DNA of 64,000 nt from Lytechinus pictus (Eukaryota): the NCBI RefSeq assembly GCF_037042905.1, contig NC_087248.1, positions 13,330,001-13,394,000 on the forward strand, written 5' to 3'. The notes beneath the pieces are model-generated. The model searched no databases. It was not told where the DNA came from and saw only the letters and a list, made by a program, of their open reading frames with translations. Positions 1-64,000 of this stretch are shown in pieces. The position numbers and the translations under genes were made by a program. Within the stretch, counting starts at the first letter, position 1, and each line of letters opens with the position of its first letter.

Positions 1-110
1 AGAACATCATAAAATAAAGCAATATACTACTATTTGAGTGCATGAAAGTGACATGATCACTTTCCAGAATAAACAATCGTTACAAAGTTAATAATCTCAT
101 ATATACTCAC

Positions 111-200
111 TGTTGGAAAATGTAGTATTTGAGGAGATAAAGTTGTCGATTTGGAACCACAAATGACAAGATCGGCACACCGGTTCTTTACTACGCAATT
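111..200 (-). other. Possible first (5'UTR) exon of a minus-strand gene continuing off the left edge
   Basis: Consensus donor GTGAGT on the minus strand (plus actcac at 105-110) next to CpG-containing unique sequence; no ATG seen. Confidence 0.3.
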
Positions 201-777
201 TCCCTAAATTCCCTACGACGTCTTCGTGGGTTTCGTACCAGTCTCTTATTTCTATTGTGAGTTTAAAACAGCACAGATATCAGCTGCTACAATGAGATTG
301 TCAATTTACAAACTACTGGTTAAAAAGTCTAACACTGGCAAAATACCCCCAAATCCGCCTCCGAGCTCCCACACGTCTTCTTTGAAGGGGGGGGGGGGGG
401 GGTTAATTGTTCTGTCCCCTTTTTTATTCAGGAGAAATGGTGCATGATGACTGATAACACTTGCCACTGTATCACGAAAACTTTCAGAGTGAGGGAGGTT
501 GAGTTTAATTTAAAATATATCAAACGGCACGTAAACGGCAAGTAAATTTCGTCTTTTCTCTTTAATTCTTCTTCTTGATGTCCTTCTTCTTTTTCTTCAT
601 CTTCTTCTTCTTCTTAAATCTTCTTTTTTATTTTCTTCTTTTCTTCTTCAATGCATATATCATCTCCATATCTTGTTTATTGCTAATAGTAAATTCTGAT
701 TTTTGTTTTTCTTTGTTTTCATCACGTAAATAGTATAATTTTACCATTTTATTATCGTAATTATATATACATGTCGA

Positions 778-1089
778 CAGTGGCGTATCTTGGATTTTCC
801 ACAGGGGGGGGGGGGCAAAACCGTCCGCCAAAAAATTTGACAAGCAAAAAAAAAAAAGGTCTTCAATCACAAATGAAGGATTTCGTACCAGAAAAAAATT
901 TGACAAGCAAAAAAAAAAAAGGTCTTCAATCACAAATGAAGGATTTCGTACCAGAAAAAAATTTGACAAGCAATAAAAAAAAAAATCTTCAAGCTCGTCA
1001 GGGGGGGCAGGGATACGTCCTTTGCATGGGTTGTGGCTCGTTAGGGGGCAGACTGCCCCCTCTGCCCCCCCCCCGTAGGTACGCTAGTG
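778..1089. mobile_element. hAT-like MITE with an internal ~62-bp tandem repeat
   Basis: TIR CAGTGGCGTATCT / AGGTACGCTAGTG; 8-bp TSD catgtcga (770-777) vs catgtcaa (1090-1097); about 2.5 copies of aaaaaatttgacaagc...gatttcgtaccag at ~831-990. Confidence 0.75.
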
Positions 1090-1096
1090 CATGTCA

Positions 1097-1998
1097 ATGA
1101 ATGCGAGCGCGGAGCGCAAGCTGAAAAATATTGATCATTAATCGGACATGAAAAGGGAACATTTAAAAAGATCCTTTTTAGGAAATCATAAAATATGAAA
1201 GGGATCTCATTAAACGGGAAGTTCACCCTGAAGAAAAGTTTGTTGTAAAAATAGCAGAAAAATATTGTTAAAAAAATATTGGTGAAGGTGAGCAAATAAT
1301 GTAAGCTGGATGATATATATATTTTTTTTATATATGCTTACCTGAAAGGGGAAAATGTTAATGAGTATTCTTATGAATTCATGAACTTTCTATACGTATA
1401 TCATCGGCGTAATGTGAGCGCGAAGCTGATTTTTTTTAATATATCCTCACCTAAAAACGGACATACTTTAATGAATATTTGTAAAAATTAATGAAGATCG
1501 AGGGTTTGTATATCCTTTATCAAATCAGGGCGTGATTATCTTTGACAATTAAACCAGAAAAATATGTATTTCAGAACTGTTTTGTAAGAATTAATGAGGG
1601 TAGGACCTAACGTATGAAAATACTAACCCGCAGCTAGAGCTAAAGAGTTATGATATATGTTTGGGAAAAAAAGGAATACTTTAAGCACTGTTTCAGTGTT
1701 GGAATTTTTGAAAAGAATAAGTATATCACTAATCAAAAGTTGATACGAATATTCATCCCTGGGTAAAAACATGCAAAATACATTTTCTAAATGAGTTGCA
1801 AACTCCATTACCATGATAGGACGGGGGTATTAATCACCTTCAGAGGTATTCATTTTCTGTGCCATTTTTCCTTTGCCTTTTTGTTGTACTTTTTTCTTTT
1901 CTTTTCGTTATTTGCGCCCCTTTCCCTTTTTTGCGCCCCCTGAGAGTAGCGCACGGGGGACATACCCCCTTGCCCCTCCCTATATAGATACGCCACTG
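1097..1998. repeat. Degenerate repeat family built of GCGAGCGCGAAGCGCGAGC-type units, ending in a hAT-like TIR
   Basis: aatgcgagcgcggagcgcaagctg units; terminal AGATACGCCACTG at 1986-1998; the same family occurs at ~52190-53510. Confidence 0.55.
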
Positions 1999-2163
1999 TG
2001 TGCAAGCCTTTTATGCTACTACTGTATACATATGTTATGGTGACTTGCCAAATAAAATCAATGAATCAATCAACCAACCAACCAATCAATCAATCCATTC
2101 ATTCAATCAATCAATCGAGCTTGGGCTTCAGATATGTCAGTTTTAAAGGATTCCCGTACTTTA

Positions 2164-2277
2164 CACAGTAAAAAAATAGCACATTGTTGAAATGTCACTC
2201 TAACAGCAAGTTGTAGTTTAAACTTAATTTTTTTTTTAAAGTTTAAACAGTAGTTTATAATTAGTCTTTTTACAGTG
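2164..2277. mobile_element. Short CAC(A/T)G-terminal MITE (CACTA/EnSpm-like), TA flanks
   Basis: ta|CACAGTAAAAA ... TTTTTACAGTG|ta. Confidence 0.6.
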
Positions 2278-3890
2278 TAGCTCATCAACAATTTGGCTCA
2301 ACCCTACCACTCACATTGCTATATTCCCCTAGGGGCGGGAGCAAACAAAAATAAATGAAAAAATTACATGCACTTGTATTCGAAGTTTTGGCTGTTTTCT
2401 CATGGTGGAATCCCCCCCCCCCCCCCAAAAAAAAAAAAAAAAAAAAAAAACCCAAAACAATAATAATAACACCCGGTATCCATTGATAAAGTACATCCAT
2501 AACACTCATAAAATAACATTGAAGTCAACGAACGTTCATTAATTTGGTTTTTTGTAATTTATGCTAGTTCATAAAAAAATGCGTCAAGAAAAATTATTAT
2601 TACATTCTTCCAAATTAGATAGATGGGGTTCTTGTTTCAGGACCACGAAAGAAAGGGGAAAGGAAAGAAAGTGAAACAGAAAAGTGAGATGTATTGACTT
2701 TCTGTCAGTGTCATAGTCTATCAAAAAAGGTTAATCTTTTTTGTATAAAAGGGTCCAAATATTTGTTAGCCCGCTTCTCTCGCTGGTATCTTTTTAGAAC
2801 TCTTGCTCCATCCGCCAGTATCTGCACGGCCCCCTCAATAATGGCTCATTACGTCACTTAAATTTATGTGCTAAATTACCATATCATATAGTATCCAGCC
2901 TGCATTAATATACACATTATTTACAACTATAAAAAGAAAAATAAATGATGTGATTTTAAAGACTACAAGGGATTTAGTTATGACGACCCAATCACGACTC
3001 CCCGTTCATTTCACCCATAATTTTGTTGGACTTTTTAGTTCGATGTTATTAATGATTATTTACACTCCATGAGTTTCGTAAAATACGTTTTGTTTGTAGC
3101 TTATAACATTATGAAATAGATTATGAATGCAACGAAATTGACAACTTTTGCTTTATTAGTCTGTCATAATTATATGGAAGATAATTTTATTCTTCTGTTC
3201 TCATGCACATCGAACAGATTTGAGCAGGCCCTATCAGGTTCATATTTAGAATGGTATTCAATTAAACCTGACCAGAGTATAAGATTTTGGTTTAATAATA
3301 ATAAAGCCAGATATGAGTGAATTATATAGCAAATAAAATGTCACATGGGGGTGAAATAGGTTTCTTGAAGAGGAAGTTCACCTCAAACAGTAATAATTAT
3401 TCAACACTATTTGAAAAATGGGCGTGTGTGGGACACTTAAAAAAAACAAAAATGCACATGTGGTCATGGTCGTATATATCTAGAGTCGATGAGGGAGTCA
3501 CCTCATGACCGTTAAGATTTACAATGTGCCCTCATAAAAATCTCATTCACGCGGTGGGGGCCAGTCAAATAATTATATTGCTGTATCCATGCGTGACCAC
3601 CCCCCCCCCAAAAAAAAAAAAACGCGTTAAAGGGATGTTTTTTCAGTTTTTGGACGCGGGCCGCTCGTTAAGGGTATCAAAAACACAGATTTAAAAAAAG
3701 AAGAAGGTGGTATTGAAAGACTGGTCAATGGTCAATCGCGGGGTCGAACGTATTTAGGGAATGTTTTCCCCCCAAGCTATTTCCCCAGGGCTTTGTTTCT
3801 GAAAAGTGTTCGGGTTCTTCCCTATAACTGCACTGGCGGACATGCAATACCCATAATGAATATAGTTTTGTCTATTCAAGCTAATTGTTA

Positions 3891-4725
3891 CACTGTAAAA
3901 AAAAATTAGTAGAAATTACTTAATAAAATTGTGGCAAAAAATTGCCTTAATTTTTTCAAGTATTTATGACTTTGGCAGTTTTAAGTAAAATTTACTTATT
4001 TTCTTTGCTTCCATTTTACTCAAGAAAATTAAGTTACAATAACTTAATTCAATTAAGTAAAACAATCACTAAAATATTTGAAAATATCAAATGGGGGAGT
4101 GGATGGACTTTCGTGATTCGAAAGTCCGCTCCCCCATCGTCCCACTTTTGGTGGCATCATTTTCATTTTATACATGTTTTATCCAAATATTAGACTTTGT
4201 GAATTGTCACTTACCTGTACATGTATAGGTACTGACATTGATATTTATACGCGATCGTTTCATTCTTACAAATAAAACAATGAGAATAATTTTCTGCTAA
4301 ATGACTATTTAATGTTGCCTTTTCTTTGATTCAACAAAATAATACAATAGTTAGCACACCCTTATCCAAAACAATTTCAAACACAAATAGAAATGACAGT
4401 TATTAAAAAAAAAACATTTACTTGCTCTAATGAATATTCATGCATTATTTAAATATGGCGTTAATTGAAAATATAAGTACATTCAACATGATTTTATAAG
4501 TAATAATCATCTTTGCCTAATTGAGTTAGATTTACTCAATCAAAGCAAGCTATCAATACGTGAATTTTCTTAAATGTATATTGAACCCAAATAAATCAAG
4601 TAAATCAAGTAAATTAAAAGACAAGTTGAAACTACTTAAAAACAACGAAAAATAATTACAAATTGTAAATTCTACTTAAATACATTAAGTGTTAACTACT
4701 GATTCAATGTTTTTTTTTTACAGTG
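3891..4725. mobile_element. CACTG-terminal non-autonomous DNA transposon with TA TSD, apparently nested in an older element (~3550-4883)
   Basis: ta|CACTGTAAAAAAAAA ... TTTTTTTTTACAGTG|ta. The outer element is bounded by gggggccagtcaaat (~3556) and attgactgccccccggg (~4867-4883). Confidence 0.65.
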
Positions 4726-5536
4726 TAGAAAATAGACAAAACTTGTTTAGGGACCAAAATGTGTAAATGAAGCCCGCGAAAAACTTGTTTAGAAGTTGTT
4801 TTGCACACAGAGAAAATCTCGTTTAGGGGGTGTTTGGGAATAATTTGGTCAAGCATGTGTACATTAATTGACTGCCCCCCGGGCATTCGCGGCACACACT
4901 TGGATACAAGGTTCTCCTACAAAAAGAAATTTGGGTCTTTTACAATCTTTGAAAAAGATGTAAACGGCCCAAAAAAATTTGCGAAAATTGTTGACACACT
5001 GAACCCCCTCCCCTCCCCAAAAGGTGATCCCTGTATGGATGTTTGTTCCCATCCAGAATTTCTTCCATTGCGCCTCAATAAAAATGTAAAGAAATAAAGC
5101 ATAAGTTATGAAGCAATTTATTTTCCTGTCTATTTCTTGTGAGAAATCAAAATCACTACAGGCCCTAAATTTTCAGCAGAGAAAGAAAAAAAAATCGTTC
5201 TGCTCTTCCTACCACTCATTGCTTTTTATATTTTATTCTAATTTCCCTATTTCTCCCCCCCCCTTTTTCTTGGGGGGGGGGGTATGGAGTGGTAAAATTT
5301 GTACGACCCATTTTGAGGGAGTCGAACAAGTCGAATACCCCCTCCCCCATTTTGATTACGCGATAGGCTTAGGGCCTTGATTTTTAGTGGTCTAGCGCCA
5401 TCTGTAGTTGAGTCATTCAAATTGTTTGTGCGCGGTAGCTGAAATCAACTTCTGATTTCGTGGAGATTTACATCTTACAACTTACAAGCTGGATGCGAAA
5501 TCAAGATAGAGTATTCTGCTGACAGTTTCACTTTCA

Positions 5537-8500
5537 ATGAATTCTATGGATAGATATTCAACATATGCTTCGGTAATGATTTTGTACATTTTGCAAATTT
5601 TCAGCTTCCATTTTTTGTATACGGTCCGAGACGTGCCATTTTGTGTTAGTCATTGCTGGGTAAATGTTGACTGCCAATTTACTTTGTTTTTAGACAGATA
5701 TTTTGGGCCTTATGTTACCATTGTAACTTGATATAAAAAAGTGGTCTACCTTTACCAAATTATAAAGCTTTATTGATATAACTTATAAATTATATTTACA
5801 AAAAAGAAAGAAAGTTTACTGGAAAAAAAAAAAAATCACAACTTCAAATTCAAGAATCAAGTTTAAGATTTTTTGGCCGATTTTTTTGTGGTCAAGATTA
5901 ATCGAGACAGTCTGTCGACTGTCCATCATGACATGATCATCTTTTCTTGATCATGTCTGAGTCAGTGTTAATTGTTGGGAATCAGCTCCGAGGAGCTAAA
6001 ATAAAGGAAAACTGCCATTGACATTACAATGCAAAATCCCCCGACGGGGCTCATAGTATAGTGAGTGATGGTATTACCGACCGGCCTTGTATTACCGAAC
6101 GCGCGCATCGTACGCGTCAGAAAATAATTTCATACGCTCAATTCTTTGCAACATCCTTCCAAAGGGAACTTGAATAAAAAGATGATGAAAAATGGTCAAA
6201 AACACATTTTCAAAGTCTTAATATTCTAAAAATAATAAAATATGGTCAAAATAGCTCATCAGTGATTTTGTTTTCTCAACTTTTCCCATAGAAAACACAC
6301 GTTCGGTAATACGATACCTTTTTCAAGTGACCAAAATATTTCACATTCGGAAAGGGGTCCGATTGGAAGCTAATATCGTCAAAAAGAAAAACGATTTAGT
6401 CAAATTTTTTACATATTTATATTTTGTAGGTAATTGTGCATTTATGGTTAAAGTTTGGTGAATTTTATGAGAATAATGTTTTTGATATGATTGAATTCAT
6501 GAAAAGTGTTCGGTAATACGATCCACTACCATACTAATTACTAGATTTTTGTCTTTATTTCATAAAAATATATAAACAGAACTGGGGTCTGGGCCAAGAT
6601 TATTATTCCGATTTGGCCTGAAATGCACCAAAAATGGGAAAAAATAAACTTAAAAGCGGAAAAAACAGTGACTTCGGGTGTCGCACAACTCCCAAACTTA
6701 ATACATAAACGTATGGCCATCAAGTTAGAACTTCGGTCTCTGTAATTGGTGAGTGGAGCCAACGGAATTCAGCAGAACAACCAATAAAACAGAGATCGAA
6801 GCTTTGGGTCTAATTCGCATCCAGCCAGCAATGGCCAAAATATTATTCAGTTTGCTGTTGCTTTAATTCGTTTGAGCTGAAATTGAAAAAGAAATTGCAT
6901 TTCCATCAGAAAGATGATTTTGCCATTGCTATTGATTAACCATTGTTTGATTTGTTGCCCAATTATAATCACAAACAATTTCTGAATAGGTGGCTGTATA
7001 TTATGAGTTTACTTTAAAACAGGGAAAGACTACCATATGTACCGGTACCCCCACTAAAACAACAAAAGATTGTCAATGTCAATTGTCATGATTGTCAAGA
7101 CTTCCGGTTCAGATTTCTCTGGATTTTTTTTAGTGTTGCTTACCTTGCTTGGGACTCGAAGTCACCTCATTGTAACTTCAATCAAGACCTTTCCTGTTAT
7201 TATGCTAGTGAAAAATGCTGATACTGGAAGGGATATTTTAGTGATCATGAGTCGATAGTTTGACTAGTCTAGTCTTACAGACCCTTGGCTTTACTGAATA
7301 AATAATCCATTGTCTATGGACAGTTACACGCACTGAAAATTTGATGGAATAAAGCCATATTTTGGTATGTATTTCCATTCATTCTCCCATCATATATGTT
7401 CTATTTTAGGGCTTGATATATTATTTTGAACCTTCTCCATATTTTTATTTTCAATTTTAGTGGCATGAGTGGGGGTTACGTATGGAAGTCTTTTTCGTTT
7501 GATTATGATATTCTGGAATCTGGATTATGATATTGTCACATATTGTTGTTTAAGGACTAGTAATTTAACTCGAAGGAACGGTCGGAATCACTATAGGATC
7601 ACCTACTTCTTCCGTTTAATGATGATGATGACTTTAAAATTGACATAATCAAATTTATGTATTGGGAAGGAGTTCCCTTTAAGTTTGAGACAACCATTCA
7701 AATTGATCAATATTGATTAACTAGCCATTAGCCAACATTCTAAAAAGGGACATTTAACTTTTTATTTATTTTTACGAACAATGATTATGAGTGACATCGC
7801 AAGATAAATATTCAGTGTGAGATAATTTCCAATACCTCGGACTATATCTTTTGGTTGTGCTTGCTTCCATGTTTACTAGAATTCCTCACCATGATGCATT
7901 GCATTCATTAACCATAAAGGCATTTGTGTTGATTATGTTTTGTGTGTTTTATAGGCTTTGCTTTGTGCATTTTGAGACTGCAACTTGTTTAGTTGCACAT
8001 GTAGACACAGGGTGAACAAAGGAAAATCACCATAAAAATTAATGCACAATTTCTAAAACGCACATGAACACCTGCATTGACTGCTGGGAAATTGACATAC
8101 CATGTTTTCAATTTGATTGCTCCTACATTATTAAAGTTTATTGCCACATGCATAGTATAGGCATTGCAAAGACTACATGTACACTATGTAGCAATTGATT
8201 AAGGAAGGATATCACAAAGCTAAAGGAGATGGAGAAGGATGGAGGAATAGGAGAAGAGGCGAAGGGGTCTTTAAAAGGCTGAATAATGATGCAGCATCAA
8301 CATCAATTTTTGGTTCCTGAAGTTCAACATTACTGAATTTCAGTTGCTAGATGCAATATGTGAACATTTAAAGTTCCTTATTTGATTCTCAAAATATCTC
8401 TTCCCTTTGCAAGACGTCAACTAGGAGACCAGATGGAGTAGGTGGTCTGGCATCGCCCTATGGCAAAACTACAGGTACACTCGGAGGGATGGACGGCAGG

Positions 8501-11500
8501 ATGCCAGGAGATGATATTTCCTTCAACGTGGAGTCTGTATCTTCATACCAGGACTACCCAACAGCCAGGCCGCTCCTGGGGGATCAGATCGCCAGGAGGA
8601 AGCACCCAGAGCAGGTGCGAGCTGTCCCAGAAAGCAACAGCAGAGGTGAGAGATGCATGTGTCCACACTTTCCTTAGGCTTAGAGTTGTTTCATACATAT
8701 GCACAATTGTATGTATGACTGGTTTCCTGTAAAGCCAGTCACTGGTGGCCTGATTCACCTCATGCTCACTTGAGCCCATGTCTTTCTAAGTAGGAATGTA
8801 GGATCAAATTATAATACTTAATCAAGCTGGACAAATTATTAAATTCTTGTGCAATGCTCTTATCCTTGAAGAATGAGTTTGAATTTAGCCGATAGGAATG
8901 GAAATTTCTGACGAAGTCTAGCAGCTTGCAGACGAAACGTCGCTTTCCCACTACGTTTGCTACATCGTGAGACAACTGGTTATTTCCTCTACTCAACCCT
9001 TCACCACGATGAACCTCTTCCACATCATCAGAAATGGAAATGTTGGAGAATCTAATAGCACCCAAGAAAGAGTTACCATTTAGGTGTACAGTCTCGCTGT
9101 TCAATTTTTAAGTTTATATTTTGTTTTATTTATTTCTTCATTATCCATCTTTCGCAGCGGTGGTGTCTGCATTGAGGGGCTTGCAGGAAAAGATCCGTAA
9201 GCTGGAGCTAGAGAGAGCCCAGGCAGAGACCAACCTGAAATCCCTATCCAAAGAAACCAGCCAGTACAGACAAACCTTACAGGAGCCTACAGCCACCAAG
9301 AGGAGAACGCAGAAGGAGACACAGACAGCTCGGGATGTACAAGGTATAGATCCACGAACTAGTTACAGATTGATGTCGGGTTCATTTTTGACAATCGGCA
9401 TTGTTGTTGGACCAATTGTTAGACCGTTCGCAGAACTGAATGAGGCCGTATGTTTGGAATGACATCACTGGTTCTTGAGCTATAAATTATGCGATTAGTA
9501 TCACTTTTGTAAACATACATACAATGTTGGCGCTAGGTAAGGCAGCATGATTAAAAAATTTGGCACACATCTACTAGGCAAGTGATTTATCTCGTAGGAA
9601 AATGTACTGTTTTTAGGCAGATTGTGAAGAAACAGGTTTATTTCTTTTCAAAAGCATTTATGAATATGTACATTATTTTGCGATTTTAAATCCCAAAGAG
9701 AAAATGATTATTGATAATTCTTGTTGCATTGTTTGTTGTTTTTAAAAGTTACTATCCATGAAATTGTCTCTTATTGGAAAACACACTAAATGCACTCAAA
9801 GTCCTTGATATAATTTTCACAGAGGTGCAGAGCCAACTATCTGGTGCCGACCAGCGCATACCGCTGCTTGAGAAACAGCTGGAGTACATGCGGAGGATGG
9901 TGCAGAGCGCTGAGAGTGATCGGCAGGCTGCACTGAGGATGGCTGAGGCGCGGAGAACGCATGACACCCTCACCCAACGAGAGGAACTGCAGAGTCAAGA
10001 AGAGAAGCTTCGGAAGCTAGAGAGGGAGTACAACCGCTTAACAGATAACCAATCAGTTTCACAGGTAATTTCACGTTAGAATACCATGGGTATTACTTGG
10101 ATCTGTAGCATTTTTCATAAAGCTGTTGTAAAGTAATGCATGACTATCAGATTGACTGTAATATTGTCAGTGATTTTACGAACCGGCTCAAACCCAATTT
10201 TCTGTCAAGTTTTGGAAATTTATTTTTCTGCATATTCTGAAGGCCCGTGATTCACTCTTTTGATTTGCCAAATTTCACATCAAAATTTGTATTCAATTTT
10301 TTTTCAAAATAGCAAAATAAAAGCAAAAAACAAGATTTTTTTTCAAAGTATGGGCAGTTTACCTTCAGTGCCTACTTGCCCCCAAAGATATTTTTTTTTG
10401 TTTCAGTAAGATTTTTCATTTTAAAAAGTTGGCTGGCATGAGTATGAGCTAAAAGTTTATCATGATATATTAATCTATGACTTTTAGATTTTGAGATATT
10501 CTAATTCATGTGAAGGCCAACAAATAATTTTGCCTGAAATTGAGATGAGGTAGTAAAAATCTTAATCAATATCTGCACATTTCAAATTCAGCTTATGTAC
10601 TGTTATTGAGACGTCCATTTGGTTTGCCATTCCATTACCATATTCTAGCGGTGGTTCAAAATTTTGGCTTACATTTACAAGCAACTTTATGAAATAGCAC
10701 CAGTGTTATTTATTTATTTTTTGTAATTGCACAGTTTAACAAACTGATATTTTGATGTCTTACAAACAGGTTCATTCATCATGAGATGATTGATGTTTTT
10801 TATAGAAGAAATTTTATCTGTAATGACAGTAGTAATAAGGATTTTTGTACTGAAAATATGTTCTTTTGTCTTCCTGTTCTATAGAGTAAAATCAGAGATT
10901 TGGAAAACAGGCTCAAGGAAGAGAGAAGGCAAAGGAAAATGCTCTTAGATCGTGAAGCAGAGGTTTGCCATTATATCTCTCACTTATCGCACTTTGCATT
11001 GTTTATACCTTGTGGTTTAGCATCCTACCTTTATGATGCATCATGTATCGATTCTCTGACAACCACCTTGGAATCTTTCTAATGATCAGATCTACTACAT
11101 TTGTATTGCTCAACTGGTCTGTTTTGAAATGTTATCCCTATTGAGTGGGCCAACATGTATATCTCGTGGAGCAAACTGTGTAGCAAACTGAAGCGTTTTG
11201 TTTATTGAATGCAGGGGTGTGAGAGTTCAGATTTGTATCTGATTTCAGATTTTTTTTCGTTTTGATTTTCAGCTTAATTTCAGCTTATTTTTGGCTTTCC
11301 TTTGTACAAAAAGTATGGGAGCTCTTTCTGTTTCAGACTTTCTACAAGTTTCAGCTTTTTTCAGATCTTTTTATTTGTGACCACTCACACCCCTTTGAAT
11401 GACAAAGTGATTATCAAATACTCAGTGAATTGAATTTGGTTATATATGTGAAGGGTGACACGATATATGCTTCTACAACATTTGCTCTGGTTTTAATATT

Positions 11501-14500
11501 TCAGAGGTTATCGGGTTAAAGTTAGGATATTAATAGAGTTTTTGGATCAGAATAAGGTACAGGTAAAGATCAGGTTTATTTAGTTATGGAGGTTAGGTTT
11601 TATGTTTGGCTTAACGTGCAGATTTTCCATTGGAGCAATTGTCGCCAGAGCGAATGTCATGGTACCTTGTCAAGTGGTGGGGGGGGGGGGTAAGTAATCT
11701 CATAGATAATATATAAAACTTAATCTCTCTCATTTTGTATGATTTTGTAAATATCTTGACCACAGTTATCCATGTTTAGCTATATTTCTGCTAACTTACA
11801 CATGGGAGGAAACCCCCCCAAAACATTAAACTTGTAATTTTACCATTAAATCTTTTTTTTTTACCCCTTACCAAATAGAGAAATGCATATATATGCCTCC
11901 TATCAGCAAAAAATCTCCAATTCTTTTCAATGTCACTTTCAGTTGAGGACTCTGGCAGAAACCAACCGCATCCTACTAGCCACAGAACAGGCCACGGAGG
12001 AGCGAAGACCTAGGAAAGTGAAGAAGAAGAGGAGAAAGGTTCCACAGCCAACTTCTCCCAGGCCTCATTGCACAGGGCAGATCCCATTTGTTGTAGGCAA
12101 GGTAAATATTATCATACAATTAGTAAAATATTAAACATGTGAAAGCTCCGTATTTCAGTTTTAACATAAAAAGCTTTTTAAATTTTTATTTGCGCCATGT
12201 AAATACATATTATACACCTGTTCATATGACCTTCCTCTTAGCATGCATACAAGTACATCTGGTGAAACTTCAGCACTGAAGGAGGCCGATTATTCCAAAG
12301 AAGATGAAGATGAAGTAGAGGAAAAAGTGGATGAACATCAATATGAATAACATCAAAGTCAACAACATCATTCACAAATGCTGTTAATTATTTGTTGTTA
12401 ATTAGAAAGAATGGTGGATATTGAAACAAATAGGAATCGTGATTTTTAAATGTTATTAAAGAGAGAGAAATATGTCAACTGTCTCTTTTGATAAACCATG
12501 TTTCTATTTTTAAGAACCAAATATGAAGACTAATTGAGACATGGCAAAACAAAATCTTTACATCTCACTTTCAGTCAACAACTCCCAGTCACTCTGTGAA
12601 TGCCAATCTCCAGAACGTACTTGCCATTCTGAAGACACACAACACAGCGTGGTGTGGCAACGGACCTCTCGCACCTCACCGACCTCAGAGTGCAAAGGTC
12701 AAAAGGTCAGCATCGGTGTCGTCATCTGCCGGCAGTGACCTATCCGACCTCGTACTTGGACTCCAGGAAGAGTTTGCCCTAATGGGACTGTAAGTTTCAT
12801 TGCACAATGTGACCCATTTTAGCAGAGCTAGAACCTGTTGATTTTAGAATTTTGTATAGAGCTAGAACCTGTTGGATTTTAGAATTTTGTATTTTCTATT
12901 TATTAGAAGTGAAGAATACATCAAAAACTGAAAGAAAAGTATTAAAAGTCTAGTTGAACATTTTTTTAGAGCAAATTCAGATTTCACACATTAATTAACA
13001 TAATCTATAAATTCACTCAATATAAAAAATAATGAATTTCCAATTATGTAGATTACATCATTCCATTAGCAACATGCACATTGATTTTCTGCACAATTGC
13101 ATGGTCACCTGTCGGGAACTGGGGATGAGGGAAGATCCCCTAGCATGGGCTTAGTAGTCTGCAGGCAGAGACCTATGGCTTTCGCATAGTGCATAATGCA
13201 GAGTCTGAAGTAGTGAGGCTACTACATTCACTTACGTGATGTGGTTGCTTCTACTTTTTATTTGAAACACACACATTGGCTCTCAGTCTAGACTCCACCC
13301 TAGACATGGTATTATTTGGAAAGTGTCAAATTCGAGTCTGTGCGTGCAGACTAAGCATCCAGAAAATCAAGATAGGCCACACCATGGCCATTTGGTTTAC
13401 AAGCAAAGATTCATATTTGACACTTTATTCAATTATACCATGTCTAGAGTAAAGACTAGACTCCAAACTCTGTGTCAGGCAGTCACATTACATAATCTAG
13501 TAATAATCACTACTTCAGACTCTGTCTTATGCACTGTATGAATAAAAAAAAAAAAAACTAGAAAGTCAAAAAGGGGCCTAAGCTTTCGATCCTAGCAGAA
13601 TCTTCGTCGGAGGCAAAATGACAAACATATAAAGTGGAACAACCATAATATAGACCACAAACAAGCTTCAGCAACACTAGAAACAAGGAGACAAAAGGGG
13701 CATTAGTGAGTAGAGAAGACCAATCAGGTTAGTGAAGAGGATGAAAGAAAAGGAGTAGGCAGACACAAAGGGAAGTTAGTGTAAGTAAGGCCAAGAGGGA
13801 TTAAGATAATGAGGCAGGCAACATCAAACAGGATCTGGAACAAAACAGTGATAGAGGGATGAATAACTAGAGAATTAGTGAGAGGTGGGTCAAACATGTT
13901 ACAAAGAAAGGCATAATAAACTGGTGCATAAGAGTGGGGGCAAAAAGGAAAAGAACGGGGAACAACTGATAATGTGCAACAGACATATAAGTATATATGA
14001 TAAAGCATTAAACAAACTAAGAGAAGAAGGTAAGTGTAAATATGTATCTATAAGTGATATGTATATAAATATATCCAAAAAAGAAATGTATATGAAAAAA
14101 TATAAATACACATATGGTGTAACTGATATTGTAATCCGCTAGGTGTGACAGGAAAAAAACATAGGACTATACAGTAGGAAAAAAAAAAAACCTGTATATG
14201 TGAAAAAGAGGAAGCAAATTGCCTAAAAAGGTAAAAGCAAATATAGAAGAGAGGGGGTGTATTATGAAGAAACCATAGTATACATGTAAATAAGCAAATG
14301 TGGTAAATCTAAAAGAGGTGAGTGGAGAAAAAAAAATATATATATAATAATTATTATATCGCCTGAATAAGGAAGGAAAAATTGGAGCTGAGCTTGTATG
14401 AGATATGGGAGGAAAGTAGAGGAAGAAACTATAATGTAACTATTCAAAAGAGCTGAGGGGAAAAATGATATGTGTATATAAATTGAAAGTGGATAGGAAA

Positions 14501-14950
14501 GAATAATCAGTCGTTCCCCTCTTGGATGTTCAGGCCATGAGGTTGGGTGGTGCGAAGTCGTCTCATCCAGAGCTTCTCTCTGCTAGTACGGACTGAGTCA
14601 GGACGGGTACTTAAAAAAAACCCATAAGTCTGTGCCAGCAGACTAATGGCCAACCTCGGAATACATTATCACATGATGGTGGTGCTATGTCAGAATGAAG
14701 CTGATACAAGATAGTTCCTTAACTCCACTGACAGTTTACTTTGGATACAAGATTAAACATTCTCGAATTTACCGCCATCATTCTTAATGTATTCAAGTTT
14801 TCTTGTCTTTTGATTATATTTTGGGGACGAGGGAAGATCGCCAATCATGGGCATCCCACCGAAGTATGGTGGGCCACACCAAGGGCAACCTGTCCCCTTA
14901 GAGAAATTCCTCACAGACTAATAAGCTGTGGAACCTAGGGCTACCTAGGC

Positions 14951-14981
<31 letters not shown>

Positions 14982-17443
14982 ATGGTGTCATAATGGTTGA
15001 CTCACAACTATGAATTTTCACTGCATTTTTAAAGTGATGGTTAGTGAACAGAAAAATCACTTAAATTCACTTATTTTTGCAAATCTTATCTGAATATCAA
15101 CAAATTTGTTTTCATCTGCATTCTGAATAATTTCTGAAGATAGTGAGGTTAGTTTTGTTGAGGTTTGCATTTTGCAAGTGTTGATATTATGTAAAAAATC
15201 AATTTCTGCATACTTAATGAGATATGCAAATGAAGTGATGCATATTCATGATGTGTAGATCAAGCAGACAGAGCAGACTTTTCCTTATTTTTGAGGGGCA
15301 TGCTACATGATTTAGATATTTTTCTGAGGATAGTGTTGTGGAGGTTTATGTTTCATAGGTGTCCATATCATAAATTCAGTTTCTGCATATATAATGAGAT
15401 ATGCAAATGAGTTGATGCATATTCATATGTAGTTCAAGCACACAATGCATACAGCACACAGCAAACTCTTCGTGGTTGTTACTATTTTGGACAGGGCTCT
15501 TATTTGATATTTGTCTGAGTGAATGCTGAGACATTCTAGATGGGCTTATTGATTGTTTTTAATTACTTTGAGGAGAAAAACAATAGAAATAAGACAGAAC
15601 AAAAAGTGAATGTCCACTTTGAGGGTATTATGCACCAATTTTTTTTGTTTTTTTGTTCATTGGCAAAGCCCTGATAATCTGCTATGTTATGGACCTTAGT
15701 TTACATTATGTGCCATAAATTGGCATGCTTTATTTAAATTTTAATTAGGCTTATAGTCTGACCAAATGCTGCTCTTAGGGGTACATTGTCAGAGGTTTTC
15801 TGACATAGCAACACAATATATTTCATTTGTTGTTTGAACATTTTTTTTTCATATTGGAAAATGATTGAATGAATTCCATGCTCTTAGATATTAAGAATGT
15901 CTGTAGTAGATCATTTGTTATGAAAATATGTCAGAAAGACTTGTGTGAGGTTTTCCCAACCTAGCATGCAAGGTGTATCTACTGGTATGTACATGTATTG
16001 TGCAAAACTAATTCTTATTTCATTCATCTTTCTCACACATCTCTTTCTTGCATTCCCCAACTTGTTCTCCTCCACACTTATTTTACTTCTCCTCTTACCT
16101 ATTTCTCACACTTTCCATTTCTTTCTATTTCATCATATCTCTTTATTTTTCTCCCCCTCTCCATCTCTGTCATATATTTCTGCCCTCCCCACCTCTTCCT
16201 CTCTCTCCATCTCTTTCTACCTCATCCTACATTCTTATTTCCTCCTTTTTCTTTTTCCTCTCCTTTTTTCTCCAAATTTCTCTCCATCTCTCCCTTTCTT
16301 TCTCCTTTCACAGGGAGCACCAAGATCTTGCCAAGCAGATCCGTGAGTCAGAAGACCCTCTCATCAGGGAGGATCTAGAGAGGGAGCTTGATAACCTGGT
16401 CTTCAAGATGGAGGCCAAGGGAGACCAGATTGCTAAACTCAAGAAACATAAACAACAGGTAGGTTTGATTGCATTCAGAATGCCTCTTGAATGATTAATT
16501 TATCGTTATTCTGGGCTCCATTCCATAAAAAAGTTGCTATGACACCAACTCTTGCTGGAATATCAACTTTCATTGGAAGAGCCAATCAGGCAGCAGAATT
16601 TTCACTGTTGTCATGGTAATTGACATTCCAGCAAGAGTTGCTATCATATCAACTTTTTGTGAATCAGCTTTTGTCAGGATCGTTCAGTACATACATGTTG
16701 TACTTATATTTGAAACATTAATTCATATCAGTTTATCTAAGCATGGATCTGGTTCAGATTTTTTTTAAAAGTGAACTTTCTGATGTACAGGATTGGTTAT
16801 TTGATTAGCTCTCTTGCTATTTTCAAATTAGTATTAAAAACATTATTTTGGAGGTATTTTCCCTAATATTATCAGTTGTACATTGCCTCGGTTCCGATTT
16901 TCATTTATTATCATTGCTGTATTTGTGTGTTTGTAAACAATATAAAAATCATGAATCAACTTGTAGATATGTTGAATAATTACATTTTATCATTAAGGTA
17001 TATATGCTAAAATATTTGCTTAAAAATGTAGCTGTATGTGTGTTTTTTCTTGTTAATGAAGAGTTTGTTCTAACCATAATTTATCATCATTGATGAATTT
17101 GAGATATATGTACCGTGGATTGGGATACCTTGCTAAGAACACTCCCTATCATTAAACTCACTAGAGTTGTTTGCATTAATTTCAGCTTTCTGGAAAGCCA
17201 AAAAAGACAAAAGCCCCCAAAGTACAGAAGACCAAGCCTAGATCAATAGGAACAAGACATTCATCTGACCCTTCCAATTCAAACGGAGCGGAGGTGCAGG
17301 TCATCACCACGGTGAAGACCAAAGGTAGAGGGGCGGGGCCTATCCATGTGTCAAACGGCGATTCCAAACGAAACCTACAAATGCTGCGGGATATGCAAGT
17401 GCTGCAGACATCATTACGCAAAGACGATGTCAGCTGGGATTAA
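5537..17443 (+). CDS. CEP57: Centrosomal protein CEP57/translokin family (CEP57/CEP57L1 homolog), 9 coding exons, 516 aa
   Basis: Exons 5537-5572, 8414-8645, 9158-9343, 9823-10064, 10885-10962, 11943-12101, 12575-12789, 16314-16458, 17186-17443. All introns are GT-AG with consistent phase; total 1551 nt ending TAA. Family motifs: PESNSRAVVSALRGLQEKIRKLELER, LLEKQLEYMRRM, IPFVVGKSTTPSHSVNANLQ, LERELDNLVFKMEAKGDQI, C-terminal NLQMLRDMQVLQTSLRKDDVSWD. The short first exon is the least certain. Confidence 0.92.
6054..6536. mobile_element. MITE-like element with repeated GTATTACCGA subterminal motifs
   Basis: Left end tagtatagtgagtgatggtattaccga; right end gttcggtaatacgatccactaccatacta (inverted); an internal copy of the motif at ~6301. 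Confidence 0.5.
11212..11395. mobile_element. MITE with 6-bp TSD (hAT-like)
   Basis: CAGGGGTGTGAGAGT ... ACTCACACCCCTT; TGAATG duplicated at 11206-11211 and 11396-11401. Confidence 0.65.
13545..14611 (-). mobile_element. 5'-truncated Penelope-like retroelement (GIY-YIG endonuclease C-terminus, 3' region and hammerhead)
   Basis: Minus frame 14611-14507 reads STRPDSVRTSREKLWMRRLRTTQPHGLNIQEGND*, matching the RE-x2-W-x3-L-x-T-x2-P-x-GLN end of PLE GIY-YIG domains. It is followed by a pyrimidine-rich 3' region and a hammerhead motif. Confidence 0.8.
13576..13614 (-). ncRNA. Minimal type I hammerhead ribozyme (PLE-associated, variant core)
   Basis: Minus strand GCCU-CCGACGA-A-GAUUC-UGCUA-GGAUC-GAAA-GC-UU-AGGC: stem I GCCU/AGGC, stem II GAUUC/GGAUC, palindromic AAGCUU in place of helix III. 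Confidence 0.7.
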
Positions 17444-17453
17444 AAAAGAGCAG

Positions 17454-17723
17454 GGCCCCGTCTTACAAAGAGTTGCACATGATCCAATCAAACGCAACTT
17501 ATGGAAAGCCATGAAAGTCAACATAAAAAATATTTATATTTTTTTTAAATTCTAGATATTAATGTATATCCATAAATTCATTGATTTCTTGACAATTTGG
17601 CGTGTTCTCTTTCGTTTACAAAGGACATTTTGCAAATTTCCTGTAGAAAAAATTATGACACTAATGGATTTCCATAGAGAAATGATCGATTGGATCAATT
17701 GTAACTTTTTGTAAGACGGGGTC
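17454..17723. mobile_element. Harbinger/PIF-like MITE, CAG TSD, 10 nt after the CEP57 stop codon
   Basis: cag|GGCCCCGTCTTACAAAGAGTTGC ... GTAACTTTTTGTAAGACGGGGTC|cag; a related copy lies at ~33481-33887. Confidence 0.75.
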
Positions 17724-17865
17724 CAGGTCTCAAATGTTTGGGAATAAACTTCAACTATGGAAAGCCTGCAGTGTCCTAATTTATTGTATAAATGGCTTGT
17801 GCGCTGTCCCTTTTAACTACACCAAAAATGGCACTGTTTTATTTGATGACACATGCACAATCCTT

Positions 17866-18236
17866 CAGAGTATTGTGACCTAACATGTGTAAGATGATGA
17901 ATTATGATATTGCTAGCTTTCCGTAGATAAGATTAATTTCAATTTGATGACATATATAAACATTCCTTTTATAGAGCATCATGCTCTAACATAAGTATGT
18001 GAGATAATGAACTATGGAGCTCATGACTTTCCATAGATATTGAGAGTAAATGTAATCTGATGATGCCTTTTAGAGCATCATGCAATAAGATAAATTTGTG
18101 AGATAATGAAGTACGGTGCTGTCAACTTTCCATAGTTAAGCTTTATTATAATCTGACACATTGCTTTAGAGCATCATGCCCTTTCAAGACAATGAATTAT
18201 TGTGCTGCTGGCTTTCCATAATTACATTTGATCTGA
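17866..18236. repeat. Degenerate tandem array of four ~96-107-bp units
   Basis: Units start at ~17866, 17973, 18072 and 18168 and share agagcatcatgc, gataatgaa, ctttccatag and atctga. Confidence 0.7.
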
Positions 18237-18827
18237 ATCAACCACATTCTTGTGTGTAGCACATGGAGCATGTTAGCACATGGAGCCATCAAGTTTTTAA
18301 TAATTCCCATGGAATTCTAAAGGATATCACAGTGCTACCAATTCCTACAAGAAGTCTTGAACTTGCCGAGTTGTGAAGTTATAAATATTGGAACATAAAA
18401 TATTTAAAGTAAAAGCTTCAAATTGTGACCTTGTTATTGAATCATGGAAAATCATTGGTCATACATGTTCATGTAATTCACAGTAGAGGTACCAAGGTAA
18501 CGGGCAATTATAGAGTGATACAACGGAAATATGTCATCTTAGGAACTTTTCACTAGTGTGAGGTATCACTCATTTATTACTACTTCAAAACAAATCAGTC
18601 AAAACAATTTCACCATTGCTGAAAGTTATTATTATATAAAGTGAAATTTGATTTACGATGCCGATTTGTCAAGCCATTCAATACCTCACATTTATATTTT
18701 GTAGAGTGCAATTCTGCTGCTCTCAGATGCACTCTTGCATAAAACAAAGATACATGAAAGTTCATTCTGGTATTTCAAATTCAAATGACCAACTCTCATC
18801 CTCAAATGAAGAGAAAAACATATAACG

Positions 18828-19227
18828 CAGACCTGCCAACCTCTGGGAATGAAAAATTGTATTCTGTGTTTAAAAAAGTGTATTTTTCCTCTCAAAAGTG
18901 TATTTCATGCGTATAGCGCACTCGCTCATCGCGGCGCTCAAGCTGCATGCAAGCTAAAATGTGCACTGCTCTTGCAGAAAAAACAACAACATTTAAACAT
19001 GTGTATATCTCACCCTGGTTTTAACAAAATGATTGAAAAAAAAACAAGTTACCGGAAATTACATTGATCTAATAACCATATTTGTGTAAGTTTTATGAAA
19101 TAGAGACATTATAGAGATGATTTTTTTTTTTTACAAAAAACATATTTTTTAAAGAAAAAACGTACTGCCGTATTTTGGTTGCAAAAACGTACTAAATACG
19201 CCCAAAATGTACTGGTTGGCAGGTCTG
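18828..19227 (+). mobile_element. CAGACCTGCCAACC MITE, 6-bp TSD
   Basis: Perfect 14-bp TIRs; ATAACG at both flanks (18822-18827, 19228-19233). Confidence 0.85.
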
Positions 19228-20048
19228 ATAACGTATTACACATGTGTTGAATATAAATTTTGTTGGAACTAAATCAATAGACTCCACACTTGGCAATAAA
19301 ATCTGTGGTCTAATTTGTTTCTGAATATTAATATGCACTAATGCATAATTCATATTCTCTATATTAGTACATGTACTATTTCCAAAAAGTAATTTATTGA
19401 ACTCGTACTGCACTGTGTACTTTTCTGTTGCTGGATTTATGTACAAATTTGAAATGTTTATTGATGCACAAAGCAGGCGGCTGCAAATGTATATTGTTTA
19501 TGTTTAAATGGCTTGATTATAATTTATTTCTTCCAATTTAACAATGTGTGTTCAACAAATATATCACGAGTACATGTATGTACTGTATCTAATGTTATTG
19601 AAGGTTGCCAAATTATTTTGTATATATGGGAAATGTGGATAATTAATATTCATTCTTTATCTTTTTAGTATTCGCTCAGTATTCAATAGAAAAGCCAAAA
19701 TGATGGATATTTCGACTGATTTCTCTCTCCGACTAACTGAAATTTATAATTAGAACCTTTCCTATATCTATGGACAATTTGGTATGTCTGGTTAGTCTAA
19801 AATGATAGTGGTTGCAGAGGGATGGGGAAGTATGTCTGTTGTTAATATACTTTAGTCATTTGGGTGAAAAACACGATTTAATTAACCCCAATCAGACTGG
19901 GAGTGTGATCAGAAGTTCCACACACGTGTTGGTAAAAACATAGAGCATTCACCATTGTGTTTAATGTCCTTTTGGAACTCACATGATTTAGACTAAATTC
20001 AAGTGTTGGCAGGACCATACCCGAATTTGCATAGCTAATATAACCTAG

Positions 20049-20165
20049 GGCCTGGTTGCAGAAAGACTCACAATCAAAGCCAACTTGATTTTCGACCAAT
20101 TAGAAGCATGCATTTATGATTTTGTTTAAGTTCAATTTGAATGCAATTCTTTCTGCAACCGACCC
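20049..20165. mobile_element. Harbinger-like MITE
   Basis: GGCCTGGTTGCAGAAAGA ... TCTTTCTGCAACCGACCC, flanks tag/cag; a related decayed copy at ~21745-21892. Confidence 0.55.
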
Positions 20166-22434
20166 CAGAGCTGATTATGGTCAACTGGAAATGTTTGAAA
20201 TTGGCCGTCGTGTTTGACAAACTACTGATGACCCACCGACACCATTCATGTTATCAGAACAATCAAATTTTGAATTAATGTGAATGGTCGCTACCTGCAT
20301 GGTCTCTATATTTGGGACGGGGCAAAACTGTTGCATCTTATTTTTATTTGTCATGACAAATGTGAGGGCACTCTCATTTGATATTGTTTAAGGAATTTAA
20401 CTCTTGATCGGCACACAGGCTGAAAATGTGTTGTGGGAAAGAAAACTAAGAGGTGGGAATATTTTGACAGTGGAAAACAAGGGCTGCAGTTATACTGCAT
20501 TCAATTGAGCAGTCTTCCAATCGACATGAAAAGTGGATTCATTAAAAAAAGAATTCTCTCAACTTCGAGATGCAAGGTTCGGTTACCCCAGCTACAACAT
20601 TCCATTTCAGTGTTATAGCTACAGTGGACGGCAGTCGTCGGGCCTAACCGGCACAGAAGATTTCGGACCACCACTCGTCATGAAAAACACTGCTTCCGTC
20701 CACCACTATTTTTAAATGAAAAGTGTTTCAAAACTAACTCCTTGCAAAGAGGAATTGCACTTGCATTCATTTCCATCTTTAATCTTGTTTTATTTGCATA
20801 ATTTACATTGTATATTCTTATATTTGATAAATATTAGTTCTTTTTAAAAGATTGGCTAATGACATGTCTAATTGTGATTACGTTGATGTTCCTTCATTTT
20901 TGGCTGTAAGACCGCTAAATCGGCCTGAAAAAAATTTGTAATGCCGAGAAATAGTGACCATCACTAAAATGGGTTAGCTAGGACACTGGTTGCCATGATG
21001 AAATTAATAATGAAATGAAAGATACATCAGTTTTCTGAATATTGCCAAGATTCTGACTTTGGTGCATTTGTGAATGTGGAAATACATTTTATCAAACATA
21101 TTTTATAAAGGGAGAAGTATTTAGTCTGGTGCACACACAGAGATATCACAAACTGGATTGGATGATATTTGTAATTTGTAAATAAAGTATATTTATTTTC
21201 ATTGATCCTACCATTTATCAATCAACATACAATAAACAAGATAAATAAAATCTGTTTTCAGTACTTATTATACCAAGCTACTGTGTGGTATTTGGTGTTC
21301 ATTTGTCCTAAAACATTTGAAAAATGATATTTGTTTCAATGAGCCTTGACGCCTGGAAAGAAGGAAGATTAAAAAGATAATACAAACAAGAGATAAAATG
21401 TGACCATCTGCAGAAAAAAAAAGCCGCAAGACAAGGTTATTTGTAATTAGCAGAAAAAGTAATTTGGTCTTCAAAAATGAAAATTGTGATAAGACTGAAT
21501 TCTGTTTCCATCTGATTTTGATGAAATTTCAGCATTAGGCTTGATTAGTTTTCTTTTTATTATTCAAAAGAGAGAAGGCAATTAATCTGAATCTTTTCAA
21601 TTGTAAAAATTCAAATTATCAAACAATCAGTGGATGAAACAAAACTCATTAAAGATTGTAATGTTACAATTATAATTGGACATAATTCACATGATCAGAC
21701 TTTTACCACAGCTTTAACCTTGATGAGTTTTAGTCAAGAAACAGTGGCTCCAGTGCAGAAAAGGTTATATTTTATTGAGAGTAAAAGATCATGCAAGTCC
21801 TAATGCATGCTTACAATTGGTTAAAAATCAAGTTGTGTTTGATATTTGGAGTTGCATTTGATTGTAACTCTTTCTGCAACTGAACTGGCCCTAGATGTAA
21901 GTACTTCATGAGTAGTCAAGGCCCTCTCCCATAACACTTTTAACAAATGAGAACAATGGCAAAATAAAATTCTTTAGGACATTTTTCAAGAAAGAATTCA
22001 TTTAATTTGTTGTCACTGAAAACTCACAAGGCGGCAAATTATAAAATCCTATCGATGGGCATTCCATTTCTTCCGCTTTTTGTTCCTCTTTAAGTGTAAG
22101 ACGGAATAAATTTGTTAAAGATTTTGCTCCATTCACTTTTGACCCCGATCGATCAGGGGTGTTTCACAGAGGATTCTGATGCAAAATAAAAATTAGATGC
22201 CAATTGTATGTGGTAACTACTAAACACCACCGCATGATCAGATCATGCCCATGTGACGCTTTTCCTGCATATTAATCATGAACTTGCATGTTACATATCA
22301 TATGCACGTTGGCACTTTCCTATTTCTGGAACTTCCCCCCTGAAAGGAGATTGTCAAATAAATCACAGGGTTTTGTCATCCTCGTTCACAAGGCAAAGAG
22401 TAATAACATTTAATTGCAAGAGAGATGAGTTCAT

Positions 22435-25400
22435 TCATCCCTTTCCCTTGCCCTTTCTCATCTTCTTTTTACTCCCCTCATCAAATACAATATCTGGTCT
22501 TTGTCCATTCCTCTTCTTCCTCATCTCCTCCATGCTCTTCCTTTTCCTGTTCTTCTCTTTGAAGGCCTCCTCGGCCTTGATTGGTCGGATGATGGTGCCT
22601 ATCTTGGTGCTGACCTTGGGCGTGGTCAGGGCCTTGACGGCAGAGGGGGTGTTCCAGGTACTGCCGACGGGGGCTCGGATGCTCCTCTCAAACTGCTCGG
22701 TGCTGGTGAAGGGGAACGGAAGGCTATTCACCTGTACGAAGGATAGACGATTCAATTTATACACATACATTAGCTCGCCAAGATATGGAAACTATATTAC
22801 AGTGAATTTGACATGCGTATAATCTATTGAGGATGTAATATGGCTAAATAAAGAGCAAATGATTCACCATGTGAAGGATCTTGTAATTGTCCTGGAGGCA
22901 AACATTTTACTGGTAGCTTTACCATCAACACAATTATCATTATCATCATCACCACCACCACCATCATAATCATGACCACCACCGACACCGTCACCACAAC
23001 CATCATCATCATTACCATCACATCATCATCAATACCATCACCATCAACAGTTTTCTTTCCCCCTCTCACCTGATGTATAGCAATCTTCTTATCCCTATCC
23101 TCGTTGATGATCACATGAGCTAATTGGGCATCTTGTCTTGGGGCTTGAGGTTTGGCCTTTATAATAAACCTGAGAATTTGACAAAAAACATGCAAACATT
23201 CAATGGTGCTACAGTCATTCATGGTCAATCAAAACAAATACAGTTTAATAATTATCCCTAGACTGCTTGAAGTAATCTGCCCTATGTATGAACTTCAACT
23301 CTTTACTACATTTTACCAAGGAAAATTTCTTTCTTCCCCCCCCCCCAAAAAAAAATGAAATGACAAATGTATCTTGCCTTTCTTTTAGTTCGATGCAATG
23401 AAAATATGCGTTTTATCACATCAACATGTTCATTCCAACAATTTTCTATTTACATTGTAACATATTGATATCAAAACAAGTTGACAATTACTTATAATTT
23501 TAATAGGGAAACTATAAATTACAAGCTCTGCTTTTTAATAGTTTGCCCTTCATATCCTCATCTTATTGATTTATCTGTCTTCAATCTGAACGCTCAATTG
23601 TATAACATTTGTCTTATTTATTATGAATAATTGTGATGTATTGTATTATTTTTTTATTAATGATTTACTGTCTTTCGATGGACATTACATTGTATTTGAT
23701 ATTTTATGAGATATGAAAAATAAACGAAACTGAAACATTCAAAGTATCAAAGGTATCATGTTAATTAACAGAATTACAAGAAAATTGAGTTATTTTCACA
23801 GAACACAAATGCATGCATTACAGTGGAATGATTCCTATATTTACATGCTTCTCTTCATCCATTTTTTTTGGGGGGTATTCTGAATTAACAGTTTGAATGT
23901 TTTGACCTTGTCACATGGAGTTGCCCCTAAATACATAGTCATATCACTTCGTTTCTAGTTCCCTTTTTTTTTTGGGGGGGGGGAGAATCAGGGGTGGCAC
24001 TCAAGTCTGATGTAATTTTCAGATAATTTCATACTTAATTTAATCTCTTTTAGAGGTGCAGACCATATGATACAATATTTAAATTCTTAGCTAGTGATTT
24101 CCATCACTCCCATTGCCATAATAAAGGATCATCATTTAACAAAGGTAAGGCAACTTGTCAACAGTCTGTGCAGCATCTTCTGGCTGGAATCTCGCTTTAA
24201 AGCTATTTCATTTCCTAGTAGCTTGCCCGTATTCTCCATTATTTTGTCTATGATAAAATGTGAAGATTGGTAATCATAAGATTCCTTTTGGGAAAAATAT
24301 GGCTCTGCTATTGACAAGGTGCTTAACCCTAAAAGAGCCGGGTTATTTGGACCCATCTCACAGCCGAGGGGGGCAGATTCCGCCCTTCCATCGTGCGAGC
24401 GCCGCGAAAATTTCTGATCATACACAAGACAAAATTAATCTAATTTAATCAGTAAAAGTAGAAATAATACATTTATGAATTTTGGCTAAATACACAATTT
24501 GCAGTGGATTTGTACATGAATTCACGTTTTTGAGCAGTTTTGGGTCTGACATGCACTTACATAATGTTGCGTAATTTTGTAACCGCCTACCCAGGCATCG
24601 CAAATTTGGTCTCAAAAGTTGTGCGAGATTTGAAAGTAAAAAGTCAGTGAGCGGTGCGGTTGAAAAATTTCACGCGGCGGATTTATCACGAAAATGCAGA
24701 GGGGGGGGGGGGGGGGGCAGATTCCGCACCCCCCCCCCGGGGCTTTTAGGGTTAATGGGTCAGATATTATTGCATTGTATTATTCACCTTTTCCGTTTCT
24801 TCTTTGATGTCTCTACACCCGTTCCTCCCCAGTCTCCCCATCCTGGAAGAGTAAGGTCAATGTCCTTTGGTTTGTCCTTCTCAACTTTTGCTTTCTTTTC
24901 TTCCTTGAACTCTTCCACTACATCATCGTCTTCAAATGCTTGCATGATGTTCATGCGGTGGTCCATTCCTCCATCATCCCCTTGTTCCACCAGCACCGGC
25001 ATTGCAGACTTCAACATATCCTTCGGCTTCACCACAAAGACTTTGCTTGGATCAACAATGCCTGTGGATTTCTTTGTGTCTTCCTCCTTCTCCACACTGT
25101 TGTCACCTTGGACAACATCATCGGATGGCTTCTGTGGCAACTGTTTTTTCTGCTCCTCCAGTCTATGGAGCCAGTCTTGATCGTCGAGGGAGGAGTGTGT
25201 CTGACGTCTATCAACGCCTTCCTCCAGTTGGGACGCCTCTGCATCATCATCTTCTTCTTTATCATCCTCCTCCTCAACATCCACTTCAATGACCTTGACT
25301 TTTTTCTGCTTTCCCTTCTTGTCGGCTTTCCTTGACTTAGTCCGTTCTTGTTTTGCAACCCCTTTGCTCTTCTTCCCTTTCTTCACCACCTCAACTTCAT

Positions 25401-28400
25401 CAGCTTGGGTCACCTTCTCGTCTCCCTCCTCTTCGTCATCCTCCTCGTCATCATCGTCAGCGTCATTCTCCCATTTTCTCCTCTCCTCCTGTATCATCTT
25501 CAACATCTTGTGGTCCTTTTCGATCTCATCCTCCTCATCATCTGCTCCACTCTCCTCTTCATCCGATCCATCATCATCATCTCTCTTTGCCTGTACTTCT
25601 TCCAAGGCTACAAACTGTTCCACTTCCCTCTCCCCCTCTTCTGCTTTGTCTCCTCCCTTGCTGACCACCTTGCCAGTGAACCAAGGGTTGTTGATATCGC
25701 TAAGCGAAGGTTGAACAGTGTCCTCCTCCTCTTCCTCCACTTCATTCGTCTCTTCAGTCTTGTCTTCATTCACCTCGGCAATCTTCTCAGTTAATTCATG
25801 GCTCTTCTGAAGCTGCTCAGCAAGCTCTTGCCTCGCCTAAGAAAACCAAAATGATTTAACAAAATTGAGTGAAGGTATAAGTTTTCCTGAAATATGTCTA
25901 CAGTTGTGAATGTTGTGAATAGTTTCAAATGAAAAAACTTGACAGCATTTCTTTTACAATAGCGGCTGTCCAAAGTAATTCTATTTAGGCTTACTGAAAC
26001 AATGCTATTAGAACTCAGTCTAAGCAGACAACTATATTGTATATGAAAGTTCTCAAAAACCATTGCTCACTGTTAATACTTAAACTTGGGTTAACTAAAC
26101 AACGGAACAATAAATGACTGAAATGAAAGTAGAACAGAGAAGGCAGTGAGGGATTAGTCTACTTACCGATATGTTGTGCTTCCCATATCTCATCATAGTC
26201 TTTGCCCATTTTCCTGTGTTCCGGTGCTTCAGACTCATTCTCTCCTGCATGTGGAAAATAAATGTACAAGAAGATTACAATTACATGAATATTACACAAA
26301 GTATAAACTTTAAAAATAGAGGTAAAAAAATTATCAAATAGCTTTGCAAATTATAGCAATATTTACAACCATTGTTACTGAGAGAAGGAAACAATCATGT
26401 CATAAAATACAAGTATCCTATGTACATGTATAAGTGAATCTGAGATTAAAGGGGCATTCTACCCTAACATACAGCTCCTTTGAATAAGAGAAATGAATCA
26501 AACAAGTATAAGGCTGAAAATGTGAAAATAAGGACTCTCTTGATTGAACCCCAGCAATTTTTAACAATCGCAATTCCACAGGTTCAGGGTGAAATCAAAC
26601 TTTATTTCCCATTATAACAGAGAGAAATTTGATATTTTAAATTCTTCATATAATAAATAGACAGTGAATATGTGATGTCACAGGCTCCCTTGTTTACATA
26701 TAAACATGATGTCTTAATAACTGCTTTGTGAAATTAAGCAAAACTTAAAATATCATAACCTCTTCATCTTCCATCCAATTTTGATGAATTTTCACTGATA
26801 TGCTTATTTGACTCTTTCTTTTTATTCAAATAAACTTTCTACTGGGGCGGACCTGACCTTTAATAAAAAAGATTGTCTCTATACATAAAGGTAGGGATCC
26901 CATTAGACCCTTCAGACATACCGTAGCCCTTGCTTTTTCTAGTTTCTCCATTGCCTCTTTGGCAGCCTCTGGGTCATCTTCCATCAGTTTTTCCATCTTC
27001 TTTGACTCCTGCCTTGCCTTGCTTTTCCTCTCTATACGGTGGTACCTGTATCATCAAACAAATATCAATTATCATAAATCACTGAGTTAAAATCCTAAAG
27101 GTTATAAGTATGATTCAATATATAAAAAAGGACAAACAATGGCTCTTTTGAATAGCACAAGGAGAGCAATGTCATTTAACTCCCAGTGTGTTGAATAAAT
27201 TTTGGGAGGTTAAAAATTACTTTAATAATGTTTCTTTGAAAAGTTGCTTAACTGAATGTACAATTAAACCATTAATTATTCTAGAGATGATACTGAAGGT
27301 ATTTCCAGCATACAACATGCTTTATCTAATGGGGCATTGCAAGAAAGTTGCAATCAATTGCAAATCAACTTGGGTAAAGAAAAATAAATCATAAGTCTGG
27401 CTATTAATTTCATATTTGCATGTGATTGCTGGTCTACTTCTTACAACAAGCGGTAAAAATCTATTGGCTCTCATTACAATTGATATATCAATTGAAAAGT
27501 TTGCTTCTGAAAATTGCAATTGATCAAAAATATTTTCTGGCAACACCAAGACTTGGGCCATGATGAGTGAGATAAAGACTTTACAAAGTGCTCAAAATAC
27601 AGCACATAACACTTAATGTCTATCCACTTGGCATGATCAACAGTATATGCTCATTTATAAGCACCTTTGATGAAAGCCAACCATGAATTTGTTTTAGGGT
27701 GTGTTTGAATGTACAGTCTGATAGTGGCACAACGACCCGTTTTTGCTAAAATTTACTACAGAAAGTAAACTGACTCACTTTTTACTCTTGATCTTTTTAT
27801 GTCTCCTGCACTTAGCTTCGTAGAATGACATAAGAGCTCTGTGTTTCTGTAGCTCCGCTCTCCGTTCACGAGCCTGATGGAAAAAAAAAGAATGAATGAA
27901 TGGAATAGATTGATGGAAAATCCTGAATTCTTTAGTGGTAGTATGTTGGGAGAGGAAGTTCATTTCTTTTTAAGGGAAATCCAACCTTGGCCATAAAATG
28001 TTGTGTTGGGAAGGAGAACAATAGATTAAACAGAATGTTAAAAGTTTGAAAGAAATCGGACAAGCAATGAGAAAGTTATAGCTGCTTTAAAATTGAGATC
28101 ACTAATACAATGTAGATTTCAAATTGGCAACTAGTAAGTAAATTATCACAAGGGGCAAGGACAACTTTCCCATAGGCCATGTACTTAATTATCAGGGATT
28201 TGTGGTTTTCTCGGAAGTACCCATTCCCCTGGGGCAGTAATCTAAATATAACCCAGGTAGTATATTGTTTTATGTCCTCATGAATGAAAAATATAATTTG
28301 AAATAAAACTTTTGGGAAAAATGACATTTTAGCCATTATATGTATTGGAGTACATGGAAGAGTAGTCCTTGCCTTACATCACTATGACATCTCATATGTG

Positions 28401-31400
28401 GCCAATGTGAAGTCTCCATGGGTATAGTGATTACCAATATTTACAACTTGAAAATAATCATAACTTCCTTGTTGTTTGTCCAATATGGTTCAAACTTTCA
28501 CCTATCGAATTGTCTGATTTTTCTTTTTCTTATAAAAACAAGTTTTTATTTGGGTTGGATTCCCCTTTAATAAATGCCTCTTCTACCTTTTGCAATGATG
28601 GGAAGTATGCCATGCAGGGATGATAAACCAATTATTTTAGACTCAAACTCATAAGGTATCTCAATGATGGCACTTGGTCTGGTCTTTCAAAGGGGTAACT
28701 GACGATTAACCACCAATATTGCAATTGCTGTCGTCACCCCTGAATTTGTGTACACTGTACATGTATTTCTAGCAAATCATCTCCTATATTTACATCTTTT
28801 TTCTGTATAGATTTATTATTTAATGATAAATTTTTTATAATTGTCCTGTAAATCATGAAAACATTTGAAACATTCCATTTTGTAAATAACTTTCTTCACA
28901 ATACCTCTCTTCACACCAATTTCAATATGAAATAGATATGTAGGCCATACCTCAGACAAGCTCATTGCTTTGATGGCCTCTTCTTCAGCCTGAGAGAGTT
29001 GTTTGTTGGGTCTCTCTGCAAACTTACTCCCATGCAATATTTTGTAGACTTCCTGCTCCAACGGTGTGCTTGGCTGTAAGAAAACAGATGAGGGATGCAT
29101 TTTATTACTATTGTATCTTCATTAATGAAGGATACTTGAGTGGATGCTTTCCAAACCATGTAAAATGGCATCATGGACCTTAATATTCATTAATAAAGTT
29201 CAAATTATAGAATTCAAACTTTCTTTGAAGATATTTTCAATAGAATGCGCCCAGCATCATCAACTGGTAAGTCTCCAAACCTCAGCATAGACTATTTCTG
29301 AACACCAATGATGATGGAGGAATCTGATCTAGGCTTTGAAAATTGTATCTTTACTGTTAGTTGGGATTCTTGATTTACAAATTTCTACTATAGAACAAAC
29401 ATCTATAATGACTTCGTGATATTTGTCAGCATCAAAAAGAGAGTCATTCTCTGAAAGATGCTAATATAAAAGTCAGAGGACAGTGCATCTCAGCCAATCA
29501 ACAATCTTGAATTTAGACAGCAATGACATTTTCTGGCAGACAGATTTGATGAAACACCTCCAGATGACAGCTGAACAACTTTGGATCCAACATCATCAAT
29601 TATATGAATGAATCAAGGCCTTCATTTCAAGAGCTAGACAAAATCCTATATCAAATCTCATCTAAACAGATTGGTCCGTATTCTTTCTCGGGTTTAAATT
29701 AAACCCTAGTTTAAAGTTGTGGTTTAACTATGGAGAGCCAATCGGAGCACAAATCCCCAACAGTACACAGTCAATTTATTGACTCATATGACACCAAAAT
29801 TGTTCATAATTGTCTGGAAATGATAACTGAATTATTTTTCTTCATTATGAAAGCAAAAGGAAACAAAATATTAGACATAAGAAATATACAATAAAAACAC
29901 AATTTTTGGCTCCCTATAATTTTAGCACAGAGTTAGACCGTGGTCTAAGTTAAACCCGACTTCAGAATACAGGCCATTGCAGAGCTGCCAAGTTGTATTT
30001 TGCATTTTCAGTATTCTTATCCCCCCAAATCAGTATTTTGACAAAAAAAATCAGTATTTTTACCGTGTGAGATAAATATTTTGTATTTTCCCCCCAAAAA
30101 GTGTATTTTATAATAAAATGCTTGGTGCACTCGCCCCTCAAGGCGCTCAAGCTGCATGCAAGCTAAAATGCACACTGCTCTTGCAGATGAAAAAAAAAAC
30201 CATTGAAACTTGTGTATATCTCACCCTGGTTTTTACAAAATGATTGAAAAAAAAACAAGTTACCTGAAATTACATTGATCTAATAACCATATTTGTGTAC
30301 GTTTTATGAAATAGAGACATATAGAGATGATTTTTCTCAATAAATTACGATTTTGTAAAAAAAAAACGTATTTTTTAAAGAAAAAACGTACTGCCGTATT
30401 TTGGTTGCAAAAACGTACTAAATACGGCTAAAACGTACTGGTTGGCAGGTCTGTCACTGGCCTAGGATATTTTGTACCTCTGTCAACTTTTCTCATTTGT
30501 TCTGTAATATAGAAATAAGCTAATTTTGAGAAAAGGCTTTGCCCTAAAAATTAAGGAATTTAAGGCATTAGAGATCATATGTTTAGTCACTGACCTACCT
30601 TAAACTTCTTGACGAACTGGTCAGTGGTTGGAAGTCCAACGACCTTTTGGTTGAGAGGAAAGGACAGATGCTCTGCCTTACGATTGGTCTGTACCACTTG
30701 GTCCCATTTAGAGACCTCCTTGCTGACCCCTTCATAGGCCATCGTCCGCTGGATCTGTTGGGTCAAAGGTGACATCAAAAGTATTGAAAATCAAAACTAG
30801 CACATCAATCATGTGGCGCCAATCCGGCATCTAGCAAAAGAAGAAATGTAATCTTGAATCTTGAAATGTAATCATGTACTCTTGAATTGAATTTATTTTA
30901 GCCCAGTTGACACTATAGTTTATATAAAACAAATACAAACATATCTTGGTCAACATAAATAGTGGAAGTGCATGTTTTTACTCAAAATTTTAGAATTCTG
31001 TGTAGAAGTTTGGTGAACCTCATGAAGATCTATTAGATCAGATTTTTTTACTTTGTTCTCATTTTACAGAACCCCCCAAAAATCAATATAAAGAAAAAGT
31101 TTTACAGCTTAGATGAGCTAGAAATATCAACAATGCATACTAAAGACTGGAAATGCCTGTCATCATGATACTACTCATATGCATCAGAATTCGTCATTGT
31201 ATCTATGACATGTCCCATTTGAATGTATTGAACTCATGTAATCAATCAGATTCTGGGAGGCATGTCAATATATGCCATGCAGAAGCAATAATAATAATAA
31301 TATGTCAATATATGTAGCACTGTTGCCAAATGCCAATGCCAAATCCCCCCAAATAAGAAGGTCTTCTACTTCTATTTCTAGGGAGTATTTCATGTAGTTT

Positions 31401-34400
31401 TTTTTCAAACCCTCACTTAAAAGTCATCTTTTATCATCACTAGCTTTGTTTTTTTGTCAGCACCAACACCACATTCTCTGACAGTTATCATAAAATCAGA
31501 AGCCAGTTTCTCATTCAGTGCGAACATTAATGTGAAATGCCCTGTGATTACAATCGCCATTTAAATCTTTGCCCATACCTTCTCTTTCAAATCCTCACTT
31601 AAAACTATAATTTTTTCACCACTAACATATTTTTTTTGTCAGCACCAACAACACATTCTCTGACAGTTTTCATATATAAAATCAGAAGCCAATTTCTCAT
31701 TCAGCGCAGACATTAATGTGAAATGCCCTGTGATTACAATCACCGTTTAAATCTTTGCCCATACCTTCTCTGCTTCATGCTGATGTAAGGGAGTAGGGAG
31801 TGTCTTCCGTTTGTTCACATTGTTCATCTGTTTCTTCAGCGCGGAGTGGGATGGGGTGTTCTTCAAAGATCCCATAAGATCATGGATCCAAATTCCTTTC
31901 CCTTGAACTGAATTTACCAAGAATAAATCATTCATTCCATTACTGATCATAAATATATAATCACAGCAGAACCTTCAATGCACTTAGATTATAGCATCCA
32001 AAACTCTCATTATTGACAAGAGATACAAATCAAATTGGCCCCTCATTCAACGTGTATCTTTGCTCTAAAATGAAATTCATAATCTAAACTGCACCCAATA
32101 ACACAAACGTCAGCGATTAATTGCTAATTTGAAAGAACAACTCTCATTGGTTTCTAGTCAGTCTAGTGAGTAAAATGCGCATGCAACCTTGATCTTGATA
32201 GGCCATTTCATTTAGCGATTGATCGCTAACCTTTGTGTTATGGAACCCTTATCTTATCTCATCTCACATCTTTCCTTTAGCTCCTAATTTAAGGAAATAA
32301 TTACATGTACATGTATGTGTCATACACTAATTTTATTGCTTATCATCATTGCTGCTGGTGTTCTCATTATTATTGTTATCATCATTATTATTAATTCTTA
32401 TGTACATGTACACAGACAATGCACTCCCCTTACATGAATCATGTAATTTATACAGGTAAGGGGAATAACAAGACAAGTACAAAACCAAAACAACATGGGA
32501 GAAATATTTGTTTGAATGTAACATTTGAGCGGGAGAAAAAAAATTACAATGAGAAAGATGATATTTCAACTTTGTCACAGAGATATTAGTCCCATGATAC
32601 AAAGTACATGAATGCTTTATACTTTTTATCAGACACTTTTCAATTTGTACGTTGATATAATTCTATACACTGCATGTGTCAATGTTGACCCCTCGTTCAC
32701 CATCCGAATTGACAATGCATTCATCCTGATTTTACCGTCTACCCAAACTCATCCATGCCGTTGTTGACACTTGCGATTCAAGGGTGCCTGGCAACATCAT
32801 ATTGACAAAACGCAATAGCTAATATCGAAAACCATTTCAGCAGCGGGTCGATGTAGGTAGGTTAAGTCTACCTTCAACATCACCACGCACTTGTTTTCAC
32901 ATTTGATAAGTACCTAATATGATACATTTACATACTTGTTCTGCAAATAATAGGCGAATGTGTAAAAAACACTTACCATCTTTAGTATTCAGCTGATACT
33001 CTGAAACATCTGCACTTGCTTCGGACCTTTGCTTGACCTTTGACCTGTACATCACCAAATAGACAGGAACAACACAAATAATAACATGGGGGACAAATAC
33101 TTTTTAAATATCTCAACATTTGGTCACTATGCACTTCTTTTATAAATTTTCATCCTCTAGTCTAGAGATTATTTTAAACAGAAAAAAGTACCATTTGAAA
33201 ATTCAAATCACATTTAATCAGTTCTGTTCAATCAAGTTTGATTCAACAAAACTGCACAAAATAAGCTTGATTTTGAACTAAGAATCAGTCTTCATATTTT
33301 CTCTATAATAACTTGACTATTGGATGGTCAAACCCAAAGATTAAAAAAAAGAGAAAATTATCCTGAAACTTGTCATTTCTTACCTTTTCTTGGTTTCCAT
33401 GGAGCCAATGGCTTCCAAGAGTTTAGAATGTCTTGATTCATCCTCCAAATCACCCTGTATGTAAAGATAAGATGAAACCAAGGTCTTGTCTTATGAAGAG
33501 TCGTGATTGATCCCATTAAAAACCCTCAACTATGGAAAGCCATCAATGTCTTAATTTTCATATGGGAGATTTGCACCATATCCCATTGTAAACAGCTTTA
33601 TAGGAGTATACTGGGAAGCATGTCATGAAAGGAATTGTTGGAACGTTTTATCCGCCCTTTACCCTAGTACAGTAACAGTGCTTCTCAGCCAATCAGAATC
33701 AAGGAAAAATGTCAGATCCGAAAACTTGACAGATCATGTCGATGAAATGTTCCGCCGAATTGTCAAATCAGTGATGCATGCATGAATAAACATCATACAG
33801 ACATTTTGGAATTTGGGGTACGGTAATGGCTTTCCATGGTTGTGATTGATCAAATCAATCACAACTCCTTAGTAAGACGGGGGCCCAGTTGAGCACCGAA
33901 GTATCAGTTGGATAGCAATTTCCTACAGCAACTACTATTAGCTCCTGAAATCCTTCCATATGATTGGCCAAGTCAGTGAGAGCAATTTTGAAAATGAAAT
34001 TACTGATAAGAGTAAGAAAGACCCTTGAACAGTAAAAACAAACATATCTGCTCAAGGGTCTGAGGCTTCCCTAAATTAAAAAAAAATACAAGAAATATAT
34101 TACCTGAAAAATAATGAAATCAATCAGAGTGAAAATGAAGTTGATAAGAAAAGAAGTAGCACAATAATAAAATTTAAGAGATCAAGTCAATTGTTTAATA
34201 CTCTTTTACCTATTGTAACTAACAAGTATTATCTCTTAAAGGGATAATTTTCCTGGTATCGCATCACAATTTGCTCCACATTTTTGAAAGACTGCTATGC
34301 ATTTGTATAGTATATTTTTACATACATGTAAGACTTTACATTACTTAGTAGAGAGCTTTTCTCTTATAACCAAAAATGCTATTCAAATTACAAAATAATA

Positions 34401-37022
34401 AACTTCTGTGCAATCATCTAACAAGTTATTAAAAATAAATACCAGTTGTGATAAAGATCTCAAAATGAGTTCAAATAGATTCCAATAAAATTACCACCAT
34501 AGTGCTTGTGTTTATGAATAAAAAATATGTGCTTAATGTCTCTGGAAGAAAATGCGTAATTGCTGGGAAATCAGCAAAATAAGCATGGAATTCCATCAAA
34601 TGTCGGGTATTTTTCCGAGCAATATCAATACATTGTCCCACATATGGTTTTTCTGTGTTAGTGATCATCAAAGATAAGTTTACTTTAATGTATCAGATCT
34701 CGATATTATGATATTTTGACAATTAACCTTGATTTTATAGACTTTCTCATTAATAATTTTTTGCTGCACAATACTATCTTTTACCCTTAAAATAAAAATC
34801 AGAAATAAAATAAAAAAATATTCTTTTTTTGAAATATTTCAAACATTACATGAGAACAACTGCTGTCTTCTGAAGATAGCATATTTCAGAGTTAAGTAAG
34901 GAGGCAAAACACCACTACTACCTGTAAATTATGCTTCTGAATTCATTTGGATTTTTTCACTACAAGTATACTTATTTAAAAAAAAAAAAGAATATGTTTC
35001 AATTCTATTAAGAAAAATATCTTTATAATTTGTTTGTACTCATTTCTCATCTAAGGAAGACAGCATGGATATATATTTTTTCTCCCTGAATTCATCATTC
35101 ATTTTTGTATAATTTCTCCTAATAACACATGAAGGATTTTTTTAAATTTGTATACATGAAAATCTCTCACATACGTATGCAATAAAGATTTTTAATGTTC
35201 GATATAAATGGACCCTTCCTTAAAGCATTCATAAGACTTTTACAATAAGAATAGGCCTACATTGTACACGTCTGACACACTGCCTTTACGTTAATATATA
35301 TGGACTATAATCCAGATAATTGTAGATGATCACAAAGGGTGCTATAGTCTAACTATCTGCTTTAAAGAGTCTAATGATATAGAAAAGCGAAAGAAAATGT
35401 GTGTTAAGATTTCTTTTTATTTTTCTTCATTTTTTGTTGCTGTTTTGAAATATTTTATGACACAACTTACACTGTTTCCAGTATGGTAAGGTCCCCCAAG
35501 TCTATGCAGTCCCCCTTATCTGCACACACTTATATAGATCTGCGTGATTCCAGTGAAAAAAGATATGCAACAACTGCCAATACAGATATTCATTAAAAAA
35601 AAGAGTTAAAATGGTGAAAAAATAATGAATTTTGGGCATTTCATGTGACAGCGTCAAAATGCAGCCTTTCTCAGCAAAATCCCTGAATCGTGTGCAGAGG
35701 GAATGGGTGTGCAGACTTGGGGCACCACTTTTTTGTTCAATCTGAAAATGACTGGCCAAGGTTTTTTTCCAAGAAAATTGTCTATTTCTCCCAATTTTGG
35801 TGAGATTTTTGGAATAATAAGGATATAAGGAACATTATCAACTAAATTTTTAGTTGCGCAGACATGGGGCCCCCATCATAACACAACACTTTGAGGGTGA
35901 TCATACAATTGATTTTCATGATTGAAATGCATTGTGGTCAATGGCACTGCAATCAATCATGAAAACTTGACAAAATTGCCAAGCTTTGCAAAATGGTCTG
36001 GTACATGTAAGTATGAGCCAAAATGGGTGAGATTCCTTCCGAAAGGTGTGTGAAAGGCTCTTTACCTCATCTTCACTTGCACTGATGTTAGAGTGTGAAT
36101 CATCATCGTCGTCATTTTCCCTTTCAACACCAGAAGCTTGAAGGCTGGAGAAAGGAGAAAAATGTTAGAGGAACACAATGGATATGATACATGTAGACTC
36201 AACAGGAGACGATCTCCAATACTGGAGACATGCCACTACTGGCAAACATGATTAAAAGGAACATCAACAATTAACGAGGCATTTTTTGCATCCATAATTA
36301 ATAATATTGTCTGTCCGACTGACTGGGGTTAGTTTGATAAATCCCTTTCTTTAATCAGACATTATTTTCTGTTCTCTGGACATAGGAATGACAAAATTTT
36401 TGTTCAGATGCTGCACCCTGCTCTCAAGACCCGTGTGCAGTCACCCTACTATAACGTCACAAATAAAAAAATCTTACATCTTGTTTTATAATCTATGATG
36501 GATTTTCCTCAACCTTCATTATTTTTTCAGTTTTTCAATAGGCCCTACATGTACTTATGACTTATGTGGCGTGTTTCTACAGACTCGTTAAATGGTACTT
36601 ATGAAGGCCTACCTAGTCTTGAGTCATTGATGAAGAAGTATATGTCAAATTTTTTTTAAAAAGACATCATCATGGAGTCCTCAAGACTAGGCCTACCTGC
36701 GTAAGTATACAGAAATAAGTGACAGACATAATTTCTGAGAATTGCAGTGTTCCACAACGTGCAATGTGAGTTAATCAGATTATTCGCTCTATAGACACAG
36801 GTTGGTTTAAGGGCGATAATCCGATATGGTTTTTTGATTCCAGAAAAGATAAACTGTTTGTTTTTTCTATAGAAACATGCCATTTGTCTGGCAAAAAATT
36901 TCATGATTGTCAATGACAAGTCACAATGACAATGTCAGTGGCTCTCAATTTAGACTCGTACTCATTATGCTAAAAATATATCAAGCAAATAAAATCTTTA
37001 GATACCTCAGCAAAACATCCAT
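22435..37022 (-). CDS. UTP14: U3 snoRNA-associated protein 14 (SSU processome), 13 coding exons, 799 aa
   Basis: Exons (-): 37022-37006, 36144-36066, 33454-33384, 33044-32977, 31907-31765, 30754-30599, 29073-28951, 27873-27779, 27045-26922, 26244-26167, 25836-24788, 23169-23070, 22731-22435. All GT-AG, phases consistent, 2400 nt, with an in-frame upstream stop before the ATG. Motifs: RHSKLLEAI, KIKSKKYHR, ERMSLKHRNTGKWAK, DLTLPGWGDWGG, LPFPFTSTEQFERSIRAPVGSTWNT, PKVSTKIGTIIRPI. Confidence 0.95.
24327..24751 (-). mobile_element. piggyBac-like MITE (TTAA TSD)
   Basis: ttaa|CCCTAAAAG ... CTTTTAGGG|ttaa; internal sequence shared, in reverse orientation, with 49050-49820 and 55926-56689. Confidence 0.75.
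27330..27548. mobile_element. Harbinger-like MITE (second copy at ~54075-54292)
   Basis: GGGGCATTGCAAGAAA ... TTTTCT(G/T)GCAACACC, with internal gcaatcaattgc motifs in both copies. Confidence 0.55.
27973..28566. mobile_element. Kolobok-like non-autonomous element (AGGG termini at TTAA-like sites)
   Basis: AGGGAAATCCAACC ... GGTTGGATTCCCCT|ttaa; similar decayed elements at ~26450-26860 and ~34240-34786. Confidence 0.6.
29980..30453 (+). mobile_element. CAGACCTGCCAACC-family MITE copy
   Basis: Body nearly identical to 18828-19227; ends GGTTGGCAGGTCTG; degenerate TSD ccattg/tcactg; abuts another TIR element at ~29672-29975. Confidence 0.75.
31404..31771. repeat. ~186-bp tandem duplication overlapping a UTP14 5' splice site
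   Basis: Copies 31404-31585 and 31586-31771 both end in tttaaatctttgcccataccttctct. Confidence 0.85.
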
Positions 37023-37552
37023 GACAAATGACGATGTTCCTGTCCTTCACACCTTAAAGTATGGTCGAATCAAAGACTTCAAACAAGCTTTCTCCACGGC
37101 AGCAGTCAAGTTGTAACGATACCACCGCAAAACCCACCCGCTAGCTCCCCGTGAACATTCGCTCCCCAAAACGAACACGCTCTCCACCACCCAGTTCTGA
37201 TGCGAGGCACGTGTTAGTTGTGTACGAGGATCGGTTCGGCCAAAAAATGTTGAATTTCTTGTCACGAAGGAAATTATTTTGATCAATAATATGGTACTGA
37301 ATGTAAATTAATTCTGATGAAGATTATTTAAAGACTTTTGAAAACTATAAATACAGAAATTATGAGTTTTGATGGCAGTGTTAGGTCAAGCGATGTGTGA
37401 CCTCGACTTGACCTTTCGCAGGAAGATCCAGAGAAAGATTGTCAGCTTTTCTCGACTGCGGTACTCATTGCTGCTAGTTTTTGGACGTAAAAATCGTTAT
37501 TTATTAAGTATTTAGCTATCTACAAAATGTCAGTTGGTGTTCATTTTAAAAC
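37023..37552. promoter_or_regulatory. Bidirectional promoter region between UTP14 (-) and the SENP6/7-like gene (+)
   Basis: Divergent start codons at 37022 and 37553; locally CpG-richer, with no obvious repeats. Confidence 0.65.
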
Positions 37553-40500
37553 ATGAGTTCCGATCCACGTGCCAAGACATTGTTGGCAGGTATTGTATTT
37601 CCATTACACTCTTTTTTTTAATTTAAATTTTTATTTTGTTGTTCACGAGTGAGGATTGAAGTGTTTCTCGTTTGTTGAGCGTGTTGTGGTTGTGGATGGA
37701 TGATGGTCGATGCATAGGCCTGTGTCGTTAGTATAGTATGCCACAAGGCACAACTAAGTAATAGTACCGACCGGTATGCGTTTTGCTGAAATTTGTGCAG
37801 TTCTAATGTATTAACGTTAGACCCTATCCTTATAAATTAGGCCTAACAAGTAACTGTGTAGATCTAGACTAGATCCAAATGAGCTAAATCTTAGGAAGGA
37901 AAAAAAAAGGAACATCTGTCATCATTTTCAACATCTGCAAACATTTAACTTAAGTTGTCCATTCCATTCTTTTTTGGGAAATGGTCGCCAAAAGCCGCTT
38001 CTTTCTGCAATATGTGAACATGGTGAAGAATCCTGGCTTCATCGGTTTTCAAAATAATTTACGCAAAATGACTTTGTTTGCAATCAGGGCAATGCGAGGC
38101 TCTCCACGAATCTGGTTTCCGCTGTCTACGCGTGCAATATTCCTAGGGCGCTAGGCCCAACTTTCCATTACTTTTTAGTTGACACTTTTTGTAGATGACA
38201 TTGATGACGATAAACTCATCCCTCGCATTACTTTATTTTGTCAAATGTAATTTACTAATTCATCTTGAGTAGGTCTACCCGGCCCCACTCACATGTATTG
38301 CGAGGTTAGTATACTATAACACTACACATTTCCCCACTCTTCAAGACCACTTTCACAAAGTTCAAGCAGATGAAGGAAAAAACAAATCAATTAAAATTCA
38401 CTAGATCTGGGCCTACCAGTGCAGTAAATACATCAGAAACAAAATAAATCTCACAAGTAAACAAGAGTCATCACTGGTAAAATAAATCTAACTAAAACGC
38501 TCCGTAGAGTTGTATACGCTACTGGTTCATGGTTCCCCTTTTGACGAGTACCTGTACAATGTAGATTAAAGACAGCTTGCTCGTTCATCAATGAAAAAAT
38601 GAATCTTAAAAATGTTTATTTACTCTTCAAAATTGGAACCAGTTTGTACAGTTATTTGGGAAATTCTCCATAGAGGTGTACTAGCTGGTTCCCATTTTGA
38701 AAAGTAGATAAAGACAGTTTACTAGTGAGATTTATTTGTCAGAATCATCACTGACGAAACACTTTATATCACAATTTTAATTCCTGCTAGTGGAGTAGTG
38801 CTAAGCCTAAGCTAAAGTGTGCAAACAAATAATGTATCCTGAACTGAAGTGGAGACCAACTTTATTAGCAAAGTTCTGCATTGGAGACAATCTCTAATTT
38901 GACAAAATTTGTGTATTTTTTGGGGCTTTTTATTGATCAATTGTACTAATTGATTGATTGATAGATTAATATTATTAGTATTTTTTTTTTTGGGGGGGGG
39001 ATGGGGTGCCACTAGTGGAAGCTCAAGAGAATTTGTGTGATTTCACCTATTCAAATTTCATGTTTTGAAAGGCATCTCGCAAAACTATTCTCCACCTTTT
39101 TAATCTCTTTCTTAGTATATATGCATGTAATATTAAGTACGCAATTATTTTTACATTCAAAGGGGGATCTATACTTAACAAGCATTGCTTTTAGGCTAGC
39201 ATACCCCCCTCATTTTATGCTCTATTTTGTACTGCTTTTCTTTAAAATGTTGATCTGGTAATTCATATCTGATTTGTATGTTTGATTGGAAATGCAATTA
39301 ATAAATTGAACCGTTCCCTTTTAATTTGTCAATTTGATGTACAGTATATACATGTACACTGAATTTGATTTAAGTGATACTTTACTACTTGTGATTATTT
39401 GTATTGCAGCTCTGAGTGAAGTTGATAATAACCCAGCAGCATTGGGGTTCCTGCAGACTACTTTCACTGTTTTCAATCAACAGTCTCCTTCACCGGCCGT
39501 AAGCAACCCTTCAACAAGAGCTTCATCATCAACAGAGTAAGGAACAAAGTAGACCTGTTTCATAGATGGCCAATCATATAGAATGATTTCAGTAGCTTTA
39601 AAGATGAATGCCAGTTGTGGTAATGATCTCAAAATGAGTTTGTACAGAATCCAATTAAATGACAACCAAAGTGTCTGTTTGGATAAATAAAAAACATGTG
39701 CCAAATGATTCTGGAAGAAATTGTGTAATTGCTGAGAAATTAGTAAATAAGCACGGGATTCGGGTCAAGCGTCGGGCCGACATTCAAAGCAGTAATAATA
39801 CACTGTCCCAAGTGCGCTTATCTGTGTTGGTGATCTTCAGTGTGGACATTTTTCAGCGTAGATTTCAAGATTTCACAAAGTTCAGTTTGTGTAACTGTCC
39901 CAGATCTAGATCCTTGATGATATAGTGACAATTAAGCCTGGTTTTACAGACTTTCTCGTGAAATCAGCGTTTACTGCAACTACTTTCATTTATCTTTAAA
40001 CTCTTTGGGAATTTGTCATTGTAAAGGCAGCACTGGCTTAATTGGGTATCTTACATGTAATTCTGAGCCATCTAAAACCATGGATTGTACTGGTTTTGTC
40101 AAAGCGAACAATTTACATAATTTAGAAAATGCTGACAACTTCTACAGATTCATGAAACATCTTTCAGGGCCCCAAAATACCATGTAAAGCTCAGTGGTCA
40201 ATTAAACATTTTTTTCAGTATGATTGCTTGCAAATAGTAATAGTAATAATAATTCTACCTTTATTACACTATAATCGCTAAGTTTTATTTTAGTTACAGG
40301 GGGTATTCATTAAATACTAAAACAACTTTTTCAAAGCTGTGGACCACCCATTTCCTGAGAATATTGATTTTATCTTATATAGAATAAAGGAGAAAGCATA
40401 GATCATCATCATGTCATATTTGTTCCTAATTAAGCCTGAGTCCTGGTTAGATATTACCCAGAATGGCAAACATGTCAAACTGGTTCCTGGTATTGCCCTG

Positions 40501-43500
40501 AATCTGTTAAATTTATTTTTTCATTGTATCCCAACTTTTGAAGTTTCCCCCATTACCCAAGGTATTTTTTGCACCTACATGTGGTCAAGTATTAAATGGC
40601 CTGTGGTTTTATCAAATTGTCAATATCGATTATACTTCCTTGTCATGGGTCTGATTGCCAAAATTATCTCTTTTTTGTCAGTTCATATTATATCCCTTAC
40701 TTAAGATTGTTGAATTGAGAGTGTACACAAAGAGAAAAAGAATAGTTTTACTACGAAAAACGTTTGCCGTGAAATAGTTCATTTTCCTTGCTGACGTCAC
40801 GCATAGTCCATTTTTTCCCTAGGGAAAAAGTGAACTATACGTTTTTTCACGATTCGCGAGCTGTGCGACGCGATGCGAGCAGAGCGCTGTTCAGCCAAAC
40901 GGTACTCTCCACTGCATGCCACGGGAAACTTTCGGCGAGCTGCACTAACCAGGTGCGCTCGCTGAACAGACGATCCATACGGCAAGAATTAGTATTTTCT
41001 CAACTTCTCAACGATTGTTCTATATCGACTTATTAAAAATCGTTTCGCTGTAAAATGGTATGAGTGGAAGGGATATAAAACAAATATACAATGACCCATT
41101 CTCGGACAGGCTAAAACTATTCGCACTCAGGAACATCACATAGTACTATTCTCCCTCGGGCCGATGGCCCTCGGGAGAATAGTACTATGTGATGTTCCTT
41201 GGATGCGAATAGTTTTAGCCAGATCCTCGAGTGTCATTGTATATTTGTATAATATAAGTGAACCGTTTGCTTATTAAAACTAGTTATTTATTATGCTCTC
41301 CATAGTAAAAATATATCACAGCATTTACAAACATCAAACTGCATACTGGTAATAACAATACAAATGCATGTATGAAGGAGATAAAAAGAAAATGACTAAT
41401 TAGAAAAGAGGTGAGTTTTTAGAGATTTTTTAAATTGATCTGTAGTGTTTGATGATTTGATGAAAAAATGGATGTTGAACTTCCATTCTTTCGATGTGGT
41501 AACAGTAAAAGTGCGATCACCTTATTTTGTACGGGTCTTTGGAATAGCAAGCAGAAATGGGTCTTTGGATGAACGGAGATTAGGGCGAGATGGTCTATGG
41601 AAAGCAAGGCTGCATCTGATATATTTTGGTATCTGGTTATAAAGGGCTTTGATGGGTAGTTTGAAGACAAACAGTAGTAACTTAAATCATCGAGTCCAAC
41701 TTTGATATGGAGTGCTACCTCTATGATTCACTAGTATAATTATCTTGGCACGGTGCATTAGCAAGTGCCTTTTATTAGAAGTGTTCACATTATACCCCTT
41801 TTGCATGCAGGTAAATGTTCATCTTCATATCTTGTTGATATTCTCACTGTCTTCTTTTGACCTTTCAGTGAAGAAGTTGAAGTGATCAGCTCAGATACAT
41901 CAAGTTCTTCTAGCTCTTCTGCACCAAAGTTTCAGCTAATCGTGTCGCCTCAACATCGTGACCCACAGGTAAAACAAAAATAACTCTCTGTTGGATGTAA
42001 CCTGTGAAAAAAAATACTTCTACGTTTGGCAATGGGCAAATCACCTGAAAATGGCACAAAATCCCTTATAAGTTGCAATGGGACCCCCTGAAATTTGCTG
42101 TTGAATGCAAATGGAACTTGAAATGAATAGAAGTAGAAAAAGAGTTGCTTAATACTGTGCATATCAAGATAAATATTGGGGATTGATATTTCGTTAGTTT
42201 TATGATGTTGCTCAATAATGTCAGGATTTGAGAACACAAGGAAATTTTATGGTATTTTGAGCATAATGTTTATAAACATGCTTAAAATACAAATAAAAGG
42301 TATAAATACCTTTAATTTTATACATGCATGATGCATACATGAATACAGGTACTGTACTATGTGAGTGATAAACAAAATTTCATTGACAAGTTGGACTGTC
42401 TGCATATTAGACTAAATGAAAGGTAGCCCAGAGAATTAATATAGACCAAGTAATAATAATAATAATAGCTGGATTCATAAAGCACTTTTTGCCTGAGGAT
42501 ACAAAGCGCTGCTATTATTACCCCGGCTTTAGCTCGAGCTACCATCACCGGCGCTCAGTGCATTCAAGGAAATAATCCTGCCGGGTACCCATTCACCTCA
42601 CCTGGGTCGAGTGCAGCACAGTGTGGATAAATTTCTTGCTGAAGGAAAACACGCCATGGCTAGGATTCGAACCCACGATCCTCTGTTTGAAAGGCAAGAG
42701 ACAGAACCACTAGACCACGACGCACCCAGACTAAACATATAGACCAAACGGATAGTAGACCAAGTTGGTTCAGCCATGATGATATTAGATGTCTGAGAAT
42801 CAGACCATTTATTAATAGTAGAACAAGTAAATTCAAACGTTCCGTCTATTCTAATATACTCGTTGCAATTTTTTCCCCCAGACATATGACAGGACAATTG
42901 CGAAAGCAATTCCAAAGAAAGCATCGACACCAGGCAAGGAGAGTGCTACAACTGCCAATGAGAAGACTTGGAATGGTACACAGGTACAGAAACATGAAGT
43001 CAAGCACGATGTACTGAGTGCAGGAGCTGACAGGTTGGTTACAGTTTATCTTTAAACATGTCATTGTCCTCATCATAATCATTGCCATCACCACCANNNN
43101 NNNNNNNNNNNNNNNNNNNNNNNNNNNNNNNNNNNNNNNNNNNNNNNNNNNNNNNNNNNNNNNNNNNNNNNNNNNNNNNNNNNNNNNNNNNNNNNNNNNN
43201 NNNNNNNNNNNNNNNNNNNNNNNNNNNNNNNNNNNNNNNNNNNNNNNNNNNNNNNNNNNNNNNNNNNNNNNNNNNNNNNNNNNNNNNNNNNNNNNNNNNN
43301 NNNNNNNNNNNNNNNNNNNNNNNNNNNNNNNNNNNNNNNNNNNNNNNNNNNNNNNNNNNNNNNNNNNNNNNNNNNNNNNNNNNNNNNNNNNNNNTCATCT
43401 TCATCATCACCATCAATTCCATCACTATCATCATCAATGTCGTTACCATTATCATCATCACCATCATCTTTAATTTCATCCATTAGTTGTTAATCCCTCT

Positions 43501-46500
43501 TCTTTCACTGGTTGAAATTCACATATTTCAGGCTCACAAAGTAGTCTTTTATGATCTGGGTTCCGTAACACAAAGCATAATGATTGATCGTATGTTTGAT
43601 TTTTACGATCGATTGTACATTGTAGACAATGCAATCAATCATGAAAATTTGTTCTACGATCATTGCTAAGCTTTGTGTTATGGACTCCATGGGGTGTTTC
43701 ACGAAGAGGTAAGTGTGACTTACAGTCATGCTAACGCGCACATGATTATTTAACACCAATTCTTATTGATTGATAAGCAGCAGTGCGCGTCCGGTTGGTA
43801 TGATTTGGCCGATGGGTTGATGCCTTTTATACCACGCGCAACTGGGACTTTAAGTGCAACTCTAAAGTCATACTTACATGTAACTCTTTGTGAAACAGCC
43901 CTCGGGAGTGCTCTTTGATTTATTGTTTCTAAAAATTTATATTCAGTTTTAGATTAGAAATTCATTAAAAAATTTAAACAGACAGTGAAATATATCTTTA
44001 AGATAAAATCAGCACAGATCTTATTCACCTGTTACTCAGAATGCATGCAAATTATTCAAGCTATGATATTATTATGCACATTAAAGTGATCATTTCACTG
44101 AGCGTTGTGGCCCAGTGGATTAGTCTTCTGACTTTGAAACAGAGGGTCGTGGGTTCGAATCCCAGCCATGGCGTAATTTCCTTCAGCAAGGAATTTATCC
44201 ACATTGTGCTGCATTCAACCCAGGTGAGATGAATGGGTACCTGGCAGGAATTTATTCCTTGAAATGCCACCGCGCTGTAAAAAGGCTGCGGGGCTAAAGC
44301 CAGGGTAATAATATCCAAGTCCTTTGGAAGCGCATAGGGACGTTATGACATAATGTGATATGCGCTATACAAGAACTGCGTTATTATATATTTATTTTGA
44401 TATAAAAAATTCTCATTTTGGCTCTTGAAAATGGGCTAAACATGAGGTTTATGGTGTAAAAATGCCATCCCAAAAGTTTCAAGTATCATATCTACAGGAA
44501 ATATTTGAAAAAATTGGAGATGTAAACCAAAGTTTGAAGATAATTTGGGTTGGTTTTAATGACTATGTGTATACAGCGAATCTGTACACTACAACACATA
44601 AACTCTGGATGAACCCAGCATGACCTACGCATAGTGCATACAAGGTAGATCGAATGTACAGTGGAGCTAATGATAGTGTGTGCATAGGATATACACTCAG
44701 AAGGCAGTCAACACAGCCAACAGACTAATTGAATTTGAGAAAACTGGGCATAAGCTGAATGTGTCTTACAGATGGTTCTCAAAATCAAGCTACATGTAAT
44801 AAAAATCATCCCATATTGTGGTCTGTTTCAGGGTTTTGAGGACAAATGCAAGCACCCATACACATGTTTCATCTTAGTTTGAGAAGTTTTTAAATCAGCT
44901 GCTCACAAAGTGAAACGATCCCTTTGATATCATTATTGCATTGAAATAGTATTAATAGTCATCAGTTATCATGTTTTGGATGATGAAGTAAGATCAAGGT
45001 TTACATTGTTGTTATAGCAACACCCCAACTGGAAAATTTGAGAAGGCTGGCTGGTGCCGAAATGCAATGAATACCTCACCGCCCAAGGGTGGGGGTCGTG
45101 GAAGAGGTCAAGGCAGGGGAAGAGGGCAAGGAAGAGGGAGGGGCAGAGGGGATCATGGTAACCAAGGCAACCAAACCAGAGGAAGGGGGCGAGCTCTCCG
45201 AGGCAACGCAACAGGCTTGAATATGGCAGGGTAAGATACTGAGGGATACTGAATGACAGAAATTGCTTGTTAAAAATAATTGAAGCTAACTTTAGATATA
45301 TATCTCCATGCAGTTGAGGGGAATGATTTTTGCTTACCGAATTTGATTAGCTTTGTTTGGTCACAAGAGAAAAGCTCTCAACTGACTACATTCTGTACAG
45401 TCGTAGGTAAAAAATTTGCTACACAAAAGACTCTTTGTGTGTAAGTCTTTAAAGAATATTGAGCAAATTGTGATGGGATACCAGGAATATTATACCATGA
45501 AATGGGTTCGTTGATGAGCTTACTACTACACTCAAGGGTAAACTGTTCCATTAGGGTATATGGGAAATTTATATTTTACTTTTCTGACGTGATCAGGATT
45601 TATTTGTGATAAGATCTTTTGGTATGTTTGTTAATCTAGGAGACAGCAACAGACAACTCCTGTTGCAACACAGCAAGTTGCTCAAGTAGCAGCGAGGAAC
45701 TGGCGCTATGCCAACAGGTCAGACAACTTTAACCTAAGAAATCTGTTTGAATCTCTGTATGTGTTAGAAAATTGAAAGGAAAACGTACTTGGATATTAAA
45801 AGACAGTGGTCACTGATTTTCATACTGTTGAAGGGATTTATTAAAGGCTGTGCTCCATCAACTAACATGATGTAGATACAATAAGAATGATAAGGATGAT
45901 AATAGTTGATTCAGATATAGTACTCGTGTCTGTTAGCTACATGTATGACATTCCAGGCGCCTCTTTCATAAAACCTGTTATGATAACACAGTTTAAAGCT
46001 ACTGAAGTCTTTCAACTTGATTGGCTGATAGTAAATTTGTTGTGCAAATTGTAAATTTGTTATTGCAACAAGTCTTCATGAAATGGGACCCTGGTGCTCC
46101 ACACTCTGGTATAGAGTAGGGGTAATTTGGTATTTTACATTTTCAGGGAACACTTTCTTATCTGACAGCTTCACAGTGTTTGTGAGTGATGATCAGACTA
46201 TGCCTTTTCTTTGAGAATACTTTCTATAGTCTTATTTCTTGATAAATTGAATAGTATCAGTAGTTTGTTAATTTTCTTTGTTCTGAATGTCACCTTGTAG
46301 CAATTCAAGCTCCAAACCGCCTGTCCAAGAGCACGCCGTGTCAGTGTTAACCATACCACACACCGCAGCTGCAACAATCACTGCCACCGGCAACTGTGCA
46401 AACAACCAATCCCAGAATGTCAGCAGTGTTGCGAGCAACTGTTCCACCACCATTCAAGGTGGCAATAACTCTGTTGTTTCTTCCACCCAGTCGGTGGCAA

Positions 46501-49500
46501 CGCTATCCACACAACCCGAAGATACTCCAGAGAAAATGGAGGTTGTAGCACCTGAAATAGGAGAAGAAGGTGTGTTGAAAATAGTTGGGTTTTGTGAGGG
46601 ACATTTTTAAGTGAGCCTGTATTATAAGACTATGCTGCTCAGAATGTGGCATTGTGGGTGAGAAACCTGGCCAGATTTGAGGAGTAGAGCACATGAGGTG
46701 GTGCTATTTAAGGCTGCTGGTTCATATTGGCTTTAAAGGCATATAATGCCAAATGTAAATGTATAGTAGATATTTCTTTTCAGTCTGGGTTATTCCAAGA
46801 ATGAAATATTCTTTCACAAGAGCAATAACCAGAAAAGTATTTTCTTATTCTATACCAAAATATGACAGTACTCAAACTTACTGACTTTGGAGGAAATCGA
46901 TCTTGACAATAATTCCGAGGTCATGTTTCTATGTACAATTTTCCTATTTTTCTTTATGAATTCACTGCTCAATAATAAGGGAAATACTGTTTCCTATTTT
47001 TGAGCAAAATCATCTCTACTTTTCAGCTACTTGTGTTGGGAGGTCTTCTATTATTTTCCATTTATGAAAACCGGTGAATTATGTTTTAAACTTGATCAAT
47101 AATGGAAACTTGGAAAGTCTATTTTGTTAAAGAAAATGTACACAGCAAAATTGTGAATTCTGATTTGCAGAGGTATTGAATTCAATGGATTTTCTCATGA
47201 AAAGTAAAGGACTAAAGAGGATTTTGCATTTTGATTTTTTTGGTTAAGGAAAAATCACTGTTCCAACTGCTGTATTCTTTTTTATCTATTTTCTCTTTGT
47301 AAACCCGAGACTGATCCAGGATCAACTTAAAAAATGTATTCTTCTCTTTGTCTTTTCAGAAAATGTAACTGCTGCACCTGCTGCAAAGTCAGAGAGTAAG
47401 GAGTCTTTCGAATCATGTGAGATTATAGACCAAGCTAGCTCTCCTAAAGAAGACCCAATGGCAAGTTCCTTTATTACATAAGAAGTAGGGTAATGGAAGA
47501 TTCAAAGATAAATTGTAATAGCCGTTTCTGTAAATAGAAACTTTTCATATTTTTGCGCCTTTGCCCAGCGTTTATAGTTGGCTGTAGGTATATGTATTAT
47601 GTTTCTGGGTCATTTGGCCGTCCCATATTCATGACCAGGCGTGAAAAAAATCTACAAATAGTCCCACTGTGTAGGAGGACATCAAGTGCGATTTTGGTAT
47701 TAAGATGGTCAAATTTCAGTTTTTAGTATTTCTTAAGAAAGAAAATTTGACAATGATTTAAAACTTATTTTAAACAGTAAGAAAAAAAAAGGAATTAGGG
47801 TGAAAATTATGCACTTGCCGTGTAAATTCGTTATATCATAAAAACAAAATAACAAATTGATAACAAGAGAGTACATGTAGAAAACATGGGATTTTTATGT
47901 TAGTATGTACAAATATGTGTAAGAAACCACAAGGATTTACATGAATGGATAACTGTCATTTATTTATTATTTTTTTTCATCTGAATCTTGTGCAGGAAGC
48001 ATTGTGCTCAAACTGTGGGATATGGTCTATGGATGATCGATACTGTTTATCCTGTCAATGTGATTTTACACAACGCAAGCCAAAGAAAACTCGCCCAAGG
48101 ACTATAGAGTTTATTCCAGCCCCACGACAAACCTTCCGTAAAGGGACTTCAAAGAAAATTGGAAATTCGGTGTTGTTATCACCAATAGACTCTTCATCAA
48201 AAGCTAGGTACAGCACAGGAACAACCTCACATGGAACCGGCATACTGTCTACGTCTAGTTCTACAATGGCGAAGATTTCGCATGAGACTAGCGTATCAAA
48301 TTCAAAACCCGCCTCTGGGACAAGTTCACATAGCTTATCTTTGAAGTCTACAACAGCGATAAGTTCACAAGAGTCCGACACATCAACAAATCTTGGATCT
48401 GCTCCAGTGACGAGTTCACACGAGTCAAGCAAATCATCTGACCCTGGTTCTGCAACTGCTGAGAACTCACATGGGACAAGCCTAATAAAAACAAGCACAG
48501 GGACCACAGGGAGTGAAAGTTCCCAATCAAATTTAGTGAGCATCAAGACCTTCTCGTCAGCGTTTTCTGGATTTTGTGTGAAGCCTCATCCTACAACTAA
48601 GCAGAGATACATAATTGTTAAAAATCCAGAGGAGGAGACCAACCCCGTCTCGGTTTCAACCAGCTCGCCATCCATCAGTGCAAAGGCATTCTACGTGAAT
48701 AAGATAGCGGCGGTCAGCTCTGCGCCGCCCGTCAGCACGGGAGGCATTGCTACGTCAGCTGCCGCGCCGACTGATGCAAAGGAAAGTGGTGCCCAGAATA
48801 ATAGGAAGAGAAGCCTGAAGTCAAATGGAGGAAGAAGAACATCTGCAAAACGAGCTCCGCCAAAGCGAAAGGAACCAGGTTTGTCATGATATTATGAAGA
48901 GAAGTGCATGCATTTACATTTTAAAAAAGTATCGTGTGTATAAACAAATCATGAAATTCTTTCCTGTAGATTCTATGATGATAATGAAGAATTGTTTTAT
49001 ATATCCTGCTCATGGAACTGATTTTGTACTGAAATATTGTGAGGTTTAACCCTATCTAGGCCGGGGGGGGGGGGGGGGCCTCCGAGGCCCCCCCCTCAAC
49101 GAGTGGCGTGATATTTTTGCCGCGCAAATTTTTTTGACCACGCTGCTCGCTGACTTTTTACTTTCAAGTCTTGCGCAACTTTTGAGCCCAATTTTGCGTC
49201 ACCCTGGTACGTGGTTCCGAAATTACGCAACGTTATGTAAGTGCATGTCAGACCAAAAATTGCTCAAAAACGTGATTTTGTGTATAAAGTCAATGTGAAT
49301 TGTGTTTTCAACCAAAAATCATAAATGTATGATTATTTTTAGTTTTTCTGGTCTAAATGTATGTATTTTATGCTGTTTATGATCTTAGAAGAGTCCCCAA
49401 CGAATTTCATTGAAAAAACAATGACAAACAAAGGGTCCAAAAACAAAGAAATACATAAGAAATTGAAAAAATCAATATAATACATAAGAAATTGATCTGA

Positions 49501-52500
49501 TATCACAATTTTTTTTATATAAACTTGCTAAGAACACCATAAAGAGTTTCTATGCCAAAAATTAGAAGATTTTGAGCTTTATGTAGGGAGTTAGAGGAAA
49601 AAGTATGATTTCGTATGTACTAATAACGCATAAATTAGCATAATTACTTAATGACGATTCGCATGAAATAAATTACTATACAATTTTGTAGATTATATCC
49701 CAGACAACCTGCATGCCAATTTTCGGCGCAATCGCGCGGTTGACGGCCGAGATCTCAAGGGGGGGCCTGGGAGGCCCCCTTGGCCATATAAACTCCAAAA
49801 ATACCCCGGCCTAGATAGGGTTAAAAGCAACAAGTACACCAGTAATCTGCTGCACAACACAAATTGTGCACAAATGTATTCACTGCTAAATAATGTAAAT
49901 TTGCATTCCTTGGTTTAATATGAATTGTATCCTTTGTTCATGAGTTGAATGTAGTGTAAACTTTATAGTCACCATCAATAATGAGCGGCCAATATTATCC
50001 TAATTGTCATCTTCCTTTTCATCAACCTCATGATGATCTCAAAATATTCCACTCCAATAAACCTTGTACCATATGAAATTTCATTGAAATGGTGTTGCAC
50101 TAGATTCCTCTCATATCTAGCCATTTCATTTAAGAGATGTTTGCCATTTCTGAACATGTATTTCCTTGATATCTTTGCATGGGGATCTTTGGTCTTTTTC
50201 TGAATTACATACTGCTTACTCTAACTTTCTCTGTGACATGTCTTCTCGTCTCACTTCCTTCTCAACACGCAGTTCATTCGTTTTTTTTTTCATTTTTAAA
50301 GTTTCATCTTGTTCTTAATACCTTGACCTGGACCGTATTACATAAATCTTAGTGACTGATTGTGGTGTTGTTTTTCTTTATAATTAATCAAAGCAATCGA
50401 TCATAGAAATCAGTTCCACAATCAATAGCAAAGCTTTATGTAACTGTGCCCTGACCAGTGTTTCTTATACCTATATCGGAGAGGTCATATTGAAGTATTG
50501 TGGCTCTTTCTTTCTCCCACTGGCTCTAAACCCCAATGAAGTTTTTGGTATGAATTAATGATCAGCACACATAATATTTTCACCTGCAGAAATTGTCCTA
50601 ATATCGGATAGCGAAGACGAAGAAGAAAGTGCCAAACAAAAGCCTTCTGCTGCAGCTGCTTCCGAAGATGGTAAATATATATATATGTTAACTTCTCTCT
50701 GTGGAAAACAAAGTGATTTTCAAAAGTAATGTGGCATTATTGATTATGTAGCACATTAAATGAATAGGGACCATCTGAATATTGGTTCTAGGACAACTAC
50801 CCCCTGGACAATCACCCCCCGGACAACTACCCCCCGGACAATTACCCCCCGAGAACAATTACCCCCCGGACAATTACCCCCCGGACAATTACCCCCCGAG
50901 GACAACTACCCCCCCGAGGACAATTACCCCCCGGACAATTACCCCCCGGACAACTACCCCCCGGACAACTACCCCCCGGACAATTACCCCCCGGACAACT
51001 ACCCCCCGGACAATTACCCCCCTGGACAATTACCCCCCGGACAACTACCCCCCGGACAATTACCCCCCGGACAATTACCCCCCGAGGACAACTACCCCCC
51101 GAGGACAATTACCCCCCGGACAATTACCCCCCGGACAACTACCCCCCGGACAACTACCCCCCGGACAATTACCCCCCGGACAACTACCCCCCGGACAACT
51201 ACCCCCCGGACAATTACCCCCCGGACAACTACCCCCCGGACAACTACCCCCCGGACAATTACCCCCCTGGACAATTACCCCCCGGACAACTACCCCCGGA
51301 CAATTACCCCCCGAACAATTACCCCCGGACAATTACCCCCTGGACAACTACCCCCCGGACAACTACCCCCCGGACAATTACCTTCAGAAAATCCCCCTTT
51401 CTCTCCAGCATCAATTTTAGAATTAAGCGGGACCCATTATAAGTTTTGGTCGGTGGCATAGGTTTCCGAAATATTTTCTACTTTATCTTACGTTAATAAC
51501 TTTTTCTTTCTCTTTTATATTGCTCTTTCTCCTGTTCTCTCACTTTCTTCTTTTTTCCTTTTTTGTTTTTGTTTAGCGGCGCCTTCTGCATCATGAAAAA
51601 TGGGGAGGGGGGCTTGCACCCGAAACCTCCCGTTTGGCTATGCATATATACATCAGAAAATGTGTAAACTGGCCCTCATTCTAAGTTTTCATAGAACAAT
51701 TGAACACGATTAGTCATAATAATCACAAATGCTGAATATCTCTGATTCAAACTGATCTGATTTTTTTTAAATATCTATTTTGGGTTTAATTTCAGGAATG
51801 AAATCAGGCAAATAGATAAAACGTAAAAAAGACACCTTCATAGGTAGAAATATTGAAAGTCGATAATGCAACTATCAACACTAACACTGTTAAGTAGACC
51901 TATAAATCTGTTATTTTAAAACAGGTCAACTAACAAGAAGCTAATAATTATGAAACAATTGGTGCACATTCCAGATTAAGATGTGGCTTTATTAATACAG
52001 TGTAGCTAAAAAACTTTATGCAAAGATAATACACACAAGAACACCTTGTAACTTACAAAGGTGTTTTTGTGTGTATTATTCTTGGGTGAAAGCAATTAAA
52101 CATTAAAGAAGGAAATTAAGTACCAAATTTACTAAATTGTAAACAATATGACATAATCAAATACAGTGTTTTTCTATACAAATTGGCAGTCATGATAGTA
52201 TACAATTCGTTTAAGGTGCATTTTAAGGACGGTTTGTAAGAATTTATAAAGAAGTAGGCCTATGCAAATCAAATAATGCCACCGAGCAGCGTGAGCTAAA
52301 AATATTAATATTTAGACCATAAAACGGACATTTTACAGAGCACTTGAAAAATCAATTTGTAAATGTAAAAATAATGAAAGCTCGATATCCGAGATGAAAT
52401 ATGTTTTGTATATTGACTCCGAAACTTGATATTTTAAGCTCCATATCAGCCTATATTGAACAAGATATTAATCTCATCGAAAAAGCGATGCGAGCGCGAA

Positions 52501-55500
52501 GCGCGAGCGGAAAATACTTGATATTCCGGTATGAAAATGGTGAATTTGAGCACTATCTAAAGTATTGCGTAGGGAAATTGTGAAGTGGATGTGGAAAGCA
52601 CTTAATAAATGATGCGAGTGTGAAGCGCGAGCTGATATCTTCATTATTATTTTGACCTAGGACCTGGACATTCTAGGTCTAAGGACATTTTGTCATCATA
52701 TGAAAATGATGACAACTTTCTTATTCCTCTTCCTGAGCGCGATATGAAACATATGAAACTGTGATATTGTCGATATTCTTTTCTGAAAAGGGACAATTTG
52801 GTCATTTAGTCAGAATTCATGAAAATTTTATTATCATATTTATTAATGTAATTAGCCTAAATGAGTGAGTAAAATGTGTTGACACTGAGGCCTGAAAACT
52901 GGATATTTTAAGCACTTTTGTAATCATGAATAGGATTTGTGAGTTGATATATTTGTAACAAAAATGCGAGCGCAAATCGTTAGACGAAATTTTTGGTAAA
53001 CTGTCATAAAAGGGGGGTTTTAAGTAGTTTGTTATATAATTTGGCAAATCAAATAATGCGAGCGCATAGCGCAAGCTGCAAGTTATATTCACACCATAAA
53101 ACGGACATTAAACAGAGCACTTAGAAATCAGTTTGTAAATCAAACAAAATAATGAATAAAGTCCGAGCGGAAATATGCTTTGTAATATCAACTTTAAAAC
53201 TTGATATTTTAAGCTACATATCAGCCTATTTAGCAAGATGTGTATCTCATCGAACAGGCTATGCGAGCGCGAAGTGCGAGCGAAAAAATTCATATAGTGA
53301 CATGAAATATATTTTTTTATCATTTTCCAAGTCATCCCCTGACCTTTTTTTTTTCACTCGGCTCCCTCCTCTTATTTTACCTCTTATTTTTCCTCCTTTC
53401 TTTCCCCTTCTTTTTCTTTTTTTTCTTTCTTTCCCCTTTTTTTCCCATTTGTTTGCTCTGCCGATAGGGGAGGGGGGCCGGGCCCCTCAGCCCCCCTGGA
53501 TCCGCCTATGGATGGAGCTCAATTCTACAGCTTTCTTACGGCGTACGTTTGATTTCAAGATACTCGAGAATGCCTTGAGTACTTCTTACGTCAAACGTAC
53601 GGCCGACATATGACTCTGTGCACTCCCTTTGTCTAGGGGGTAATTATCCGGGGATAATTGTCCGGGGGTAGTTGTCCGGAGGGTAATTGTCCGGGGGGTA
53701 GTTGTCCGGGGGGTAGTTGTCCGGGGGGTAGTTGTCCGGGGGGTAGTTGTCCGGGGGTAGTTGTCCGGGGGGTAGTTGTCCGGGGGGTAGTTGTCCGGGG
53801 GGTAGTTGTCCGGGGGGTAGTTGTCCGGGGGGTAGTTGTCCGGGGGGTAGTTGTCCGGGGGGTAATTGTCCTCGGGGGGTAATTGTCCGGGGGGTAATTG
53901 TCCGGGGGGTAATTGTCCTCGGGGGGTAATTGTCCGGGGGGTAGTTGTCCGGGGGGTGATTGTCCAGGGGGTAGTTGTCCTGATACCCTGAATATTCACT
54001 CACCTATCTCTTCTACACTGATATAAAAGCTATGATATACATGTAGCATTTTAATAACTATTCAGCCCACTAATGGGGCATTGCAAGAAACTTGCGATCA
54101 ATTGCAAGTCTATTTTCAGTCCCTTAATCAATCATATGTCTTGCAATTGATTAAAAATTTGCAACTGATTGCTAATCTGCTTTTTGGAACAAGGATTGTA
54201 ATCTGATTTGTTACATCTAATATTGATCAATCAATTGTAAAATTGCAACATAATATTTGCAATTGATTGCAAATATTTTCTTGCAACACCCCTAAAGAGT
54301 ACATGTAGTTACCACCACTCATGATGGATAAAGTTATCAATCACCAAAGGTGAAAGATCACATGCTTGAATGCTCCCTTATCCTGACTGGGTATTGGTTG
54401 CCACTCACGATGTGTCACCTCTCCTAACTAAGTTAATGTCAAACAGTAATGTTAGCAATTCTTTCCACCTACTGTTTGCAAAATTTGTTATATAAAAACA
54501 CCTAATTTGTGGGAAGAAATAAAACAAAATAGAAAGACATGGTTCTCATTTTATTTGATAAGGAAATACAAAACAGTTTTGTTGGGGAAATACCCTGTAC
54601 ATAGCAGCACCCATTACAGGTGTCTTAATTTCTTAGCAAAATTTTCAAGATCTCAGTCATGGGCAATACAGTCTTGAATATCCTGGGTTGTATACTTGTA
54701 GGGTAAAGCCTCTTTTGGTTCTTTAGTATTTGAAGCCAAGTTAATGTATTGGCAGCAAACAGTGATTCCTCGAGAAAGTATGTAAAATGAAGGTTAGTTA
54801 TCGCCATATCTTCTTGGATGAAGAGTTACATAAAGAAAATTTGGTGAAATCATGAAATATGAGCTGGAAAATGATCAAATTGAAGATATCCAACTCATAA
54901 AGTATGTTGGGAACAGTGTAATTTATTGCTTTGAAAAAGACCTTGACACCTAGCTGGAATGCCATTTTCATTTTGTCAATTTTCGGATTCCAGAATCATT
55001 TGGCACATATGTTCTGAGTACAAAACATTTGGTTGGACATTTATTGGATTCTGTTCAATCTGATTTTTAGATTGTTACCACGACTCACAATTACGTTTGA
55101 TCTCTCTCCTTCACTCTAGTAGCCACAGAATCGGATGAGGAGTTAGCCCGGTCTTTCATGACGGTGAAAGCCAAGATGAGGGACAAGGTAAGAATAACCT
55201 TTTTTGAAATTGACATAATATTATATAGCATTTATGAGGCGCTTATTATCTGAAAGAGCAATTCTTCTTCATACTGTAAAAAATTGAGGTCGTGAAGTTG
55301 AATAAAAGAAAAGAGACAAGAGTTTCTTGGACACTACTCTTTTTGGACTGCTTGGAAGTTTCACTTAGATTACACAGTATGCACATCTCATGCTTGAGTG
55401 AACCCCAAACTTCAAACCTTGTTTTCTCATTATTTTTTAAGCTCTTGCTGAATTTCCTCAGCATTCAATCAAGTACTTGTAATGGTTATTGTTGGTCAAT

Positions 55501-58500
55501 TTCAACATATTATATATCATTTTAAAGCTCAGGAAATGTATTTTCAAGCCCAATAAAGATATCAATATTCATTTTGGTCGACTTATTGTTGGTTTTGGGG
55601 TGGCACGTCACATATATTACCCTGGCTGTAGCTCCAGCTGCTCAAGGCGCTTGGTGCATTCAAGGAATTTATTTTGCCTGGTACCCATTCACTTCACCTG
55701 GGTTGAGTGCAGCACAATGTGGATATTTTATTTCTTGCTCATGGAAAACATGCTTTGGCTGAAATTCAAGCCCACGTCCCTCTCATTGAAAGATGAGATT
55801 CTTAATCACTAGACCACGACTCCCCCACAAAAAATTTTGAAATTGACATCTGATGTGAAACACACCAACTCAGCATTTTTAGTCCACAAAATTTGTAAAT
55901 TATGTGGAAAAGATCATTCTTTTAACCCTAAACAGGCCGGGGGGGGGGGGGGGTTGAATCAACCCCCCCTCAACATTTTCTGCGATCATTCCGCCGCGCG
56001 AAATCTTTTGACCGCGCAACTCGCAGAGTTTATACTTTTAAGTCTCCTGCATCTTTTGAGACCAAATTTATGACGCCCGGGTACACGGTTCCGAAATTAC
56101 GCAACATTTTGTAAGTGCATGTCAGACCAAAAATTGTTCCAAAACGTGATTTTGTGTACAAAGTCAATGCAAATTGAGTTATCTCATCTTATTCATAAAG
56201 ATATGATTATTTTTACTTTAAACAGCTGAAATCAATTGATTTTAGCATAATTATGCTTCAAAAAGGTTGTGCAATAAATCTGGTGAAAAAAACAAAGAAA
56301 AACAAAAGGTTGATAAACAGAGAAATACATAAGAAATTCATAAAACAATAAAATACATAAGAAATTGATTTCCAAACCGAAGTTTTTTTCAATTGCGATT
56401 GTTAAGAATGCTACAAAAAATATTTTTACCAAAAATTAGCATTCTAGGAGCTTTATTTAGTGAATTAGAGCAAAAAGTATGATTTATGCATAAATTAGCA
56501 TAATTAATTCATATAAAATAAAATCTCATTATTTTGGAATATTTTACCATACAGCCTTGTAGATAACATCGCACACTACCGGCGTGCAAATTTTTGCGGC
56601 GCTTGGCGGCCGAGATCTCAGGGGGGGTTGAATCAACCCCCCCCCCCCCCTGGCCACAGAACAGCCAAAAAAGCCCGGCCTAGTTAGGGTTAAGGAACAT
56701 CTTTGAACAAAACGATGTTATGCAGTAGAGAATGGATGTATGAAACCTACTTTAAAGTTCATAATTCTTATTGAACATGTTGAAGGACTGGGGAGAAAGT
56801 GAAAAGGGAAGAGGATAGATAAAGACCCAGCCAAAATTCACCTATAATATGAAAAGAGTGACAGTGTGTTAGGGATGGAATGCATGTATTCAAACTCTCT
56901 CAAACTTTTTCCTAATAGACTATTAACCATCTTTAATTTGACATCAATATTTTTAAGACCAACACTCTACTCATTTGCTACAGAGAGGAGATTTAGTGGG
57001 AAGATCGGACACTCAAGGTGGCAAAGACTCTACCGATGGTCATCACTCTCTCCAGGGCGATCCTAACTCTCTAAATGTAGCCTTCAATGTCTCGATCCTC
57101 CGTTTTGGTTCATGGCCTATGCACGCGGTAGGGACTACGCTGAGACTCCCTGCTGTGTCAATGACGCCTGATGGCTTTCATTTTCATTTCCAACGTATGT
57201 GTGCCTCTCAGTTTTTTATTTTTCTTCCTTTGAATAGCGATGTTCGAAATATGAAATCTCTTTTATTTAATTTCATAATCAGTTGCTTACGTGTAAGTGG
57301 CTTAGTTTAAAAAGAAATCACATATATTAGGGGTGCTCTCAAAGCTTGCTGGAGTCTCTTGCTATTGACTATTTGATTTTATTTCTTCAAAATCTGAGGA
57401 TACTGAATGAAGTTCAACTCCTTGGTGAATATGAAGTCTATGGACAAGCAAACTCGACATATTTAGTTAGCAGTAAATGTTAAGAACATCACACTGACAG
57501 GTGCTCGAGCTTTTGAAAACTATAATGACATTGCTGAAAAGATAATGCAGAATCCTGATATATAGTTTTGCAATTTTAATGTCAACTCTATTACATAAGC
57601 CAATGAACCACAAAAGATGTTAGTTGTTCCAAATGAATTCCAGTAGTATAATACATATAGAGCATAAAATTGCAGAAGAAAAAAAACTTGCTGAGCATCA
57701 ACAATATGTATTTATGATAGTATTGTGTACCTGTTGATATTGATTCTGAGGATGTTTTTAAATTCCTTAAATGCAAGCAAGATGGACTTGGTTAATAGTG
57801 CATCCGATTTCACTATAATCAACATGTATGAATTTTCCATATGACATTATTGCTGATGCACAGAAAATGTATTTTTTGTTTTTATTTTGCGTAGAATCAA
57901 CCCACAAATGTGGTAAGATTGAGCTGCTGGTAAAGGACATTGAGAAATGTGATCATTACCTGAGCGACGACGGCTTCTCAACGTTTTTCATCATGCCGAC
58001 GCCTAACTTTTCTCAAGTTGTACGATCCCGTCTCTCCATGAATCGCAAGGTAGTGCACTTTGATCCTGGGAGTAAAGGTGAGTACTATGGTATCTTTGAT
58101 GAGTCTCCTTTTTTCAGTTAGTTAATGATGTGAGTTCGAAAGGGCTGCGAAGAATGATGCTTTGCTGTAATGAGCTTCCACTCCTTTTCCGCTTTATATT
58201 GCACATGTCAAGTATTTACTTCAAATTTCATTTAAGCCGGTGATTGCAGGCGAATATTTCGACTTATTTCCAGGGAGCGAGAGATGTTTAATGCCATTGT
58301 GGCAAGATATAAAGACTACATGTACATGGGTTTTTCTGTACACCCTAGGATGGAGTACTTGAAATGCATATGTCATTACTGTGTGTCATTCATTGCAGAG
58401 GAGTATGAGAAGATGGTTGTGATTCGTTCTGCCCAGGAGCTACATGTCCATTCCTACAGGGAGAAGGTCCAAAAGGTGCTCGCCGCTATGGCTGAAAAGA

Positions 58501-61500
58501 GTGATAACTCTGGTATGAGTAAGTATATGAATTCCGGATGAACTACCATCAATGTCAGAATTTCAAAATGTTCCTTGTTACAAAGTAAATGTTGCTCACC
58601 TCCCCAACATTTTAGTTTCATGTTCTATTAACTTTGCTCATAATGGTTTGAATTCACAAAGGGAGACACCATGGTACAAAAACCATGGACTATGCAGATT
58701 TTGTGTACATAATTACACTTTTTCATCATGTACATTAAAAAAATTCCAATAATAAATGTGTGCGTTTGGCAGAGTGTGCTGAATTCATGCCTAAATGATC
58801 ACAATAATACAGGAAATCTGCATTGTCCTTGGTTGTGTACCATGGTACAATAGATGTATGGTGATCTATAGTTTACTTAGATCACCACACCGGCCACATA
58901 ACAGACTTCGTTCTAGTGGAGATACTACAATTTTACACATTCCTAGAGTTGTTTCAAAAGGGGGGAAGCTAGTTTGATTTTTGCGGTCCCAAATTATGGA
59001 ATAGTTTACCAATTAACCTTCGATCATGTACTTCTGTTGAATCGTTTAAAAGACATTTGAAAACATTCTTAGTTTTGTTGTAGTGTAATTGTAATATTGG
59101 AGAGCAATTTGCATTAAGCGCATAGAGCAATTTTAATTGATTATGCGCTATATAAGTACCAATTTATTATTACTATTATTTATTGATAGAACTACCTTTG
59201 TGAATGCGTGCCAAAATGTTGCCGAGCTATACATCATGTGATGTCTATGACTCCTCGTGATAGTTACCCACAAAGAATGATAATGTGTCTATCTGCTTCT
59301 CTCTATGACTGTCATATCATAGATACGAAGCCAAGGAAAATTCTGTGTTTTCCATTAGATCAAGTGGCTATTTTGATCAATATTCAAACTACATCTTCTA
59401 AAGGTTTATTTATCATAATGGAGAGGTAGATATTCTCTAGAATAGTGCAAATAATCACTGTTGGTGAAGTTGATTAGCAAACTATCACCTACGAGGCAAG
59501 CTGGATGTAGCTATCTTTCCAAAACGAAGCTGGGAAAGATAGCGAGTACATCCAGCTTGCCGAGGAAGTGATAGTTTGCCTCGTCACCTGAAATCAAGAG
59601 GTGATTATATGCTTTATATTCTGCACCGTGAACCACTATAAACGATGAAACCGATATCCCTACGTCTCTATAAAAAGAATTTTGATTTTAAAAAAATTCA
59701 AAATTTCCTTTGAAAAAAATATATTGAGACGATTATGCTTGTTTTAATGCTAGCGCATATGTAAACTGTGTGTAAGCATCCGAGATCTTGCTCCAGCAAG
59801 ATTTATACCTCACAAAGGAATTTTTCCGTCACAACAAAACATTCGAGGGGCAATGCACTTTTATTTTGCACAAAGGTTTACTGCTAGGACGTATGAACAT
59901 TGCACGCGCACATTTAGATATTGCATGATCATCACAGCAGGTGATGCAGACCTGCCCACCAGTACGTTTTAGCCGTATTTAGTACGTTTTTGCAACCAAA
60001 ATACGGCAGTACGTTTTTTCTTTGAAAAATACGTTTTTTTTATACTAAATCGTAATTTATTGAGAAAAATAATCTCTATATGTCTCTATTTCATAAAACG
60101 TACACAAATATGGTTATTAGATCAATGTTATTTCAGGTAACTTGTTTTTTTTTTCAATCATTTTGTTAAAACCAGGGTGACGATGTACACATGTTTTAAT
60201 GTTTTTTTTTTTCATCTGCAAGAGCAGTGCGCATTTTAGCTTGCATGCAGCTTGAGCGCCGCGATGAGCGAGTGCGCCAAGCATTTTATTATGAAATACA
60301 CTTTTTTGGGGAAAAATACAGTTTTTTTTACCACAGAATACAGTTTTTCATTCCCAGAGGTTGGCAGGTCTGGTGATGGAGAATAATGTACCAAAAGACT
60401 TGAGTGGCAATGACCTCTTCATTTTGCACGTACTCAAACCAATTCACAAAGCGTTATGACCCTATGGGCTGAAAATATTAGCGAAACACAAAAGTTCCAT
60501 CACTGATTGATGGGGGAAACTACCCTTTATCACATGACTGACTTTAGACCAATCCTTTAGCAAGATTCTTAGTATGTGGAATATAATACATAATAAATCC
60601 CCCTTTCTTCCGTTAGGTTTGAAATTTGAGCCAATAGACAAGGCGAGGACCACTGCCCTCCTCGAATCCTCAACGAGACCCGAGATGAAGGGCACGGTCT
60701 TCATTACAAGGCCAAACAACGGTTCCCATGCAGCTACCCTCAATTCAGCTGACCGTCCAGTTTCCATTACCATGCAGCAACTCGCCAGGGTAGGGAGTGG
60801 TCAGGGTGCAATGGTCAAGACCAAAGCCAGCTCTGATGACCAGTTTGATAAGTAAGTGTGTTGCACCTTGATGGTTTGTGATACTAATCTGTTGGGAGTT
60901 CTTCTATTCATTTCATTTTACTGTCATCTATTCATTCCACTTTATTGTAGTTATACAAAGGGATACTTCCATAAGGGCAATATTCTCAATCAAGGACATC
61001 AAAGAATGAAAGATGGGATATTATTCATTTACCCAGGGTACTATGAATAGAAGAGCAGTGGAAGAGCCTTGGTGTAGTGGTTCTGGCTTTCGCCATGTAA
61101 ACAGAGGGTTGTCTGTTCGTATCCCACCGCGGTCTAGCGTCCGTTGGCAAGGTGTTAATCCACACTTTGCTACTCTCAACCCAGGTGCTAAATGGGTACC
61201 CAGTAGGATGCGAAAGTTATTGTATGTTTGAATTTGCCAGCACAATTATGAGGCTGCGATGGATGCAAGGAATGCTCCCCAGGGAGTGGAAATTGTGCAC
61301 TTATCGTGCAGGATTGAAATGAATCCAGTGACCGGGGTAATAATATGCTGTAAAGAGCTTTGAGCCATTCTGGGAAAAGCACTATATAAAACCTAGCTAT
61401 TATTAATAGATGGAAAGTCTATTCAGAACTGTATTAATAGACAGGGAAGTCTATAAAGAAATATCCATAGTAAATTTATTTGATAGGGGGATTTGTACGT

Positions 61501-62865
61501 CATGGGAAGGGGGGGGGGGGGATTTTGTACATGAAGTGGAACTGTGTCATTCTTGGAGTTGGAAATCATTGTTTCTATTGTGAAATGCCTTGAGAATATT
61601 AATAATGTGGTGATCATGTGCAGTTCTTTAAATTATATTAAAAAATAATTTATACTCCACTTCTTTCAGTAAATTATTTGTGTATCCACCACCACCCAAG
61701 TTTGGTGGAATCACCGTGACAACAGAAGACAGAGACTGCCTTGAAGAAGGGGAATTCCTGAATGATGTCATCATTGATTTCTATCTAAAGTAAGTAAACA
61801 ATTCAAGAACAAAAAATTAGAAATGGAAAAAAGGGTTTTAGTCGCTGTTTTTCACAAATTAAACTTCTTCTATTTCCATCTGTATCACATGGCCATCAAT
61901 TCATATTTTCTAGCGTGCAATATAATAAGTGATGATCAGTCACTAGTTATATAATTTTGGCTGGCCATAACATAATGGCAATATATATCAAGCAACAATG
62001 ATCTACACCATTATTACATAAAACAAATAATGCACAGTTTATCTTTTGTGGCTTGTTGTGATTATCCATGTTCAGTAACTTAGAAACACTGATGTCCTCT
62101 GTTCTGACACCCTTGGTCATTACCTCAGGCATGTTTGAGCCATTCCAAAGTTACCCCGGTGGGTATATTCGTACTAATACCCTTATTGATGTGCATTATT
62201 ATACAAATAATGCACGTAAGTGCGTGCATGCAGGGCCAAATAATGAACAATGTGTGAGAAGAGCCAATGATTATACCGCACCAAGGTCCGCAGGGCCGCG
62301 AGTCGAACACAGAGTTATTATTTAGGTCCTCTATGCACAAGAATGTGTGTATTGTTTGTTTTATACAACCCCCCCCCCACCCATGTTACTGAGTTGCCCC
62401 AAATGCTATATTTGGTCTAAATTCTAGATAATTCGAGATCATTCGAGAACTCGCACTATCCTGCACTCTGATGTCAGAGTGCAGGATAGTGCATTTGGTA
62501 TGATGTCAGAGTGCAGGATAGTGCATTTTGGATGCAATAGTGCAATTCGCTGAAAATCATGTGATCCAATTTGGACCAATCAGATTACAGAACATTCTTG
62601 GGAGTTGTATAATATATACTAACACATCATATTATGTTACTAGATACATTGTGATGGAGAAACTGAGTGATGTGGACCGGGAGAGGACCCATCTATTCAG
62701 CTGTTTCTTCTACAAGCGATTGCTGCAACAGGACACGCGAGGTAACATCTCGCCGGACCTCAACGGACTCACCCCGAAGGAGAAACGACATCAGAAGGTC
62801 AGGAAGTGGACTCGTCATGTCGATATCTTTGCCAAAGACTTCATCATAATTCCCATCAATGACTG
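37553..62865 (+). CDS. Sentrin/SUMO-specific protease, SENP6/SENP7 (Ulp2-like, peptidase C48) subfamily; 3' end lies beyond the window
   Basis: Exons 37553-37589, 39410-39536, 41869-41968, 42882-43033, 45018-45230, 45640-45717, 46301-46569, 47360-47460 (GC donor), 47996-48878, 50590-50670, 55120-55187, 56984-57194, 57895-58077, 58399-58512, 60617-60851, 61670-61789, 62644-62865 join in one open frame (about 1064 codons). The catalytic-domain start [41 protein letters not shown] and [11 protein letters not shown]...[25 protein letters not shown] are diagnostic of SENP6/7. The N-terminal exons rest on splice and phase logic only. SENP6 cannot be told from SENP7 here. Confidence 0.88.
41080..41248. 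repeat. Long palindrome (~80-bp arms), probably part of a non-autonomous element
   Basis: ggctaaaactattcgca..ggaacatcacatagtactattctccc / gggagaatagtactatgtgatgttcc..tgcgaatagttttagcc, centred near 41163. Confidence 0.8.
42450..42728 (-). mobile_element. tRNA-derived SINE
   Basis: Minus strand A box TGGTCTAGTGG, B box GGTTCGAATCC, central CCCAGGTGAGGTGAATGGGTACC, (ATT)n tail. Confidence 0.85.
43097..43394. other. Assembly gap (N run) within a (CAT)n-like microsatellite
   Basis: About 298 N flanked by CAT/CAC repeats. Confidence 0.95.
43559..43901. mobile_element. Two abutting Harbinger-like MITEs
   Basis: GGTTCCGTAACACAAAGC...GCTTTGTGTTATGGACT (43559-~43687), then GGGGTGTTTCACGAAGAG...CTCTTTGTGAAACAGCCC (43691-43901). 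Confidence 0.6.
44100..44388 (+). mobile_element. tRNA-derived SINE (same family as 42450-42728)
   Basis: A box TGGCCCAGTGG, B box GGTTCGAATCC, CCAGGTGAGATGAATGGGTACC, TTA tail. Confidence 0.85.
49050..49820 (+). mobile_element. piggyBac-like MITE (TTAA TSD)
   Basis: ttaa|CCCTATCTAGGCCGGGG ... CCCCGGCCTAGATAGGG|ttaa, a perfect 17-bp TIR. Confidence 0.9.
50331..50450. mobile_element. Harbinger-like MITE, CTG TSD
   Basis: ctg|GACCGTATTACATAAA ... TTTATGTAACTGTGCC|ctg; a similar element at ~45957-46090. Confidence 0.5.
50784..53987. mobile_element. Foldback/Mutator-type element with inverted arrays of a 15-bp unit (TU-like), 9-bp TSD
   Basis: Left arm ~50791-51381 (GGACAAYTACCCCCC)n; right arm ~53636-53980 inverted; termini GG...CC; CTGAATATT at 50775-50783 and 53988-53996; no transposase ORF seen inside. 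Confidence 0.9.
55608..55826 (-). mobile_element. Decayed tRNA-derived SINE
   Basis: Reverse complement of the same family (gtacccattcacttcacctggg; cactagaccacgac). Confidence 0.7.
55926..56689 (+). mobile_element. piggyBac-like MITE (TTAA TSD)
   Basis: ttaa|CCCTAAACAGGCCGGG ... CCCGGCCTAGTTAGGG|ttaa; related to 49050-49820. Confidence 0.85.
59451..59608. repeat. Long imperfect palindrome
   Basis: gcaaactatcac..ggcaagctggatgta.gctatctttcc / ggaaagatagc..tacatccagcttgcc..gtgatagtttgc around a CGAAG centre. Confidence 0.75.
59947..60372 (-). mobile_element. CAGACCTGCCAACC-family MITE, 6-bp TSD
   Basis: Reverse-orientation copy of 18828-19227; GTGATG duplicated at 59941-59946 and 60373-60378. 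Confidence 0.85.
61062..61405 (+). mobile_element. tRNA-derived SINE (related subfamily)
   Basis: TGGTGTAGTGG A box, GTTCGTATCC B box, CCCAGGTGCTAAATGGGTACC, (TAT)n tail. Confidence 0.75.
61670..62865 (+). CDS. SENP6/7 catalytic-domain exons (61670-61789, 62644-62865)
   Basis: YPPPP-x2-GG, CL[17 protein letters not shown], FFYKRL and WTRHVDIF motifs of the C48 Ulp2-type protease; canonical splice sites. Confidence 0.95.
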
Positions 62866-62894
62866 GTGAGTAATAAAAAAATGTGTAGGTTTTT

Positions 62895-63313
62895 CAGACA
62901 TGCCAACCGTTCCCTTTTTAGAGTATTTGTTCCTCTTTTTTGCTATGAATACACCAATACTTTTTTGTTTGATTTGTTACTTTTAAATTTTTTTTCAAAT
63001 CATGGAGTATGTATTTTACACAGCCCGTGACACAAGTGCCTGTCAGACGGTCCCAGACCGGTAAAAATCACTGTCGGGCCAGTAACTTGTTGCATGAAAA
63101 GAACAAGTAAATTCTTGCCTACGAGCACATGTTTAAAAGAGTGAATTATCAAGTTTTCAAGTCGAGTCATTTCACGTGTTTTTTCACCAATCTCACTACA
63201 ACAGGCCGGCGATTGCTACATTGAGGTATATTTTTAAAAATACTATTTTTTTGTCAAAAAATACTTTTTTTTCCTTCTAAGAATACTTTTTTTTATAGGA
63301 GGTTGGCAGGTTG
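62895..63313. mobile_element. CAGAC(A/C)TGCCAACC-type MITE, different body
   Basis: CAGACATGCCAACC ... GGTTGGCAGGTTG; flanks gttttt/gtttta. Confidence 0.55.
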
Positions 63314-64000
63314 GTTTTACAGATATTCATCAATCACATATGATTATTTATGGCTGGGACCGTCATTTAACATCATACCTGAAAGACATGACAAAGGGCT
63401 TGAACCTCAAACCTCTGCATCAATTCTTGATTTCCATTTTGTAGCTTGGATTACAGATGCACATCACAATGCACAGTTGTGCATGAGTACTGGTATAATA
63501 TTCTTTGCCAATGTTTGCAGTGGTGACTTTTTTTTTATATTAATGGGGCTAGAGTGCAGGAGGTAAATTTTATTTTCATCACAGGGACTAATTTCCCTTT
63601 TCTTTTCATTCAAAATTGAATTTCTGTTGCACCAAATAGGAATTTGAAATCATTGGGGTTCTTTTGCACTTTACCAGGGCTATTTCTGGACATTTTGGGA
63701 ATAAATCAACAAGTGCCCCCTGTGCATTATTTATTGTATTATTATGGTGACATATGCATGAATTGTTCACTATGAGATCATGTAAAAAATATGTATCAAC
63801 ATATTTTCGTGTGTGCTAATGGGGTATTTTTTTAAATCCTGTTTTCATTGCAGAAAACATAATGACGATAGACTTGAAAAAAAAGTGTTACAGAAGTGGA
63901 AACAAATAAGAATTGCTAATGGAAATATAGAAGAGATCAAGAGATGATACATCATTCCACATCATTTCACTCTTTCCAGTTACTGTATTTACTTTTTTAC

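What the first reader, a model, noticed from the sequence alone, without database searches (positions are those of the whole stretch)
13576..13614. Minimal hammerhead ribozyme with a variant CCGACGA core in a Penelope-like element
Seen: the minus strand folds as stem I (GCCU/AGGC), core CCGACGA plus an extra A, stem II (GAUUC/GGAUC, 5-nt loop), GAAA, then GC-UU, with a palindromic AAGCUU instead of a helix III hairpin. It lies about 900 nt downstream of a GIY-YIG C-terminal fragment. Established: Penelope-like elements carry minimal type I hammerheads, often with palindromic helix III proposed to work as dimers. Inference: predicted cleavage after CUU. The U4-to-C change from canonical CUGANGA may be a family-level variant or decay. 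It is antisense to CEP57, so it would not cut that pre-mRNA.
Basis: partly seen in the sequence, partly recalled or inferred. Interest (0 to 1): 0.75.

Follow-up and report, generated by a model that had tools for sequence, protein, structure and literature searches.

The report
Penelope retrotransposon hammerhead, C4 core variant
The 39-base motif is a real copy of the small hammerhead-ribozyme module that Penelope-like jumping genes carry; its one odd core base (C instead of U at position 4) is shared by about 1,500 copies of a young family, so it is an inherited, tolerated variant and not decay, but cutting has not been shown.

Summary
The motif is confirmed on the minus strand at 13576-13614. 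It lies about 20 nt from the 3' end of a 5'-truncated Penelope-like element (PLE) in a CEP57 intron, antisense to the gene.

It has every hallmark published for PLE minimal hammerheads except U4, which is C.

C4 is the family's master state: 1,488 exact copies have C4 and 22 have T4. The T4 copies fit CpG decay.

The genome (a sea urchin according to earlier scan notes; I did not verify this) also holds about 2,400 canonical minimal hammerheads in many families with covarying stems.

C4 has also spread in two other families. Purines at position 4 and changes at G5, A6 and A9 form no families. Single changes of C3 or G8 form none either, but the U3-A8 double change forms large ones. So the fold is under selection and pyrimidine 4 is specifically tolerated.

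Rfam does not detect the motif. Total RNA-seq shows no read ends at the predicted CUU|AGGC cut, so catalysis is unproven.

Earlier notes of this scan (s1-320036, s1-311600, s1-306815) describe a shared changed core base in a family like this one on other DNA; I could not confirm it is the same family.

The kind is known, the core variant is modest, and this lone copy is probably inert.

The parts
13576..13614 (-). Minimal type I hammerhead motif, 39 nt. Helix I is GCCU (13614-13611) paired with AGGC (13579-13576). The core CCGACGA is at 13610-13604, with C4 at 13609. An extra A sits at 13603. The helix II hairpin is at 13602-13588. GAAA is at 13587-13584. The palindrome AGCU (A15.1 G15.2 C16.2 U16.1) is at 13584-13581, and U17 is at 13580.
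   Evidence: The sequence is identical in all 31 family copies read.
13579..13580 (-). Predicted self-cleavage site: 3' of U17 (triplet CUU), between 13580 and 13579.
   Evidence: Inferred from the NUH rule of hammerheads. Reads do not support it: no molecule ends were found at the equivalent places of L051 (table 6).
13559..13575 (-). 3' tail of the module, CCCUUUUUGACUUUCUA. The insertion ends here, followed by a G and a T run in the host.
   Evidence: Copies with unrelated flanks end at ...GACTTTCTA. Other copies continue for a further 60-70 nt of element 'tail'.
13559..14610 (-). 5'-truncated copy of a Penelope-like element, about 1.05 kb: the last roughly 34 codons of the ORF plus a 3' UTR of about 0.9 kb.
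   Evidence: BLAST of the locus against other copies gives 93-95% identity. The 5' boundary was read.
14507..14610 (-). C-terminal remnant of the GIY-YIG endonuclease coding region (..TRPDSVRTSREKLWMRRLRTTQPHGLNIQEGND, then stop).
   Evidence: Longer copies continue upstream into an 865-aa open frame with RVT_1 (E 8.5e-9) and GIY-YIG (E 1.4e-3, below Pfam's cutoff).
16312..16449 (+). Host exon encoding the Cep57 microtubule-binding domain. A weaker match at 12713-12784 (+) covers the preceding part of the domain. The element lies in the intron between them, antisense.
   Evidence: PF06657, E 1.9e-9, 38.3 bits, above the cutoff; profile 29-77 here and profile 4-27 in the upstream piece.

Best explanation
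The motif is one dead, 5'-truncated copy of the terminal hammerhead module of a young, very abundant Penelope-like retrotransposon. In the full element (about 3.6 kb) the module of about 66 nt stands at both ends of the unit. Genomic copies begin 4-6 nt before helix I and end about 20 nt after it. The module is a 'minimal' type I hammerhead with no helix III of its own. Two modules must pair through the palindrome AGCU to build the active double hammerhead, which would cut after CUU. As in other PLEs, activity is probably low and may be protein-assisted. The family's master copies carry C instead of U at core position 4. This is an inherited state that the element's function tolerates, not decay. 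The lone antisense copy in the CEP57 intron most likely does nothing. Shown here: identity, family-level C4, recurrence of C4, and selection on the rest of the core. Inferred: dimer formation, cleavage site, and residual catalysis.
For: The motif fits all four features that emerged outside the search descriptor for PLE min-HHRs in PMC4209133. These are an extra nucleotide between A9 and G10.1, a G10.1-C11.1 pair, a palindromic 15.2-16.2, and consensus families with covariation. Location in the terminal repeats also fits.

The PLE context is established: RVT_1 plus GIY-YIG ORF, the module at both ends of long copies, head-to-head pairs and 66-bp solo copies with target duplication.

Family state: C4 1,488 against T4 22. 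T4 is 3.5% in the 4-T subfamily (10 against 275) and at most about 1% in the rest. C4-G5 is a CpG, so this is the expected decay.

The genome holds 2,389 canonical min-HHRs against 144 control hits. In 23 representatives helix II covaries, 15.2-16.2 is always GC, AT or CG, and the extra nucleotide is A or C.

C4 also propagated in a second family, linked to a loop marker: C4+A 18, T4+T 53, T4+A 0. In a third, diverged family 6 of 7 copies have C4.

No family-level variants were found for purine-4 (225/404), G5A (227/258), A6G (92/123), A9G (79/112), G8A alone (326/1079) or C3U alone (391/234, scattered copies). The compensated U3-A8 core forms large families (1,142/464).

Literature: a natural U4C viroid hammerhead keeps enough activity in vivo (PMC3088659), and an inactivation screen recovered no mutations at U4 (PMC4075628).
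Against: No Rfam hammerhead model matches, in the window or genome-wide with RF00163 (best 25.7 bits against a 34-bit cutoff). Those models expect a helix III.

Ribo-depleted RNA-seq at a summed depth of about 200 over the module shows no pile-up of read starts or ends at the predicted cut. 76-80% of the laid reads run on into unrelated flanks, so most signal is passive transcription of dispersed copies.

Pairwise mutagenesis of a type III hammerhead found low activity for all single changes in the CUGA turn (PMC9901934). Canonical PLE min-HHRs are already weak in vitro (PMC4209133).

The double-hammerhead fold (-16.1 kcal/mol) is not favoured over two monomer folds (-17.2).

The controls fix all other positions, use a reversed pattern of different composition, and did not test G12, A13 or A14.
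Confidence: 0.8

Rival explanations
1. The hammerhead is a catalytically dead relic in this family. The module is kept because it is the end of the element that its reverse transcriptase recognises and where transcription or priming is set. The fold, not the chemistry, is what is selected.
For: In the Anolis PLE, ribozyme-dead mutants did not change in vitro insertion, cleavage needed the element's protein, and no RNA-seq reads ended at the cut (PMC11167929). Here too there are no read ends at the site. About 44% of copies start at the module (826 of 1,488 have 3' UTR upstream), and 66-bp solo copies with target duplications exist. So the module alone suffices as a template end. CUGA-turn mutations give low activity in vitro.
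Against: Across more than 20 families the catalytic positions G5, A6 and A9 and the C3-G8 pair (or its U3-A8 swap) are kept at master level. That is hard to explain by protein binding alone unless the protein reads the complete hammerhead fold. Only pyrimidine exchange at position 4 is tolerated, the same exchange known to keep function in a viroid.
Confidence: 0.3
2. The C is decay of this one copy, or the whole resemblance to a hammerhead is chance in AT-rich intron sequence.
For: The fold of the single copy is no better than shuffles (z = 0.0), and there is no Rfam hit.
Against: The core context occurs in 1,488 exact copies against 0 control hits. All 31 copies read carry the same motif. 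The architecture is shared with about 2,400 canonical motifs in the same genome.
Confidence: 0.02

Closest known systems
Minimal hammerhead ribozymes (min-HHR) of metazoan Penelope-like elements (Cervera and de la Pena 2014, PMC4209133; Lunse et al. 2017, not readable here)
   Same: Type I topology with no helix III. Palindromic 15.2-16.2, here AGCU. An extra unpaired nucleotide between A9 and G10.1. A G10.1-C11.1 pair. A short helix I (4 bp) and a longer helix II (6 bp). Position in the terminal repeats of an RT plus GIY-YIG element. Many solo and inverted copies.
   Different: Core position 4 is C, not U, in the family master. The published descriptor fixed the conserved core, so it would presumably have missed this family. 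The terminal repeat is very short (about 66 nt, or about 130 nt with the tail).
Natural U4C hammerhead variant of a viroid (Ambros and Flores 1998, as cited in PMC3088659 and PMC4075628)
   Same: The same single core change. It is reported to lower activity in vitro while remaining sufficient in vivo.
   Different: That case is a full hammerhead with tertiary loop contacts in a replicating RNA. Here it is a minimal, dimer-dependent motif in a DNA-encoded retrotransposon. I could not read the primary paper.
Poseidon element PAc of Anolis carolinensis (PMC11167929)
   Same: A PLE with a hammerhead in the terminal repeat, internal initiation of reverse transcription leaving a 'tail' in some copies, and no RNA-seq ends at the ribozyme cut.
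   Different: The PAc hammerhead overlaps the ORF start. Here it lies about 600 nt upstream of the ORF and 20 nt from the insertion's 3' end. No biochemical data exist here.

Membership tests
Hammerhead ribozyme (catalytic core consensus) | 5' core box C3 U4 G5 A6 N7 G8 A9 | tested here: not met
   The motif reads C C G A C G A: six of seven positions fit and position 4 is C. A documented natural exception exists (U4C, PMC3088659).
Hammerhead ribozyme (catalytic core consensus) | 3' core box G12 A13 A14, the A15.1-U16.1 pair, and a cleavage triplet N-U-H | tested here: met
   GAA, then A...U in the AGCU palindrome, with triplet C-U-U.
Hammerhead ribozyme (catalytic core consensus) | Helices I and II supported by covariation | tested here: met
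   Within the family the motif is invariant, so no information comes from there. Across 23 representatives of families in the same genome, helix II positions 2-6 show 4-5 pair types each and helix I positions 1-4 show 3-5.
Hammerhead ribozyme (catalytic core consensus) | Match to a curated covariance model (Rfam Hammerhead_1 and relatives) | tested here: not met
   No hit at E<=10. RF00163 genome-wide reaches at best 25.7 bits against a cutoff of 34. The models require a helix III hairpin that min-HHRs lack.
Hammerhead ribozyme (catalytic core consensus) | Site-specific self-cleavage | tested here: inconclusive
   No read starts or ends at the predicted site in three total RNA-seq runs. Standard libraries are poor at showing such ends, and most reads come from monomeric dispersed copies.
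PLE minimal hammerhead (min-HHR) | No helix III, with palindromic 15.2-16.2 allowing a dimer | tested here: met
   GC within AGCU. 23 of 23 representatives in this genome have GC, AT or CG. The double-hammerhead fold evaluates to -16.1 kcal/mol.
PLE minimal hammerhead (min-HHR) | Extra nucleotide between A9 and G10.1, and a G10.1-C11.1 pair | tested here: met
   An A at 13603 and a G-C closing pair.
PLE minimal hammerhead (min-HHR) | Located in the terminal repeats of a PLE | tested here: met
   The module is at the 5' start and 3' end of long copies.
Penelope-like element | A single ORF with reverse transcriptase followed by a GIY-YIG endonuclease | tested here: met
   RVT_1 E 8.5e-9, above the cutoff. 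GIY-YIG E 1.4e-3, 19.3 bits, below the 22.6 cutoff, but with the typical YLITC..YIGET..R..E..GLN motifs. The nearest Atlas clusters are animal RT/GIY-YIG/HTH_animal proteins.

The most novel reading that the evidence does not exclude
Position 4 of PLE minimal hammerheads is functionally a pyrimidine (Y4). On this reading the C4 core is a selected, perhaps attenuated, ribozyme state that has arisen or been kept repeatedly. Slower self-cleavage would leave more full-length template RNA, which could contribute to this family being the most successful PLE in the genome.
Probability: 0.25. Interest if true: 0.55.

Novelty: new variant of a known kind. Interest (0 to 1): 0.35.

Why it matters
Whether PLE hammerheads need to cut at all is an open question. 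They are weak in vitro, and ribozyme-dead mutants still insert in the one reconstituted system. This genome offers a natural comparison: one family of about 1,500 near-identical copies carries C4, beside many canonical families, with U3-A8 families as an internal positive control for selection on the fold. A few short transcripts would test whether C4 lowers, keeps or regulates cleavage. Searches that fix CUGANGA would also miss the largest hammerhead family of this genome. The copy in the window has no likely effect on CEP57.

Tried and rejected
- Rfam scans of 8 kb and of 201 nt at E<=10 gave no hammerhead. RF00163 over the whole genome gave two sub-threshold hits elsewhere. These models do not suit min-HHRs.
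- The single-sequence fold z-score was uninformative.
- I asked whether the 22 T4 copies form an ancestral U4 lineage. This is rejected: they are a 1-3.5% minority in both subfamilies, at a CpG.
- I looked for C-to-U RNA editing restoring U4. No difference is listed at the two C4 places of L051 (801 and 2871) at 10% or more. Eight weaker rows were not shown.
- The first attempt to score the dimer used intramolecular helix I and gave an impossible (crossing) structure. It was redone with helix I in trans.
- Ambros and Flores 1998 (PMC147498) and Lunse et al. 2017 (PMC5785218) are not held. I therefore could not check whether C4 PLE hammerheads are already published.
- No paper in the library combines sea urchin, Penelope-like and hammerhead.
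It was replaced by a script.

Full report
OBSERVATION

- The predicted fold forms helix I (4 bp) and helix II. Helix II can extend to 6 bp, GAUUCU/AGGAUC, with a 3-nt loop.
- On its own the copy has no statistical support. Its folding energy equals that of shuffles (z = 0.0).
- Rfam finds no hammerhead, even at E<=10 on a 201-nt slice.

SURROUNDINGS

The motif lies about 20 nt from the 3' end of a repeat of about 1.05 kb (13559 to about 14610, minus strand).
- The repeat's 5' part encodes the C-terminus of a GIY-YIG endonuclease (..REKLWMRRLRTTQPHGLN.., stop at 14507-14509), 893 nt upstream of the motif.
- Longer copies elsewhere in the genome continue into one open frame of at least 865 aa. 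It has RVT_1 (E 8.5e-9) and a weak GIY-YIG match. Its nearest Atlas clusters are animal RT/GIY-YIG/HTH_animal proteins. So it is a Penelope-like element (PLE).
- Long copies begin 4-6 nt before helix I of an upstream copy of the same module. They then run through a 5' UTR of about 600 nt, the ORF and a 3' UTR of about 985 nt, and end with the module again.
- Insertions end either at ...GACTTTCTA or 60-70 nt further on. This recalls the internal initiation of reverse transcription and the 'tail' described for the Anolis PLE (PMC11167929).
- Head-to-head pairs and 66-bp solo modules with target-site duplications are common. 826 of 1,488 copies have 3' UTR sequence upstream, so about 44% start at the module.
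- The host gene is CEP57. A Cep57_MT_bd exon lies on the plus strand at about 16312-16449, and the preceding part of the domain is at about 12713-12784.

FAMILY STATE

The genome (811 Mb, 368 contigs) is called a sea urchin in earlier scan notes; I did not verify this.
- The 17-mer GCCTCCGANGAAGATTC occurs 1,488 times. The T4 version occurs 22 times. Reversed controls give 0. The 3' half of the motif occurs 1,576 times.
- The best copies are 96-100% identical, so the family is young.
- C4-G5 is a CpG. T4 is 10 against 275 in the subfamily with four T in the tail and at most about 1% in the rest. T4 is therefore the expected deamination decay of inserted copies, and C4 is the state of the master copies.

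COMPARISON WITHIN THE GENOME

The canonical descriptor CTGANGA-N-G-N{8,20}-CGAAA-NN-T-H gives 2,389 hits against 144 for the reversed control. The hits fall into many recurrent families.
- In 23 representatives helix II covaries (4-5 pair types at positions 2-6).
- Helix I is 2-4 bp and covaries.
- 15.2-16.2 is always GC, AT or CG.
- The extra nucleotide after A9 is A (20 cases) or C (3 cases).

These are the features that Cervera and de la Pena (PMC4209133) list as emerging independently of their descriptor in PLE minimal hammerheads. The motif in the window has all of them and differs only at position 4.

IS C4 SPECIAL?

Outside the window's family, C4 gives 105 hits against 63 control hits, but the hits are recurrent.
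- In a second family (helix II GGTAG/CTACC) C4 is linked to a loop marker. The counts are C4+A 18, C4+T 2, T4+T 53, T4+C 1 and T4+A 0. A C4 master must therefore have propagated.
- In a third, diverged family 6 of 7 copies have C4.

The same descriptor with other single changes shows no family-level variants (hits against reversed control):

| Change | Hits | Control |
|---|---|---|
| Purine at position 4 | 225 | 404 |
| G5A | 227 | 258 |
| A6G | 92 | 123 |
| A9G | 79 | 112 |
| G8A alone | 326 | 1,079 |
| C3U alone | 391 | 234 |
| U3 + A8 (compensated) | 1,142 | 464 |

- The C3U-alone hits are scattered decayed copies plus two unrelated repeats without a palindromic 15.2-16.2.
- The compensated U3-A8 core is dominated by large recurrent families. 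Its counterpart in Schistosoma PLEs is published.
- So the hammerhead fold is under selection in the masters of this genome, and U-to-C at position 4 is specifically tolerated.

Caveats:
- The controls differ in composition.
- All other positions were held fixed.
- G12, A13 and A14 were not tested.
- Independence of the three C4 families was not tested by phylogeny.

RNA

Three ribo-depleted total RNA-seq runs of the same species label (raw reads) were laid on a locus carrying a 5' and a 3' module.
- The module is covered about 100-130 fold in each read orientation. The ORF is covered 0-5 fold.
- 76-80% of laid reads run on into unrelated sequence, so the signal is mostly passive transcription of dispersed copies.
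- No place met the criterion for many molecules beginning or ending. Loose ends cluster only at copy boundaries.
- No difference is listed at the C4 positions, so there is no sign of editing to U.

This neither shows nor excludes cleavage. The same negative result was reported for the Anolis element, whose hammerhead does cleave in vitro with protein.

LITERATURE ON U4

- Core changes are generally damaging. All single changes in the CUGA turn of a type III hammerhead gave low activity (PMC9901934).
- A natural U4C viroid variant is reported to keep enough activity in vivo (PMC3088659).
- A phage screen for inactivating mutations recovered none at U4 (PMC4075628).
- PLE min-HHRs are weak even when canonical, and work as dimers or with helix III extended.

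MECHANISM

Shown:
- The motif is the terminal module of a PLE.
- C4 is inherited.
- The fold is selected across families.

Inferred:
- Two modules pair through AGCU, with helix I formed in trans. This double hammerhead evaluates to -16.1 kcal/mol, against -17.2 for two monomers.
- Each RNA is cut after CUU.
- In the element this would trim read-through or multimeric transcripts. The module also marks where reverse transcription starts.

The lone antisense copy in the CEP57 intron has no partner of its family nearby and is most likely inert.

VERDICT

This is a real feature of a known kind. It carries a family-level core variant (C4) that recurs in this genome. Catalysis is untested. Earlier notes of this scan describe a shared changed core base in a family like this one on other DNA; I could not confirm it is the same family.

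Noticed in passing
window 14830-14983 (-): A full-length U12 minor-spliceosomal snRNA match (114.6 bits, cutoff 53). It is the best of four full-length U12 loci in the genome. It lies in the CEP57 intron about 220 nt upstream of the PLE fragment on the same strand, antisense to CEP57.
   Followed up: partly
window 8908-8941 (+): A second minimal hammerhead from another PLE family with a canonical core (CTGACGA, helix II GTCT/AGAC, GAAACGTC). It is on the plus strand, the same strand as CEP57, so it may be transcribed within that pre-mRNA.
   Followed up: no
genome G000, e.g. L056 and L053-L058: A second PLE hammerhead family (GGTAGATG[A/T]CTACC, GAAAATTT) is split into a U4 subfamily (53 copies) and a C4 subfamily marked by a loop A (18 copies). 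No T4+A copies exist.
   Followed up: partly
genome G000, one search list (e.g. C1:4483209-4483241): There are large families of minimal hammerheads with the compensated core pair U3-A8 (1,142 hits against 464 control). The single changes C3U or G8A form no families.
   Followed up: partly
L033 (G000:C2:37278805-37281821), around position 1500: A module-only insertion of about 66 bp, flanked by the direct repeat AAGTTGGTTTT. About 44% of family copies start at the module. This suggests reverse transcription can start at the 5' copy of the module and run off the RNA's 5' end.
   Followed up: partly
L051:600-3369 (RNA-seq): The module is read at similar depth in both read orientations, while the adjacent 3' UTR shows roughly a 3:1 orientation bias. 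The ORF is nearly silent in these samples.
   Followed up: no
window 16540-16647: A hairpin of about 105 nt directly after the CEP57 exon gives sub-threshold hits to plant miRNA models on both strands (MIR828 31.9 bits, cutoff 69). It is probably just an inverted repeat.
   Followed up: no
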